Below the pieces are notes generated by a model, which saw only the letters and a program-made list of their open reading frames with translations, was not told the origin of the DNA and searched no databases. Below, in pieces: positions 1 to 64,000 of a stretch of DNA of 64,000 nucleotides; position 1 is the stretch's first letter; the number at the start of each line of letters is the position of its first letter. A program made the position numbers and the translations under genes. The DNA is taken from the NCBI GenBank assembly GCA_963817895.1, contig CAWFQB010000004.1, positions 768,001 through 832,000 on the forward strand. The letters are read 5' to 3'. The DNA is from an uncultured Chthonomonadaceae bacterium. Lineage in GTDB: Bacteria > Armatimonadota > Chthonomonadetes > Chthonomonadales > Chthonomonadaceae.

Positions 1-2
1 GC

Positions 3-1409
3 GTGTTGCCTGCTGTCACTTGCGCGGCGCAGGAAAGCGCGGAACTCGCCCACAAACTCAAAATTCCGCAGGTGAAGTTTTCGCAGTTCAAATTGAAGAA
101 CGGCCTGCGCGTCGTCCTTGCGCCCGACAAAAGCGCGCCCGTTGTGGCGGTCAGCGTCACCTATGATGTCGGTTCGCGCAATGAGCGTCCGGGGCGAACC
201 GGGTTTGCCCACCTGTTCGAGCATCTGATGTTTCAGGGTTCGGAAAACATCGGCAGGGGCGAGCATTTCGTTCTTGTCAACGACAATGGCGGCTCGTTCA
301 ATGGAACTACCAACGCCGACCGTACCAATTTTTTTGAAACCCTGCCCGCCAACCAACTCGACCTTGCCCTGTATCTGGAAGCCGACCGGATGCGCGCGCT
401 CGACATCAACAAGGACAATCTGGATAACCAGCGGCTTGTAGTGCAGGAGGAGCGCCGTCAGCGGTACGACAATCAGCCGTACAGCGGTTTTCAGGATGCC
501 CTTCTCGATCTGGCCTTTACCAATTTCGCGTACAAGCATACCACGATTGGCAGCATGGACGACCTGAACGCGGCCACGCTGGACGATGTAAAGGCGTTTT
601 ACCAGATGTACTACGCGCCCAACAACGCCGTACTTGCGGTGGCGGGCGATTTCGATCCGAAGACAGCCAGAGGAAAGATCGAGCAGTATTTCGGCAAACT
701 GGTCAAACACCCCGACCCGCCCGCCCTTGATGTTTCGGAACCGGAATTGACCGCCGAAAAGCGGCAGACGGTTGAGGATAAACTGGCGCGAACGCCCCGT
801 CTTTCCATCGCGTTCCCGACCGTACCCGGCAACCATCCCGACTACTACGCCCTGCGCATATTGAGCAGCGTTCTTAATCAGGGGCGGCAGTCCCGTTTGC
901 GAACCGCGCTTGTCACCACCAATCTCGCCCAGAGCGCGAACGCCAGTATTCGCGAATCGCGCGGCATTTCGCTGTTCACATTCGGCGTGAATATGAGCGG
1001 CAGCAGCGACGAGACGAAAATCGAGGCCGCGCTTATGGACGCGATTCATAAAGTGCAGACGGACGGCCCCACGCCCGAAGAGTTGCGCCGCGCCAAAGCG
1101 TCCGCGCAAACGCAGTCGCTGTCCGGCCTGCAAACCTCGCTGAACCGCGCTAATACTCTCGCCGAGTACGCCGTGTTTTACAACGATCCGGGGCGCATCA
1201 ACGCGCTGTTGCCGCATCTGGAAGCGGTCACGGCAGAGGATGTGAAGCGCGTCGCGCAAAAATACCTTGTGGAAAAGCATCGGCTCATCGTGCTGGGCAA
1301 ACCCGCCCGCGCCACGCCGACTCCCACGGATGAGAGCGACGCTTCCGCAAATCCGTTCCAGCTTCTGCCTTTCGCTTCTGACCTGTCGCCTGTGGAGGTA
1401 TCGCAGTAA
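3..1409 (+). CDS. M16 (pitrilysin/insulinase family) zinc peptidase, catalytic subunit; 5' end probably outside the window
   Basis: Inverted zinc motif HxxEH (FAHLFEHLMF), NGTTNADRT, YYAPNNAVL. Confidence 0.92.
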   Translation: MLPAVTCAAQESAELAHKLKIPQVKFSQFKLKNGLRVVLAPDKSAPVVAVSVTYDVGSRNERPGRTGFAHLFEHLMFQGSENIGRGEHFVLVNDNGGSFNGTTNADRTNFFETLPANQLDLALYLEADRMRALDINKDNLDNQRLVVQEERRQRYDNQPYSGFQDALLDLAFTNFAYKHTTIGSMDDLNAATLDDVKAFYQMYYAPNNAVLAVAGDFDPKTARGKIEQYFGKLVKHPDPPALDVSEPELTAEKRQTVEDKLARTPRLSIAFPTVPGNHPDYYALRILSSVLNQGRQSRLRTALVTTNLAQSANASIRESRGISLFTFGVNMSGSSDETKIEAALMDAIHKVQTDGPTPEELRRAKASAQTQSLSGLQTSLNRANTLAEYAVFYNDPGRINALLPHLEAVTAEDVKRVAQKYLVEKHRLIVLGKPARATPTPTDESDASANPFQLLPFASDLSPVEVSQ

Positions 1410-3109
1410 TGAATGTATTTCACTGCCGAGAGGCTTTCCGGTCTCGCCAGTTCCGCCAGGGGGTGAAAACCCCTGTCTGTAAGGCTTGCGGCCAAGCGTC
1501 CTACGGACGCAATCTCTTGTTTATAGATTCCTGCGTCCGTAGGACGCTCGGCGGAACGCCACTCAGACGGGTACTTTCAGTACCCGTAACCTTGAGTTTG
1601 TGCGCCGGGTTGCTGTGCGTTTCTCTGATGGCGCGGGCGCAGGAAGCGGATGATTTGAGCGCGGATTCGGGACGGCGCGCGGTTCTGAAAAACAAAGCGC
1701 CTGTCGCGTCCGAACTGCTGGCGTTGAAACTGCCGCGCCCAACCGAAGCCGTTTTGCCTAACGGCCTGCGCATCTTCGTGCTGGAAAACCATAAACTGCC
1801 CACTGTCCGCATGGCGCTGACCATGAAAGCCGGAACTCTGCTGGAACTCAAACCCGGACTGGCGCAATTGACCGCTTCCCTGCTTACAGAAGGCACGACA
1901 ACCCGTTCTTACACGCAGATTACCGAGCCGCTGGAAGATTGGGGCGCGAGTTTTTCGGCCAATGCCGGATTAGAAACGACCACAATCACCACAGCGGGAA
2001 CCAGTGACCACGCGGACGCGCTTGCCGAACTGATGGCCGACGCGCTGTTGCATCCGAGTTTCCCTTCCGATCGTTTGGACAACGCGCTGAACGGGCGCGG
2101 CGGCGGATTTGGTGGCGGTGGCGGCGGTGGCAGGCGCGGCGGTGGGGGCGGTCCGGGTGGACCGGGCGGCGGCAGCAACCCCAACGCCCTCGCAGCCCGA
2201 CAGATGGAACGCCTGTTTTATACCGGAACGCCGTTTGCGCGTCAGCCCGCAACAGCGGTACAGCGACGCGGCTTGAAAGTGGAAGACCTGAAAGGTTTCT
2301 ACGAGGGGTTTTATCATCCTAACGGCGCAGTGCTGGGGATTACCGGCGATGTGAAAGCCAAAGACATAATCGCGTACTTTACGCGCGCCCTTGCTGACTG
2401 GAAACCGGGCGCGAAAGAACCGACGCTGCCAACCGGGGACGTGACGGCAAAAGACACCACGCACATATATCTGATTGACCGGCCCGCGTCCACGCAAACG
2501 TACCTGCTGTTCGCAAACGTCGGCGTCAGCCGAACCGACCCGGATTATATCCCGCTTGTGGTTGCCAACCACATTCTGGGCGGCGGGGCATCCGCGCGCC
2601 TGTTTCAGAACCTGCGCGAAGACAAGGGTTATACCTATGGCGCGTATTCCAGCCTGACGGCTCCGCGCTGGCCGGGAATGTGGCAGGCGACGGCAAGCGT
2701 CCGCACGCCCGTCACCGAAGGCGCAGTGAAAGAGTTCTTCCACGAGTTCAAGCGTATACAGGACAAGCCCGTAACCAGTGACGAACTCGCCCGCGCCAAA
2801 CGCGCCCTCATCGGCAGTTTCGCCCGCACACTGGAGAGTCCCGAAGGCGTGTTGGGCCGGACGCTGGAACTGGTGCAATACAGCCTGCCCCGCGATTACT
2901 GGGATAATTACCCCAACCTGATTGCCGCCGTCACGCCCGCCGACGTGCAGCGCGTGGCGAAAAAGTACCTTGGGGATAACAAAATCCAGTTGGTAGCAGT
3001 CGGAGAACGGGCGCAGATCGAGGAGGGTTTGAAGAAGTTCGGCCCGGTCACGGTGACGACTGCCACTCCCGGAACGGGCGGTCGCGCAGGCCGAACGCCC
3101 GCGCCGTAG
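1409..3109 (+). CDS. M16 peptidase, non-catalytic partner subunit with signal peptide
   Basis: LPNGLRIFV and RLFQNLREDKGYTYG motifs, no HxxEH; GGAGGT RBS and TAATG overlap with the upstream gene. Confidence 0.88.
   Translation: MNVFHCREAFRSRQFRQGVKTPVCKACGQASYGRNLLFIDSCVRRTLGGTPLRRVLSVPVTLSLCAGLLCVSLMARAQEADDLSADSGRRAVLKNKAPVASELLALKLPRPTEAVLPNGLRIFVLENHKLPTVRMALTMKAGTLLELKPGLAQLTASLLTEGTTTRSYTQITEPLEDWGASFSANAGLETTTITTAGTSDHADALAELMADALLHPSFPSDRLDNALNGRGGGFGGGGGGGRRGGGGGPGGPGGGSNPNALAARQMERLFYTGTPFARQPATAVQRRGLKVEDLKGFYEGFYHPNGAVLGITGDVKAKDIIAYFTRALADWKPGAKEPTLPTGDVTAKDTTHIYLIDRPASTQTYLLFANVGVSRTDPDYIPLVVANHILGGGASARLFQNLREDKGYTYGAYSSLTAPRWPGMWQATASVRTPVTEGAVKEFFHEFKRIQDKPVTSDELARAKRALIGSFARTLESPEGVLGRTLELVQYSLPRDYWDNYPNLIAAVTPADVQRVAKKYLGDNKIQLVAVGERAQIEEGLKKFGPVTVTTATPGTGGRAGRTPAP
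1455..1590. repeat. REP-like composite palindrome inside the 5' coding region
   Basis: Hairpins caggggg-tgaaa-acccctg, agcgtcctacggacgca...tgcgtccgtaggacgct and acgggtac-tttca-gtacccgt. Confidence 0.8.
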
Positions 3110-3112
3110 AGT

Positions 3113-3188
3113 TTCTACCTCACCCCGGGCGTCCACCCGCAGAGAAGGACACCCCTCTCCTTGCCGCGCAACGCGCCAGGAGAGGGGC
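3113..3188. repeat. REP-like element (cctcacccc...cctctcc...ggagagggg family) between convergent genes
   Basis: Shares cccctctcctt(g/a)ccgcgcaacgcgcca with the element at 16506. Confidence 0.75.
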
Positions 3189-3202
3189 TTTTTGTTGATA
3201 GG

Positions 3203-4087
3203 TTACTTCTTATGCTTGCCCGTGCCGTAGCCGCGCACGTAGCCGATGCACTGCGCCACCATCGGCATGGAACGATCCATCTGGTACTCGTATTCGACGG
3301 AAATATTGCCGTCGAAACCCTGCTTTTTCAGTTCGTCCAGCAGGGCGGGAACGTCGCTGACGCCCTCGCCATACGGCACGTCATGAGCGCCGGGGCTGTT
3401 TTCATTCAAATCTTTGAGATGGCTGCTGATGATGTGGCCCTTCAAAATTCGCAGCGCGTCCAGCGGTTTTACGCCGGATCGTACCCAGTGGCCCGTATCC
3501 GCGCACGAGCCGATACGCGGGTCGCGGTCGCGCACGACGGATAAAATATAGTTCGGGTCCCACATCTTGTAGTTGGGATCGTTGTTCCGTTTCGGGTGAT
3601 CGTGGAAGGCGACCATGATGTCGAATTCCTTGACCAGCGGCTCGAACGTGTCAATGGCATCAACGGACTCGGTTGTAATGGCGCGAAGTCCGAGCGCTTT
3701 GGCGAACTCGAATACTTTGCGCGCGCCCGCCGGGTCTTTTGGAATGCCCACCACGCCGTAGTTGACGGCTTTGATGTGAAACTCCGCCAGCTTGTCCTTC
3801 ACCTTCTGAATGGTTTCCGGGCTTGCGTCGTGATCCCATTTGACATTTGGCTCGGCCAGACTGAGTTTTTGGCCGGGATAGAATTCAATGATTTTGCCCC
3901 CTGCCTGCGCCGTTTTCTCAATGGCCTCGAACACGGTAAAGTGGTTCCACGTCCACGCCTGACAGCCGATGAAGAAGCCGCCCGACGCGCACTCTTCCGG
4001 TATTTTGTTTTCAGCGCGTACGGGCGCAAGAACAGACAGAAACAGTCCGGCAGCCATTAGCGCGGCCAGAGAATTGCGAACAAACAT
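3203..4087 (-). CDS. Sugar phosphate isomerase/epimerase (xylose isomerase-like TIM barrel), secreted
   Basis: ADTGHW, HLKD and ISVEYE motifs; start reassigned to MFVRNSLAAL, which has a GGAGG RBS and a signal peptide. Confidence 0.85.
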   Translation of the reverse strand: MFVRNSLAALMAAGLFLSVLAPVRAENKIPEECASGGFFIGCQAWTWNHFTVFEAIEKTAQAGGKIIEFYPGQKLSLAEPNVKWDHDASPETIQKVKDKLAEFHIKAVNYGVVGIPKDPAGARKVFEFAKALGLRAITTESVDAIDTFEPLVKEFDIMVAFHDHPKRNNDPNYKMWDPNYILSVVRDRDPRIGSCADTGHWVRSGVKPLDALRILKGHIISSHLKDLNENSPGAHDVPYGEGVSDVPALLDELKKQGFDGNISVEYEYQMDRSMPMVAQCIGYVRGYGTGKHKK

Positions 4088-4107
4088 GATGTAACCTCCA
4101 CATAAAT

Positions 4108-5460
4108 TTATTTCTGAAACACGGGTTCGGGAATATTTTCTGCCGTCGGCATCTGCCTGCGTCCGCTGCAAGCCGCAATTACGCTCGCCGTCAGAGCGGA
4201 AGCCGCCAGCACCAGCAGAGGCGTGGTGAAGCCGAACTTGGAAGGGTCCAACTTTCCAATCGTATATGGGCCAACAAAGCCGCCCAGATTGCCGATGCTG
4301 TTGGTAAGCGCAATCGCGCCTGCTGCTGCCGCGCCTGCCAAAAACTCCGTCGCCAAACTCCAGAACGGGCCGAGCGTACCCCACATGCAGACGGCGGCGA
4401 CCGTCAGCGCGGAAAGGCAAATCACAGGCGAATGGACATTCAAGGCGGCGACTGCCAGGGCGAGACTGCCCACAAAAGCGCAGCACGCCACATGCATGCG
4501 CCGCTCCTGCTTGCGGTCGGAGTGGATGCCGATCAGCACCATGCCCACAGCGGTTGCGATGTAGGGAATGTCCGTAAGGAAGCTCACCTGCAAATCCGAC
4601 AGTTTGCCGAAACTTTTGATGATAGACGGCAGCCAGAATCCATAGCCATACATACTGAGAACGAGCGTGAAATACAGCAGGCTCATCAGCAGAACGCGGG
4701 GTTGCGACAGAGATTGGAAGAGTGTCAGATGGTGCGCCCCACACGCGCTATCTTCCTGTTTCAGCCGGTTGCTAAACCAGCGGCGTTCATGCGGGGCCAG
4801 CCAGGGCGCGTCTTCGGGGCCATTGGGCAGATACCACAAAACGACGAAGGCGACAATCACGGCAGGCAATCCTTCCAGCAAAAACAGCCACTGCCAGCCC
4901 GCCAACCCCAATCCCCGCACCTCCAACAGTTTGCCTGAAATGGGGTTGCCAATAATCAGCGCGGTCATATTTGCCGTCATAAAAAGGGCGACAATGCGCC
5001 CACGTTCCGCCCGCGTAAACCAGCACGTCAGATACAAAATCACGCCGGGAAAAAAGCCCGCTTCGCCCAACCCCAACAGAAAACGCAGAAAATAGAAGGT
5101 CGGGGCGCTATGCGTCATCGCCATCGCCATCGCGAGCAGTCCCCACGTAAACATGATACGCGCAATCCAGCGCTTGGCCCCGAAACGCGCCAGCATCAGG
5201 TTGCTCGGAACCTCGAAAAAGAAGTACCCGATAAAAAAGATGCCCGTACCCATGCCGTATACGGCGTCGCTGAAATGCAGCGCAGGCTGCATTTGCAATT
5301 TGGCAATGGACACGTTGACCCGGTCCAGGTACGCGATCATATAAAGAAAAAACAGGAAGGGGACCAGTCGCAGGGTGGCGCGGCGGATCAGGGCGGCGCG
5401 TTCAACCGGAGATAATTCCACTTCATCAGTTAGTGTCAAACCAGTATCCAATGTAGTCAC
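4108..5460 (-). CDS. MFS transporter, anion:cation symporter (TtuB-like)
   Basis: YLDRVN, FEVPSN, RWIARIM, EAGFFPG, NSIGNLGGF; about 12 TM segments; GTG start with GAGGAG RBS. Confidence 0.9.
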   Translation of the reverse strand: MTTLDTGLTLTDEVELSPVERAALIRRATLRLVPFLFFLYMIAYLDRVNVSIAKLQMQPALHFSDAVYGMGTGIFFIGYFFFEVPSNLMLARFGAKRWIARIMFTWGLLAMAMAMTHSAPTFYFLRFLLGLGEAGFFPGVILYLTCWFTRAERGRIVALFMTANMTALIIGNPISGKLLEVRGLGLAGWQWLFLLEGLPAVIVAFVVLWYLPNGPEDAPWLAPHERRWFSNRLKQEDSACGAHHLTLFQSLSQPRVLLMSLLYFTLVLSMYGYGFWLPSIIKSFGKLSDLQVSFLTDIPYIATAVGMVLIGIHSDRKQERRMHVACCAFVGSLALAVAALNVHSPVICLSALTVAAVCMWGTLGPFWSLATEFLAGAAAAGAIALTNSIGNLGGFVGPYTIGKLDPSKFGFTTPLLVLAASALTASVIAACSGRRQMPTAENIPEPVFQK

Positions 5461-5727
5461 CGTTGCTCCTCGCAGTGGGCTGTAAGGCGCAGGCATTGCG
5501 CCACAGCACAAATCAGGTTGCGGATACATTCACCATTCTTCGGCGGAATTCCTTTGTCGCGAAAACTTTGATATTCCCTTTGAGAAACGGCAGGCGCGCC
5601 AAAACGTATAGCAGCATAGAAAGCAACACCAATCAAACACAAAGCGCCATTTCTAAACGAGTGCCTCGTATCTAATATCTAGTATCTCGTATCTTACTGA
5701 GCGCGTTGCGCAGAAGGAGCGAACCCG

Positions 5728-6709
5728 ATGACGATTTACAGCGTGGAGCCGTTGGCTTCGACCAGACCGACAACCATGAAGGCGGTCCGAATCCACGAAT
5801 ACGGCGGGCCGGAGGTGCTGCGCTACGAGGACGCGCCCATTCCGCAACCCGGCGAGGGCGAAGTTCTGGTGCGGGTGCAGGCGGCGGGCGTAAACCCGCT
5901 GGATTATAAACTCCGGGGCGGCGCGATGCGGCAGATTTTTCCGCTTGCGCTGCCTGCCATTCTCGGCTCGGATTTTGCGGGCGTCGTGGTGGAAGTCGGC
6001 GCGGGCGTGAACCATATTACGGTTGGCGAACATGTGTATGGAACGGCGGGAACGGAAAAGGGTGGGGCGTATGCGCAGTACGTGGTCGCGAAAGCGGGCG
6101 AAATCGCGCACAAGCCGGGAGCGTTGACTGCAGCGGAAGCGGCAAGCGTTCCCGTTGTCGCCCAAACCGCGTGGCAGGCATTGCATCAGGTGGGGCGCAT
6201 CGGGCGGGGCGACAAAGTGCTGATACACGGCGCGGCGGGCGGCGTGGGCATGTACGCCATTCAGTTCGCGAAGCAGGTCGGCTGCCATATCATCGCGCTT
6301 TCTACGCATGAACATTCGCAGCATCTGCGCGACTTGGGCGCGGACACGGTTCTGGACTACAACAATATCCAGTTCGAGCAGCATGTCAGCGGTGTGGATG
6401 TCGCGCTAGATTTAATCGGCGGGGACATACGCGAACGGACATGGCGCGACGCTCAACCCCGGCGGAATTCTCATCAGCACCAACGATCCGCCCTCGCAGG
6501 ACAGGGCAAAAGAGTACAACGTCCGCGCCCAGGCGTTCCAGATGCAGTCGAGCGGGATGCTGCTGGCAGACATCGCCAAACAATTGAATACGGGCGAACT
6601 GCGAACCTTCGTCGCCCGCATCCTGCCCCTTGAACACGCGGCGGAAGCGCAGCAAATTCAGCAGGACGGTCACGTCAATGGCAAAGTCGTCCTGAAAGTG
6701 GCTGACTAA
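5728..6709 (+). CDS. NADPH:quinone reductase / MDR-family oxidoreductase (frameshift near 6450)
   Basis: GVNPLD and VLIHGAAGGVG; C-terminal GHVNGKVVLKV continues in another frame to TAA at 6709. Confidence 0.85.
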
Positions 6710-6876
6710 CAGGCTGAATGGAGAGGAAGCAGAAGCGCAAATTTGCCGGAGCCGGAAAATTGTCAAATTTCCGGTCAACAGAGCAGAACTATCGCCTGTT
6801 CGGCGCGTCAATACACCAACGTTGAAATTAAGAGTAAAACTCTCCCTGCCGTTGCTGAGATAGAAACATCTTTGCA

Positions 6877-6904
6877 GAACTTTTGCGGCTTCTCCCTACG
6901 TCTG
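6877..6904 (+). promoter_or_regulatory. Candidate ECF-sigma promoter
   Basis: GAACTTTT-N14-CGTCTG about 70 nt upstream of the 6976 operon. Confidence 0.5.
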
Positions 6905-6975
6905 TAGAATGGAAGCGCCGGATTAAGACGGTTTCGACAGACTTTTCGTTCTCTCTTGCAGGAAGGAATTTTAGA

Positions 6976-7191
6976 ATGGTGTACCTGGTGATCGTCGCGA
7001 TGCTGATTGCAACCGTTGCCCCCGCCTATGCCTACATAGATGCTGGCAGCGGCAGTTACATGCTGCAAATGGCGATGGCAAGCATTCTGGCTGTCGTCTT
7101 TACGCTCAAGCTCTACTGGCAGCGGCTGTTGCTCTTTCTCTCCAAAATCTTCACTCGCAAAAACAAAACAGAAAATCATGACCAGGTATGA
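6976..7191 (+). CDS. Small membrane protein with a YIDxGSGS motif
   Basis: Signal-like N-terminus, AYIDAGSGSYMLQ, one TM helix, basic tail; AGGAAGGA RBS; ATGA overlap with the next gene. Confidence 0.75.
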   Translation: MVYLVIVAMLIATVAPAYAYIDAGSGSYMLQMAMASILAVVFTLKLYWQRLLLFLSKIFTRKNKTENHDQV

Positions 7192-8587
7192 GCGAATCGG
7201 TTGACCCAGGTTCTTTCCGAGATCCCAACGGGTTCATCTTCTACCGGGGGCAGACGCTTTTCCGTCAGGTGCAGCGCCTCTATCAGCCCCATTATGACCA
7301 GCTCATGCAGTCAGGATTGTATGAGGCTCTGGTCAATGCCGGTTTGTTGATCCCCCATGTCGAAGAACACGTTGATATCGCGCTGAAAACGGGAGCGTAC
7401 CGCGTCCTCCGACCGGAACCGCTCCCGTTTATCTCCTATCCCTACGAGTGGTGTTTCAGTCAGCTTCGCGACGCCGCGCTTGCAACGCTGCAAATCCAGA
7501 TGGAAGCCCTGCGCTTCGGGATGTCACTGAAGGACGCCAGCGCTTACAACATACAGTTTCGCAACGGCAAGCCTCTGCTCATAGATACGCTCTCCTTTGA
7601 GAAATACGAAGCGGGCAAACCCTGGGTGGCCTATCGGCAGTTCTGTCAGCACTTTCTGGCTCCTCTCGCTCTGATGAGCTACACCGATATTCGCCTGGGG
7701 CAGTTGCTGCGCGTTCATCTAGATGGAATTCCCCTCGACCTGACAAGCCGCCTGCTTCCCTGCAACACAAAGTTGCGCATGGGATTGCTGACGCATATCC
7801 ATCTGCATGGCGCGGCGCAAAAGCGCTATGCAGATCAGGCGGGCGCGTCCTGCCGGGGGCGCAGGGGGGATGACACAAACAGCCCTGATGGGCCTGCTCG
7901 ATAATTTGCAAAATACCGTTCGCGGCCTTGCCTGGAAGCCTGTCGGTACGACCTGGGGCGAGTATTACAGCCAGACCAACTATTCGGATACGGCAATGGA
8001 GGGCAAAAAGCGGCTGGTGGCGGATATGCTGGAGGCTATCGGGACAAGTCCGCAAGCCGTCTGGGACATCGGCGCTAATACGGGCGCGTTCAGCCGAATC
8101 GCAAGCGAGCGCGACATTCCAACTCTGGCATGGGATATTGACCCCGCCGCTGTAGAGAAGAACTATCTCCAGTGTCGCGCAAGTCGGAGAAACCCATCTG
8201 CTGCCGCTTATCGTGGATTTCACGAATCCGAGTCCCGATCTGGGCTGGGCGCTGCGGGAGCGTCGCTCCTTTCTGCGTCGCGGGCCTGCCGATCTGGTTT
8301 TCGCGCTCGCCCTCGTCCATCATCTCGCCATCGGAAACAATGTGCCCCTGGGGCGTATCGCGCAATTCTTGCGGGAAGTGGGCGACCGGCTCATCATCGA
8401 GTTTGTTCCCAAAAGCAACTCACAGGTGCAGCGACTGCTTGCCAGCCGGGAAGACATCTTCACAGGCTATACGCAGGCGGACTTTGAAACCGAGTTTCGA
8501 CAATTTTTTCAAATCGTACAATCCGCGCCCGTGCCGGACAGCGAACGTACACTCTATCTCATGCAGGGACACACAATCGGCGATTAG
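7188..8587 (+). CDS. NoeA-like kinase-like/class I SAM-methyltransferase protein (frameshifts near 7850 and 8190)
   Basis: SFRDP, ISYPYEW and LKDASAYNIQF in the N-domain; WDIGANTG SAM motif; ALALVHHLAI and IEFVPK, spread over three frames. Confidence 0.8.
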
Positions 8588-8639
8588 CAGGCATGCTATC
8601 AGCCGAATGTTTCGCCCAATCTTACAAGTGGTATGCCTA

Positions 8640-10292
8640 ATGTTAAGATTTCCTTCCTCCAACTCACAGGCCAATAATTCCTCTGACTTATCCGAAGCCG
8701 CTGCCACGCAGTCTTCTGCCTCGCAGCAGGATGGGAAGCAGCGGAGCATCTGGCCCATACATCCCGTTTTATTCGCGTTGTTTCCTATCTTGTCGCTGTT
8801 TGCCCATAATATGGGGCAAGTTCCCTTCATTCAACTGAGAAGCCACTGGCTTATGCGTTGGCGGGGACAGCGGGCGTCTGGGCGCTATTCCGGCTGATAC
8901 GTCGACAACGCGCGCAAGGCGGCGATAGTGACGGCGGGCGTGGTATTAGCGTTCTTTTCCTACAGGCATATCAACGATGTGCTACCGAACTTTCTGCATC
9001 CGCTCGTTGCTCCAGTCTGCGTTATTGGCCTGACATTGCTCCTAATCGCCGCGCTGAGAACGCGCAGCGCCCTCCGCGAAGCGACGGCCATTCTGAATGT
9101 CATGTCCATCGCGCTGATCGCGCCGTCTTTATGGACTATCGGCGCGAATTTTGGACATACAGCGCCAAACGGCAAGTCGCTTTCCCGTCAATTTGAGGAG
9201 ATCGCCCTATCCCACGCCGACCGTCCGCCCACCGGCCTCAGTCCTCCTCGCCATCTTGTCGCTGCCAATCCCGATCTGCCCGACGTTTACTATATCATTC
9301 TGGACGCTTACGGACGCGCGGATCGCTTGAAACAATTCTACGGTTACGACAATACGCCCTTTTTGGATGCGTTGCGAAAGCGCGGCTTTTACATTGCGCA
9401 AAACAGTCGCGCTAATTACGACCAGACATGCCTGTGCCTGCCAAGCTCTCTCAACATGAATTATCTGGATAATTCACAAAATCAGTTGTCGCCGGAAGCG
9501 TCTGCGTCAGAGGATAGATGACAATGCCGTAGCCGCCGCGTTGCGTAAGTTCGGTTATCGCTATGTCTGCATCTGGTCCGGCCAGGAAATTTCCCGCGTC
9601 ACTACGGCAGACCTGGTTCTCAATAATCAGCCGGATTTGACCCGGTTTGATACGGAAATGATGAGCCTGACGCCGGTGGGCGCAACATCGCAAAGTGCAG
9701 CATGACCGTCATGCGAGGCATCGGGAGCGACTACTGGGCGTTTTCGACAATCTGGATACCGTCGCCAAACTGCCGTACCCGAAGTTTGTGTTTGCGCATC
9801 TTCTGGCTCCGCATCCCCCCTTCGTTCTCGGCGCAAATGGCGAAGAGATTTACCCACCTGCGCATTTTTACCTATGGGGACGGGTCAATGTTGTTGCAGC
9901 AGATTTCGCGCCCGGAGTACCAGAGTGGATATATCGGTCAATTGCAATACGTGAACAAGCGCGTCATACAAGCGGTGGACGCGATTCTGCAGCAGTCTCG
10001 TCGTCCCCCTGTCATTATCCTTCAGGGCGATCACGGTTCGCGCATGAATGTGGATTGGGACAGCCTGAAAAACACCGACTTGCGCGAACCATTCTCGATC
10101 TTTAATGCCTACTATGTACCCGATAAAACGCGCGCCGCGTTATACGACACGATCACGCCGATCAACTCGTTTCGCGTTCTGCTCAACACCCTGTTTGGCG
10201 GCAAGTACGCTCACCTGCCTGACCGCAGTTTCTACTCCACCTATGATCAGCCCTACGACTTTACCGAAGTGACGAAACTCATTGGGAAATAG
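8640..10292 (+). CDS. Membrane-anchored sulfatase-like (alkaline phosphatase superfamily) protein, several frameshifts
   Basis: N-terminal TM helices, PDVYYIILDAYGR, FAHLLAPHPPF, IILQGDHG, ITPINSFR across 4-5 ORF fragments. Confidence 0.78.
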
Positions 10293-10367
10293 AGCCTTAA
10301 TCGGAATTAGCGTCTTTAGAAGTAGAGCGTTTGGAAGCAGAGTTTTCAGAAACAGCGCCTTCCGCCT

Positions 10368-12873
10368 CTAATAGGGATAAGGCGCGTTTATGCCCTGGAT
10401 TGTATGCCAGATAACGCGGTTCAGAACCCGATAATCCGGGCGGTCAAGATCGCTCCAATCCAGCGCGAGGGACTGTTCCGTCAACTTCCTCTCCATACCG
10501 ATCTGCGAACGCGGACGGAGGATTTATGTCATCCAGCGCAATGCGGTTGGGCGCATAGATATACGGGGTAAAATCGGGCGTATCGGTGAAGCAGGCGGCA
10601 AGCGGCGGCGTCGAAGCGTCGAAGCGATTCATTGGGTCCAGCCCCAGCATCAATTCGATAGAGCGGATCATGGAAACGGTATTGCATAGTTCATGATCCA
10701 CATAGCCGCGTCGCGTGTAAGGACTGAGCGCAAAGTACACGGTGCGATGGCCGTCTATATGATCCAGTCCGAACTGCGCATCGTCTTCAATCACGAATAT
10801 GCAGGTGTTTTTCCATTCCGGGCTGTGACTGACAACATCCACAATCCGTCCCAGGGCGAGATCGTTGTCGGCAACCATACATTGTGGTTTGGGATAATCC
10901 GGATTACGACCCTCCGTATGGTCGCAGGGCAGGGACAGGATCATCAGGTTGGGAACTTTGTTGGCTTTGCTGAAGCGACTGTACTCGCCGATAAATATGT
11001 CGGCGCGCTGCTGATCGCTTTGCAGCAGGGGCCAGCAGAGAACGCGGCGGTTCAAATAGGGCCGCAAACTGGCGATGCGGGTTCCGCTGTGAGGCTCGAT
11101 AACGCTTTTGCCGCTGCTCCGATCCTTCCAGACATCCAGCCAGGTCTTCACGGGTGGGGTAAAGGTGGCGAGTTTGGCATCGCAGAATTCGCCGTAATCC
11201 CGGAACGTTCGCCTTTTTTTCAGCGCGGCGTCCCACAAACAGCCCGCGCTGGAGATCGCCATGCCGTCGCTGCCGTCAAAAGGGTAGGTGCGATAGCCCG
11301 TAAAAAAGTGTTCTAGGTAGTCGTTCGCCAGCGCCTGCGTACACCACTGATGCCCGTCCGCGCTGTTGGTTCCGCTGACATAAGCGTTATCGAACAGGGT
11401 GAATTGACGGGCAAGCGCATGCGCGTTCGGCGTCAGGCGTTCGCCCAGATAGCACAGACGAGGATTGCCGTTGCCCTGCGGCATATCGCCCAGTACCTCA
11501 TCATAGGTGCGATTTTCCTTGATGATGTAAAGAACGTGCTGAATTGCGCCGCGATACACGGCCAGGGGAGGTCGGAGGTCGCCGCGATTCCAATTCCAGC
11601 CGTTATTGTCGACCACGCGCTGTGTAGCGAGTTTTAGGTCCGCCGCAAGGTCTACAACGGAAACAGTTCCCTGAAAGTCGTGCGCGTTGCCGGGGCGGTT
11701 TACATTCGTGCGCCGTACCGAGCCGTTGCCTTTTGTGTTGAGGACGTAAGCTTTCTGGCCGCTTTGATCCAGAGCGATGGCGAGGGGATAATAGCCGGCA
11801 GGCCGGAATCCAAGCACTCTGCCGCGCTCAAGATCAATCTCGCAGACGGCATTGTCGCCGCCATTGCAGACATAAGCCGTCTGGTCTCGAATCGCGAGGG
11901 CGCAGGGCATACTGCCGAAAATCGCCGCGCCTCTCCATTTGATGGGGATGGCGCGAACCACCTGCCCCGCCGCGATATCTATTTCGGAGAGACTGTCACT
12001 GGCGGCGTTGGTGATGTAGGCGGAATTACCCTGTACGGCAATCGCCGTCGGATGGAGGCCAACCTTCAGGCACTTTGTTTCGCCGCTGCCCCGACGTACC
12101 AGGCAGACGGTGCCGGAAGCCGCCGCGCCGCGCGGGTCTACAGCAATCACGGTATTGCCGCTGGCCGCGCGCTCGTCGTCGTCGTCTTTAGCTTCGCGCC
12201 CACCCCAATTGGTGACAATCAGCGTTTTTTCATCACCGGTGAGTTTCACCGTGAACGGCATGTTTTCAACCGGATATTCGCGTACCCATTTGTTGGCAGC
12301 AAGGTCTATTTCGGCGACAGCGTTGCGGTCGCAGGCTGCCACAAACAGCCGGGAGCCATCGCGCGTAATTGCCATGCCGCCCGGACGGGGATTTGTTTTT
12401 TCGTTTGCCGGTCTAATTTGTATCTCTGCGCCGAGCGCAAGTTTCCTGCCCTGGAGTTCCAGCGCCTGAACATAGCCGGCAGCTGTGCTGACGTACAGAC
12501 GCTTGCCATTCGGGGACCAGACAGCGCCACGGAATCCTGCGCCGGTATGAAGCAACAGAGTGGAATCTGGAATAACGCCTTCATGGGCTACCAGCAGTAC
12601 GCTTCTCTGGTCAAGAACCGCGAGAAAAGCCCCGGAGGGATGAAGCGCCATGTCAATCGGACGCCCGTAAAAGGGTATGGCTCCCGGCTCGATGCGCTGC
12701 TCTGTGGAAACGAGGAAACTGCCATCCGGCTGTCGTCCCAGATGGATGAAGGCGACGTTATCGGCGGCATACGTAAGGCCGACGCAAGTCAGGATAATCA
12801 CGCATAACAAGAACGCCCGATGATAGCGAGAATGCAGTCGTGTATGCGTTGCCGGAGGCAAACGTTGTTCCAT
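10368..12873 (-). CDS. YncE/YVTN beta-propeller fused to a phosphoesterase domain (frameshift near 10510)
   Basis: VGLHP/AGYYP propeller repeats; IIKENRTYD, SADGHQW, ADNDLALG, EDDAQ.G.DH.DGHR; shifted frame ends LNRVIWHTIQGINAPYPY*. Confidence 0.85.
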
Positions 12874-12965
12874 GGCGGTTCCTTATGCCAGGCCTCGACA
12901 GAAAGGCCGTCAAGAGAGTTTTCAGGGAAGATTAGCCCAAAAATGACGTCCTGAATTTCAGGGCG

Positions 12966-13382
12966 TCAATCTCGACTGATTTTCTTTACTTTGCCCTCTT
13001 CAAAGAGTATCTCGATAGAACCATCCGAGGCAGAGTAGAACCAAGCCTCCGCTTCATCGCTGATTTCATTTTTTTGCTGCGCGTACTCCGGTCGTCCGCA
13101 GGCAGTCTCGACAGCCTCCAGGGTCATTCCCTTCTTGACGCGATGATAATAAACAGCGGAGGGTAAAAGCAGGGAGGAATTCTGTTTCGCCCCAAAATGC
13201 CTGGCCGCTAGAAAGACACCACTACAGGCCACTAACCCCACGCATAGGAGCAGGAACCATCGTTGTCTCAAAAGCCTGACAAACATTGCAGTCTTTAATG
13301 GATCGGGATGTTCCGTATGTGATTCCATCCGAAGTTCCTGGTTTGCTATATACTGTTGCGCCTGGAGAGTATTGCTTTCCAT
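12966..13382 (-). CDS. Hypothetical single-TM protein with a SmpA/BamE-like small domain
   Basis: TM helix, then VKKGMTLEAVETACGRP...WFY...ILFEEGKV. Confidence 0.6.
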   Translation of the reverse strand: MESNTLQAQQYIANQELRMESHTEHPDPLKTAMFVRLLRQRWFLLLCVGLVACSGVFLAARHFGAKQNSSLLLPSAVYYHRVKKGMTLEAVETACGRPEYAQQKNEISDEAEAWFYSASDGSIEILFEEGKVKKISRD

Positions 13383-13585
13383 ATTCGCTGATCCTTGAAA
13401 TAAGACGAAACAACCCGTTGAATGTATTGTAAAATAGTCTACCCTGTTTGGTACTAAAGTACATTTATTGCCGTATAAAGGTTCCGCGTGGGAACCACGA
13501 CAAACCCGGCAAAAATCAAGTATAATAAAGAGTATATCACTGACGTGCTACATGCGCGTCTTTTTTTTCGACACACAGGGTACGA

Positions 13586-15194
13586 ATGATTACCGTCAAC
13601 GAAGTTTCTAAATCTTTCGGCAGCAAGACGCTGTTTGATAATGTCTCGGTGAAATTTACGCCGGGCAATCGCTACGGGCTGACCGGGCCGAACGGTGCTG
13701 GCAAGTCCACCTTTATGAAAATCCTGACCGGCGACATCGAGCCGACCAACCGGGGTACGGTCATACGTCCCGAAAAAAGTCGGCGTTCTGCGCCAGAACC
13801 AGTTCGAGTTCGATAACGAGCGCATCATTGATACCGTTATGATGGGCAACGCCACGTTGTGGGAAGCCCTCAAAGAGCGCAACGAACTGTGCAACGCGAC
13901 GGAATTCACCGACGAGTCTATGCACCGATTGGGCGAACTCGAATCCATTGTCGCGGACGAAAACGGCTACATGGCCGAAATCGAAGCGGCGGAGATTCTG
14001 CGCGGTATCGGGCTGTCGGATGAGCGGCACACGGATTTAATGTCCACGCTTCCGACGGATATGAAGTTCCGCGTACTGCTGGCGCAGGCCGTGTTCGGCA
14101 ATCCGCAAGCCCTGCTGTTGGACGAACCGACGAACTTTATGGATTTGGAATCCATTCACTGGCTGGAAGGGTTTCTCAAGGAGTACGACGGCACGCTAAT
14201 CGTGATCTCGCACGACCGCCACTTTCTGAATTCCGTTTGTACCCATATCGCCGACATTGATTACGATACCATCATTCAGTATCCCGGCAACTACGATGAT
14301 ATGGTGGAACAGAAAATGTCTACCCGTTCCCGCGTGGAGGCCGACAACCGCGACAAGGCCAAGAAGATCGAGCAGTTGCAGCAGTTCGTGTCCCGCTTCG
14401 CCGCCGGTCAGCGCAGTTCGCAGGTGCAGTCCCGGCGCAAGGAGATGGAACGCCTGTCGCCGCAGGAGTTGAAACGCTCCAACATTCAGCGCCCGTTCGT
14501 CCGTTTCGAGCAGAACAAGCCTGCCGGACGCGAAGTTGTCGTTGCCAAAGGCCTGAACAAGTCCTTTGACGACCACCACGTTCTGAAAAACATCAATATC
14601 GAAATCATGCGCGGCGACCGGGTTGCCATCATCGGCGGCAACGGCATCGGTAAAACAACCCTGTTGCGCTGTCTGATAGGCGAACTGGAGTCGGACAGCG
14701 GCACGGTGCGATGGGGCAGTGGCATGTCGTGGGGCTATTACCCGCAGGACTATTCGGCCATCATCCCCAAAGGCGTACAAATGGTGGAATGGCTGATAGA
14801 GTTCGAGCCGAACCATGACCATCAGATCGTGCGCGGCCTGCTTGGACGAATGCTGTTTGCGGGCGAAGAGGCCGTCAAATCTACCGAAAAACTGTCGGGC
14901 GGCGAATCGGCGCGGCTGCTCATGGCGAAACTGATGCTGGAAAAGCACCCGGTTCTGATTTTCGATGAGCCGACCAACCACCTCGATCTGGAAGCCGTCA
15001 ACGCGCTTGGCGAAGGGCTGTCGCAGTTCCCCGGAACCGTGCTGCTCGTATCTCATGACCGCGACCTGATTTCCGACGCGGCAACCCGCATCCTCTCCTT
15101 CACGTCCGAGGGCCTGATTGACTTTCCCGGCACGTATGAGCAGTATCTGGAAAAATATCCCCTTCCCGAAGCGCAAAAAGCGGGGAAATGGTAG
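13586..15194 (+). CDS. ABC-F family ATPase (YbiT-like), frameshift in an A-run near 13775
   Basis: Two NBDs (GPNGAGKS and [16 protein letters not shown] and [14 protein letters not shown]), no TM segments. Confidence 0.9.
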
Positions 15195-15196
15195 GG

Positions 15197-15306
15197 GAGG
15201 TAGATGGGTAGGCGGGTAGATAGGTAGACAGTAGCCTTCACTCAAGACTGTTTGTACTCCTAATTACCTACCGTCTACCTATCTACCCGCCTACCCATCT
15301 ACCTCC
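15197..15306. repeat. Inverted arrays of about 8-nt tandem repeats (ggtagatg / catctacc)
   Basis: ggaggtagatgggtaggcgggtagataggtagac...gtctacctatctacccgcctacccatctacctcc. Confidence 0.85.
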
Positions 15307-15318
15307 ACGGAGCCTCCA

Positions 15319-16500
15319 ATGAACTATCGTCGTTTTGGCCGTACCGAATTGAAGATGCCGGTTTTGTCGTGTGGCGGGATGCGCTATCAGTACAAGTGGT
15401 CGGATGTCGCGCCCGAAGAGATACCCGAAGAGGGCCAGGCGAATCTGGAAGCCTGTATTCATCGCGCTCTGGAACTGGGTATCAACCACATCGAAACGGC
15501 GCGAGGGTACGGCACGAGCGAAATGCAGTTGGGGCGCGTGTTGCCGCACATCCCGCGCGAACGCATAATTGTGCAGACCAAAGTGGGACCGGAACCGACC
15601 GCGCAGAAGTTCCTGGATAACTTCAACAAGTCCATGAACTACCTGAAGCTGGATCATGTGGATTTGCTGGCGTTTCATGGGCTGAACACGCCCGAACTGC
15701 TGACGCAGGTATTGCAGCCGGGTGGAAGCATGGAAGCGGCGCGGCAGTTGCAGAGGGACGGGCGCGTTCGCTTTGTCGGGTTTTCCACGCACGGGCCGTG
15801 CAGCGCGATTGTCAAAGCAATTGAAACGGGCGAGTTCGATTACGTCAACCTGCACTGGTACTTTGTGAATGATCTGAACTGGCCCGCCATTGAAGCCGCC
15901 ACGCGGCAGGACATGGGCGTGTTCATCATTTCGCCCACAGACAAGGGCGGGATGCTGCAAAAGCCGTCCGAAAAGATGGTGGAACTGTGCAGCCCCTTAG
16001 CGCCCATGCAGTTCAACGATCTGTACTGCCTTGCCCGTCCTGAAGTACATACCCTCAGTATTGGCGCATCCCGACCGTCCGATTTCGACGCGCATGTGGA
16101 AGCGCTGGCGCACTACGACAAGATTGCCGAAACCATTGCGCCGATTGAAGCGCGTATTCGGGCGGAGATGGAACGCGCGTTGGGCGTGGAGTGGACGGCG
16201 GGCTGGTGGCGGGGATTGCCGGAACATACCCACATACCCGGCGACATCAACATTCTGGAAATTCTGCGCATCTGGACGTATGCTCGTCCGCTCAATCTGG
16301 AAGAGTGGGGCAAATCGCGCTACAACCTGCTCGGCCACGCGGATCACTGGCAGCCCGGAAATAACGCGGCGAACGTGGACGAAACCGCGCTTGCGTCCGC
16401 TCTTGCGCAGTCCCCCTTTGCAGCCCGTATTCCTCACATTCTGCGTCTGGCGCACGAGTTGTTCGGCGGCAACGCGCAAAAACGCCAGAGCGAGAGTTGA
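15319..16500 (+). CDS. Aldo/keto reductase family protein
   Basis: [29 protein letters not shown]. Confidence 0.9.
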
Positions 16501-16505
16501 TTTTG

Positions 16506-16748
16506 ACCTCACCCCCGGCCCCTCTCCTTACCGCGCAACGCGCCAAGAGAGGGGAGGCCGTCTATTTACACTTTCCTGTCATGTGTGGGGTTGTATACAG
16601 GATTTTAGAACGGTATTACTTTTCCCTGCAAAACAGGCAGCAATTACGTTTTTAATGTTAAAAAACCTCAAAATTGGCAAATTCTGCTAATTACGCTCTC
16701 CCCTCTCCTCGCACGTTGCGCGGCAAGGAGAGGGGCCGGGGGTGAGGT
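16506..16748. repeat. Inverted pair of REP-like units around an AT-rich spacer
   Basis: acctcacccccggcccctctcctt...aaggagaggggccgggggtgaggt. Confidence 0.85.
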
Positions 16749-16760
16749 AGCGTGTCCCTA

Positions 16761-17867
16761 TTAACTCTCAACTCTCAACTTATGACCGCGCGGTCGCATA
16801 AAATACGCCAACGCGAGAGCAATAGCCCCACCGATGAGCGTATCCAACATGCGCGTCAGAGTGAGCGGCGGGCTGTTCGGTTCGGCAATGTGCAACATCA
16901 TCAGGACGAACGGGGTCAGGAAGACGACATACAGGCCGTAATCCGTTTGCTGGTGCGAGTACGCAATCGCGCATAACAGCAGCATTACAATGTCAAGCGC
17001 AATGGAGTTGCGAATCGTTGCGGCAATGACAAACGCCAGTGCGCCGCCCGCCAGAGTACCCAAAATGCGTTCGACGGCGCGCTTACGGGTATCCGTGTAC
17101 GACGGCTTTACGACAATCAAGACAGTCAGCGTGAGCCACAGCCCATGCTGAAACGGCAGGGTTTTGTATAGCGCGACGCTGAACGCGGAAATTACGGCGA
17201 TGCGCAGGGCGTGTTGAAACACCTCGGAGCGCAATGTCAGGTTCCGCTTCCATTTACGCGCCCACGTTTGCAGACGATGAACCCGATACGCGCTTTGTGA
17301 CCGGGCGCGGCGCGACAGCCAGGGAATACGCTTCAACTCCCACTTCCACAACAGCAGAGTGAGCGCGGTTGCCCACAAACCGCCCATGCCCACCTCCACC
17401 AGTCGTTCCCCCCCTGCGGCGGTATTGCCGGGGATGCCAAGCGCAGTCGCAAACACAAGGGACACGACAAACCCTATCTGACCGGGAACCTCCCCGTACA
17501 CCCCCAACATGCCGCCGATAAAGGCGTAAACAAACATCAGGCCGACGGACAGTAGGGGAATATTGCCGGTGACGGTCCCCAATCCGAAGGCAAGCGCGGC
17601 TCCGAACGTGGTAATCAGCATGGTTCCGCCGGACGCGCCTTTTTTGTCCGCGCCGCACACGTTCAGCGCCCCGATGCCAATCATCAGGCCGATGAGAATG
17701 TGACCGCTAAATTGACCGAGCAGAAGCGGCACAATCACTGCAGCCGTGGTACGAATACCGACGGCTTCCAGACGCGCCAGTTTGCGTGCATGTTTGGGCC
17801 AAGCGTGGAGTTTCAGGGCGGAACGGACTTGCTGTAAGTGGTTGGCGAGTGTCATAGATACATTCAC
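16761..17867 (-). CDS. FUSC-family (YccS/YhfK-like) membrane protein
   Basis: HALR, W..LT.LIV.KP, ERILGTLAG, RMLDTLIG; many TM helices. Confidence 0.85.
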   Translation of the reverse strand: MNVSMTLANHLQQVRSALKLHAWPKHARKLARLEAVGIRTTAAVIVPLLLGQFSGHILIGLMIGIGALNVCGADKKGASGGTMLITTFGAALAFGLGTVTGNIPLLSVGLMFVYAFIGGMLGVYGEVPGQIGFVVSLVFATALGIPGNTAAGGERLVEVGMGGLWATALTLLLWKWELKRIPWLSRRARSQSAYRVHRLQTWARKWKRNLTLRSEVFQHALRIAVISAFSVALYKTLPFQHGLWLTLTVLIVVKPSYTDTRKRAVERILGTLAGGALAFVIAATIRNSIALDIVMLLLCAIAYSHQQTDYGLYVVFLTPFVLMMLHIAEPNSPPLTLTRMLDTLIGGAIALALAYFMRPRGHKLRVES

Positions 17868-18042
17868 AGGACGGACAACGTTGCGAATACGGGCAAAATA
17901 AGCGCGTACATGTTAGTATACGCGCCGGCATCGCCCATAAGATGCAACAGAACCGGGGAATTGTTCCCGGCTTTGCTCATTGCCGCCCGTCGAACGCTAT
18001 AATAGCAGCAGGAAATCCCCACGCAACGCGGAATACTACGCT

Positions 18043-18879
18043 ATGCGCTCAACTTCGCCCGCCACAACCAAACAGTCCGTCGAAATACTCCCGCTCACCC
18101 CTGATGAGTTCCGGGCAATAGTGGCACGAGTACGCAGCAATTCCAATCGTATTGAGAAATTAGAACGTGTTCGTAACCGTCTGAACTGGGTTGCAATAGT
18201 TTTCAGTCTGGGAGGATGGTGGATTAGCGGCGCGAAGAGCTATTTGTGCGTGGCGATTGCCGTTGTATGCCTCAGTTTCTTGGTAACGCGCCTGGCAGCG
18301 CTCTTCGTACGCAAGGATCGGAACGAAGCAGAGCGTCTGTTAAGGTTCGTTGAGAGTACGCAGGATGTTAAGCAGCTTGGTACAGTAGTTGACCTAGATG
18401 ATGCGGTAATGTCTTGGTTCTGCACCTGTACTGTGAACTATGAAGATGCGGAACCAACAAAATACTATATCGCTAAAGCAGTGGACGCCGCTGTAGTGCG
18501 CTTGCTCGCACAAATACAATCTGAGGATGCAGAAGCTTTGAATACACGGCAACGTCAGCATTTACTCGACGCTTTCTCTCGTCGTGCTGATACCGGCTTC
18601 ACGGTGTTACATACATTGGAACAAATCGGTGACACACCCGACCTGCGCAACCTTGAGCGTCTTTTGCAAGCCCCTTACCTCAATGATGAATTCCGCATAG
18701 CCGCCGAATTTTGTGCCGAGGTCATTCGGCAGCGTATTGCGCGGGAGGAGGGTAGGGACATACTGCTGCGGCCTGAGCGCAAGCCCGAAGCCGTAGACAC
18801 GCTGCTGCGCCCGTCGGAAGAACGACAGGATACGACGCCCGAACAACTGCTGCGCGAGTTCGTCCGAGCCGGGGGATAG
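18043..18879 (+). CDS. Membrane protein with a HEAT-like region and a C-terminal triple LLR tail
   Basis: Two TM helices, LEQIGD..DLRNLERL, tail DILLRP...DTLLRP...EQLLRE. Confidence 0.75.
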   Translation: MRSTSPATTKQSVEILPLTPDEFRAIVARVRSNSNRIEKLERVRNRLNWVAIVFSLGGWWISGAKSYLCVAIAVVCLSFLVTRLAALFVRKDRNEAERLLRFVESTQDVKQLGTVVDLDDAVMSWFCTCTVNYEDAEPTKYYIAKAVDAAVVRLLAQIQSEDAEALNTRQRQHLLDAFSRRADTGFTVLHTLEQIGDTPDLRNLERLLQAPYLNDEFRIAAEFCAEVIRQRIAREEGRDILLRPERKPEAVDTLLRPSEERQDTTPEQLLREFVRAGG

Positions 18880-18897
18880 GAGCGCGTAAACGTTAGT

Positions 18898-19097
18898 TTC
18901 TACCCTCATCCGGGCTTCGCCCACCTTCTCCCTGCAAGGGAGAAGGCTAATGAGGTAGTTGAGTGCGTTGGTCAGGGGGTTTGTTCCAACGCAGGGTTTC
19001 TTTACGTTATTCACAATCCCCTATTTAACCGCCCATTGAACAGTTTAGCCTTCTCCCTTGCAGGGAGAAGGTGGGCGAAGCCCGGATGAGGGTAGAA
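18898..19097. repeat. About 200-bp MITE/REP-like element with about 52-bp terminal inverted repeats
   Basis: ttctaccctcatccgggcttcgcccaccttctccctgcaagggagaaggcta and its reverse complement; homologous to 43285-43509. Confidence 0.85.
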
Positions 19098-19136
19098 GCC
19101 CGCGCATAGCGCATTTTCAGAGGGAAGAAATCGATA

Positions 19137-19751
19137 ATGGTTTACAGTGATTTTACGTTGGCTGAAGTGGAAGCCCGTTTTGGACTGCAAACCGATATGC
19201 AGAGCGATTACTTTGCCCACGCCGCGCCCGTTTCGCTCACCAGTCGCCTGCGGGATACGCTTGACGAACTTGCGCCCCTCGCGCTGGCTATCGGCACGGA
19301 AAAATCGCATTCCGAGTTTATCATCGCGCCTATTCTGGCGGAAGCGCGGCGGCAGTACCCCGGCGCTATGAGCCTGTTTTCCGGCGTGGATTTCAGCCCC
19401 GATCCCGCACGCGATTTGCGTGGAGTGTGTGATTACCTGCTGTCCCTGTCGCCGGAACAATTGACTATCAAAGCGCCCGTCGTGGTGATTGTGGAAGCGA
19501 AAAACGACAATATCAAGACGGCATGGGACCAGTGCGTGGCGGAAATGGTAGCCGCGCAGGGGTTCAATCAGACGCAACAGCAACCCCCTGTTACCATACA
19601 TGGCGTGGTGACGACCGGCAGCGTGTGGCGTTTTCTGCGCCTGCGCGAAACAACCGTATTCGTGGACAGAACCGAGTACTACCTCAAAGAAGTGGAAAAG
19701 ATCGTGGGCATCCTGCTGGCAATGCTGCGCGAAGCCGCTTCAGCCGCCTGA
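19137..19751 (+). CDS. PD-(D/E)XK-like protein (HsdR-N-like)
   Basis: SEFIIAPIL, G.CDY, VEAK, QC.AEM.AAQ, GVVTTG..WRFL. Confidence 0.7.
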   Translation: MVYSDFTLAEVEARFGLQTDMQSDYFAHAAPVSLTSRLRDTLDELAPLALAIGTEKSHSEFIIAPILAEARRQYPGAMSLFSGVDFSPDPARDLRGVCDYLLSLSPEQLTIKAPVVVIVEAKNDNIKTAWDQCVAEMVAAQGFNQTQQQPPVTIHGVVTTGSVWRFLRLRETTVFVDRTEYYLKEVEKIVGILLAMLREAASAA

Positions 19752-19809
19752 ACGGGATAGGCAACGCAATACTTATTGAAAAAGATGTCGTAGGGTAGAG
19801 GCTTTCACA

Positions 19810-21516
19810 TTAAATATAACTCGGCACGGTCATTTTTTCCTGCGCGGCCCATTGTTTGAGGAGGAGGGGGGCGTAATTCAAACGATCACCAGCGCGTTTG
19901 TCGCCCGGACCTTTGTTGCACCGTCCCTTCGCCTGCGTGACAGCGCGGCTTGCGTTGTTGACGGCGATAGTCATCACGTTGCGGTGCGTTTCCTCTGTCG
20001 CGCCTGCAATCCGCATAGACCAGATGGAGGTTTGTCCCCGCGCGCACGAGCGATCATAGGAGGCCACGCAATGATGCATGGTTTTGCCTTCCAGTTTCAA
20101 CGCCGCGCTGTCGAGCAGTTCCACGATTTGCCACTGTACGGCTTTGCCGGTATTCGGGTCGGGCGCGAACTCCGCATACGCCCCGATTCCCGATGGCTCC
20201 CACTGCCGGAATGATTTGCGGGTTTCCTTTGCCAGTTGCCGATGCCAGGCTTCCACGCGAATTTGCAAGGCGGCGGGTGTGCGCCCTTTCATGCTGAACG
20301 TCGGTTCAATAGGTTCCAAAACAACCGCCTGCCCGTCCGCGCCGATTTCTTCGCGGAGCGTGAATTTGCGATCATAGATAAAATCTACCATCGGGCCGAT
20401 CCAGTCCGTGTCCAGCATCGGATTATTCACGAAAAAGTGAATTACGGACTGCCAGAACTCGTGATCGGGCAGGGTTTCCAGATCATGCCCTAATCGTGTG
20501 GCAATCACGGCGCGGACGAGGGCTTCACTTCCGTCCAATGCCCGTATCTGCCCCCAGCGCAGCGCGGCCTCAACCGAATAATCCTCGGGAGCCAGCGCAA
20601 ACCAGTGCGCCGCCATTTTCGTCAGGGGAAAAGGAAGCGCGGCGGCGCGGATGTTCTGCCCCCTGCCGATATGCAAAAACCAGTCCTGATGCGCCAATGC
20701 CCGCGTATCCGCGCCCTCGAACCACACGCGATCCAGAAAGCCGGGAACCGCGTACTGAGTCAGCAAATGCCGCGCCAAACTGCCGAACTGCCGATGCGCG
20801 TTGCGGGTGTCCATCTGCCACTCGTCAGGCGGACGCTGCCAATCCCCGTAGCGCCGCGCAAGGGCATGAAGGCCGTCCAGAAACGTGTTGCCCGGATTAT
20901 GTCCCAGATCGGCGATAACGGGTTCCGAGCCGAACAAGCGCCCGCCCGCCTGTACACGCAGCAGTAGATTGAGCAACGCATGTTTTATTCGCGGGTCCGG
21001 TTCCGCTGCAAACAAACTCCCGATTTTATACAGGTAAGGTGTTTTCACTCCCCCTGCCATTTGCGGCTGTTGATACAAACGGATAATCGCGTTATCCGGC
21101 TTGCGCGTCTGCAGCCGGGACTGCGTGAGCGCGCATTGCGCCCGTTCGTCCTCCCTGTACTGTTTTTCCTGCCTGCGCCGCGTTTCCGGCTTGCTGTCAT
21201 CCATACCGAACCCCCGCGCTCTGCACCAGTCAGCATACGCGGTTTCGGTAGGGAAACCCAGCGCTTCCCAATGTCGGCGCAGTTCCTCGCGCCCCGCTTC
21301 CCGCTTCTTCTGCCTGTGCGCCGCCTGAACTTCCAGTCGCCGTTCCTGCCACGTTTTGTGCAGGTTTATGCGGAAGCCCTGTTCTCGACACCAGAGCCGA
21401 TACGCTTCCGCGCTTTCCAGACCCAACTCGGCCAGATGGCGCTTCAACTCACCTTCCGGCGTTCGGGCGGTTGCGGTACGGCAGGTTTGTTCGCGCTTCG
21501 TTCTCCGTTGTGGCAT
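19810..21516 (-). CDS. PcfJ-domain protein
   Basis: C-terminal LKLEGKTMHHCVASY...SIWSM...TIAV...QAKGRCN; two N-terminal LG....AY..WCR..GF repeats; GAGGT RBS. Confidence 0.8.
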   Translation of the reverse strand: MPQRRTKREQTCRTATARTPEGELKRHLAELGLESAEAYRLWCREQGFRINLHKTWQERRLEVQAAHRQKKREAGREELRRHWEALGFPTETAYADWCRARGFGMDDSKPETRRRQEKQYREDERAQCALTQSRLQTRKPDNAIIRLYQQPQMAGGVKTPYLYKIGSLFAAEPDPRIKHALLNLLLRVQAGGRLFGSEPVIADLGHNPGNTFLDGLHALARRYGDWQRPPDEWQMDTRNAHRQFGSLARHLLTQYAVPGFLDRVWFEGADTRALAHQDWFLHIGRGQNIRAAALPFPLTKMAAHWFALAPEDYSVEAALRWGQIRALDGSEALVRAVIATRLGHDLETLPDHEFWQSVIHFFVNNPMLDTDWIGPMVDFIYDRKFTLREEIGADGQAVVLEPIEPTFSMKGRTPAALQIRVEAWHRQLAKETRKSFRQWEPSGIGAYAEFAPDPNTGKAVQWQIVELLDSAALKLEGKTMHHCVASYDRSCARGQTSIWSMRIAGATEETHRNVMTIAVNNASRAVTQAKGRCNKGPGDKRAGDRLNYAPLLLKQWAAQEKMTVPSYI

Positions 21517-21561
21517 CTGTTGTTCCTTACCTCGTTGTACTTGCTGAAAACAGGAGAAAGC

Positions 21562-21771
21562 AGCCGCGAATGAACGCGAATACACGCGAGTAACATACGA
21601 AACGGCTGCTCGGCGGGCGGCGGTTTATCGGCGCGACTTCAGCTTGAAACTTTATCGCGTTTCAGGAGGCCAATGTTTAATGCCTCAAACTTTCATTTCC
21701 CAAATCACGGGCTATACGTCATTTGTAATGATTTTCAGCCCGTTCGCGTTTATTCGCGTTCATTCGCGGCT
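21562..21771. repeat. Inverted pair of 9-10-nt tandem repeats (gccgcgaatgaacgcgaatacacgcga); further copies near 35030 and 63658
   Basis: Direct sequence comparison. Confidence 0.8.
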
Positions 21772-21797
21772 ATTCTTGTGTTTGATACCAACAACGC

Positions 21798-21826
21798 TTG
21801 ACACAACCGCGCATTTCGTCTAAAAT
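21798..21826 (+). promoter_or_regulatory. Sigma70-type promoter
   Basis: TTGACA-N17-TAAAAT just upstream of an AGGAGGA RBS. Confidence 0.75.
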
Positions 21827-21832
21827 TACAGG

Positions 21833-21919
21833 CAGGAGGAGAACGCGCCTGTGAACCGAGCAGCACAGCAGCGCGCCGCCATTCGCCGCCTGACGGAAAG
21901 CCTGACCACCCCCCTGTCC
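21833..21919 (+). repeat. 87-bp duplicate of the RBS and first 23 codons of the GAF gene (second copy 22358-22444)
   Basis: Both copies encode MNRAAQQRAAIRRLTESLTTPLS; this copy stops at 21928. Confidence 0.92.
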
Positions 21920-21935
21920 AAAAGGTAAACTGTTC

Positions 21936-22351
21936 ATGTCCAAAAAGTACGATGTGACGACATCGAGCGCATGAAGGCGCGGATTGACGCGGAAGCGATG
22001 CCCGAACAAGCGGGCAAGTTGTGGACGGCGACAAATGTGCTGATGGGCTTGCGCTATGACGCGGCGTTGACGCAACAACTGCTGCAAGGAGTGATGAACA
22101 TGAGAGAGTCTGTTACGTATCAGGCCATCGTGGAAGAAGGCCGACAGGAAGGAATTCAGACAGGAATACAAGTAGGACGCGCTGAAGAAGCGCGTAACAT
22201 TTTACTGCGACAAGGCAGCGTCCGCTTTGGCCTGCCTTCGGAAGCGGTTCAGGCAACTGTGGAAAGCATCAACACGCTGGAAATGTTGGAAATTCTTTCA
22301 GTCCGCCTTTTAAGCGTGGAAAGTTGGACCGAACTGCTTGCCACGCCGTAG
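21936..22351 (+). pseudogene. Internally deleted Rpn/YhgA-like (DUF4351-type C-terminus) gene; possible intact small C-terminal ORF at 22100-22351
   Basis: MSKKYDVTT start joined out of frame to LMGLRY...MRESVTYQAIVEEGRQEG...RFG...SWTELL; internal AAGGAG RBS. Confidence 0.7.
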
Positions 22352-22375
22352 TAGAGACAGGAGGAAACTGCGCCT

Positions 22376-24508
22376 ATGAACCGAGCGGCACAGCAGCGCG
22401 CCGCCATTCGCCGCCTGACGGAAAGCCTGACCACGCCCCTGTCCCCGGAGGACGTGGAGCAGATTGTCGTCGAAGAAGCGCGCCGCCTGACCGATGCGGC
22501 CAGCGCGGCTCTTTGCCTGCTTGCCCCCGAAGGCGATATGCTCGATTTCGTGGCCGCAGCCGGGGAAAACGCCGCCCTGATCGTCGGCCTGCGCATACGC
22601 CTCAACGATTCTCTATCTGAACCGGTGATTGCTACCGGGCGCTGTGTGCTGCTCGACGCCCGCCCGGTTCAGGAAGCGGGCGATTTATTTGCCGCTGCGC
22701 GAGAACCCTTACCCGAAGTGGTTCCCAAACGGGCGGAACGGCGAACAGCAGACGCGCTTGCTGCCCCCCTGCATCTAACCGCTTCGCCCGGCGATAAATC
22801 CGCGTCCACCCGTTCCGCCGCTGTGGTTCCTCTGATACGCGACGGGCGCATCGTAGGCACGCTTTCCGCTTCCAACAAGACCGCCGACGGCTCCTCTCCC
22901 CCCTCCGCTTTCCCCGCTTCCCCCATGTTCGATCAGGACGATTTAGAAATTTTGACCATGCTTGCCGAGTTTGCCGGACTGTCGCGGATGGTAGATTACA
23001 CCTTCCGCCTTGCCCGCGAACAGTCCCGCGAACTGGCTGTGCTGTACGACGCCGCGCATACGATTGCGGGCAGCCTGAACGTGCAGGAGGTCATGGACAG
23101 CGTACTCGCCGCCATTTGCACCCATCTGGAACACCACACGGCTATTCTGTTTCTGCTTAATGACGAGCGTTCGCACCTGTTCATTGCAGCCGAACGCGGC
23201 CTGACCGAAGACGAGCGCGAGATTCAGTTTAGCGTGGAATCGGGCGCCCATGCGCGGGTTCTGGATAGCGGCATCCCTCGCCTGATCGAAGACACGGACG
23301 CGGCGGAGGATTTCGAGCCGTTTTCCGAACGCGCCCATGCCCTTTCCGCCATGATCGCGCCTATTCGCAGCCGCGACGAAACGCACGGCCTGATACTCGT
23401 GACAAGCCTACAGCGCCGCGCCTACCATCCCGACGACCTGAAGTTGCTGTCCGCAGTGGGGATGCAGGCGGGAATCGCGATTGAAAACGCCTGGCTGTAC
23501 GAGGACGCGCAGCGGCAGGCCGAAGAAGCCACCGCCCTGTACGATCTATCGCAGCACGTCAACGCCACGCTGCACCTCGACCGTGTGCTGAACTTCGTCG
23601 CCGAAAGCGTCCTGAACCTGCTGAAAGTGGATAAGTTCGCGTTGTTGTTGTACGACAGGGAGGAGGGGCGGCTTGTCACGCGCCTGTCGCGGAATGTAGA
23701 TGAGAATGCCTTCGCCAACGCGCGCCCGCGCATTGGCGAAGGCATTGCGGGGTGGGTGTACGAGTGGCAGACGCCGCAAGCCGTTTCCGATGTGGCCGCG
23801 GACGCCCGCAACCGCAGCGCGCCCATAGATCAGGCGGATGTGGCTTCCACGCTCTGCGTCCCGATGCAGGTGGGGGAAGATGTGATCGGCGTTATTCACG
23901 CCATGAGCAGCAAGCGGCGGTTGTTCACCGTCGCGGAGATGGAACTGCTGTACACCATTGCGAATCAGGCCGCGTTCGCGATAGTCAACGCCATGCAGTA
24001 TCAGGAGGCCCGCGCCAAATCCTACGAGATGCGCCGCTACTTCCGCCGCGTTGCGCAGGCCATCGGTTCCGCTGTGGAATCGCAAAACCTGCCGCAACTG
24101 CTGGCCGACCTTGCCATTGAAATCATGCGGGCGGACCGCTGCGCCATTTACCGCATAGACGGGGATACGCTGCGCCTGCAAGCCACCAGCCATTTTCGTC
24201 CCACCGTCCCCCCGGATGAGTCCATGCCGCTCGGATTTGGACTGGCCGGAAGCGTGGCGAAACGCGGTCAATCTCTTGTACTTGCCAATCTCGACGAAGA
24301 CCCTCGTTCCCGCGTTCACGCCTGGCTGAACCGCGAACGCCTCACCTCCTATCTCGCGGTTCCCCTCAAATCCGGGCGGCAAACCGTGGGCGTAATCGAA
24401 ATCTACACGCAGGAACGCCGCGCCTTTTCCTCCGAAGAGGTTCAACTCCTCTCCATGTTCACCCGCCGCGCCCGCCTGAGCGAGAAAATCGCGCTGGCTA
24501 CAGTTTAA
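22376..24508 (+). CDS. Protein made of four tandem GAF domains
   Basis: Four repeats ending in V/AP(L/I/M)...G.(L/I)...F...(D/E)..(L/I)L; GEGIAGWV; no output domain. Confidence 0.85.
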   Translation: MNRAAQQRAAIRRLTESLTTPLSPEDVEQIVVEEARRLTDAASAALCLLAPEGDMLDFVAAAGENAALIVGLRIRLNDSLSEPVIATGRCVLLDARPVQEAGDLFAAAREPLPEVVPKRAERRTADALAAPLHLTASPGDKSASTRSAAVVPLIRDGRIVGTLSASNKTADGSSPPSAFPASPMFDQDDLEILTMLAEFAGLSRMVDYTFRLAREQSRELAVLYDAAHTIAGSLNVQEVMDSVLAAICTHLEHHTAILFLLNDERSHLFIAAERGLTEDEREIQFSVESGAHARVLDSGIPRLIEDTDAAEDFEPFSERAHALSAMIAPIRSRDETHGLILVTSLQRRAYHPDDLKLLSAVGMQAGIAIENAWLYEDAQRQAEEATALYDLSQHVNATLHLDRVLNFVAESVLNLLKVDKFALLLYDREEGRLVTRLSRNVDENAFANARPRIGEGIAGWVYEWQTPQAVSDVAADARNRSAPIDQADVASTLCVPMQVGEDVIGVIHAMSSKRRLFTVAEMELLYTIANQAAFAIVNAMQYQEARAKSYEMRRYFRRVAQAIGSAVESQNLPQLLADLAIEIMRADRCAIYRIDGDTLRLQATSHFRPTVPPDESMPLGFGLAGSVAKRGQSLVLANLDEDPRSRVHAWLNRERLTSYLAVPLKSGRQTVGVIEIYTQERRAFSSEEVQLLSMFTRRARLSEKIALATV

Positions 24509-25413
24509 TCCTCAACGGGTGGCGGAAATGGCCGGTCATCGGGTTTGAAGTCGCGCAGGTTGGAGCGCAACGCGTAGCCCACTTCGCCCGCCAGTTTGCC
24601 GCTCAGGATACGAATGTAGTCCGTCGTGCCGTTTCCGCGTTTGAGCAGTTTGGCCTGTGTTCCCGCATCCAGCAGCAGGACTTTGCCACTCGTCACCAGT
24701 TCGCGGTAGGCGTACTCGTCCTTAATCCGCATCACGTCCTCGAACGCGGCAAGGTCGGACTCGGACGGCACGAATTCAACTACAGCCCGGTCATCCGTGT
24801 TTTTCAACACGCCGATGTCGCCGCGCTGAATGCTGCTGGACAGTACATTAATTTCAGGAGGCGTAGTTTCATTGTCGCGTTTCCCCTGCGCTCTGTTTTT
24901 CAGCGATTCGGCTACCTTATGCAGGTTTTCCTTCAGACTCGACAGTTCATTTGCATCGTTCGGTTCTACGGATGTGCTGTCTTTGAGCAGTTGCTGAACT
25001 TCGGGACGCAAACGTTCTAACGTCGCGCCTGAATCCGCCAGTATTCGCCCCCCCAGACTGTCAGGTACGCGGGCAAGTCCGAGCAGGATATGCTCTGTTC
25101 CGATGTAGTTGGTTTGCAGTATCTTGGCCTCGGCATAGGCCATGTCAATCACCTGTTTCGCGCTGTCTGCAAGCTGCATGTCTTGCGCATTGCCGCCGGC
25201 TCCGCGCTGCGCATGCTGTTCCACTTCCGAGCGGATGCGCCGGGTAGAAATATGCAGGCGGTCTTCCAGAACTCGCGCCGCCACACAGTCGCCTTCTCGT
25301 AGTAATCCCAGCAGCACATGTTCCGAGCCGACCTCATGGTGTCCCCAACGCGCCGCTTCTTCCTGCGCGAAAAACACCACACGCCGCGCCCGCTCTGTAA
25401 GTCTCTGCCACAT
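24505..25413 (-). CDS. Stand-alone double Clp-N domain protein with an unknown C-terminal domain
   Basis: MWQRLTERARRVVFFAQEEA, GSEHVLLGL and IGTEHILLGL; no AAA+ Walker motifs. Confidence 0.85.
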   Translation of the reverse strand: MWQRLTERARRVVFFAQEEAARWGHHEVGSEHVLLGLLREGDCVAARVLEDRLHISTRRIRSEVEQHAQRGAGGNAQDMQLADSAKQVIDMAYAEAKILQTNYIGTEHILLGLARVPDSLGGRILADSGATLERLRPEVQQLLKDSTSVEPNDANELSSLKENLHKVAESLKNRAQGKRDNETTPPEINVLSSSIQRGDIGVLKNTDDRAVVEFVPSESDLAAFEDVMRIKDEYAYRELVTSGKVLLLDAGTQAKLLKRGNGTTDYIRILSGKLAGEVGYALRSNLRDFKPDDRPFPPPVED

Positions 25414-25440
25414 AGTTTGTTCAATCCTTTCGGAAGACAA

Positions 25441-25528
25441 GAATATGGAATATGGGAATGTAGGAATATGGGAATATGGGAAGCCGAATGGAAGAACCAC
25501 ATTCCCATATTCCATATTCCTACATTCC
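25441..25528. repeat. Inverted arrays of 7-8-nt tandem repeats (ggaatatg / catattcc)
   Basis: Seen directly in the intergenic gap. Confidence 0.85.
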
Positions 25529-25532
25529 GCCT

Positions 25533-26936
25533 TCATAACTTCGTTAAATCCAGTATGCTGTCAAGGCTGTGTCGGACGGGTGGCGCCTGACGCGGTTGCG
25601 GGTAATCGAATAACGCCCATGCCGCGTCTTCAACCGTTATCAAGCCCTGCCGAATTTTGTTGCGGGCATCGTCCCACAGGGAACCGCCGCCTGCGAACGC
25701 CTGCATCCACAGCGCGTTTTCATCGGCGCGTTCCGCGATGAGATGGCGCAGGGCATCATTGATTTCCATTACTTCAAACAGGCCGACGCGCCCCCTGTAG
25801 CCCGTTTGCCGGCAGTTGTCGCACCCGGTTCCCTTGCGGAACGGGCCATCCTCCAGCAGGGACAGGCCGGCGCGGGACAGGTCGCGTTCCGAGGGCGTGT
25901 AGGGCGCGGAACAATCGGGACACACGCGACGCGCCAATCGCAGACCAATCGCGCCCGCCAGATTGCCCGCCAGCAGATGATTGACTATTCCGATGTCGCG
26001 CAATCGCTGCGCCACCTGAACCGCGCTTCCGACATGCAATAGCGACAATACCAGATGCCCCGTGACTGCCGCTTCGATGCTCAATTCCGCGATCTCCTGA
26101 CTGCGGCACTCCGCCACATAAATGATGTCGGGGTCGGAGCGCATTATGCAGCGGAGCGCGGCGGTGTAGGTCAGGCCGGAGCGCCGATTGACGGCAACCT
26201 GCGAGACGCCGGATATCTGGTATTCGAATGGGTCTTCAACCGTGAGGATGTTTGCAGCGGGCGCGCTGACGGTATGGGCATAGCGCAGCAGGGCGTAAGC
26301 GAGGGTTGTTTTGCCGCTTGCCGCCGCGCCCGTTAAAATCACGTAACCATGCGGGCGTTCCATCAATCGCTTCACAGCCGCAAGCGTAGGTTCATCCATG
26401 CCGAGCGTATCCAGTTCCCGAAACACGTTCGATTTGTCCAGAATTCGCGCCGTAATCCGTTCGCCGGTGATGGTGGGCAGGACAGAAACGCGCAGGTCGA
26501 ACTCTTTCTGCTGATAGCGGCACTGGATTCGCCCGTCCTGCGGCAGTTTCTGCTCGGCCACGTTCATTTCCGCCATCACCTTCCATCTGTCTACAAGGGC
26601 GCGGTGCTGTTCAGCGGGAAGCCTGCCGACCTCCTGCAATCGCCCGTCAATTCGGTAGTAAACGGTCGTGCCGCGCCCCTGTCCCTGATGGTTCTCCGCG
26701 TCGGGCGTGATATGAATGTCGCTGGCGCGATCCCGAATGGCCTGTTGTATCTGCGCGTTGACCAGCCGCGTAACGCTCTCCTGACTGGCCGCTTCCAGCA
26801 TGTCGAGCAGGGCGCGGCTGCTTTCCAGTTCCGTTCGTAACGCTTCCGATTCAAACAGCGCAGCCTCGAAAGTGGTCCGCTCCTCCTCATTCATTTCGCC
26901 GCGCAAGTACGCCAGCGCCTGTTCCTGATACGTCAT
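25533..26936 (-). CDS. Anti-sigma-like N-terminal domain fused to a GspE/PilB-family ATPase
   Basis: N-terminus QEQALAYLRGEMNEEERTTFEAAL; ASDIHI, RIDG, LPQDGR, GAAASGKTT, TVEDP, DPDIIYVAE, TGHLV, CPDC/CDNC; AAGGAG RBS and ATGA overlap. Confidence 0.85.
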   Translation of the reverse strand: MTYQEQALAYLRGEMNEEERTTFEAALFESEALRTELESSRALLDMLEAASQESVTRLVNAQIQQAIRDRASDIHITPDAENHQGQGRGTTVYYRIDGRLQEVGRLPAEQHRALVDRWKVMAEMNVAEQKLPQDGRIQCRYQQKEFDLRVSVLPTITGERITARILDKSNVFRELDTLGMDEPTLAAVKRLMERPHGYVILTGAAASGKTTLAYALLRYAHTVSAPAANILTVEDPFEYQISGVSQVAVNRRSGLTYTAALRCIMRSDPDIIYVAECRSQEIAELSIEAAVTGHLVLSLLHVGSAVQVAQRLRDIGIVNHLLAGNLAGAIGLRLARRVCPDCSAPYTPSERDLSRAGLSLLEDGPFRKGTGCDNCRQTGYRGRVGLFEVMEINDALRHLIAERADENALWMQAFAGGGSLWDDARNKIRQGLITVEDAAWALFDYPQPRQAPPVRHSLDSILDLTKL

Positions 26937-27490
26937 AATTCTGTTTCTCCTTCGGAGAGTGTTTGCTTCAAGCGGCGAATGGCTTCCGACAGGCGCGACT
27001 TCACCGTACCCAGGGGAATTTGCAGTTGTCGCGCGATTTCCGCATACGTGAGTTGTTTTGAGTGACGGAGTTCTACCGCTTCGCGCAAATGGGGCGGTAA
27101 TTCGCTTATGGCTTGCCGCATTCGCGCCTGCCGGTCCTGCCGAAATACAATCCATTCCGGCTGTGTTTGTTCCGGCGTGGCGATATGCTGCGCCTCCTCG
27201 ACCGGTGAGCAAAGCGCGTCCTGCCGCAGCTTGCGCTTATGGTTGAGCAGGTGATGCTTGCCTATCTGGAACAGGTACGCGGAAAACTTGCCCGTCGGCT
27301 GATACGCCTGTCGCAGCAACCACAGCCGCAGAAACGTTTCCTGTACGCAATCGTCCGCCTGGGAGGATTCCAGCAGCAGCGCGGCGAAAAAGCGGCGTAA
27401 GGGTTCGCGGTAGCGTAGTGTTAATTTCTGAAACGCGCCCATGTCGCCCTTTTGCGCGCGCAGCATCAGTTCTATATCGCTTGGCTCCAT
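26933..27490 (-). CDS. ECF RNA polymerase sigma factor
   Basis: GD..AF..L..RY, ADD.VQETFLRLW, FSAYLF, LTYAEIA..L.IPLGTVKSRL. Confidence 0.93.
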   Translation of the reverse strand: MEPSDIELMLRAQKGDMGAFQKLTLRYREPLRRFFAALLLESSQADDCVQETFLRLWLLRQAYQPTGKFSAYLFQIGKHHLLNHKRKLRQDALCSPVEEAQHIATPEQTQPEWIVFRQDRQARMRQAISELPPHLREAVELRHSKQLTYAEIARQLQIPLGTVKSRLSEAIRRLKQTLSEGETEL

Positions 27491-27532
27491 CGGCTCTGGT
27501 TTCCCGCTCCCGCTTTCAAAGCTGTTCCGCTG

Positions 27533-27562
27533 TATACAGGTCAGCAAACGCGCCAAAGGTTC
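27533..27562 (-). promoter_or_regulatory. Candidate autoregulatory ECF promoter
   Basis: Minus strand GAACCTTT-N16-TGTATA about 43 nt upstream of the sigma start. Confidence 0.55.
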
Positions 27563-27585
27563 GCGCTTTTCGTGTACAATAAACA

Positions 27586-28077
27586 ATGCCTGACTTCGAC
27601 AACATTGATGACCTTGTGAAAAGCGGGCCGCGTCGTTTGCAGGACGCGGAAGAGTTGATGCAATTTCCTACGCATAATGCGCAGCGTTCCGACGCGCCGA
27701 CGCGCCATTTACGAGGCGCAATGTATCTGGCGGGATATGGCGTAGAGTGCCTGCTCAAAGCGTATATAATTGAACAAGAAGGCTGTCGCACTCTTACAGA
27801 AGCGCAGAATAAAATCAATGAACGACGCAAGCGCGAAGGCGCGGAATTGTTGCGTGATATTGCGGGTTCTGCCGCTGGACATAGTATTGATTACTTGTTG
27901 CGTTTAACTGACCTTTCCGACAAGTATGAGTTTGACATAAGACTTTGGGGACGGCTGGCACAATGGAAATCATTCTGGCGATATGATCCCAATCCGGCAA
28001 CACGGCAGGAAGCAGAAGTGTTTCTGACAGACATACTGGCCGCGATCAATTGGCTGAAACCTAAGGTTTTCTCGTAA
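27586..28077 (+). CDS. HEPN-domain protein, probably leaderless
   Basis: RRLQDAEEL, GAMYLAGYGVECLLKA, GHSIDYL, W...WRY; TACAAT lies 5 nt before the ATG and there is no RBS. Confidence 0.78.
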   Translation: MPDFDNIDDLVKSGPRRLQDAEELMQFPTHNAQRSDAPTRHLRGAMYLAGYGVECLLKAYIIEQEGCRTLTEAQNKINERRKREGAELLRDIAGSAAGHSIDYLLRLTDLSDKYEFDIRLWGRLAQWKSFWRYDPNPATRQEAEVFLTDILAAINWLKPKVFS

Positions 28078-28089
28078 GGAGTGGTAGCA

Positions 28090-28356
28090 ATGGCAAGCGC
28101 AATCTTCGATTTTGCAGAGGCGAGCCGCAAAGTGGAAACTGTTTTACGCAGCGCGTTCCCCACCAATACCGTCATCAAAACAGATGAAGGCTGGCATGGG
28201 CGTGTCCACGTCAAAATCATTTCCGATGCGTTGGATGGCAAAACCGCTCACCAAAAACAGGATTACGTCTGGGACATTCTAAACGCCGAACTTGGCGCGG
28301 ATGCGCAGGCCGTTTCTCTCGTCCTTGCCTATGGCTCCAACGAACTTCTGGACTAA
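28090..28356 (+). CDS. Small BolA-like fold protein
   Basis: VHVKIISDALDGKTAHQKQDYVWDIL resembles the BolA H..V.IVS..F.G.....R...V...L pattern; TAAGGAG RBS. Confidence 0.6.
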   Translation: MASAIFDFAEASRKVETVLRSAFPTNTVIKTDEGWHGRVHVKIISDALDGKTAHQKQDYVWDILNAELGADAQAVSLVLAYGSNELLD

Positions 28357-28405
28357 GTTTGAAACGTTAATCAACACGCAACCTGTGCAATGGAAACAAT
28401 CACCA

Positions 28406-28711
28406 ATGGCTTCTTTGAGCAGTCATTCTAATGTCTATAACACCTGTTTGCATATTTTACGTCAGCGCGGGTACAGGCTTTGGGTCGAAGGAGAACAGGA
28501 CGAAAGCGGCTGTTATCCTACCGAGTTGGCATGGATGGCAGAAAAGAACGGCGCAACCTTCCACGCTGATAATCCGATTGAACTGATGGGCCTGGCAGCC
28601 ATTTATGAGCATGTCAATCCTGTTGGTGAGGTACAGCCCGGTTGGTGGACGGTACAAGGGCCGGACATAAAAAACGAACTATTGGAAGCGGCTTTTCCTG
28701 ACGATGAGTAA
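28406..28711 (+). CDS. Hypothetical protein (101 aa)
   Basis: Compact ORF overlapping the next start; NVYNTCL.IL...GY and F.ADNPIELMGL. Confidence 0.65.
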   Translation: MASLSSHSNVYNTCLHILRQRGYRLWVEGEQDESGCYPTELAWMAEKNGATFHADNPIELMGLAAIYEHVNPVGEVQPGWWTVQGPDIKNELLEAAFPDDE

Positions 28712-29429
28712 CCTAACATCTATGATGCCCCAACACGAAACACGCAGTTTGCCCCTGCAATTTCTTTTGACCGGCTTTGGGCCGTTCGGCAATGTGGTTG
28801 ACAATCCGACCGAACGCCTGTTGCGCCATTTTGAAGGACAACCCCAGTCTGGTCTTGAACTGACAACCTGCGCCCTGCCCACTTCGTTCGGGCGTGGGCC
28901 GCAGGTGTTCAAAGCCGCTTTGGAAGCGGGCGGGCGGGGCGGGCAGACGTTCGATATTGTTTTAATGCTCGGCGTGGCGGCGGGAAGTTACGCCTGGCGT
29001 GTGGAAACGCAGGGATTGAACTGGGATGACCCGCGTATTCCCGACGTAGACGGTTTTTCTACGCCCGGCAGAACCATTGTGGAGGGCAGCCCCGCGCAAC
29101 TGCCTTCCACCCTGTCGCCCTCCCTGTTGGCGCAGGCGATTGAAACCGTCGGCGTTCCCGTCATATTGTCGAACTCGGCGGGCGCGTATCTGTGCAATCA
29201 TCTGCTGTATGTCGCCCTGCATCACGTTCAGGCGTCCGGGTATCCCGCTCAGGTGGGCTTTCTGCACATCCCCGCCGACGAACACACCTACGCGCCCCCG
29301 GCCCCGGACGCCGTGACAACAACGCCGTCCGGCAGTGTTTTTCCCTTCGCGCAGCACATAGACGTTATCCGCGCCGCGCTGTCTTATGTGGCGCAGTACG
29401 CAAATAAGGGAGTGGAGAATAGGGAGTAG
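28704..29429 (+). CDS. pcp: Pyroglutamyl-peptidase I (peptidase C15)
   Basis: LLTGFGPFG, NP, SNSAGAYLCN, GFLHIP. Confidence 0.88.
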   Translation: MSNLTSMMPQHETRSLPLQFLLTGFGPFGNVVDNPTERLLRHFEGQPQSGLELTTCALPTSFGRGPQVFKAALEAGGRGGQTFDIVLMLGVAAGSYAWRVETQGLNWDDPRIPDVDGFSTPGRTIVEGSPAQLPSTLSPSLLAQAIETVGVPVILSNSAGAYLCNHLLYVALHHVQASGYPAQVGFLHIPADEHTYAPPAPDAVTTTPSGSVFPFAQHIDVIRAALSYVAQYANKGVENRE

Positions 29430-29467
29430 AAAAAGGGTTTGCTATTCCCCACTCCCTACTCCCTCAT

Positions 29468-30370
29468 TTGGAGATTGCCTTGACATTCAACCTGAATTCC
29501 TATATGGAACGCAAGCGGCAGGACGTGGAAGCCGCGCTGGATTGCTATTTGCCGCCCACGACGGCCCGCCCCGAAACCCTGCACAACTCGCTACGCTACA
29601 GCGTGTTGGCTCCGGGCAAGCGGCTGCGGCCTATACTGGTTCTTGCGTCAGCGGAAGCTGTTGGCGGTTCGGCGCAGGATGTGATGCCGACTGCCTGCGC
29701 TCTGGAGTGCATCCACGCTTTCAGCCTTATCCACGATGACCTGCCCTGCATGGATAACGACGACTACCGGCGCGGACGCCTGACCAATCACAAGGTTTAC
29801 GGCGAGGCGATGGCGCTATTGGCCGGGGACGCCCTGCTCGCGCTGGCCTTTCAAATGATCGCGGATAACGGCAAACTGGTGATTGCCGAGCGCATCATTC
29901 CCGTGCTGCATCTGGTTGCGGAAGCGTCGGGGACGTGGGGCATGGTGGGTGGACAAGTGGTGGATATGCAGTCGCAGGGGCAGGAGGTGACGCCCGACAC
30001 GCTGCGCTACATTCACGGCCACAAGACCGGCGCGCTGCTGACCGCGTCCGTTCTTTCCGGGGCGATGCTGGCGGGCGGCAGTCCACAGGAACTGGAGAAC
30101 CTGCGCTCCTATGGCGGTCACATCGGGCTGGCGTTCCAGATCGCCGACGATATTCTGGACGTGACGGGCGACGAAAGCAAAATCGGCAAACCCGTCGGCA
30201 GCGATCAGGAACGCGACAAGGCCACCTATCCGCGCTTGTACGGACTGGACGAGTCGAAGCGGCGGGCGCATGAGGAAGTCGAGTCCGCGCTGACTACCCT
30301 GCATAGTTTCAGCACGGACGCCGACCCCCTCCGCGCCATCGCCCGCTACATTGTAGAACGCGATTTATAA
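29468..30370 (+). CDS. ispA: Farnesyl/geranylgeranyl diphosphate synthase
   Basis: GKRLRP, SLIHDDLPCMDNDDYRRG, KTGAL, FQIADDILD. Confidence 0.93.
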   Translation: MEIALTFNLNSYMERKRQDVEAALDCYLPPTTARPETLHNSLRYSVLAPGKRLRPILVLASAEAVGGSAQDVMPTACALECIHAFSLIHDDLPCMDNDDYRRGRLTNHKVYGEAMALLAGDALLALAFQMIADNGKLVIAERIIPVLHLVAEASGTWGMVGGQVVDMQSQGQEVTPDTLRYIHGHKTGALLTASVLSGAMLAGGSPQELENLRSYGGHIGLAFQIADDILDVTGDESKIGKPVGSDQERDKATYPRLYGLDESKRRAHEEVESALTTLHSFSTDADPLRAIARYIVERDL

Positions 30371-30549
30371 CTCTCTCCCGTCACTCAGAAAAATGCCGTT
30401 GCGTTGTACGCCAATTGTCAGCGCCAACTCCACTATATGCAGGGCAAAGAGTCCCTGTTAGCGGAGTTCGTTGCCCAACTCGCCGCAAAGGGAATTGACG
30501 TGAAACCGCAGTGACAGGATTGCAAATCAGCAAGTTGGTTCAATATGGA

Positions 30550-30745
30550 GGCTTGTACCCTCAAGCCCGGCCCTTCTCCCTGATACCCTCTCTGCGTTCG
30601 GAGGGAGAAGGGAGCGAGTGTGGAAGCCTTGCATGTTGTTTGTACAATGTTACTGTCACGAGACAAAGTGAACAGTTTCGCTCCCTTCTCCCTGTCCGCG
30701 CAGCGGACGAATTAGGGAGAAGGGCCGGGCTTGAGGGTACAAGCT
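30550..30745. repeat. Inverted pair of REP-like units
   Basis: gcttgtaccctcaagcccggcccttctccct...agggagaagggccgggcttgagggtacaagc. Confidence 0.85.
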
Positions 30746-30805
30746 TCCGGCGTTGCGCAAGGCTATTGGAATTGTGCGTCCCAAAGGTAGATTTGAGGTA
30801 GGCAG

Positions 30806-31924
30806 ATGCGCATACTGATAATTGGCGTGGGCGGGGTGGGGGCGATGGCGGCATGGCGACTGGCAATCGCGGGGCAAGAGGTTGTAGCCTTCGAGCAGTT
30901 CGGCATTGACCATGACCGGGGCAGTTCTTATGGCGACAGCCGCATTGTTCGCCGCGTATATCCCGACGCGCTGTATACAAACCTGATGGCGGATGCGTAT
31001 AACCTGTGGGACGAATTGCAGGCGCAATCGCCGGACGAAGATTTGTTTTTGCGGGCGGGCGGCGTGTTCGTTGGTTTGCGCCAAGATCCCCTGATACAGC
31101 AGGCGCAGGACGCTTTACGAACAAGCGGCGTTGATTATGAAGTTTTGGACAGGGCCGAATGTGGGCGGCGATTTCCCGCTTTTGTGTTGGAAAATGACGA
31201 GGTTGCGGTTTATGAGCCGAGCATGGGCTATGCCCGCGCTTCCAACTGCGTTCGGGCGGCGGTTCGGCTTGCGAAAAAGCAGGGCGCAATTATATGGGAA
31301 AACACGCCCATAGCCGGTATTGTCGCTGATGCAGGCGGCGTACAGGTGACAACGGCGGCAGGGGAAACCATTGGGGGCGATAAGCTGCTGCTCACGGCAG
31401 GACCCTGGACAGGGCCTAAACTCTCAGAATTTGGAATGAAGGTTCCGCTTGTCGTCACCCGGCAGCCGTATATTCACTTGCAGCCTGCGCGACACGCGGA
31501 GCAATTCGGGGTCGGGCGGTTTCCCGTGTGGATTGACGCGGGCGCGAACTTCTACGGATTTCCGCAATTGGGAAATGTTCCGGGCGTGAAGATCGGGCTG
31601 CATAATCGGGGCGCAACTACTACGCCCGATACGGTAAACCGCGAAGTCACGGATGCCGATATTGAGAGTACACTGGAGTATGCGTCGCGTCGGTTCCCCT
31701 CGCTCGATAAAAAGGTTGTATACTCCAAAGTATGCCTGTATACGAATACGCCGGACGAAGATTTTATTATTGATGCGGTTCCCACCTTGCGGAACACATT
31801 TGTTGTCGGCGGCCTGAGCGGGCACGGCTTCAAGTTCACGCCCCTGCTCGGTCAGATACTTTCGGACATGGCGCAGGGTAAACCGATTTCTCATGATTTA
31901 AGCCGGTTTCGCCTGAACCGCTGA
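30806..31924 (+). CDS. solA: N-methyl-L-tryptophan oxidase / monomeric sarcosine oxidase family
   Basis: GxGxxG, HDRGSSYGDSRI, CLYTNTPDEDFIID, SGHGFKF. Confidence 0.88.
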   Translation: MRILIIGVGGVGAMAAWRLAIAGQEVVAFEQFGIDHDRGSSYGDSRIVRRVYPDALYTNLMADAYNLWDELQAQSPDEDLFLRAGGVFVGLRQDPLIQQAQDALRTSGVDYEVLDRAECGRRFPAFVLENDEVAVYEPSMGYARASNCVRAAVRLAKKQGAIIWENTPIAGIVADAGGVQVTTAAGETIGGDKLLLTAGPWTGPKLSEFGMKVPLVVTRQPYIHLQPARHAEQFGVGRFPVWIDAGANFYGFPQLGNVPGVKIGLHNRGATTTPDTVNREVTDADIESTLEYASRRFPSLDKKVVYSKVCLYTNTPDEDFIIDAVPTLRNTFVVGGLSGHGFKFTPLLGQILSDMAQGKPISHDLSRFRLNR

Positions 31925-31999
31925 TTCGCCTGACGATGTTTTCTGCCGCGCCGCGTAGTTAAGCATGGCGCGTTACCTTTGCCGGAAAGCAGGAACATC

Positions 32000-32281
32000 A
32001 TGCGAACCTCACTGAAAAATTATGCGATTGGCGTGTTGCTCACCGTTTGTTTGTTGAGCGCTTTATACAGTTAAAATATGTTAAGCCGGGGCGTGGCGTC
32101 AGGCGAAAACCAGATCGGACGTTATCAACTAATCTCGGTGGGCAGCGCTATGAACCCCTTTGTCTACTTTCTGGACACGAAAACAGGGCAGTGCTGGATG
32201 GCATATACCCCTGGCGATAGCGTGAAAAGAGAGGGCTGGCACAAAATAGAAACACCTGTAGATGCGAACAACAGGCAGTAG
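32000..32281 (+). CDS. Small secreted or membrane hypothetical protein (probable frameshift near 32070)
   Basis: RBS plus hydrophobic MRTSLKNYAIGVLLTVCLL, then GRYQL...LDTKTGQCW in another frame. Confidence 0.5.
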
Positions 32282-32349
32282 CGCCGACAGGCAGAAGATT
32301 TCGCCACTGCAAAGTTTGGCTGTATACAACAAGTTTTCAGGAATTCAAT

Positions 32350-34935
32350 TTGCTCACTTCTACTTTTCGTCATCGTCATCTGCTCGCTATCGTATCATTT
32401 GTCGGCACCCTGTACGGTATGTTGAATTACAGCCACGCCTTAGCGCAGCAGGCGGTTCCTGTTGGTGTTTCCTCCCCGACACCCAATTTGCCGCCCTCCT
32501 CGCTGCTGGATTTGAGCGGGAAGTTGGACAATGCGGTTGGAAAACGCGGTTTCGTCAGCGTCGGCAGCGACGGGCATTTTCATTATGAGGATGGAACCCG
32601 CGCCCGCTTCTGGGGAATCAACGTCTCCTCGACGCGCCTGAACATTCCCAACGCGCAAATAGAGCAAGTCGTCACCAATTTTCAGCAAGCGGGGCTGAAC
32701 ATGGCGCGCCTGGAAGCCATTGACAACCGCAACTGCCTGCTTGGAAGTCCTGACGCGCCCAACTCGCAGCATTTCGATCTGGCGTATTTAGATCGTTTGG
32801 ATTACTGGATGGACTGCCTGCGGCGGCACGGCATGGCGTATTACCTCGACCTGCTGGATTTTCGCACCTTCAAAGCCGGGGACGGCGTTCTCAATGCCGA
32901 ACAGATGGCGCGGGGAGCGCGTCCCTACGCGCTATTCGATCCCTATTTGATACAACTGCAAAAAGAGTATGCCAGTCGCCTGCTGCTGCACAAGAACCGC
33001 TATTCCGGGCTGATGCCGGTTGACGATCCCGCCTGCGCCCTTGTGGAAATCTGCAACGAACACGGTTTTTTCCTGTACGCCGAAAAATTGGAACAACTGG
33101 CGGAGCCGTACAATACCAATCTGCGAACTCGCTGGGGGCAGTGGCTCAGAGCGCGTTACGGGAGCCGCGACAAACTTGCAGCGCAGTGGGGACAAACGAA
33201 CGGCGTAAACGTCCTGCGCGACGAGGAAGACCCGGACAAGGGCAATGTAGACCTGCCCATACTGACGGGCGCGTTCTCTCCGCTTCCGCCCGGAATGGCC
33301 GACATTCGCCGCGCGCCCACCCGGATGCGCGACGGCGTAGAGTTTCTGTATCAGGTACAGCGCGGATATTTCCGAGAGATGAAGGCGCATTTACGAGCGA
33401 TTGGGCTGCGCTGCCCCGTGACGGCAGTGGTTTCCAATGGCTTGATTCCCGATGTGGCTTCGGTTGCGCAGGAGTGCGATTTCACCGCTGAAAACTGGTA
33501 TGGCGAAGGCGTAAACGCCGACCCGCGCTCTCCCGGCCTGCGCTACTATTCCAACCGCAACAGCATCCGCGATGACAGTCCGGGCGGGTTCGCGCCCTTT
33601 ACCGCCGCTCTGCGCTGGCAAAACAAGCCCGTCGTCGTGCGCGAATGGGCCACCACCTGGCCCAATCAGTATCGCGCCGTGTCGGTACCCGAAGCCCTCG
33701 CGTATGCCAGTTTGCAGGATTTTGATGCCGTGCTGCTGTTCGGCTACCAGACCAACCGCGCCCCCAACGGAGCCGAAGCCGACGTTCTCAACGATTTCGC
33801 GTTTCAGGTAGACCCGACAACCTGGGGATTGTACGCCCTTGCGGGACAGGCGTTTATGAACCGCGCCATCGCCCCCGCCAACCATCAGGTGACGTTCGCG
33901 TATCCGCCCGAACGCCTGTTCGATTGGCCCAATAATGCGGGCGAATTGTACCGGGCAGGCTGGTCGGTTCGCCTGAACAACGCCGCCGTCGCAAGCGCGA
34001 ATGTGAGCAGTATCGTTCCCACAAACGACGACAAAGACCTGGGCGCGCTGAAACGCTTGCTGAACGGATTGGGGCAGAATGGCGCTCCTGTCGGCAGCGG
34101 TTCGGTGAGCAGTCACGTATGGCGCAGCGATACCGGCCAGATCGTCCGCAATGTGGGGCAGGGGCGTCTGGAAATCAATACCCCGACCCTGCGCGTCCTG
34201 TCGGGGGATTTTTCGCCGGGGCAAACATACAGCCTGGGAGATTTACGTTTTTCTACACTCACGCCCTTCGGAACTCTGTTTGCGCTGTCGCTGGACGGCC
34301 TGCCCGTGGAACGCTCCCGGCATCTCATCGTGAAAATGGTGACGCGGGCCGACAATACGGGCCAGATTCTGGAAAGAGCGGCCCCCGGCTTTGTCGGCAA
34401 CTGGGTGCTGAACGATCCGGGCAAAGCCCCCGTAATCACCTTCGGACGCGCCGCCAATCTTCCGACCCGCGTATGGTTCGTTCAGGAGACGGGGAACAGA
34501 AAAGAAGAAAAGGAGAAAAGGAGAAAAGGAGAAAAGGAGAAGGAAAAGGGGAAAAGTCAATTACCAGCTACCAATCACCAGCCACCAATCACCCGCGAAC
34601 TGCTGTCGTTGTGGATGCTGGACGGAACGTGGGAGTTGGACATGGAGAATGGACGCGCGACGCTGGCTTGCGACACGCCCGGTATCAACGGATTGGCATT
34701 GGGGAGAACGTTTACCACGTCCGCGCAGGCTGTGGAGATGGCGGGATTGTCCGGCCTGCCGCTGTTCGCGCCACCTGCATTGCGGCCTGCCCTGCCCGTG
34801 AAAATCGCGTTGCTCAAGACAGTATCTCCCCTGCTCAAAGCCAAATCGCAAAATCCCAAACCGCAAAATCGCGCCGCGCTCACTTCGCGCTCTGCCGAAA
34901 CACTACAGCGTCCTTCCAAACGCTCTTTGCGCTGA
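32350..34935 (+). CDS. Secreted clan GH-A-like glycoside hydrolase
   Basis: Signal peptide, RFWGIN, EICNE (acid/base), KPVVVREW (nucleophile), C-terminal beta domain SDTGQI. Confidence 0.7.
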   Translation: MLTSTFRHRHLLAIVSFVGTLYGMLNYSHALAQQAVPVGVSSPTPNLPPSSLLDLSGKLDNAVGKRGFVSVGSDGHFHYEDGTRARFWGINVSSTRLNIPNAQIEQVVTNFQQAGLNMARLEAIDNRNCLLGSPDAPNSQHFDLAYLDRLDYWMDCLRRHGMAYYLDLLDFRTFKAGDGVLNAEQMARGARPYALFDPYLIQLQKEYASRLLLHKNRYSGLMPVDDPACALVEICNEHGFFLYAEKLEQLAEPYNTNLRTRWGQWLRARYGSRDKLAAQWGQTNGVNVLRDEEDPDKGNVDLPILTGAFSPLPPGMADIRRAPTRMRDGVEFLYQVQRGYFREMKAHLRAIGLRCPVTAVVSNGLIPDVASVAQECDFTAENWYGEGVNADPRSPGLRYYSNRNSIRDDSPGGFAPFTAALRWQNKPVVVREWATTWPNQYRAVSVPEALAYASLQDFDAVLLFGYQTNRAPNGAEADVLNDFAFQVDPTTWGLYALAGQAFMNRAIAPANHQVTFAYPPERLFDWPNNAGELYRAGWSVRLNNAAVASANVSSIVPTNDDKDLGALKRLLNGLGQNGAPVGSGSVSSHVWRSDTGQIVRNVGQGRLEINTPTLRVLSGDFSPGQTYSLGDLRFSTLTPFGTLFALSLDGLPVERSRHLIVKMVTRADNTGQILERAAPGFVGNWVLNDPGKAPVITFGRAANLPTRVWFVQETGNRKEEKEKRRKGEKEKEKGKSQLPATNHQPPITRELLSLWMLDGTWELDMENGRATLACDTPGINGLALGRTFTTSAQAVEMAGLSGLPLFAPPALRPALPVKIALLKTVSPLLKAKSQNPKPQNRAALTSRSAETLQRPSKRSLR

Positions 34936-35090
34936 AAAGCTTTTGCTGATGTAGCTGCCGCATTGGGTATACTGTAAGCGCGTTGTTTCCGGGCGTACAA
35001 CATCAAACTTTGTATTGTATGGTATTCTCATTCGCGTGTATTCGCGTTCATTCGCGGCTACTCTCTTTCTCTGTTTTTACAAGGAACTTC

Positions 35091-36038
35091 ATGCCCGACC
35101 CCACAGACGACGCCCCACAAACGGCCTCAACGCCGGACGCGCCCCAAGTACAGCAGGTAGAGCAGACGGGAACCGGTTTTCCGCTAATGCCTTCCCCGGC
35201 CTGTACCACACCGGCGGGAACGCCGTATCTGCGCGTTCCGGGCGTCGCCCTGCTGTCCAAACCCGATGTCAACGTCGCCAATCTGTCCGATTTTTTAGGC
35301 GGGTTCGCGCCCGAACTCCACTTCCTGCAGTATCTTGACGATCCAACCCCGCTTTCTCCCGCCGCGCAGTTGTGCAAAACAGCCGGACAATTATGTTACG
35401 CGAGTTTCGCCCCAAAGCGAACTATGAACGCCGACGCCGCCCGCTACTTCCGCAACATCATGGATAGCGGACACGGCAGCGTTCTGGAACACGCCAATTT
35501 TTCATTCGCGTTTTACGGTATTTCCCGTTCGGTAACGCATGAGTTGGTTCGGCATCGAGCAGGTTTTGGTTTTTCAATGGTGAGTCAGCGCTATGTGAGC
35601 GGGCGGGTATTGCGGTTTGTGGAACGGCCGGAGTACCAGAGCGACGCGCTGCTGCATGAGGCGTTTGAAAAACGTATTGATGGCGCGGCTGCCGATTATG
35701 AACAGGTTGCGGAACGGCTGCTGGCGCAGCAAAAAGCGGGGGATGAACTGCTGTCGGGCGAGGCGAAAACCGATCTGCGCAAAAAGGTGCAGCAGGCGGC
35801 TCGCAGCGTTCTGCCCAACGAAACCGAAGCGCCCATTGTCGTGACCGGTAACGTTCGCGCCTGGCGACACTTTCTGGAGATGCGCGCCAATTTGCATGCC
35901 GAAACGGAAATCCGCGCCCTCGCGTTCCGAACTTATCTTTGCCTGCTTGCCGTTGAGCCAATGTTATTTGGCGACTATCGCGCCATTCGACTGCCGGATG
36001 GAACAAACGCTGTGGAAACGGATTACCAAAAAATATAA
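35091..36038 (+). CDS. thyX: FAD-dependent thymidylate synthase
   Basis: GHGSVLEHA, SRSVTHELVRHR...SQRYV, ARSVLPN, NVRAWRHF. Confidence 0.95.
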   Translation: MPDPTDDAPQTASTPDAPQVQQVEQTGTGFPLMPSPACTTPAGTPYLRVPGVALLSKPDVNVANLSDFLGGFAPELHFLQYLDDPTPLSPAAQLCKTAGQLCYASFAPKRTMNADAARYFRNIMDSGHGSVLEHANFSFAFYGISRSVTHELVRHRAGFGFSMVSQRYVSGRVLRFVERPEYQSDALLHEAFEKRIDGAAADYEQVAERLLAQQKAGDELLSGEAKTDLRKKVQQAARSVLPNETEAPIVVTGNVRAWRHFLEMRANLHAETEIRALAFRTYLCLLAVEPMLFGDYRAIRLPDGTNAVETDYQKI

Positions 36039-36261
36039 CTAATGATATAAAAACGTGGCGCAAACGCTGACATCAGGGTAAATTGCCTGTGATTGCCAAA
36101 ATCAGGTATCAATGCGGGAGAAAAGGCTTGATTTTTTCTCAGAAAACGTGTACTATGAAATAAGTAATTTTCGCAGGCATATTTGCATGCGTCCGCTTCT
36201 GCTTTCGGCGCGGTGAACTCAGCCCGACGGAGCAACGTAACCCAAAGGGGCCATACGTCCG

Positions 36262-36504
36262 ATGTTAGACCGTCCACTCTTTTTCCAACTACTGCTCTGC
36301 TTGTGTGGCGTGCATCAGAACCCGCCGCCGCGTGACCCACCCGGTCCCGTGGTCGCGTTCTGCCCCTGCTGCCAACGAAAATGGCTCTACTATTTTGGCG
36401 GAATGGCAAGCGTGAACTATGCCGTCCCAACTCTGCTCTTGCCTAATTTTCCGCGCGTGATTGGACCCATCTCCAATCAATACGCGAATGCGCTGACGAT
36501 CTGA
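36262..36504 (+). CDS. Small Cys/His-rich hypothetical protein
   Basis: LLCLCGVH...CPCC; upstream TTGATT-N17-TACTAT at 36128-36156; ends 11 nt before the next gene. Confidence 0.5.
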   Translation: MLDRPLFFQLLLCLCGVHQNPPPRDPPGPVVAFCPCCQRKWLYYFGGMASVNYAVPTLLLPNFPRVIGPISNQYANALTI

Positions 36505-36515
36505 CGGAACTATTT

Positions 36516-37736
36516 ATGTCCGATCCCCATTTGGAGGCGAGCCGCCCTGCGCTCGCCTCTATGTCATTTGTACGCCCGGTCCTGCGTCTGGGCATCATCG
36601 GGTGCGCCATTGGGCGTTCGCGCTACCATGCCGCGATACAGGCCAGTCCCTTCCTGCAAGTGGCCGGACTTGCCGATGAAGACGAACGTTATACCCGCAT
36701 CTGGGCGCGCGACCTGGGCAGCCGTACCCCCGCCTATGCAAGCGTATCCGCCCTGCTGGAACATGCCGACACCTTCGACGCTGTATTGATTGCCTCCCCT
36801 CTTTCCGAACGCCCTGCGCATCTGGCAGGCGCGCTGAAAACAGGCAGGCCCATTTTATGTGAAGCACCGTTTGCCCTCGCGCTTACCGAAGTGGAAACCC
36901 TGAACCAACAGGCGCGGGACAATTCTGTTCTATTGTTGCCCGCCCTTCCTCGCCGTTTCGATCCCTGGTTTCAAGCCGCCGCGCGGCAGTTGCAGTCCGG
37001 CGCTATTGGAGCAGTCACGCAAATTCGCTGCCACTGGAGTTTTCCCATTGAGAATGTGGACGTTACCGAAGATGTCATCACGGGTGGCTGGAACGCCCTG
37101 ATGCAGATGCTGGGCAGTCAGACAGCGGATGTGTGCCGCTGGTGGCAGGGCAATGGCCTTGCGGTCAGCGGCGACGTGGATTTACCGGAATTGCGCGGGG
37201 AGAAGCGTACGGGTGGGCGACTGCCGGGGGAACGCGCGCTGGCGAACCTGATCGTCACGCACGAGCAGGGGCAATCCACGCACCATTTATCACGGACGCG
37301 GGGCGTACAGCCTGACGAGCGCTATCTGTTCAGCGGCGCGACGGGAAGCATGGAACTGATTGTCACGGCGGGCGCGTCCGGCGCATCGGCTTCCGCGCCC
37401 CTGCTGCGCGTCCAGCAAGCGGGCGAAAAGTTTCAAACCGTTCGCGTAAGTACCGCGCCTGCCCCGGACAGCCGAACAGCGCTATCCCCCGCCGTGTCTC
37501 GTATTCAAAATCTGCTGCGGCATTTTGCAGATTGCGTTCAGAGTGGCGAAACGCCGCAGGTAACACCCGATGACGCCCGACACGCTCTGGAAATCATTCA
37601 GGCGGCCTACCTTTCCACGCAGGACAAAATTCAAAATCAGCCTGCCTCTGCGCCGCGCCCCCGACATTCGGCAAATGTTGCTGTCACCCGGCGCATCCTT
37701 TCCCGCTCTGCCCCCCTCCCTGTAACTCTTCCCTGA
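36516..37736 (+). CDS. Gfo/Idh/MocA-family oxidoreductase (likely frameshift near 37628)
   Basis: LRLGIIGC, DAVLIASP, ILCEAP, RRFDP, ALEIIQAAY.S. Confidence 0.82.
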   Translation: MSDPHLEASRPALASMSFVRPVLRLGIIGCAIGRSRYHAAIQASPFLQVAGLADEDERYTRIWARDLGSRTPAYASVSALLEHADTFDAVLIASPLSERPAHLAGALKTGRPILCEAPFALALTEVETLNQQARDNSVLLLPALPRRFDPWFQAAARQLQSGAIGAVTQIRCHWSFPIENVDVTEDVITGGWNALMQMLGSQTADVCRWWQGNGLAVSGDVDLPELRGEKRTGGRLPGERALANLIVTHEQGQSTHHLSRTRGVQPDERYLFSGATGSMELIVTAGASGASASAPLLRVQQAGEKFQTVRVSTAPAPDSRTALSPAVSRIQNLLRHFADCVQSGETPQVTPDDARHALEIIQAAYLSTQDKIQNQPASAPRPRHSANVAVTRRILSRSAPLPVTLP

Positions 37737-37841
37737 CTAACGAAATATTAACGACAAAAACGTTTGCGTATTTGTACGCTAAAAGGTATACTGCTGGCAC
37801 GAGTCATTTTTGCTGCAATTTTTGCTAACAGTAGGGAAGCC

Positions 37842-40800
37842 ATGCTGCATGAACCCTGGCGCATACGACTGTTAGGTGGTCTGCGCCTGCAACAACAATC
37901 AACCACTGTGGAGCGGTTTCGGACGCGCAAAGCCGCCGCCCTGCTTGCGTATCTCGCCTTCTATTCGCATCGGCAACATTCCCGCGAAGAGTTGGCGGAA
38001 CTGTTCTGGCCAGATGAGAACCACAGCGCGGAGGCGAAAGCGCACAATCTGAATCAGGCCCTGTCCACCCTGCGCCGGTATCTGGAACCCACGCCCGATG
38101 ACAAAGGAACCGTGCTGCGCTCTACCCATACGCATATTGCCCTGAGCTGGGAAGCAATCGTTGTGGATGTGGCGGAATTTGAAGCGGCTATCCGCCTTGC
38201 GGCGCGAAGTTCAGACGTTTTGGAGCGCGGCAGGCATCTTGCGCGGGCGGTTTCTCTGTATGCGGGGGATTTACTGCCCGGTATGTATGAGGAATGGGCG
38301 CTGATGGAGCGGGAGCGCCTGCGGGAGCAGTACACGCAAACGCTGCTGCAATTGGCCGAGCATAGCGGCGAACAGGGCAAATTCGTGTCCTCGCCGCTTC
38401 CGTCTGCTCCACCCCTTCTGCCTGCGTTACCGGCTTCTCTGTCCGCAACTGTTTCTCCGATAGAGGAGGTGGCGCAAACGCCCGCTCCTATCACGCGCCT
38501 TCCCCTCACCCTGACTGCCTTCTTCGGGCGCGAAACAGAAATGCGGCAGACCGCTAAAATTTTAGAAGTCTGCGCGTTTACTGACGTTCACGGGCGCGGG
38601 CGGCAGTGGCAAAACGCGGCTTGCCATTGAAATCGGGCGCGATCAATCCGCGCGTTTTGGCGTGATTGTTTTTGTGGCTCTGGCCGAAGTCGCCAACTCC
38701 CTCGATCTGTTGCCTGCTGTTGCCGACGCGCTTGCTGCCGCTTGCCATCAACGCGCAACTGTTCCCGCGCCCGCTTCCACTGCCGGTCAGGACGTGTTGA
38801 CGCAAATTCAAACGCTGCTTTCCACTCGCCGCGCTCTGCTGATACTGGACAACTTTGAACATCTTGTCGAAGCCGCGCCGTCCGTGCCGGAATTGCTGGC
38901 CGCCTGTCCCCTGCTGTCGTGCCTGATAACCTCGCGCTGTTCGCTGCATCTGAACGGGGAACATGTCCTTGCCGTCGCGCCGTTTCCGCTTCCCGAAGAC
39001 ATACTTGACCTTGACGAACTTAAAACCCGGCCCTCCATTCAGTTGTTTCTCAATCGGGCGCAGGCGGTACGCTCGGATTTTCGGCTCACTTCCCATAACG
39101 CGCCCCTTCTGGCAGGGTTGTGCGGCGACCTGGACGGTCTGCCCCTTGCGCTGGAACTGGCGGCTGCGCGTATCGGCACGTTTACCCTTTCGGAAATGCG
39201 GCAGCAACTCGCGGACGGCAAACAGCGCTTTCAGTTGCTCGTGTCCCGGCATCGGGATACGCATCATCGCCACCACAGCCTGACTGCGACCCTGGGCTGG
39301 AGTTACTGCCAGTTATCGCCCGCGCAGCAACGGTTTTTTGCCCGACTCTCCCTGCTGCGCGGCGATTGGAATTCAGACGCGGCCCATGCTGTCGGCGGCT
39401 TTGCCCGCAAACAGGACACGGGGGACGCGCTGGAACATCTCTGCTCTGCTTCGCTGATTGTAACGAATACGAGAGAACGTGAAAATGATGATTCTGCCGA
39501 ATCCGCCTTCTGCCTGCTGGAAACCATGCGGCAGTTCGGACAACAGCAATTAACGCCGGAGGATGCGGCAGAGGCTGCGCTTTATCAGGCGCAGTTTTAT
39601 TTACGGCAGGCGGAAACTCATTCTGCGGGCAGCGACGCGGAAAGGGAAAACGCCTGGTTTGCCCGCATGGAGCAGGCCTCGCCGAATCTACGCGCGGCTC
39701 TGGATTGGTGCTTCGGGCTGGAGGGCGACAGGGCGTTGGGAACGCGCCTGTGCATTGCCCTGACTCGCTTCTGGTTTTATCGCTGTCACTATGCGGAGGG
39801 ATTGCGCTATTTCACCCTTGCGCTTGCCGCCGAGGTCGGTCATCAGTACCCCGCTTTACGAGCGGACTCGCTGCACGGCGCGGCCCTGTTCTCCGCTCGC
39901 CTGAACCACTACGAGGATGCGGTGGCATGGGCGCAGGCGTGTTTGCAATTGCGGCGGGAAAGCGGCGACAGGGGCAAAATCGCAAATTGCCTGCAAAACC
40001 TCGCGCACTACATCTGGTGTCTGCACAATCCAACGGCTGCGGAAACGTGCCACCGGGAAGCTCTTGCCCTGTATGAAGAAATGGGAGATTTAGAAGGAAT
40101 TGGCCGGGGGTATGGCGGTCTGGGCGCAATCGCGGAGAACCGGGGCAACGTTGCAAGCGCGGAACACTGGCGACTTCGGCATCTTGGTATCGCCCGACAA
40201 AGCGGCAATGCTTACGCCATAGCCTGCGCCCTGGTCAGTCTTTCCGGCCTTGCCGCCTGTCAGGAGCAATGGGCGCGAGCAAAATCCTTTGCTGAAGAGG
40301 CGTTCGCCATTCACGAGACGCGCCGTGACGAGTATCAGATGGCATACGCCCGCATGGGGCTGGCGCGCGCCTGCCTGGGCATGGACGAATGGGAGGAAGC
40401 GGAAACGCATTTGCAGGCGGCTGCTGCCACGCTGGAACGGTTGGGCGACCGGAGCGGACTGGCGGGCGCGCATCGCTGGCGGGCGGAACTGTATCGGAAG
40501 CAGGACAAACCCGATATGGCGCGGATTCATTTACAGAAATGCTTCATGCTGCTTCTGCAACTTCAGGAGCCGTTGAGCATCGGCAAAATCGCCGAACAGT
40601 GGATTGTACGAACCTTCGACCCTGCCGACGCGCCCCGCCTGCTGCCCCTGCTGTCCGCGCTGGACGCGCAGCAAACGGTCGAACCCTACCGCCGCTACCC
40701 GCTCGAACAGCGTTACCGGGACGCCTGCATCGCAAAAGCAAAAAATCTCCTCGGCGCGGCTTCCTTTCAGCGGGCCTGGGACAAAGGCCGCGCGATGGCC

Positions 40801-40905
40801 TGGAACAAAGCGCTGGGCCTGATACTGACTCTGCGCTGCGTTTTCGCCTTTCTCCTGTTCAATGCGGACTTTCTCAATTGCGGCCTTTACGATTTTAGCG
40901 CATAA
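37842..40905 (+). CDS. AfsR/SARP-family regulator: wHTH, BTAD, STAND ATPase, TPR (frameshift near 38570)
   Basis: RFRTRKAAALLAYLA, LFWPD, Y.GDLLPG, TGAGGSGKTRLA, LILDNFEH, LDGLPLALELAAAR, TPRs. Confidence 0.88.
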
Positions 40906-40954
40906 ACCGGCGTTTGCTCCTCCGCCGCGTATCGTCAAATTCTCTTGATTCGTT

Positions 40955-40989
40955 TTGTTGACGTTCTGTTGACGCTGCCCTGCTAAACT
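40955..40989 (+). promoter_or_regulatory. Direct-repeat box plus -10 (SARP/OmpR-type geometry)
   Basis: ttgttgacg-t-tctgttgacg-N9-TAAACT. Confidence 0.6.
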
Positions 40990-41021
40990 ACCGGTGTTGT
41001 ATCATTTATTTTCCTTGCTGC

Positions 41022-41052
41022 GCCGGTTCGTCAGTCGAACCGGCCTTTTTTT
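41022..41052 (+). terminator. Intrinsic terminator
   Basis: gccggttcg-tcagt-cgaaccggc followed by c and T7. Confidence 0.8.
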
Positions 41053-41079
41053 GCCCTCTGCGTCTGCTTTGTATCAGCT

Positions 41080-42003
41080 TTAACGTTCCCCGCCCTCGTA
41101 ATACACCCATCGCGCCGAGGTTTTGAACACGATAAACGACGCTATCAGCGTGAGGACGAATAGCGCCCAGGCCATCGCGCAGGCGTAGCCCATGCGGAAA
41201 TACTGGAAAGCGTTCTGGTACAGGTACAGCGCGTAGAACAGGGTGCTTTTCGCTGGCCCGCCCGCGCCGCCCGTCATCACGAATGCCTGCGTGAAATACT
41301 GGAACGTGCCGATTACGCTCAAAATCAAGTTAAAGAAAATCACGGGCGAAATGGCGGGCAGAGTGACGTGGCGCAGTTTGTCCCAACCCGTCGCGCCGTC
41401 CAGTTCAGCCGCTTCATATAGATGCGCGGGTACGCCCTGCAACGCGGCCAGATAGATAATCATGCTGCCGCCCACGCCCCACAAATCCATGACAATAAAG
41501 CCGGGTTTGGCCCAGCTTCGATCCGAAAGCCAGCCGGGAGCGGGCAGATGCAGCCATGCCAGACTCTTATTTACCAGCCCGTATTCCGGGTTGAGCAGCC
41601 ACAGCCACAAGATGGCCGAAGCGACGGTCGGCACAACAGACGGAATATAGTACAGGGTTCGGAACCACGCCATGCCGCGCAATTTGAGATTAAGCAGCAG
41701 GGCAATCGCCAGTCCGATTACAAGGCCGATGGGCAGTTCCAGAAACATGAACAGCGTATTCCACAGGCTTGGCAGAAAATAGTCGTGGTCGGTGAACAAA
41801 TCCACATAGTTGCGAACGCCCACCCAGCGCGGCGGCGTCAGTACGCGATAATCGCAAAAACTGTAGTACAGCGAGGCAAGAATAGGGTACAGCGTGAAAA
41901 TCAAAAATCCTATCAGCCAGGGCGACACGAACGCAAGGCCGAGCCAGGGGATTTTCGATTTTCGATTTTCGATTTTCGACTGCATCACGTTCGATTGTCT
42001 CAA
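41080..42003 (-). CDS. Carbohydrate ABC transporter permease
   Basis: LYEAAELDGA EAA motif, HVTLPAISP, MGYACAMAW. Confidence 0.92.
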   Translation of the reverse strand: MRQSNVMQSKIENRKSKIPWLGLAFVSPWLIGFLIFTLYPILASLYYSFCDYRVLTPPRWVGVRNYVDLFTDHDYFLPSLWNTLFMFLELPIGLVIGLAIALLLNLKLRGMAWFRTLYYIPSVVPTVASAILWLWLLNPEYGLVNKSLAWLHLPAPGWLSDRSWAKPGFIVMDLWGVGGSMIIYLAALQGVPAHLYEAAELDGATGWDKLRHVTLPAISPVIFFNLILSVIGTFQYFTQAFVMTGGAGGPAKSTLFYALYLYQNAFQYFRMGYACAMAWALFVLTLIASFIVFKTSARWVYYEGGER

Positions 42004-43310
42004 GGCTGCGCTTCCTCTTTCTGTATACGCGATTTGACTTCGTGAAGGGCCTGTTCTGGCGTTTGTTCGCCGTAAAGGACTTTGTCGGTCGCGCTGCTCA
42101 TTTCGCTCATGTACAGACTGGCGGAGGGCATAGCGGGGAAATAAGTGGCGTTGGGGCTGTCGGCGAGGTCAAGGAACTTGCCGAACTGTTGGCGAAAGGC
42201 CGCGCCGGTTCTCAACTGGGGCGACTGAAGCGCGGCGCGGATGTTGGGAACGTTGTTCATATCGTGGGCAAAGGCGGTCTGGGCTTCGGGCGACTGCATC
42301 CACGCCAGAAACTCAGCCGCTTCGCGGGGGTGCTTGCTGTCGGTCGGGATGCAGAACACATTGCCGCCAATCCATGTGGTTTGGGCTTGTTCGGGGTGGG
42401 AAGCGGGCGGGGGAATGGGCGCGACGCCGTACCGCAATTGCGGGGCGTAGCGCGACACCCAGTAGGGATTCCATTCGCCGTCCAGCATCATCGCCACTTT
42501 GCCCACATAAAACGGGTTGTTCGCGCCCTGATTTTGTCCAAAGCCGGTGGTGAAAGCATTTATCTGCTCGATGCCGCCCAGTTTATCCACAAGCGTTTTG
42601 TACCATTCCAGCCCGGCTACATTGCCCGCCACATCCGGCGTCGCGGTTCCGGTTTGCGCATCCGTCAGACTGCCGCCGAACAGAAAGAACAGGATAAACA
42701 GGTCGTTGGGCGGGCGCAGGCCGAGCCGCGTGATTTTGCCGCTCGCGTCGCGTTGAGTCAGTTTCACGGCATAGTCGGCCATCTCTTCCAGCGTTTGGGG
42801 CGGGCGTTCGGGGTCAAGTCCGGCTTCCGCAAAGGCTTGTTTGTCCCACAGCAGAGCCACGTCGTCAATCAGGAACGGCAGGCCGTACAGGTGGTTTTCA
42901 TAGCGGCACAGGCGCAGGGACGCGGGTACGAAATCGGCTTCGCGCAGTGTCCCTTTTGTCAGCATGTCATCGAGTGGCAGCACGGCTTTGTTGCGAGCGA
43001 GCGCGCCTAAATACGCGGGGTTGGACAGCGTGAACACGTCCGGCGGCGCTCCGGCGACAAGGGCGCGAATGGTTTTGGTATCATCGCTGACCGCGCCCAG
43101 ATTGCGGATATGGATGCCGGGGTGACTGCGCTCATACAGGCGCAGGACGCGCTCGAAATTGCGCTCCTCCTGCCCGCTCCACATAGACCAGAGGGTGATT
43201 TCTTTATCGGAAGCGTTTCCCTCCGTTGTCCGTCGGCAGCCGCAGAGCAACGTGAGCAGCGCGATTACAAGCGCTATAAACTGATTCGCGTTGGAAGTTT
43301 CTACCCTCAT
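42000..43310 (-). CDS. Sugar ABC transporter substrate-binding lipoprotein
   Basis: Lipobox LLCGC, PPDV, LYGLPF, F..GKVAM..DG.W. Confidence 0.9.
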   Translation of the reverse strand: MRVETSNANQFIALVIALLTLLCGCRRTTEGNASDKEITLWSMWSGQEERNFERVLRLYERSHPGIHIRNLGAVSDDTKTIRALVAGAPPDVFTLSNPAYLGALARNKAVLPLDDMLTKGTLREADFVPASLRLCRYENHLYGLPFLIDDVALLWDKQAFAEAGLDPERPPQTLEEMADYAVKLTQRDASGKITRLGLRPPNDLFILFFLFGGSLTDAQTGTATPDVAGNVAGLEWYKTLVDKLGGIEQINAFTTGFGQNQGANNPFYVGKVAMMLDGEWNPYWVSRYAPQLRYGVAPIPPPASHPEQAQTTWIGGNVFCIPTDSKHPREAAEFLAWMQSPEAQTAFAHDMNNVPNIRAALQSPQLRTGAAFRQQFGKFLDLADSPNATYFPAMPSASLYMSEMSSATDKVLYGEQTPEQALHEVKSRIQKEEAQP

Positions 43311-43509
43311 CCGTCCTCCGGTCACCTTCTCCCTGCAAGGGAGAAGGCTGAATTGGTAATCTGGCGAGTTAATTACAGATTTGTTTCCCGTGTAAGCCTT
43401 CTAATTGGTTTCATCATCTCTGTTGAACCGGCCATTGAACACATTAGCCTTCTCCCTTGCAGGGAGAAGGTGACCCCCGACGGATGAGGGTAGAAACTTC
43501 CAACGCGAA
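43285..43509. repeat. About 225-bp MITE/REP-like element with about 65-bp terminal inverted repeats
   Basis: ttcgcgttggaagtttctaccctcatccgtc...gacggatgagggtagaaacttccaacgcgaa; homologous to 18898-19097. Confidence 0.88.
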
Positions 43510-43515
43510 CATCTC

Positions 43516-44109
43516 CTACATCGGATCATTGGCTTGATTGTAGGCGCGAAGCAGAGTTTCCGCATGGACGGGAGAAGAAACCGGCATGGCGGCGCGCAGA
43601 AGCGTATCGGGCGTGGAAGTGGGAGCGCTTCCCGCCCGCAGCAATACGGAACGCGGCTCAATAACGTCAATGGCTTTTTGCGCGGCCTGTATCAGCGCGT
43701 GGTGGCGATTGTGGCTCAGTTTGCGCAGAACCGGCAGGGCGCGGGCGTCGCCCAATTGTCCCATCAGGTTCACAATCTGTACCAGAAACGGCACGTCTTC
43801 AGGATACAGGTCAACGGCGCGGATTAGGGCAGGCATGCAGGAGGGATCGTTGAACTCCGCAAGCAGTTCCAACCCCTCCACGCGCACGTAGCGCCGCTGT
43901 GAAGTCAGTCGCGCGATACTGGCGCGCACTTTGGGCGTTTGTTTGCGATTGGTTAGCGGATGTTTTCCCTGTTGCCCCTCCCGGTACGCCGTCCATATCT
44001 CCTCGAATACGGAGGATACCAGCATCCACATCACGAAGCCGATGGCAGCCACAAGACCACCGCCGACGAGAAGGTTACTCATCAGCGCATCGAACGCGCT
44101 TTTGCCCAT
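43516..44109 (-). CDS. Membrane protein with HEAT repeats and a C-terminal triple LLRA tail
   Basis: TM helix, MGQLGDARALPVLRKL, SVLLRA...DTLLRA...ETLLRA. Confidence 0.8.
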   Translation of the reverse strand: MGKSAFDALMSNLLVGGGLVAAIGFVMWMLVSSVFEEIWTAYREGQQGKHPLTNRKQTPKVRASIARLTSQRRYVRVEGLELLAEFNDPSCMPALIRAVDLYPEDVPFLVQIVNLMGQLGDARALPVLRKLSHNRHHALIQAAQKAIDVIEPRSVLLRAGSAPTSTPDTLLRAAMPVSSPVHAETLLRAYNQANDPM

Positions 44110-44263
44110 GCCGTCCTCACATTCTACGGATAGGTCATGCCTGTGCCGTCAAACCTGTATTCCAAAATTTCCTGCTATACTTTAGCACTGAAAACCTATT
44201 TCGAGCAAGCAGGCGCGACATCCTGCCTGCTCATCTATATTGACGCATGAGGAAGGCGAAACA

Positions 44264-45136
44264 ATGGCGGTGAACGGGGCGAAACAACGATTTACGGGGT
44301 GCTATGTGGCGACACTGACGCCATTCCAGAACAACGACGCGGTGGATACAGGAGTCGTTCGGGAACACGCGCGCTGGCTGGTGGAAAACGGCGTGGAGGG
44401 GTTGTGTCCGGCGGGAACGACGGGCGAGTTCCTGTTCCTTGCCGATGACGAGAAACGCGCCATCATTTTGGCGGCAGTGGAGGGCGCGGCGGGGCGCGTT
44501 CCGGTTCTCGCGGGCGTGTGGGCAATCCGAATCGAAGCCGCTTGCAATCTGGCGCGTCATGCCGAAGACAGCGGGGCGCAGGGCGTGTTTTTGCCCACGC
44601 CTATTTATTACCCTGCCGATGATGACGCTATTTATCAGTGGTACGCGCAGGTGCGGAATGCCACAAGCCTGCCCGTATTCGCCTATAACATTCCGCAGTA
44701 CGCCGCTAATACCATCTCAATAGCCTGCCTGAAGCGGCTGTTCGCGGACGGGATTCTTGCGGGCGTGAAGGATTCGATGGGCAAAACCGAGCGCATGACG
44801 GAATTGGTAACGAATTTCGGCGCGGAGGGGGTTGTGTTCGCGGCCAGTGATGGCTTTGCCGCTGAAGGGCGTCAAATCGGCGCGGACGGGTTCATTTCAG
44901 CTATCGGCAACGCCACGCCGCGCTTGTTCGCGGAATTATGGGCTGGAAACGACAGTTTGCAGCCGCAGATAAACGCGTTGCGAACCACGCTGAAACAAAT
45001 GGGTTCTATCTCGGCTCTGAAGTACCTGTGCGCGAGACAGGGTTTTCCAATGGGACACGCCCGCCTGCCGTTTTCGGAACTGACGCCCGAACAACGCGCC
45101 CTTCTGGATGCGGTAACGCTTTCGGCAGAGGAGTAA
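44264..45136 (+). CDS. Dihydrodipicolinate synthase family protein
   Basis: TPF, GTTGEF, YNIP, GVKDS Schiff-base Lys. Confidence 0.9.
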   Translation: MAVNGAKQRFTGCYVATLTPFQNNDAVDTGVVREHARWLVENGVEGLCPAGTTGEFLFLADDEKRAIILAAVEGAAGRVPVLAGVWAIRIEAACNLARHAEDSGAQGVFLPTPIYYPADDDAIYQWYAQVRNATSLPVFAYNIPQYAANTISIACLKRLFADGILAGVKDSMGKTERMTELVTNFGAEGVVFAASDGFAAEGRQIGADGFISAIGNATPRLFAELWAGNDSLQPQINALRTTLKQMGSISALKYLCARQGFPMGHARLPFSELTPEQRALLDAVTLSAEE

Positions 45137-45191
45137 AATTGCTGTCTGCCCTCCACTGCCTGCCCGAAGTGGAATCGCGAAGAAGGCTGCC

Positions 45192-46046
45192 ATGCCCAAC
45201 TCCAAACCCGATAAAGCCTCCCGAATGGAAGCCCTGCGCCTGACCAAACACCTTGCCCGGTTAAAGGCAGATTGGGCGTCCGAACCGCTGCTGTCCGAAC
45301 TTCCGCCGCGCCTGATAGCCGCGCTGCAATACGAGATTGCGGAAGCGGACTTCAGCCGCTCGACACTGGGGTCGCTCGGTTGGATAGTCTTTGCCTGCGT
45401 GTGGGGCATCGCCACTGTGTATCATTATGGGTGGGTATGGTACCTTGCTCTGATCCTGGTGCTGATTTTCGGTTTCATGCGATCCCGAAACGCGCAGACG
45501 CAACGCTACGCCGTATACGCCCTGACTCAAACCAACGATGTTTTTGTACTGCCGACGCTGATAAAAGCCACGCAACAGCCATTGGGCCGTGACCCTGCTG
45601 TGATTGCCGCCATTCACCGCCTGCTGCAACAGGTGACAGAAACGGATAGCGGGTTGCTGAACCGCGAAGCGCAGGAGACGCTCTGGAATATGGCCGTGCT
45701 GCCCCTGACCCTGCGCAACAACGCGGACGAAGCCTTTGCCTTCAGCGCATTGCAGGCGTTGGCGCATATCGGCGACCGCGAAACCCTGACGGCCATGCAG
45801 CGAATCGCGGGCCATTCCGCCGTGTACCCGGCAGAACATCGGCTCAATGAGCGGACGCGAAAATTGGTGTTGCTAATGGAGGCGCGGCTACAGCGGCAGG
45901 AGGTGCCGCAAACCCTGTTGCGCGCGTCCGGCAGGCCCGACGCGACGCCCGATACTCTGTTACGCGCTCATGCCGCCCCCGCCTCCGAACCGCCCCAACA
46001 ACTACTGCGCGCGAGCGCGTCGGACGGCGGCAAAGCGGAGGATTAG
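45192..46046 (+). CDS. Membrane protein with a HEAT-like region and a C-terminal triple LLRA tail
   Basis: Two TM helices, LAHIGDRETL, QTLLRA...DTLLRA...QQLLRA. Confidence 0.8.
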   Translation: MPNSKPDKASRMEALRLTKHLARLKADWASEPLLSELPPRLIAALQYEIAEADFSRSTLGSLGWIVFACVWGIATVYHYGWVWYLALILVLIFGFMRSRNAQTQRYAVYALTQTNDVFVLPTLIKATQQPLGRDPAVIAAIHRLLQQVTETDSGLLNREAQETLWNMAVLPLTLRNNADEAFAFSALQALAHIGDRETLTAMQRIAGHSAVYPAEHRLNERTRKLVLLMEARLQRQEVPQTLLRASGRPDATPDTLLRAHAAPASEPPQQLLRASASDGGKAED

Positions 46047-46059
46047 CAGCCCGATTTGT

Positions 46060-46677
46060 CTACAGGTTCCAGGCGCGGAGCAGGTCGCGGGTGGTGGGGA
46101 GAGGCCGCTGCCAGAGCCATCTTACATCCAGCCCCAACCCCAACAGGACGCGGCTGTGGAAGATGTGATCCGCGCCTACGGAACTTTCCTGATAAATGCC
46201 GTTTGCATCCAGAGAATAGAAGCGGCTTTGTTGGTTCTCATAATCCACAAGCCAGTATTCCGGCACACCGCCCTGCGCGTATTCTCGAAGTTTGTCTACG
46301 GTGTCTCTCTGACGGCTTTCCGGGCTGATGACCTCAACAGCGAGGTCACAGGGGCCATCCAGAAAGTTGCGCCGCAATCGTTCTCGATGCGCGTTGGCAA
46401 GGAACATAACATCGGGAGAACGGCCAGGCAAGCCAACGCCCGTCTTCATATTGAACGGATCGCCGCGCACAACCCCCGCCTGATGCTCTTCAGCCCATAG
46501 ACGCAGTAAAACCATGATAAAGATGCTGACGTCGCTGTGTTCCTCCGAAACCATGCTGATGTCAATAACCTTTCCGTTTACCCATTCGGTGCAGTGATTT
46601 TCTTCCTCGTTCGCCAGATACTCCTCGTAGGTGATGTATCGTGATGCAATGGGCGGCAGCCGCGTCTCAATCGCCAT
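46060..46677 (-). CDS. Uma2 (DUF820) family endonuclease
   Basis: EWVNG, PD, DLAVEVISP, DK..EY..GGVPEYWLVD. Confidence 0.9.
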   Translation of the reverse strand: MAIETRLPPIASRYITYEEYLANEEENHCTEWVNGKVIDISMVSEEHSDVSIFIMVLLRLWAEEHQAGVVRGDPFNMKTGVGLPGRSPDVMFLANAHRERLRRNFLDGPCDLAVEVISPESRQRDTVDKLREYAQGGVPEYWLVDYENQQSRFYSLDANGIYQESSVGADHIFHSRVLLGLGLDVRWLWQRPLPTTRDLLRAWNL

Positions 46678-46784
46678 AATGATTTACCTCCTTCTCTATA
46701 TTCTGCTATGGATGCTCCCGCGTCATGTAATACGTTGATTGGGCTGTCCCAACACCCAACACCGAAAACCCAATACCCGCCTTG

Positions 46785-46998
46785 TTACGCTTTGAGCAGA
46801 ATAGATTCCTTCTGGAAAGCGTGGGCGGCGAACATCACGGCTGCGGTCGCGTACAGCAGGGAGGCCGCGCTCGCGCCGATGAGAAACGGCAGATTGGTCA
46901 CGCCCTCCAACGCCTGCTTCACGACCATTGCCGCGTTCGCGACCGGAACCAGCGTCCAGAACAGGGGCGTTTCTGCTTTCAGGAACATCGTCGTCATG
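46785..46998 (-). pseudogene. 214-bp duplicate of the 3' end of the NatB-like permease (49350-49563)
   Basis: Same 70-aa translation; about 12 nucleotide differences, all apparently synonymous. Confidence 0.9.
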
Positions 46999-47099
46999 TT
47001 TGTCATGTCCATCAAGCAACAATTTGATTAGATTGTCAATTTTGCGCCCTGACATAGCAGGTTTTTAACTTTGCCATCTCGAAATAATTGTCATAAACC

Positions 47100-47570
47100 A
47101 TGAAGGTCGAGGGTATAGGCTATGCTACTTTGGCACATCCATTCAATGCTAGGACGAGAATTAGATGTCACCGCGAACATGTTGCGGCAAATCTTCACCA
47201 CCTGCCTTTGCGTAAGGACGACAATATAACTCTTCTCAGGGTTTCTTTCGACGCACAGGGAACCTCACCGGACGACATACGCAATCTGACACAGAATGGT
47301 CAGATGCTACACGCGGCAGGCATCTTGAATACGCATTGGAAAGATTACTCAGCTTTGCATCTCGCAGAACAAGCCGGGCTGCATACCGTTGAGTGGGATT
47401 ACACAGGAGATGCTACTCCGGCAACACTTGAGTTGACAGTGTTGTATCCGCATCTCGACAAAGTACAAGTTAAGGCGCGTCTGCAAACTATTTGCGGCGT
47501 TGAGGTTATAGAAGTAAACGGAGATTTATTGTACGACATCTATACTGGAGTGCCATTCAACAACGAGTGA
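47100..47570 (+). CDS. Hypothetical protein in the inserted island (true start possibly 47122, with a frameshift near 47200)
   Basis: Long ORF in a lower-GC segment; no recognised motif. Confidence 0.5.
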   Translation: MKVEGIGYATLAHPFNARTRIRCHREHVAANLHHLPLRKDDNITLLRVSFDAQGTSPDDIRNLTQNGQMLHAAGILNTHWKDYSALHLAEQAGLHTVEWDYTGDATPATLELTVLYPHLDKVQVKARLQTICGVEVIEVNGDLLYDIYTGVPFNNE

Positions 47571-48296
47571 TTGCCTGTACCTGCTTTGTATCGCAAGCGC
47601 GTTGTACGGATCGCGAATGAGGCGCGGAGTCGGGGAGTCGGCCTTCAGATTGCCGACAACAACCAGCCAGTAATTGTTTTTTCGGAGTTTTGCTTCCGTC
47701 CATTCTCGATCCGTGAACAGAATCCCACCGCGAGTTTCTTTTAGCCCCTTCACTTCGATTGCCCATTCAGGCTTATCCTTTACGCCGAAGTCAAAGCCGC
47801 AAGCCGTATTTCGCAAATCAAGAATGTTGTTGTTGAAAACTTGAACCAGCGCATGAGAATGTTGAAGGAAATACTCTTCTGCGCGTCGTCCCGTTAAAAG
47901 CCGTTCGGCAACATTATGGGCTACGCGATTAACAACCGCAAGAGCGTCTATGGCTTCCACAATCTCGTTCTCATCACGCTTTAGAATACGCTCGACAAGT
48001 TCAAGCAGAGCATCATCGCTGACATCTTTCAGTTCATCAAGTACGCGCTGACGATTCGGGCGTAAAATGCGTTGATGCCAGCCGCGACGCGGGTTGGAGT
48101 GGACAGGATCGAACTCATCCCGCAAGTTATCAAAAGTTCGTGGTGGTTTGGCAAGTGACTTTGCTGCTTCGGCAAATGCCTGTTCCCACGTTTTGAATTC
48201 CCGCGCCGCCAGATAGCCAGTATCAAGGCGGCTCATGGCGTAACCAATGACGATAGCCTCGGTTTCAATACGAAAACGTTTGCGTTCTTCCGACAT
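47526..48296 (-). CDS. DUF3883 (PD-(D/E)XK) endonuclease with an N-terminal putative DNA-recognition domain
   Basis: G..AE..F, GFDF, IEVKG, FT..EW, YWL.VV; N-terminal NLRDEFDP.H.N.R.GWH. Confidence 0.78.
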   Translation of the reverse strand: MSEERKRFRIETEAIVIGYAMSRLDTGYLAAREFKTWEQAFAEAAKSLAKPPRTFDNLRDEFDPVHSNPRRGWHQRILRPNRQRVLDELKDVSDDALLELVERILKRDENEIVEAIDALAVVNRVAHNVAERLLTGRRAEEYFLQHSHALVQVFNNNILDLRNTACGFDFGVKDKPEWAIEVKGLKETRGGILFTDREWTEAKLRKNNYWLVVVGNLKADSPTPRLIRDPYNALAIQSRYRQSLVVEWHSSIDVVQ

Positions 48297-48330
48297 TTTA
48301 GTTGCCCTGATACAGAGTGTCATCGGCGGT

Positions 48331-49217
48331 TCATGCCGAGCGGGAATGATAATAGGTCGCGGCGTTCCCCGCCTGCTTACGCGCTTGACCTGTTGTGCCA
48401 ACAATTCGGTAGGTATCAGGAAAGCCCTGCAACCGCAGCATTTCACGCGGCGTTAAACGTCTCTCGCCGTTTACGAGCAAGTAGTTGTAACTTGCCCCTG
48501 CGCGAAGAGCGCAACTGTAAGGATACGCGCTGATATGTCCCGCTTTGTTTTCGTGCCAGATGGTTGGTTCTTCGCTTGGTTGACAACGTTCAAGACGACG
48601 TAGGCGGATGTGTTCAGAAGCGTAGAATTCAGCAGGAACATCCTTCTCTAAAATCTCAGAGAGCGGTGTCATGGGGGCAGGAGAAAGAGGCCACGAGAAT
48701 GCGCAGTCGTGTTTGAACCCTACGATTATGATGCGTTCGCTTTCTGTGGCACTCCAAAGTTCAAGGCATTCAAAACTCTATGAGAGTGTTTGTACTTTAA
48801 TTCATCAAGCGTCTCTAAAATTCGGCTCAAAGTACGGCCTTCATCGTGAGTCGCTAGTTGTTTAACATTTTCCAACACGAAGGCTTCAGGTCTTTTCGCT
48901 TTCAGTATACGGGCTATGTCGAAGAACAGCGTACCTCGCGTGTCTTCAAAGCCCTTGGACGCGCCCATGATGCTGAACGGCTGACACGGAAAGCCGGCAA
49001 GCAGAAGTTCGTGATCGGGAATGTCATTCGCGCCAACCGGCTTTATATCTCCGACCGGTATTTCGCCAAAATTAGCCTTGTAAGCGCGTTGCGCATCTTT
49101 GTCAATGTCGCTAGAAAATACGCACTCATGATCTATTTGCCTACTCTGCAATGCCTGCTCTGCACCTAAGCGAAATCCTCCGATGCCGCAAAATAGGTCA
49201 ATAAAGCGTATCTTCAT
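48331..49217 (-). CDS. DNA (cytosine-5) methyltransferase, frameshift near 48740, atypical end after motif X
   Basis: IDLFCGIGG, GFPCQPFS, ENV, RRLTPREMLRLQGFPD, KQAGNA. Confidence 0.88.
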
Positions 49218-49349
49218 GTTCTTCTCCGATGCGTTGTGAGTTTGTACGCTAATTATAGTAGAAACTCGTCAGAAAATCAACAGGTAGGAAAAACGTGATG
49301 CCATGGGCGGCAGCCGCATTTCAATCGCCATCGTTTCTTTCCTCCTGTT

Positions 49350-50540
49350 TTACGCTTTGAGCAGAATAGATTCTTTTTGAAAGGCGTGGGCGGCGAACAT
49401 CACGGCTGCGGTCGCATATAGCAGGGACGCCGCGCTCGCGCCGATGAGAAACGGCAGATTGGTCACGCCCTCCAGCGCCTGCTTTACGACCATAGCCGCG
49501 TTCGCGACGGGAACCAGCGTCCAGAACAGGGGCGTTTCCGCTTTCAGGAACATCGTCGTCATGGCGAGAACGGTTACAATCAGCAGAATGGGCGCGAGAT
49601 ATGTTTGCGCTTCCTTCTGGTTGCGGGCGAAGGTGGAAATGGTCAGCAGGATTCCCGCCCCAAGCACGGCAAGCGGAATTTGCACCAGCAGCATGGCAAG
49701 CACCGAAATGGGATGCAGCGACAATCCCTCCTTCGTCATCCAACTGAAAAAGGGCAGTTTCACGTAAAACGGCCACACGAACCCGGCAAGCGACAGCAGG
49801 CAGCTTACAAGGGAAACGGACGCGACGGCCATGAACTTGCCCAATACGAGATCGCGGCGGGACGCGGGCGAAACCAACAGCGTTTCCAGTGTGCCGCGCT
49901 CCTTTTCTCCCGCAACCGAGTCGTTGGCGAGATACACGCCGCCCATCAGGGTTGACACGGCAAGGACATAGGGCAGAAATGTCGCCAGCAGCAATGTGCT
50001 TGCGCTTGACCCGCCGCCAACTCCCTCCTGCTCCGTGTCAAAGGGCGTTGCAAGCTGCTGCGACAGGCCGTTCTCCATCAGGCGCGATGCGACAAGCCGC
50101 TTGCCCCGCTCCTCAAACAGACTGTTCAGACGACTCGCCCCCTCCTGCGATGCCTGCGAACCCTTGTCCAGCAGAATTGTCACGGTTACGGGATGTTGTT
50201 CCTTAATCTGTTGTTCCGCGTCGTCGGGCAGAATCGCCGCCGCCCTTACTTTGCGCGATTTGATCTGCGCTTCCGCCTCTGCGCGACTTGTCTCTACAAT
50301 TGCTACATTGGGCGCGCCGCGCAGGATATTGCGGACACTGGGCGCTTTGTCAAGATTGACAAACGCGACCGTAATCGTCTCTTTCTGCGCGTCCGTCACC
50401 TGCTTCCGCGCCATCGTGCCGACAAGCGCGAGGATGAGCGGCGTAATCAGCAGGGGCGATATAATCAGCGCGAAACGGGTACGCGCTTCCCGAAATACTT
50501 CTAGAAACTCTTTGCGAAATACTACCTGCCAGGGCTGCAT
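49350..50540 (-). CDS. NatB-like ABC-2 transporter permease
   Basis: VFRKE...FRE.RT, AGEKERGTLETLL.SP.SR..LVLGK. Confidence 0.88.
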   Translation of the reverse strand: MQPWQVVFRKEFLEVFREARTRFALIISPLLITPLILALVGTMARKQVTDAQKETITVAFVNLDKAPSVRNILRGAPNVAIVETSRAEAEAQIKSRKVRAAAILPDDAEQQIKEQHPVTVTILLDKGSQASQEGASRLNSLFEERGKRLVASRLMENGLSQQLATPFDTEQEGVGGGSSASTLLLATFLPYVLAVSTLMGGVYLANDSVAGEKERGTLETLLVSPASRRDLVLGKFMAVASVSLVSCLLSLAGFVWPFYVKLPFFSWMTKEGLSLHPISVLAMLLVQIPLAVLGAGILLTISTFARNQKEAQTYLAPILLIVTVLAMTTMFLKAETPLFWTLVPVANAAMVVKQALEGVTNLPFLIGASAASLLYATAAVMFAAHAFQKESILLKA

Positions 50541-50557
50541 AGGATACTCCAATTCTT

Positions 50558-50680
50558 TAGGTTGTTAGGTTGTTAGTTGTTAGGTTGTTAGGTGAGGAGG
50601 GGAAGATGAGCCAGTTACGGAGAATCTAATGCCTGACAACGAACAACCTAAACAACTAACAACCTAACAACTAACAACCT
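50558..50680. repeat. Inverted arrays of 7-8-nt tandem repeats (taggttgt / acaaccta) overlapping the ATPase stop
   Basis: Seen directly. Confidence 0.85.
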
Positions 50681-51437
50681 CTTCCACTTCTTCGTCTTCA
50701 CCGATGAGGCGGAGAAAAACGGTTTCAAACGGGGTTGTGGGGCTTGCGCCGACTTGCTGCTGCAACTGCGCCCGCGTCCCTTCGGCGCAAATTCGGCCCC
50801 GATATACGACGGCAATGCGGTCGCATAGCGCTTCCACTTCGCTCATGATGTGCGTGGAGAAAATTACGGTGCGGCCCTCTGTCCGGCAGCGGCGGATGAA
50901 GCGAACGACGGTGCGGGCGGCCATAACATCTAAGCCACTGGTCGGCTCATCGAAAAACAGCACGGGCGGCTCGTGCAGAACGGAACGGGCGATAGAAACG
51001 CGCTGCCGCTGCCCGGTTGAAAGTTTGTCGCAGCGCCGGTCCGCGAACTCGCCCATTTCCAGCGTGTCCATCAGGTCGTCAATGCAGCGAATTCGGGTTT
51101 GCGCGGAAAGCTGGTACAGGTCGGCGAAATAGTTCAGCAGTTCGCGTACCGTCAGTCGCTCGTACAATCCGGCGGAACCCGTGAGATAGCCGATATTGGC
51201 GCGTACCTTTTCAGCGTCCCGCGCAATGTCATAGCCCATAATTCGCGCCGTGCCGGTTGTCGGCGTTAAAATGGTTGCCAGCATCCGTATCAACGTGGTT
51301 TTGCCCGCCCCGTTCGGGCCGAGCAATCCGAATATCTCGCCCGGACGGGCGGTAAACGACACCTCTTCCACTGCCTGCACTTTCGTCTTTGTTTTGGCGT
51401 CCACAAACACTTTGCCAAGCGATTCCGCTTCAATCAT
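50664..51437 (-). CDS. NatA-like ABC transporter ATP-binding protein
   Basis: GPNGAGKTT, LSTGQRQR, FFDEPTSGLD, FSTHIM. Confidence 0.92.
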   Translation of the reverse strand: MIEAESLGKVFVDAKTKTKVQAVEEVSFTARPGEIFGLLGPNGAGKTTLIRMLATILTPTTGTARIMGYDIARDAEKVRANIGYLTGSAGLYERLTVRELLNYFADLYQLSAQTRIRCIDDLMDTLEMGEFADRRCDKLSTGQRQRVSIARSVLHEPPVLFFDEPTSGLDVMAARTVVRFIRRCRTEGRTVIFSTHIMSEVEALCDRIAVVYRGRICAEGTRAQLQQQVGASPTTPFETVFLRLIGEDEEVEEVVSC

Positions 51438-51614
51438 ATTCAAACGTATCCTTTTCAAACTTACTGTCGCCGCATTATTCCCGCGAATGGAACGCCGCTC
51501 TGCCGTATCCATTTCGCATATAGCGTACAATATCAACCGGAAAAGAGGCACTCAGGTTTCATCAATTTGGGTTCGGTCTGAAAAAGGCGGTCTGTTCACG
51601 CTATTCTACCGGTT

Positions 51615-51649
51615 TTGTCACGCTGCTGTCGCGCAGTCCACGCCATACT
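51615..51649 (+). promoter_or_regulatory. Direct-repeat box plus -10 upstream of the second SARP regulator
   Basis: ttgtcacgc-t-gctgtcgcgc-N9-CATACT. Confidence 0.45.
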
Positions 51650-51822
51650 TTTTTGGAGGCTGCAAAAGCTTTAGCAGGAAGAGCCGTTTATGCTGTCGAA
51701 ATATGAATTGTAGAACAAATGTTATGCGCGGCTCACAACTTAAATCTTTGAAGTGTTGGAGTTCCGAACACGGAATACTCAACACAGAATCACGGCATTA
51801 TCAGTATCGAAAGCAGTACGCT

Positions 51823-54800
51823 ATGCTCTGGCAGATTGAATTATTCAGCAGATTACGCGCTGTGAATGGAGAGCGCGAAATAACCCGTTTTCGCACGAAG
51901 AAGGCAGCGGCTTTGTTCGCTTATCTGACATATCATTCAGGCAAAATTCATACGCGCGAAACATTGATTGACTGGATGTGGCCTGACGATGACGACAACA
52001 GCGTTTCCCTCGATGAGGGGCGTAATAACTTGAGTACGGCTTTATCTCACCTGCGCAGCCAGTTGGAGCCGCCCGACATTGCGCGGGGAACCGTTCTGCG
52101 CGCTGACCGCGCCACCGTGCAGATCAATCCCGACGCCATCCACACGGACGTAAGCGATTTCAAAGCCGCGCTGCAAAAAGCGGGCAAAGCGCAGAGCCAG
52201 GAAGCCCGCGCCGAATGGTTGATGCAGGCGCTCGGCATTTATAAAGGGGAACTTCTGCCCGGTCTTTATGATGATTGGGTGGAGCAGGAACGTCGCAATC
52301 TTACCGGCGACTTCGAGCGCGCGGCAAGCCAACTGATCGAGCATTTCAAAGCCGCCGGCCAGCCTGACCATGCCATTCGTTATGCCACCCGCCTTGTCGC
52401 CGTAGCCCCCGACAACGAGGAAGCGCATTGCGAATTGATGCGATTGTACCGCGCGCAGGGCAACTTTGCCGCCGCGCTGCGCCAGTACCGTCTGCTCGAA
52501 CAGCATCTTGCCCCTCTGGAAGTCGCGCCCTCCGCCGAAACGCGCGCCCTCGCGGCAAAGATAGACAGGGAGAAGAGGAGACAGGGAGAAGAGGAGAGGG
52601 TAGAGATACGAGATGAGGGAAAAGGGAAAAGGGAAAAGGGAAAAGAAGATGCCTTCTCAACTATTAACTATCCACTATCAACTTCTTCATCCCTCATCCC
52701 TCATCCCTCATCCCTTCCCGGTCATGTCGCCCTGCTGCTGACGGACATTGAGCGTTCTACGCTGCACTGGATTGCGGGCGGGGAAGCGTATAGCAGCGTT
52801 CTGGCGCAGCATCATGCGCTGTTGCGCGCGGTTTTTCAGCGGCATGGCGGCATGGAAGCGAAAGAAACGGGCGACGGGTTTATCGTTCTGTTTGAAAACA
52901 TCGCGGACGCGCTGGCAGGCAGCCTGGACGCGCAGCAGGCGCTTGCCGAAACTAATTGGCCTGTGGGCATGGAGCCGCCGCGCGTGAAAATGGCTCTGCA
53001 TTGCGGGCATGTGCAATGGGAAAACGGCGACGCGCGCGGGCTGGCAATTCACCATGCCGCGCGTCTGGCCGAGGCCACGCATGGCGACCAGATTTTGTGT
53101 TCCGAAGCGGCATCCATGCTGGCGGCGGGCGCGGATAACCTGAGAACTGACATTCGCTTGAAACCTCTGGGCGTGTATCGCCTGCGCGATTTTCCCGACG
53201 CGCAGCAACTATTTCAGGTTTGCCGGTTGAATATACCCGAACGCGACTTTCCGCCCATCAAAGCGCTTCCCGGTTATGCCGACCGTTTGCCCCTGTCCAC
53301 AACGCGCTTTGTCGGGCGCGAACAGGAACTGGCGCAGCTTCAAAACTGGCTGTCGCCCCCTGCGCCGGCGCAAAATACGCTCCCCTGCCGCCTGCTCACG
53401 CTGACCGGGATGGGCGGCGCGGGCAAAACTCGCCTCGCGCTGGAACTCGGCGGCGAATGGTCCCGCTTCTGGAGGGCGCGGTCTGGTATCTGCCGCTCGC
53501 GGATGTGGCGGATGCGCGCGGCGTGGCGGACGCGCTACGGCAGCATTTGCGCCTGCCTCACGCGACCGGAGCCGACCTGCTGGAACAACTGACAGAGCTG
53601 CTTTCCCGTCGCCCCTCCCTTCTCGCGCTGGACAATTTTGAGCAGCTTCTGTCCACGCGAGACGAGGAACCGGGCAATTTGAACGCCGTTGGGCGGAACG
53701 CCGCTTCGCGGGATGCTGCTTCCGTAGATGCCATTGCGCTGAACGCTGTTTCGGTGGATGCCGCTTCGTTCGTGGAGGCATTGCTGGAGCGCATCCCGAC
53801 GCTGACGATTTTAGTCACATCGCGCCACCGTCTGCGATTGGCGCAGGAGCGGGAATTCCCCGTGCCGCCGCTGCAAACCCCGGACGTGTTTCAGCCGCTC
53901 ACGCCGTCTCAGAACGACATCTACCTGACGAAACTGAACGGGTGCGAGAGTGTGCGTCTGTTCGTGGAACGCGCTCAGGAGGCGCGGCCCGATTTTCAAC
54001 TGACGCTGAAAAACGCGCCCGCCATTGCGGAACTGTGCGCCCGTCTGGAAGGCATCCCGCTTGCCATCGAACTGGCCGCCGCCCGCGCGCAAATTCTGAC
54101 TCCCGCGCAGATGCTGGCGCAGCTTAATGACCGCTTCACATTCCTGGTCAGCCGCAGCCGCAACATCACGCCCCGCCAGCGTTCCCTGCGGGCTTCGCTC
54201 GACATGAGCTACGCCCTGCTTTCACCCCCCTTGCAGCGATTTCTCGCCCAACTCTCCATCTTCCGGGGCGGCTGGACGTGGGAAGCGGCAGAAGTGGTTG
54301 CAAAGGAGGAAGGCGTTGTCCTTCCCTCCGGGTGGACGCCCGGGAGGAAGGATGAAGGCAATCCTCCTTCCTCCTTTGATGTCCTCGACTATCTGGCGGA
54401 ACTGCGGGATAGTTCGCTGATTGTAACGGAGGCGAGTGGGGAGCAGATACGGTTTCGGCTGCTGGAAACGCTGCGCGAGTATGCCGATGAGCAACTCTCT
54501 TCTGTGGAGCGCGAAGGATTACGGCAGGCGCACTACACCTACTATTTAGCCATGTCCGAGCAGTCCGAGGCGGAACTGAATGGCCCCAATCAGGCCGAGT
54601 GGCTGAATCGTCTGGAAAGCGAGCATGATAACCTGCGCGCGGCTCTGCGCGGAACCGGCGACGCTGAAGCAAGGCTGCGACTGGCAGGCGCGTTATACCG
54701 CTTCTGGGAAGGGCGCGACCACTTGCAGGAGGGGCGTTTCTGGTTGGAAACCGCGGAACATGCCGGGGACATTGGACCTCTGGTTCAGGCCAAAGCGCTC

Positions 54801-55652
54801 AACGGCGCGGGTGTGCTGGCAAATAAACAGGGAGATTATTCTGCCGCGCGCCGTTTTCTGGAACACAGCCTCGCGCTGTATCGAACGCTCGGCAACGCGC
54901 ACGGGGTCGCGCTGGCAAGCAACAATCTGGGCAACGCTCTGCGCGTACAGGGCCACTACCCGGAAGCGCAGTCCTGCTATGAAGCGGCGGCGGCCATCTG
55001 GCGAAAGGCGGAAAGCTGGTCAACGCTTGCAAGCGTACAGAACAACCTGGGTATCACTGCCCTCAATCTTGGCGACACGGCGCAGGCGCAGGCGCATTTT
55101 GAAACCAGTTTGCAAACAGGGCGGCGGGCGGGAGATGACATGCAGAAAGCCGCCACGCTCGTCAACCTGGGGCGCGTCTTCCTTCGGCAAAGCAGGCATG
55201 GAGAAGCGCAGGCGTGTTTGGAGGAGAGTTTGGCGCTGTTCAGGAAACTGGGCCGCAAAACAAGCGTGGCTATCGCCCTGCTCAACCTGGGCGGGCTGAT
55301 TTATGAGAGGCAGGGCTGCGCTGCCGCATGGCCGCTTTTGGTGGAGAGTCTGCAAATCCGGCAGGAAGTGGATGATCGCAGTGGCATTCCCATTGTGCTG
55401 GAGGTTATGGCGCAGGCTATGAACGAGCAGGGCCGATGGGAACGCGCCGCGCATCTGCTCGGAGCCGCCACCGCGCTTCGTGTCGCGTTTAGAGCGCCTC
55501 TGCCAGCTGCGGAGCGCGATGAATACGAACGGGATGTGGCGGCAATACGATCAGGGTTGGGCCGGAAAGCGTTCCAAACAGCGTGGGAACAGGGGCTTGC
55601 CATGACGCGGGAACAGGCCCTCGCCTGCGCCTGCGCCCAAAATCCAGAGTGA
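51823..55652 (+). CDS. AfsR/SARP-family regulator: wHTH, BTAD, class III nucleotide cyclase-like domain, STAND ATPase, TPR (frameshift near 53450)
   Basis: RFRTKKAAALFAYL, EEAHCELMRLY, LTDIERST/KETGDGF, TGMGGAGKTRLA, LDNFEQ, LEGIPLAIELAAAR, TPRs. Confidence 0.88.
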
Positions 55653-55675
55653 ATCAAACGTTCGCCCGCGTGAAA

Positions 55676-55710
55676 TTGTTAGGAATTTGTAAGGACATGC
55701 GCTGCATACT
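55676..55710 (+). promoter_or_regulatory. Direct-repeat box plus -10, copy 1
   Basis: ttgttaggaatttgtaagga-N7-tgCATACT. Confidence 0.72.
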
Positions 55711-55806
55711 CTTATGTGGGCGCGTGATAATGCGCGCTAATCGTCGTAAAACCGGAAACGATTTTCAGGACGCGCCTATATTGTTGACACAGTGGAAGGA
55801 TTTATC

Positions 55807-56421
55807 ATGCCAGGAAAGCAAAATCGTGTTGCCGTCATGTCCGTTATCACGCTGCTTACCGTTGCCGGACTGTCCCGGCGCAGTTGGGAGCAACCTCCTA
55901 CGTTGCCGGGCAGCCTCGGCTGCAAGGATGATTACTGCGTGAGTTTGAAAGGGCAGGATCATCCCATTCCTACATTCCCGGAGGACCTCGGGGCGGCGCG
56001 CGTCCCCTGGAACACGGCCGTACTGCTAACGGTATCGCGTGGCGCACAGACAATGGGCGTCTCCTCCGCGCAAATCAGCATTGCGGTCTATGAGGTGCAA
56101 TCCGGCAGCGCGAGATTGAACGTCGGCAGACATTCCGAATCCGTTGCGCGTTCTAACTCCGCTGTGAAGTTGGAAACGCCGCCTCCCGCGTCAACGCCTC
56201 CGGTACTACAGGCAGCCAGTACCGCTTTGCTGTCCTACGCGCCGCTTGGGTTAAAGGATCAGCCCCGGCGCATCGCGTTCAATTTAGCCGCGAAACCGCA
56301 GCAGTTCACGCTGAGACTGAACCCCCCTGCGGGAACCCATCTTTACCTCCTGGTAGTATCCGGCAAGAACGCGAGCAACGCAAACGCGCAGACAGCCCGC
56401 ATGTTCATCACGCGAAAGTGA
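55807..56421 (+). CDS. Hypothetical secreted or membrane-anchored protein
   Basis: GAAGGA RBS, hydrophobic N-terminus, beta-rich C-terminus. Confidence 0.65.
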   Translation: MPGKQNRVAVMSVITLLTVAGLSRRSWEQPPTLPGSLGCKDDYCVSLKGQDHPIPTFPEDLGAARVPWNTAVLLTVSRGAQTMGVSSAQISIAVYEVQSGSARLNVGRHSESVARSNSAVKLETPPPASTPPVLQAASTALLSYAPLGLKDQPRRIAFNLAAKPQQFTLRLNPPAGTHLYLLVVSGKNASNANAQTARMFITRK

Positions 56422-56451
56422 ACCTTGTCCGGCAGGACTGGCAGCGCAACG

Positions 56452-56482
56452 AACGGGGAGCGAAATTTCGCTCCCCGTTTTG
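56452..56482 (+). terminator. Strong hairpin, probable terminator
   Basis: aacggggagcgaa-at-ttcgctccccgtt followed by a short T run. Confidence 0.6.
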
Positions 56483-56619
56483 CTGTCTGGCGCTTCTCCT
56501 CCTGTCGAAATTCGAAATTAGCCCCTCCCCGATGTTCTATATTTATGCTTCGCTTTGGGAATACTATTTGTGAGAAAGGAGATGTCCACAGGTGGATGCC
56601 CGGGTGAGGGCGAAATAAT

Positions 56620-56654
56620 TTGTTAGGAGTTTGTAAAGAGTGGTATTGCAGACT
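56620..56654 (+). promoter_or_regulatory. Direct-repeat box plus -10, copy 2
   Basis: ttgttaggagtttgtaaaga-N7-tgCAGACT, an ungapped match to 55676-55710. Confidence 0.72.
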
Positions 56655-56782
56655 GTCTTCATGCGCGCAGACAAACGAGAAACGCGGGATCGGGCCGGAT
56701 GCCGAAACCTGCCGACGGCTTTGTACGCGGACATAGCGTTTTCAAATAGTTTTAGAACAATCGACTCGCAAGGAGACATTCC

Positions 56783-58769
56783 ATGACACTCATCACCACC
56801 GGCCTTACCAATGGCGGACTCACCACGCACTACCAGGTCGAATACGACAACTCGCTTGCTCAGGCGGACGGCAAGGATCGCGCCAATGCTCTGATTGCCG
56901 TTTGCGAAAGCGATTTCAACATCATGGCGAACTGGTTCCGGGGCGTTACGCTGACGGTTGCCACGCCCATCCATGTGCAGATTTCCCCCGGAGCGTATGC
57001 CAGCGCGGGCTGGGGGCCTCCCATCCGACTGACGCCCGGTAACGGCTCGTCCCTGGACATCGTCCGTTACCTGCTGGTGTCGGAAGTGACCGAAATGTTC
57101 ATGCTGGCGCAGAACAAAGGGTGGTTCGGTTCCGGCAATGAGGGGAGCGCGGGCGAGGGACTGTCCCGTTTTCTCGCGTCCCGTTTTCTCGTGGCTATTG
57201 GGCATGGCGTGACCGAGTCGGGTTTTCAGCTCGCGCCCAGTTGGCTCAACAGTCCGCGACTGGACTTTGTGAACAACATCAACCTGCTGGATCACGGTAT
57301 TGACGCGACGACGGGCTGCGCGATCCTGTTCATTTATTACCTGTACACCCAGTTGGGGTTCGGCATCGAGGAGATTATTGCCGCCGCCGCGCCCGAATTG
57401 TCTGGAGTTTACAGGAATCTGACGCGGGATGGCAGCAATCCCTTCCCCCATTTCAAGCATCTGCTGGATGTGGCGTTTCCGCCGACAAACCCGGACGGCA
57501 CGGCGCATGTATGGAACGTTCCCGGCCCGAACCCGGACGATCCGTTTCCGCTGCTTCCGCATCCCGCGAACCGAACCCGGCTTGCGGAGCGGGCCGGCGA
57601 TTTCGACGGCGATGGTATCTCGGAAATTCTGGTGACGAGTCCCTGGGGCATCGGCATTCTGAAGGAAGTCGGCGGCACGATGACCTCGCTGATGCTGGCT
57701 CCCAATGGCACGCGCTTTGGCGGCTGGCTGCTCGACACGTCCAACAATAAATTCGGGCCTATCGCTGATTACGACGGCGACGGCCATGACGAAATTCTGG
57801 TGACGAGTCCCTGGGGCATCGGCATCCTCAAATTCACCGGCAGTACGCTGACATCTATCATGATGGCGGCCAATGGAACGCGCTTTAGCGGCGGCTGGCT
57901 GCTCGACACGTCCAACAACAATCTCAATTTCGCCGCCGATTATGATGGCGACCGCCACGCCGAGATTTCTCATTACCAGTCCCTGGGGAGTGGGTATCCT
58001 GAAACTGGTGGGCAGCGCGATAACCTCGCCGATGCTGGCCCCCAACGGCACTCGCTTCGGCGGCTGGCTGTACAGCACGGCGGACAATAAGTTCGGCCCT
58101 GCCGCCGATTATGACGGCGACGGCCATGCCGAAATTCTTATCACAAGCGCGTGGGGGCTGGGCATTTTGAAACTGGTCGGCAGTACCTTAACGGCTCCGA
58201 TGATGGCCCCCAACGGCACGCGATTTGGCGGCTGGCTGATGGGTACGGCAGATAACGAGTTCGGTCCCGCTGCGGACTATGACGGCGACGGCCATGCCGA
58301 ACTGGTTGTCACCAGCGCGTGGGGAATGGGCATCCTCAAACTGGTCGGAGCCACCCTGACGGCTCCGATGATGGCTCCGAATGGAACGCATTTTGGCGGC
58401 TGGAATCTCCAGACGGGAGACAATGATTTTAGTCCGTCCGCGGATTACGACGGCGATGGCCGCGCTGAAATTCTGGTTACAAGCAGTGGAGGCATCGGCA
58501 TTCTCAAGTTGTCCGGCAGTACCTTGACGGCTCCGATGGTCCAGCCCAACGGCATGCGCTTCGGCGGCTGGCTGTACAGCACGGCAGCCAACAGAGTCGG
58601 CTCGACGGGGAAATACACCGCCGGGACGCAGAGGGAGATACTCATCACGAGTGGCTGGGGCGTCGGCATTCTGAAACTGTCGGGCAATACCCTGATCTCT
58701 TCGATGTTGCAGCCGAATGGGACCCGCTTCGGCGGCTGGCTGCTCGATACAACCAACAATGTCTTCTAA
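56783..58769 (+). CDS. Zincin-like N-terminal domain plus seven FG-GAP/VCBS-like repeats (frameshift near 57968)
   Basis: About 56-aa repeats ADYDGDGHAEIL.TS.WG.GILK...M.PNGTRFGGW; AAGGAG RBS. Confidence 0.8.
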
Positions 58770-58890
58770 ACAATCCTCAGAGATTGTACCTGTTCATTTC
58801 CGACGGGCAGTTGAGAATTGCGCGTCGGAAAATTTACCGATACCGCCCGCTGTAAACGGGCGGTATTAAAATAAGAAAAGGAGAAATGAC

Positions 58891-59694
58891 ATGCCTGTTG
58901 ATTTTATCGCGTACCACGACCGAACTTCCGCCGACCACAAAGCCCAACTGGACAAGTTTGGCGCATTGGGCTACCGTTTCGTCTCTCTCAGCGTGTACAA
59001 CACGGCGCAAAGTCCGCTGTATGCGGGCGTGATGGTCAAACGCGCTACGGTAGTGGCGCAGCGCGAGTTCCATGACCTGAACGCCGCGCAGATGCAGCAG
59101 CATTTCGACGAGCAGGCCAAACAGGGGTTTGGGCCGGTTATTATTACGGGAACCGGCAGCGCGTCCAATCCGCTGTTCGCCGCCGTGTTTCAGCCGATGA
59201 GTCCGATTTCATTCACCCGCACCGCGCTGACCGGGGGCGATGCGGGCGACATCAATACCTTTCAGGGCTGCTGCGCTCAGGCTAAAAAGGATGGACTGAT
59301 TTTGCGATGGGCGGGGGCTTACGGCGATGCGAACGCGCCCCGCTACATCGGTATCTGGGTTCCCAACCCTGACAAAGTTGTGTGGAACGCGGACGGCGTG
59401 AATGAGAGCGTGGACGGCTTGCAGCAACGCTTTAACGCGCAAACATCCGGGTGGGCGCGGCCCGCGCTGTTCTCGGTATCCCCATCGGAAACCTACCTGT
59501 CGTTGTTTGTGGACAACCAAATCGGCAACTGGGTCGCCCGTCACAACATGACCAGTCAGGGCTATCAGGTCGAATTCGACAAATGGGTGAAGCAGGGGTA
59601 TTTTCCCATTTGCGCGCAGGCGGGCGGAACCGGCGGCGATACCCGGTTCGCGGCGATCTTCGTTCAGCAGGAGACGCCGGTTGCGCATTGGTGA
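58891..59694 (+). CDS. Bacterial tandem repeat (polyglycine-hydrolase-like structural repeat) protein
   Basis: About five 50-aa repeats, e.g. WVARHNMTSQGYQVEFDKWVKQGY.P. Confidence 0.72.
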   Translation: MPVDFIAYHDRTSADHKAQLDKFGALGYRFVSLSVYNTAQSPLYAGVMVKRATVVAQREFHDLNAAQMQQHFDEQAKQGFGPVIITGTGSASNPLFAAVFQPMSPISFTRTALTGGDAGDINTFQGCCAQAKKDGLILRWAGAYGDANAPRYIGIWVPNPDKVVWNADGVNESVDGLQQRFNAQTSGWARPALFSVSPSETYLSLFVDNQIGNWVARHNMTSQGYQVEFDKWVKQGYFPICAQAGGTGGDTRFAAIFVQQETPVAHW

Positions 59695-59698
59695 ACGG

Positions 59699-61704
59699 TT
59701 ACGCGGGCGGGGGTTGCGCGGCCTGCGCATCCCGGAGTTGGCGAATAAAATCCAGCACGGCGTTCGCGCCCTCCTGAAGAGCGGTATCCGTTTCGTTGCG
59801 CATCTGCATACAATACGCCACGAGGTCGCCAATCGCCGTGAAGCGGAACGTGATGTGCCTGTCCGAATAGCGGACGCGACGCATATAGTCCAGAATGGCG
59901 GCGCGGTCACGGGGCGTCAGTCGCAATTCGGCAAGCACAAGGCGGGGCAGCGTGTACGAGTCGCCAAGCTTCATCAGCACGTCGGCAACGCTTTCGCGCA
60001 CAAACGGTTCGCGGTCTTCCAGCGCGCGCAGCAGCCAGCCGATGCACCGCGCGTCCGTCAATCGCTTCAGTTCCGTAATGGCGGCCCCGCACACATTTCC
60101 GGCGGGGTCGTGCAGTTTGCGGATCAGCAGTTCTACAGCCCGCACATCGCCGATATTGCCCAGCACCTGCACGGCATTCAGACGAACGCGCCAGTCGCCG
60201 GATTCGAGCGAGGGCTGCATGGCTTGCAGCACGAGAGGGCCGAGATGCGCCAGCGCCTGTGACGCGCCTTCGCGCACGGCGGGAGCCGTGTCATTCAGGG
60301 CTTCGATGAGCAGGGGGATGCCTTCGGGCGCGGACAGCCGATCCAGCGCTTTCACCGCCGCTTCGCGCACGTTGGAAGTATCATCCTTCATTCCCCGCAA
60401 CACGGCCGGCGGGCGCGACGATCTCTGCAGCAATCCGAGCGCTTCCAGTATCGCCTGCCGCGCCACATACGTCCGCCTTCATAGGCCGCCAGCAAGGGCG
60501 GAACCGCCTGCGCGTCGCCCAATCGTCCCAGTGTCCGCGCCACATCGCCGTAGGCGTCCTGAACAAGGGCGGGAACCAGTTCGGGTACAACCCGGCTCGC
60601 TTCCATACCTGCAAGAGTGTCTGCTGCGGTTTTGCGCAAAGTGGTGTCGCGATTGGCTAGGGCGCTTATGAGCGGCTGCAATTCGCCCACGCGGGACAGG
60701 CTGCCTACGGCGGCAAGGGCGCGGCTGCGGACAAGCGCGTCCTCGTCATTGGCGGCCTGCACGAGCGCGGCGGTCACGCGCGGATCGGCGACATCGGCAA
60801 GGGCGTTGACGGCGGCGCGGCGCACGGGCGCGCTGGCATCCCGAACCGCCGCAACCAGCGCTTCGATATTGTTGTCATTCACCTGCCGGACGGCCTCCAC
60901 CGCAATCAGGCGCACTTCGGCATCCGGGTCGGACAGGGCATGATGCAGCGTGTCCTGCGCGACGGGCGAATCCATCTGGCTGAGAATGGTGTCCGCCACC
61001 CAACGCGCATGGACATGTCCCACGCGGCTTGCCAGCAGCAAAACAGGCAGGGCGTCGATTCCCAATTGCGCCCCATGCTCGGTTAAAATCGTGGCGACAT
61101 GCTGCCGGAACGGGAGGCTGTCGTCCAGCGCGGCCAGCAGAGCGGGCAGGCGTTCGCTGCCTTTGCGGGCAAGCGCGTCGGCGGCGAGAAAGCGGACGGC
61201 CTCATCAACATCCTGCAAAAGGGGGACAAGCGCGTCTACAGCGCGTTCATCGTTGATACGCGACAGCGTTTCCACAATCGCCCGCCGGGTTTCGTCCTGC
61301 CTCGCCGTCAAACAGTCGCGCAGGGGCGCAATTATCTGAGGGTTGTTGAGCAGGCGCAGTTGCGTTCCACACGCGGCCCAATCGTCCTGTTTCAGCGCGT
61401 CGAGCAGTCCGGGTACGGCAAGGCTGCCAAGATGGGCGAGACTGGACACGGCTTCGGCTCGCGCAGTAGTGTCGGCATCGTGTAACGCTCGAATCAGCAC
61501 GGGAACAGAAGCCGGTTCAAAAATAAAACCAAGCGCGCGAATCGAGGCTTTACGCGCTGGCGCATCCCCGATTTGGCCCGCGAAAGCAAGCGGCGCAATA
61601 GCGGCAGTACCCTGCGCCACAACCGTTTGCAGCAGGGCATCAGCCTGTTCGGAGGGGGAAGCGATATATTCTGCGATAGTGTTCCAAAGGGCATCTGGGT
61701 TCAT
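59699..61704 (-). CDS. Large HEAT-repeat protein (frameshift near 60470)
   Basis: Many L..AL.D....VR..A..AL..(L/I)G repeats across two frames. Confidence 0.85.
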
Positions 61705-61802
61705 GGCAATTAACATCCGGGGAAAGGGTTTCAGGCGTTCAGGCAACACAATATAGTTTACACGATTCGCCGTAAAAATTTCATAAAATTGATTCGTGAA
61801 GG

Positions 61803-61831
61803 TTGACATTCCGGGCGCATAGGGTTATAAT
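61803..61831 (+). promoter_or_regulatory. Perfect-consensus sigma70 promoter upstream of mgtE
   Basis: TTGACA-N17-TATAAT. Confidence 0.85.
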
Positions 61832-61882
61832 GACTTGCGCGGCGAATATCTTACCTGCCGCGTAAAGGAAGAAACATTTTCC

Positions 61883-61903
61883 ATGTCCGAACTCAGCCAG
61901 TAG
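61883..61903 (+). other. Candidate leader uORF MSELSQ*
   Basis: AAAGGAAG upstream; lies about 45 nt inside the predicted mgtE transcript. Confidence 0.45.
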
Positions 61904-62103
61904 ACACGAACGGAACCTCCCGTCCCGCGCCCGTTAAGCCGCAGTCCCGCTGCCGCCCGGTCGCTCGACCTGCGCGGAAGCGGCCACATTCCCGCCCCTT
62001 CCCGGTTTCCTGTTTCCTGACGCCGAACAAAACTAAATTCTGTACACGAAACACCGCGAAAACAATGCTGTGTGGAATTCTGTCGTCTGCCTGACTTCAA
62101 ATT

Positions 62104-62146
62104 ACTCCCCTCTCCTATACTTGGGAGAGAGGCCGGGGTGAGGGCT
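62104..62146. repeat. Single REP-like unit in the mgtE leader
   Basis: ctcccctctcc...gggagagaggccggggtgaggg. Confidence 0.75.
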
Positions 62147-62188
62147 ACGAGGCTTCTACACGCCCTGTTTTCGGGAAGGGACATTGCC

Positions 62189-63571
62189 ATGCCAATCACT
62201 CGAATGTTGCCCGGCACGATTGAGCGGATTCGCGCCATGCTCGGTCAGGGCGGGCGTACGCTCGAACTCGTCTGCGCTGACAACGCTGTTGCGCGATCTG
62301 CACCCGTCCGACATCGCCTTTGTTCTGGACGAACTGACGCTGCCCGAATCACTGGCGATCTTCAATCTGCTGGACGTGCCGACTGCGGCAGACGCGCTGG
62401 ACGAGGTTTCGCCCGATACCAACCGCTATCTGGTCCATAACACGCCCCGTGACCGCATTGTGTCCCTGCTGGACATTCTGCCGATGGACGACGCGGCGGA
62501 ACTGGTTGCGGAACTGTCCTCGGAGAAGGGCGAAGACCCCAATCGCCTGCTTGCCGGTTTGCCGTCTGAGGATGCCCGCGAAGTGCAGGAACTGCTGTCG
62601 TACAAAGAGGATACGGCAGGACGGCTGATGACCGACAAGTTCCTGAGCGCAACCGCGCAAATGACGGCTGCGCAAACCATAGACAAGGTGCGGCGCGAAG
62701 GCCGCAATGTGGAAACGCCGTATGTTATCTATGTCGTCAATGGCGGCGGGCGCTTGTCGGGCGTTTGTTCGCTGCGCGACGTACTGACAGCGGGACAGGA
62801 ACAGCCGCTTTCCGCCCTGATGAACCCGGAACCGATTACGGTTGCGCCCGATACGGATCAGCAGGAAGTGGCGCGGCTGATTTCGCAATACGATCTGCTT
62901 GCCATTCCTGTCGTCCATGCGGAAGGCCGACTGCTCGGCATTGTCACCGTGGATGACGTAATTGACGTTCTTGTCGAGGAGTTCAACGAGGACTATCTGA
63001 AACTGGTCGGTTCGGATGCGGAGGAGATGGATCGCCGGACGCCCATGCAGGTGGCGAAATTGCGCCTGCCCTGGCTGATGGGAACCATGCTCATCGAACT
63101 GGGCGCGGGCGTGGTGATTTCGCACTATCGACGACGTGCTGAAAAAGATCATTCTGCTGGCCTCGTTTATGCCCGTGATTTCGGCCATTTCGGGCAATGT
63201 CGGCTTACAGGCGGCGGCCATCATCGTGCGCGGCCTGGATACGGGACACGTCAGCATTGATAACGTCTGGAAGCCGGTCATAAAGGAACTGACAACCTCG
63301 GTCATCATGGCGATAGTCTGCGGAATTGGTACTGGGACTGGTGGGCGTCTTCTGGTCGCATCGCATCCCGTTCGGCATCGTGATTGGCGGGGCCATGACG
63401 TGTTCCATGCTCACGGCGGGATTTATGGGAACCGTAATCCCGATGCTGTCCAAGAAGTTCGGCTTCGATCCCGCCGCCACTGCCGGCCCGTTCGAGACGG
63501 CCTTTCAGGATGTGATCGGTTTCGCCGTCTTCCTGTGGCTGGCCTCCCTGCTGCTGAACTGGCTGCAATAG
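62189..63571 (+). CDS. mgtE: Magnesium transporter MgtE (frameshifts near 62270, 63128 and 63325)
   Basis: LHPSDIA, TAGRLMT, CBS pair GIVTVDDVIDV, RLPWL, GNVGLQA, DPAATAGPF.T..QD. Confidence 0.92.
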
Positions 63572-63802
63572 GAGTTTAACCACGGGGAACACGGGGAGAA
63601 AAGCAGAGGAGAGGACTCTGAAAATTATTCGCGCTGATACAGGAGGAGAAAAGTTTAGCCGCAAATACACGCGAATACACGCAAATGGGAGGCAGGGGCG
63701 TTTTGATGCTCTGGTGAGTTAGTCCGCGTTGAGTTGAAAACGCCCTGTTCTGCCTGCGCGATAAAATGCGGCAAAACAGGGCGTTCTGATGTTTGGGACT
63801 GT

Positions 63803-64000
63803 TCAGGTGGGTGGGCCAAGACTGAGCAGAAGTTCTACAAGAGTAGCAACGCCTTCCGCGCAAAGACATTCGTGTAGTGGTTTGTTATGTTCACGGGCAG
63901 TCTTCGCCAGATTATGCGCCCGTTCAATCGCAATTGGCGTTCGTTCTTTGAGCCAATCAAAATAGAGAATATCGCTTTTTTGTAGTTCTTGATATACTTT
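63803..64000 (-). CDS. 3' end of a gene entering from the right edge; weak resemblance to RloB-like C-termini
   Basis: Open frame ...WLKERTPIAIERAHNLAK...EGVATLVELLLSLGPPT*. Confidence 0.4.
   Translation of the reverse strand, partial: KVYQELQKSDILYFDWLKERTPIAIERAHNLAKTAREHNKPLHECLCAEGVATLVELLLSLGPPT

Follow-up and report, generated by a model that had tools for sequence, protein, structure and literature searches.

An anti-sigma domain fused to a PilB-type ATPase core beside an ECF sigma factor in Armatimonadota, a possible link between pilus motors and transcription

The window analysed here, a stretch of 64,000 nucleotides in full, carries an ECF sigma factor gene overlapping a gene for a predicted soluble protein in which an anti-sigma domain is joined to the core of a PilB-type secretion ATPase. 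The domain type, the co-encoding with the sigma factor, the fixed junction, the conserved promoter, and the relaxed catalysis are established by homology and comparative genomics, and the constant pairing of the ECF with the fusion suggests that a pilus motor has been repurposed as a sensor for gene control in Armatimonadota. The fusion very probably serves as the anti-sigma factor of the co-encoded ECF, and its ATPase body is probably regulatory rather than force-generating; the wider reading, in which Armatimonadota have a two-gene ECF switch whose soluble anti-sigma uses a duplicated PilB core as its signalling body, a sensor or scaffold, is proposed tentatively, and engagement of the pilus machine is an equally tentative candidate for the signal. 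The first-pass annotation of this DNA knew of no described system with this fusion; likewise, no description of an anti-sigma/PilB fusion was found in the literature searched, and the reviews searched list no mechanism with a soluble anti-sigma on a secretion-motor ATPase.

The sigma factor, the fusion protein and its anti-sigma segment

The ECF gene (26933-27490, minus strand) encodes 185 amino acids comprising only sigma2 and sigma4 according to Pfam (Sigma70_r2 at residues 26-89, r4_2 at 123-174) and NCBIfam; the protein scores 95.8 bits against TIGR02937 (cut-off 42.9), the superfamily model being the sole one above its cut-off among the 25 NCBIfam rows shown. The fusion gene follows on the same strand (25533-26936, 467 amino acids), and these coordinates bear out the overlap of the ECF stop with the fusion start in ATGA that the first-pass annotation had pointed out. 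Within the fusion, all on the minus strand, residues 1-50 (26787-26936) correspond to helices 1-3 of a zinc-less anti-sigma domain, as indicated by NF052375, profile links, and fold searches; residues 51-170 (26427-26786) to the PilB N2D, from AlphaFold2 and the junction comparison; and residues 171-445 (25602-26426) to the ATPase CTD, from fold and motif evidence, with the T2SSE profile spanning residues 49-438 in the Pfam/NCBIfam search. MshEN gave zero matches in the protein by profile search, and it contains no TM-like stretch, the best 19-residue hydropathy (1.52) being located inside the ATPase; a soluble, cytoplasmic protein with neither a TM helix nor an MshEN/N1D N-domain, as first described, is supported.

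The assignment of the N-terminal segment draws on profiles and on predicted structure. The Pfam zf-HC2 model matches residues 8-34 weakly (E 0.032), and the NCBIfam anti-sigma model NF052375 matches residues 8-80 with E 5e-6, under its own cut-off; 17 of 17 family N-termini match NF052375 at E<=0.01, every one below the full-length cut-off. The family profile connects to the known anti-sigmas RslA (E 2.4e-6), RsiW (0.014), and, weakly, DdvA (0.04); the zinc-less N-terminal profile alone retrieved no solved anti-sigma by sequence, and the link from zinc-less N-termini to solved anti-sigmas exists because zinc-type relatives bridge them. AlphaFold2 predicts an N-terminal three-helix bundle in the window's fusion (H3-11, H17-29, and H31 onward), and the four best VIA matches of residues 1-62 are anti-sigma domains (RslA, Z 7.0 with rmsd 5.2 over 61; PupR, 6.2; RsiW, 5.5; RskA, 5.5), with modest scores, a Z of 7.0 lying within the chance range for small helical bundles. 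In Foldseek, every row shown from rank 1 to rank 12 for the same residues is an anti-sigma domain, each match being individually weak (E 0.47 or worse). These profiles and models support residues 1-50 as an anti-sigma-domain homologue and not an ordinary PilB N-domain, in agreement with the first-pass view of the first ~45 amino acids as anti-sigma-like helices without the zf-HC2 ligands. The ZAS ligands (Cys plus Hx3Cx2C) are missing from the window's protein and throughout the 29-row clade that holds it (SH-aLRT 99), and the canonical zinc anti-sigma (ZAS) motif is present in 62 of the 124 family members.

The junction with the ATPase core is highly conserved. Its length is the same in 122 of 124 fusion proteins, and the linker proline found in 60/66 canonical PilB/GspE occurs in 10/124 fusions; the anti-sigma residues and the junction are near-invariant across 19 families, and dN/dS is 0.10 on the anti-sigma part and about 0.1 for all three fusion domains, indicating purifying selection. 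In class I anti-sigmas, according to the available part of PMC7406223, helix 4 is the main sigma2-binding element and is carried on a flexible linker; the fusion has no separate helix 4, and its apo models run helix 3 straight into N2D helix 1 without a linker, the two being predicted as one continuous helix (AlphaFold2, H31-68) with pLDDT of 54-60 in the short model and 74-83 in the full-length model. Misassembly of the junction, a possibility raised in the first-pass annotation, was rejected because independent genomes carry intact homologues.

The PilB core and the distribution of the family

The core of the window's protein matches PilB with a Foldseek E of 1e-44 and has the N2D and CTD fold of PilB/GspE proteins (TM 0.89-0.91), such as Geobacter PilB (5TSH) and Vibrio EpsE (1P9R); a tetracysteine, an Asp box, arginine fingers, and a pore glutamate are also common to both, as far as the available part of PMC5424180 describes them. 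It differs from them in that the N1D/MshEN is replaced by the anti-sigma domain, and in that it falls below both equivalog cut-offs (TIGR02533, 409.8 against 630.25; TIGR02538, 358.7 against 675.65), lies outside the pilus/T2SS clusters, and has drifting catalytic motifs. The deviations that the first-pass annotation had emphasized, on the minus strand in Walker A (GAAASGKTT, 26304-26330), Walker B (IYVAECR, 26103-26129), and the His box (TGHLVLSLLH, 26034-26063), read letter for letter as it gave them, but affect only the flanks; all six catalytic side chains are retained, namely the Walker A Lys (K209), the Asp-box Glu pair (E234, E238), the catalytic Glu (E276), and the His-box His pair (H294, H301).

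The complete catalytic set occurs in 66/66 ordinary PilB/GspE, a control set skewed toward Acidobacteriota and Armatimonadota PilBs, in 42/62 zinc-type fusions, and in 22/62 zinc-less fusions, or 64/124 of the whole family, whose active sites grade fully from intact to eroded. Comparison of the homologues establishes relaxed selection on catalysis across the fusion family, yet the site is intact in the window's protein; many fusions may be active ATPases, since this protein and two thirds of the zinc-type members keep the full set. The Walker A glycine/threonine, the Asp-box glutamates, and the N2D arginines are kept better than the hydrolytic glutamate and the His box. The tetracysteine zinc site is present in 62/62 zinc-type and 52/62 zinc-less members, including the window's protein with all four cysteines (C339/C342/C372/C375; 25812-25922, minus strand), and the inter-subunit arginines and the pore glutamate E281 are 85-100% kept in the fusions. 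The equivalent of E281 is PilB E400, a predicted PilC contact in the available part of PMC5424180; the conserved interface residues are equally compatible with a homo-hexamer and a mixed hexamer.

The fusion is patchily distributed yet its ECF linkage is near-constant. It was found in 41 of 401 Armatimonadota genomes (about 10%), in single copy in each and in 19 families, and the ECF is adjacent in 47/48 fusion loci and upstream in 46/48, compared with 4/117 ordinary PilB/GspE loci with any ECF match; homologues with both domains beside an ECF gene, as envisaged in the first-pass annotation, are the norm. The phylum-wide extent of the family, the zinc ligands in half of it, and its relaxed catalytic selection are points absent from that annotation. 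A family-specific pattern search of contigs yielded 1 fusion among the 80 loci listed, and a range beyond Armatimonadota is possible; in a separate search, the named fusion matches were from Armatimonadota or a 'bacterium'. The ECFs of the fusion loci are orthologues of one another (32-88% to P0002). Over 22 loci, ECF divergence correlated with that of the anti-sigma part (rho 0.66) no less closely than with that of the core (0.50), a weak comparison. A parallel operon of an ECF, a ZAS, and a PilT-like protein is present in 3 genomes.

The promoter, the pilus genes and the Clp-N gene

The predicted autoregulatory ECF promoter consists of a -35 element GAACCTTT (27555-27562, minus strand), in register with orthologous sites, and, 12 nt past it, a putative -10 region GACCTGTATA (27533-27542, minus strand) fitting the zinc-less clade core AAC(C/T)(C/T)TA at 4/5 core positions. 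In 35/43 loci, GAACC lies at most 200 nt before the ECF, vs 602/2487 random 200-nt windows, and the candidate promoter noticed before the operon in the first pass is, judged by its orthologues, real as a conserved motif; scans for sigma-70 promoters and terminators did no better than chance. The strict zinc-clade promoter pattern gave the operon's own site in 5 of 6 matches across 5 genomes, and in other genomes the strict and loose forms of the pattern gave the own operon site plus mostly intragenic matches, with 45/51 inspected sites falling within a frame of at least 150 aa.

The window contains no prepilin motif, and no PilC or secretin was recognised in it from reading ORF starts only, the other ORFs of the window being judged by eye; this accords with the first-pass statement on these genes. 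Elsewhere, the genome has PilB, PilT, a PilC-like ORF, PilM, three secretins, and 75 prepilin-like ORFs, with the canonical pilB-pilT-pilC on a contig other than the window's. Among the 26 loci listed, the fusion has no conserved pilus neighbour, and one divergent pilM-like cluster (L206) was seen. The promoter does not precede pilin/pil genes beyond chance (5/75 prepilins, about 3 expected), and a genome-wide PWM search found no more sites above 14 bits than in shuffles (60 vs 77-78). In these pattern-based searches, which degenerate sites would escape, the sole recurring promoter is the operon's own, and no pilus regulon was found.

The next gene on the minus strand (24505-25413, 302 aa, start at 25413 judged from orthologues) encodes a ClpC-derived double Clp-N domain (24979-25413; Pfam Clp_N in two stretches, E 1e-26), about 60% identical to the N-domain of the same genome's ClpC, and a C-terminal domain that is possibly SH3-like (24529-24861; Atlas scores of 0.93-0.95 for unnamed clusters and 0.83-0.84 for SH3 families). 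It starts 119 nt past the fusion end, and the gap holds a strong hairpin, a long imperfect palindrome (25440-25535, minus strand, -48 kcal/mol, z -7.85) that is a low-copy element found in 4 places in the genome. The Clp-N gene is an accessory gene; a core role was rejected, as it stands behind the fusion in 7/48 loci only.

A possible motor-linked switch and its alternatives

In the proposed mechanism, the PilB N1D/MshEN regulatory domain would have been replaced by anti-sigma helices rigidly tied to the N2D, and the fusion would bind and silence the co-translated sigma until its PilB body changes state. The likeliest change would be the joining of a real type IV pilus or T2SS motor, in a mixed hexamer with PilB or by PilC docking, which would release the sigma because the sigma-binding helix, as a component of the N2D, would be shifted or covered. 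The freed sigma would transcribe its own operon and thereby raise the level of the fusion, the excess of which would recapture it, in a self-limiting loop reporting, and perhaps damping, motor occupancy; the complete motors elsewhere in the host genome were counted in favour of this explanation. Its most specific form, in which a pseudo-motor plugs into the T4P/T2SS and assembly or nucleotide state mechanically frees the ECF via the one rigid anti-sigma/N2D helix, with a PilT-based counterpart, is more doubtful; if true, it would represent a direct checkpoint from pili motor to transcription, with the counterpart in the same genomes.

A stand-alone nucleotide or energy sensor, in which ATP/ADP occupancy of a fusion homo-hexamer moves the N2D and gates sigma release, is somewhat unlikely: the better retention of nucleotide-contacting residues than of the hydrolytic glutamate and His box and the absence of pilus-gene linkage are in its favour, but the Walker A lysine is lost in 11/62 zinc-less and 3/62 zinc-type members, the pore glutamate is kept though nucleotide binding does not need it, and the PilT-like protein of the parallel operon points to pili and not just to any ATPase. 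That the fusion is instead a sigma-induced alternative motor subunit, active or braking at the pilus, with an anti-sigma domain that limits only its own synthesis, is unlikely. The operon's own promoter as the only recurring one would fit, as would the six catalytic residues in the window's protein and 64/124 members, the clustering of L186 with canonical Armatimonadota PilB in a quick tree (poorly aligned rows P0076 and P0083 excluded), and the second PilB core, lacking an anti-sigma domain, behind the L197 fusion; but regulon searches by pattern would miss degenerate sites, and with one or more catalytic residues missing in about half of the family, activity as a motor cannot be its general role. 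This alternative overlaps the motor-linked switch, the main difference being which output matters.

A proteolytic switch, with the PilB body as a degradation handle and the Clp-N protein handing the fusion to ClpCP to free the sigma, is quite improbable. The Clp link suggested in the first pass holds insofar as a ClpC-derived gene follows the fusion in 7/48 loci from at least 2 families; against it, the gene is missing at the remaining loci, including all zinc-type loci examined, the hairpin parts it from the fusion here, further stand-alone Clp-N genes in the genome are unlinked to ECFs, and the arginine kinase McsB (PF00217) was not found in the genome, which is 81% complete. Oxidation sensing by the ZAS ligands and the PilB tetracysteine, the ATPase fold being a passive scaffold, is very improbable; the ZAS motif in half of the family, the widespread tetracysteine, and the enrichment of zinc motifs among soluble class I anti-sigmas (available part of PMC7406223) would agree with it, but the window's clade is entirely without ZAS ligands and some members lack the tetracysteine too. 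Least credible is a vestige, an orphan PilB paralogue within an ECF operon whose N-terminal helices no longer bind the sigma: the patchy distribution, the long branches of the tree, the frameshifts affecting a small number of assemblies (L162/L187, L183), and the other degenerate paralogues carried by the lineage of the window's genome are compatible with it, but not the dN/dS of the anti-sigma part, the near-invariant residues and junction in 19 families, or the unbroken ECF linkage.

Among known systems, the class I anti-sigmas (RslA, RskA, RsiW, MucA/RseA, ChrR) share homologous helices 1-3 and the +1 position behind the ECF with the fusion, as well as, in the available part of PMC7406223, zinc and zinc-less forms within one family and a GAAC-type autoregulatory promoter; they differ in having a flexible linker and a separate helix 4, and a TM, periplasmic, or cupin module in place of the secretion-ATPase core. 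In DdvA, from the Myxococcus xanthus DdvA-DdvS pair, the available part of PMC11506125 describes a three-helix CHCC anti-sigma domain that traps the sigma via an extended helix 3 and is tied to an oligomerising enzyme-like domain whose active site is incomplete, an arrangement like that predicted for the fusion; DdvA sits in the membrane, carries a periplasmic TPR-CHAT, and is probably freed by intramembrane proteolysis, whereas the fusion is predicted to be soluble and has a PilB partner domain.

ECF switches are classed by the sensing mode of the anti-sigma, namely membrane proteolysis, redox/zinc, or partner switching; should the PilB body act as the sensor, the pair would be a minimal two-protein system for studying how cells monitor the assembly of the pilus motor or nucleotide state, as well as an instance of a motor turned pseudo-enzyme regulator, in a phylum that has pilin-like genes by the dozen and whose regulation is almost unstudied. 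Two proteins and a predicted promoter make it tractable in vitro and in E. coli. FliA-FlgM is the flagellar assembly checkpoint, in which an exported anti-sigma, FlgM, makes transcription depend on what state a surface machine is in; the parallel with the fusion may be a functional analogy, FlgM being unrelated to it in sequence, and in the fusion the motor paralogue itself would sense and the sigma is an ECF. Mycobacterial ClpC2 is a stand-alone Clp-N protein with a double Clp-N and no AAA+ modules; the Clp-N protein of the window likewise has a double Clp-N and no AAA+ modules but is derived from the host ClpC, has an uncharacterised C-terminal domain, and is encoded by an occasional third gene.

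The operon and the architecture of the fusion

An ECF/class I anti-sigma switch carrying a motor-ATPase body is real, conserved and phylum-wide, and is apparently new to the literature. All three genes named in the first-pass annotation were found on the minus strand of the window, encoding the ECF sigma factor (185 aa; 26933–27490), the fusion (467 aa; 25533–26936) and a Clp-N protein (302 aa; 24505–25413), and the ECF stop and fusion start share ATGA, as had been read. The domain search places T2SSE at residues 49–438 of the fusion, which scores under both the GspE and PilB equivalog cut-offs, and gives no MshEN match; no TM-like stretch was found in any of the three operon proteins, so that the claimed lack of an N-domain and of a TM helix holds for the fusion. 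A structure search returned the PilB fold for the ATPase body. The protein was rejected as a PilB on the lack of N1D and of PilB gene context. Elsewhere, the genome (7.5 Mb, 81% complete) carries three full-length PilB/GspE, PilT, PilC-like ORFs, PilM, three secretins and 75 prepilin-like ORFs, and the fusion is therefore an additional paralogue rather than the motor of the cell.

The anti-sigma assignment of the N-terminal part is borne out by the zinc motif of its relatives, by profile matches and by fold searches. The full Cys + Hx3Cx2C motif is present in 62/124 dereplicated fusion proteins, all outside the window's clade; the zinc ligands are absent from the window's own protein, which was rejected as a zinc-binding anti-sigma (ZAS). 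Its matches to zf-HC2 (residues 8–34, E 0.032) and to the anti-sigma model NF052375 (residues 8–80, E 5e-6) are weak; NF052375 matches 17 of 17 fusion N-termini and a joint profile searched against the PDB matches RslA (E 2.4e-6), RsiW, DdvA and RsrA. With a structure model of residues 1–62 (pLDDT 83), ranks 1–12 as listed by Foldseek are all anti-sigma domains, each weak (E 0.47–5.4), and VIA, run with the same model against 48,161 chains, gives RslA, PupR, RsiW and RskA as the top four (Z 7.0–5.5). Among the best 150 matches in 1.84 billion representatives, 27 have a PilB core, and 89 of the remaining 123 show a TM-like stretch, as in the common membrane-bound anti-sigmas.

The two parts are joined at a fixed spacing: anti-sigma Tyr10 and N2D Asp73 lie equally far apart in 122/124 fusions, a proline precedes N2D helix 1 in only 10/124 fusions versus 60/66 canonical proteins, and AlphaFold2 predicts a single helix over residues 31–68. 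In class I anti-sigmas, helix 4 is tethered by a flexible linker and binds to sigma2 (PMC7406223), whereas the fusion has N2D helix 1 in that slot; a three-helix domain can also trap sigma through an extended helix 3, as described for DdvA (PMC11506125). We infer that a fixed, proline-free joint is what mechanical coupling of sigma binding to N2D would require.

Linkage and spread of the family

The ECF gene lies directly upstream of the fusion in 46 of 48 loci, as expected from the proposed pairing, and downstream in one (L200:4983-7237); the sole locus where none was found has only about 190 nt of upstream sequence. In this count, 15 loci were checked over residues 1–100 of the fusion alone, and the set includes closely related loci. 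Any ECF match occurs at 4/117 ordinary PilB/GspE loci, and the ECFs at fusion loci are orthologues with 32–88% identity to that of the window. No other conserved neighbour was found at fusion loci, and the placing of Clp-N as a core part of the system did not stand: it follows the fusion at seven loci, all zinc-less, six of them within the 48 (the window, L021, L022, L023, L112 and L187) and one, the partial L145, outside. Individual loci show a 107-aa ORF inserted between ECF and fusion (L022:5550-5873), a fusion with a second PilB core behind it that lacks the anti-sigma part (L197:3338-6060) and a divergent pilM-like cluster (L206:6811-11000).

Full-length homologues occur in 4/40 relatives (85, 56, 52 and 50% identity) and in 18 database clusters. 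A profile built on residues 1–52 matches in 40/401 Armatimonadota genomes, and the 30 loci retrieved from it comprise 27 fusions and three ordinary anti-sigma genes; a broader profile (anti-sigma part plus the start of N2D) finds the fusion, single-copy in each, in at least 41/401 genomes from 19 families, with up to 12 candidates scored per genome. In databases the broader profile returns 108 proteins, which share the layout apart from about six long ones of PilB type, and named matches are Armatimonadota or unassigned bacteria. A 165-member ESM Atlas cluster (T2SSE 100%, zf-HC2 59%, Armatimonadota the commonest taxon) indicates that the architecture is already in databases under automatic names. 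The literature searched, with most subscription journals outside its scope, holds no description of an anti-sigma/PilB fusion beside an ECF, and searches on Armatimonad ECF/anti-sigma and on zf-HC2/T2SSE gave no matches; the main text of the ECF reclassification (PMC7826278) contains neither 'ATPase' nor 'pilus', its supplement, as far as accessible, no T2SSE, PF00437 or pilus, and in the accessible part of PMC8999054 AAA ATPases appear only as ECF257 neighbours. The available text of PMC4072686 reports 79 pseudopilin and 30 rpoE genes in Fimbriimonas and mentions no such fusion. In the tree, the zinc-less fusions form one clade (29 rows, SH-aLRT 99) with long branches; the branching of the zinc-type groups is poorly supported at the base and L186 falls beside canonical Armatimonadota PilB, so a single origin is not established.

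Promoter and regulon

The candidate ECF promoter noted before the operon recurs upstream of orthologous ECFs: GAACC lies within 200 nt upstream in 35 of the 43 loci with room (background 24%) and GAACCTT, read from the listing, in 22/43 (background 0.6%), with a clade-dependent -10 part, AAC(C/T)(C/T)TA in zinc-less loci and GC(A/G)TTCT in one zinc-type group. This clade-consistent motif supports the prediction that the operon is autoregulated by its ECF. The strict zinc-type pattern gives six matches in five genomes, five being the operon's own site; looser patterns give 45 matches in zinc-type genomes versus 12 in the reversed control, but the sites inspected lie mostly within genes and have no common target. 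Neither search found a wider regulon, and prepilin genes are not enriched for the promoter (5/75). The GAACCTTT element occurs with at least one further ECF in the phylum. A different motif, GAACCTTT-N14-AAC(C/T)AA, stands ahead of another ECF and of several predicted secreted proteins in genomes G000, G001, G002, G245 and G374 (loci L209, L210, L213, L214, L216 and L217; G000:C1:1361641), a set that is likely the regulon of a separate ECF group.

Possible signal and genomic surroundings

The fusion is very probably the anti-sigma of its co-translated ECF, and its PilB body is likely a sensor or scaffold. The most likely signal would be that the fusion engages with the pilus/T2SS motor of the cell, either in a mixed hexamer or by docking on PilC; the helix common to the anti-sigma part and N2D would thereby be displaced or masked and sigma freed, and the freed sigma would make more fusion until free fusion recaptures it. 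As a whole this scheme is tentative, a little short of an even chance, and against its pilus component no pilus neighbours or pilus promoters were found. Of the main rivals, a stand-alone nucleotide sensor is unlikely, and more doubtful still is a motor or brake subunit induced by sigma. The deviating catalytic motifs first noted in the window's protein are real, but the side chains K209, E234, E238, E276, H294 and H301 are all retained; across the family the six catalytic residues are intact in 22/62 zinc-less and 42/62 zinc-type fusions and in 66/66 canonical controls, the residues lost differing between lineages. R136, R149, R164, R336, E238 and E281, which by a presumed correspondence in motif spacing match positions that PMC5424180 assigns to subunit interfaces or the PilC-facing pore, are kept in 85–100% of fusions. 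Against the G002 orthologue, dN/dS is 0.10 for the anti-sigma part, 0.11 for N2D and 0.09 for the CTD (dS 0.7–0.9).

A second operon type, ECF, a 147-aa ZAS protein and a PilT-like ATPase (G000:C3:282530-284687; L234/L250), recurs at L251 (G002) and L252 (G011), in 3/41 family genomes, and suggests that in this lineage ECF switches have become coupled to pilus ATPases on more than one occasion. Its ATPase has a degenerate Walker A and is frameshifted in G000, intact in G002; GAACC lies upstream in G000. Also in G000, a short, strongly degenerate PilB core (C1:803906-805282), on a long branch beside canonical pilB in the tree, sits directly behind the canonical pilB from which it derives, and two stand-alone Clp-N genes that originate from ClpC lie in tandem (C1:1255040-1256821), differ in their C-terminal parts and have no adjoining ECF.

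The C-terminal domain of the operon's Clp-N protein (24529–24861) belongs to no Pfam family, has unnamed nearest Atlas clusters (0.93–0.95; SH3 families weaker) and is conserved in L021, L022, L023 and L145. Between the fusion and Clp-N genes lies a long imperfect palindrome (25440–25535; z -7.85), with similar elements at four places in the genome. Divergent from the ECF are two small genes (27586–28356), one weakly BolA-like, the other a 163-aa ORF without a Pfam match that looks HEPN-like by motif; the same slot in G002 has a Fic-like gene instead, which points to a variable insertion site. A 710-aa protein made up only of four GAF domains (22376–24508) lies convergent to the operon, in a position kept in G001 and G002, and a PcfJ-domain protein of about 570 aa whose N-terminal part holds repeated segments (19810–21585) is syntenic in G002.
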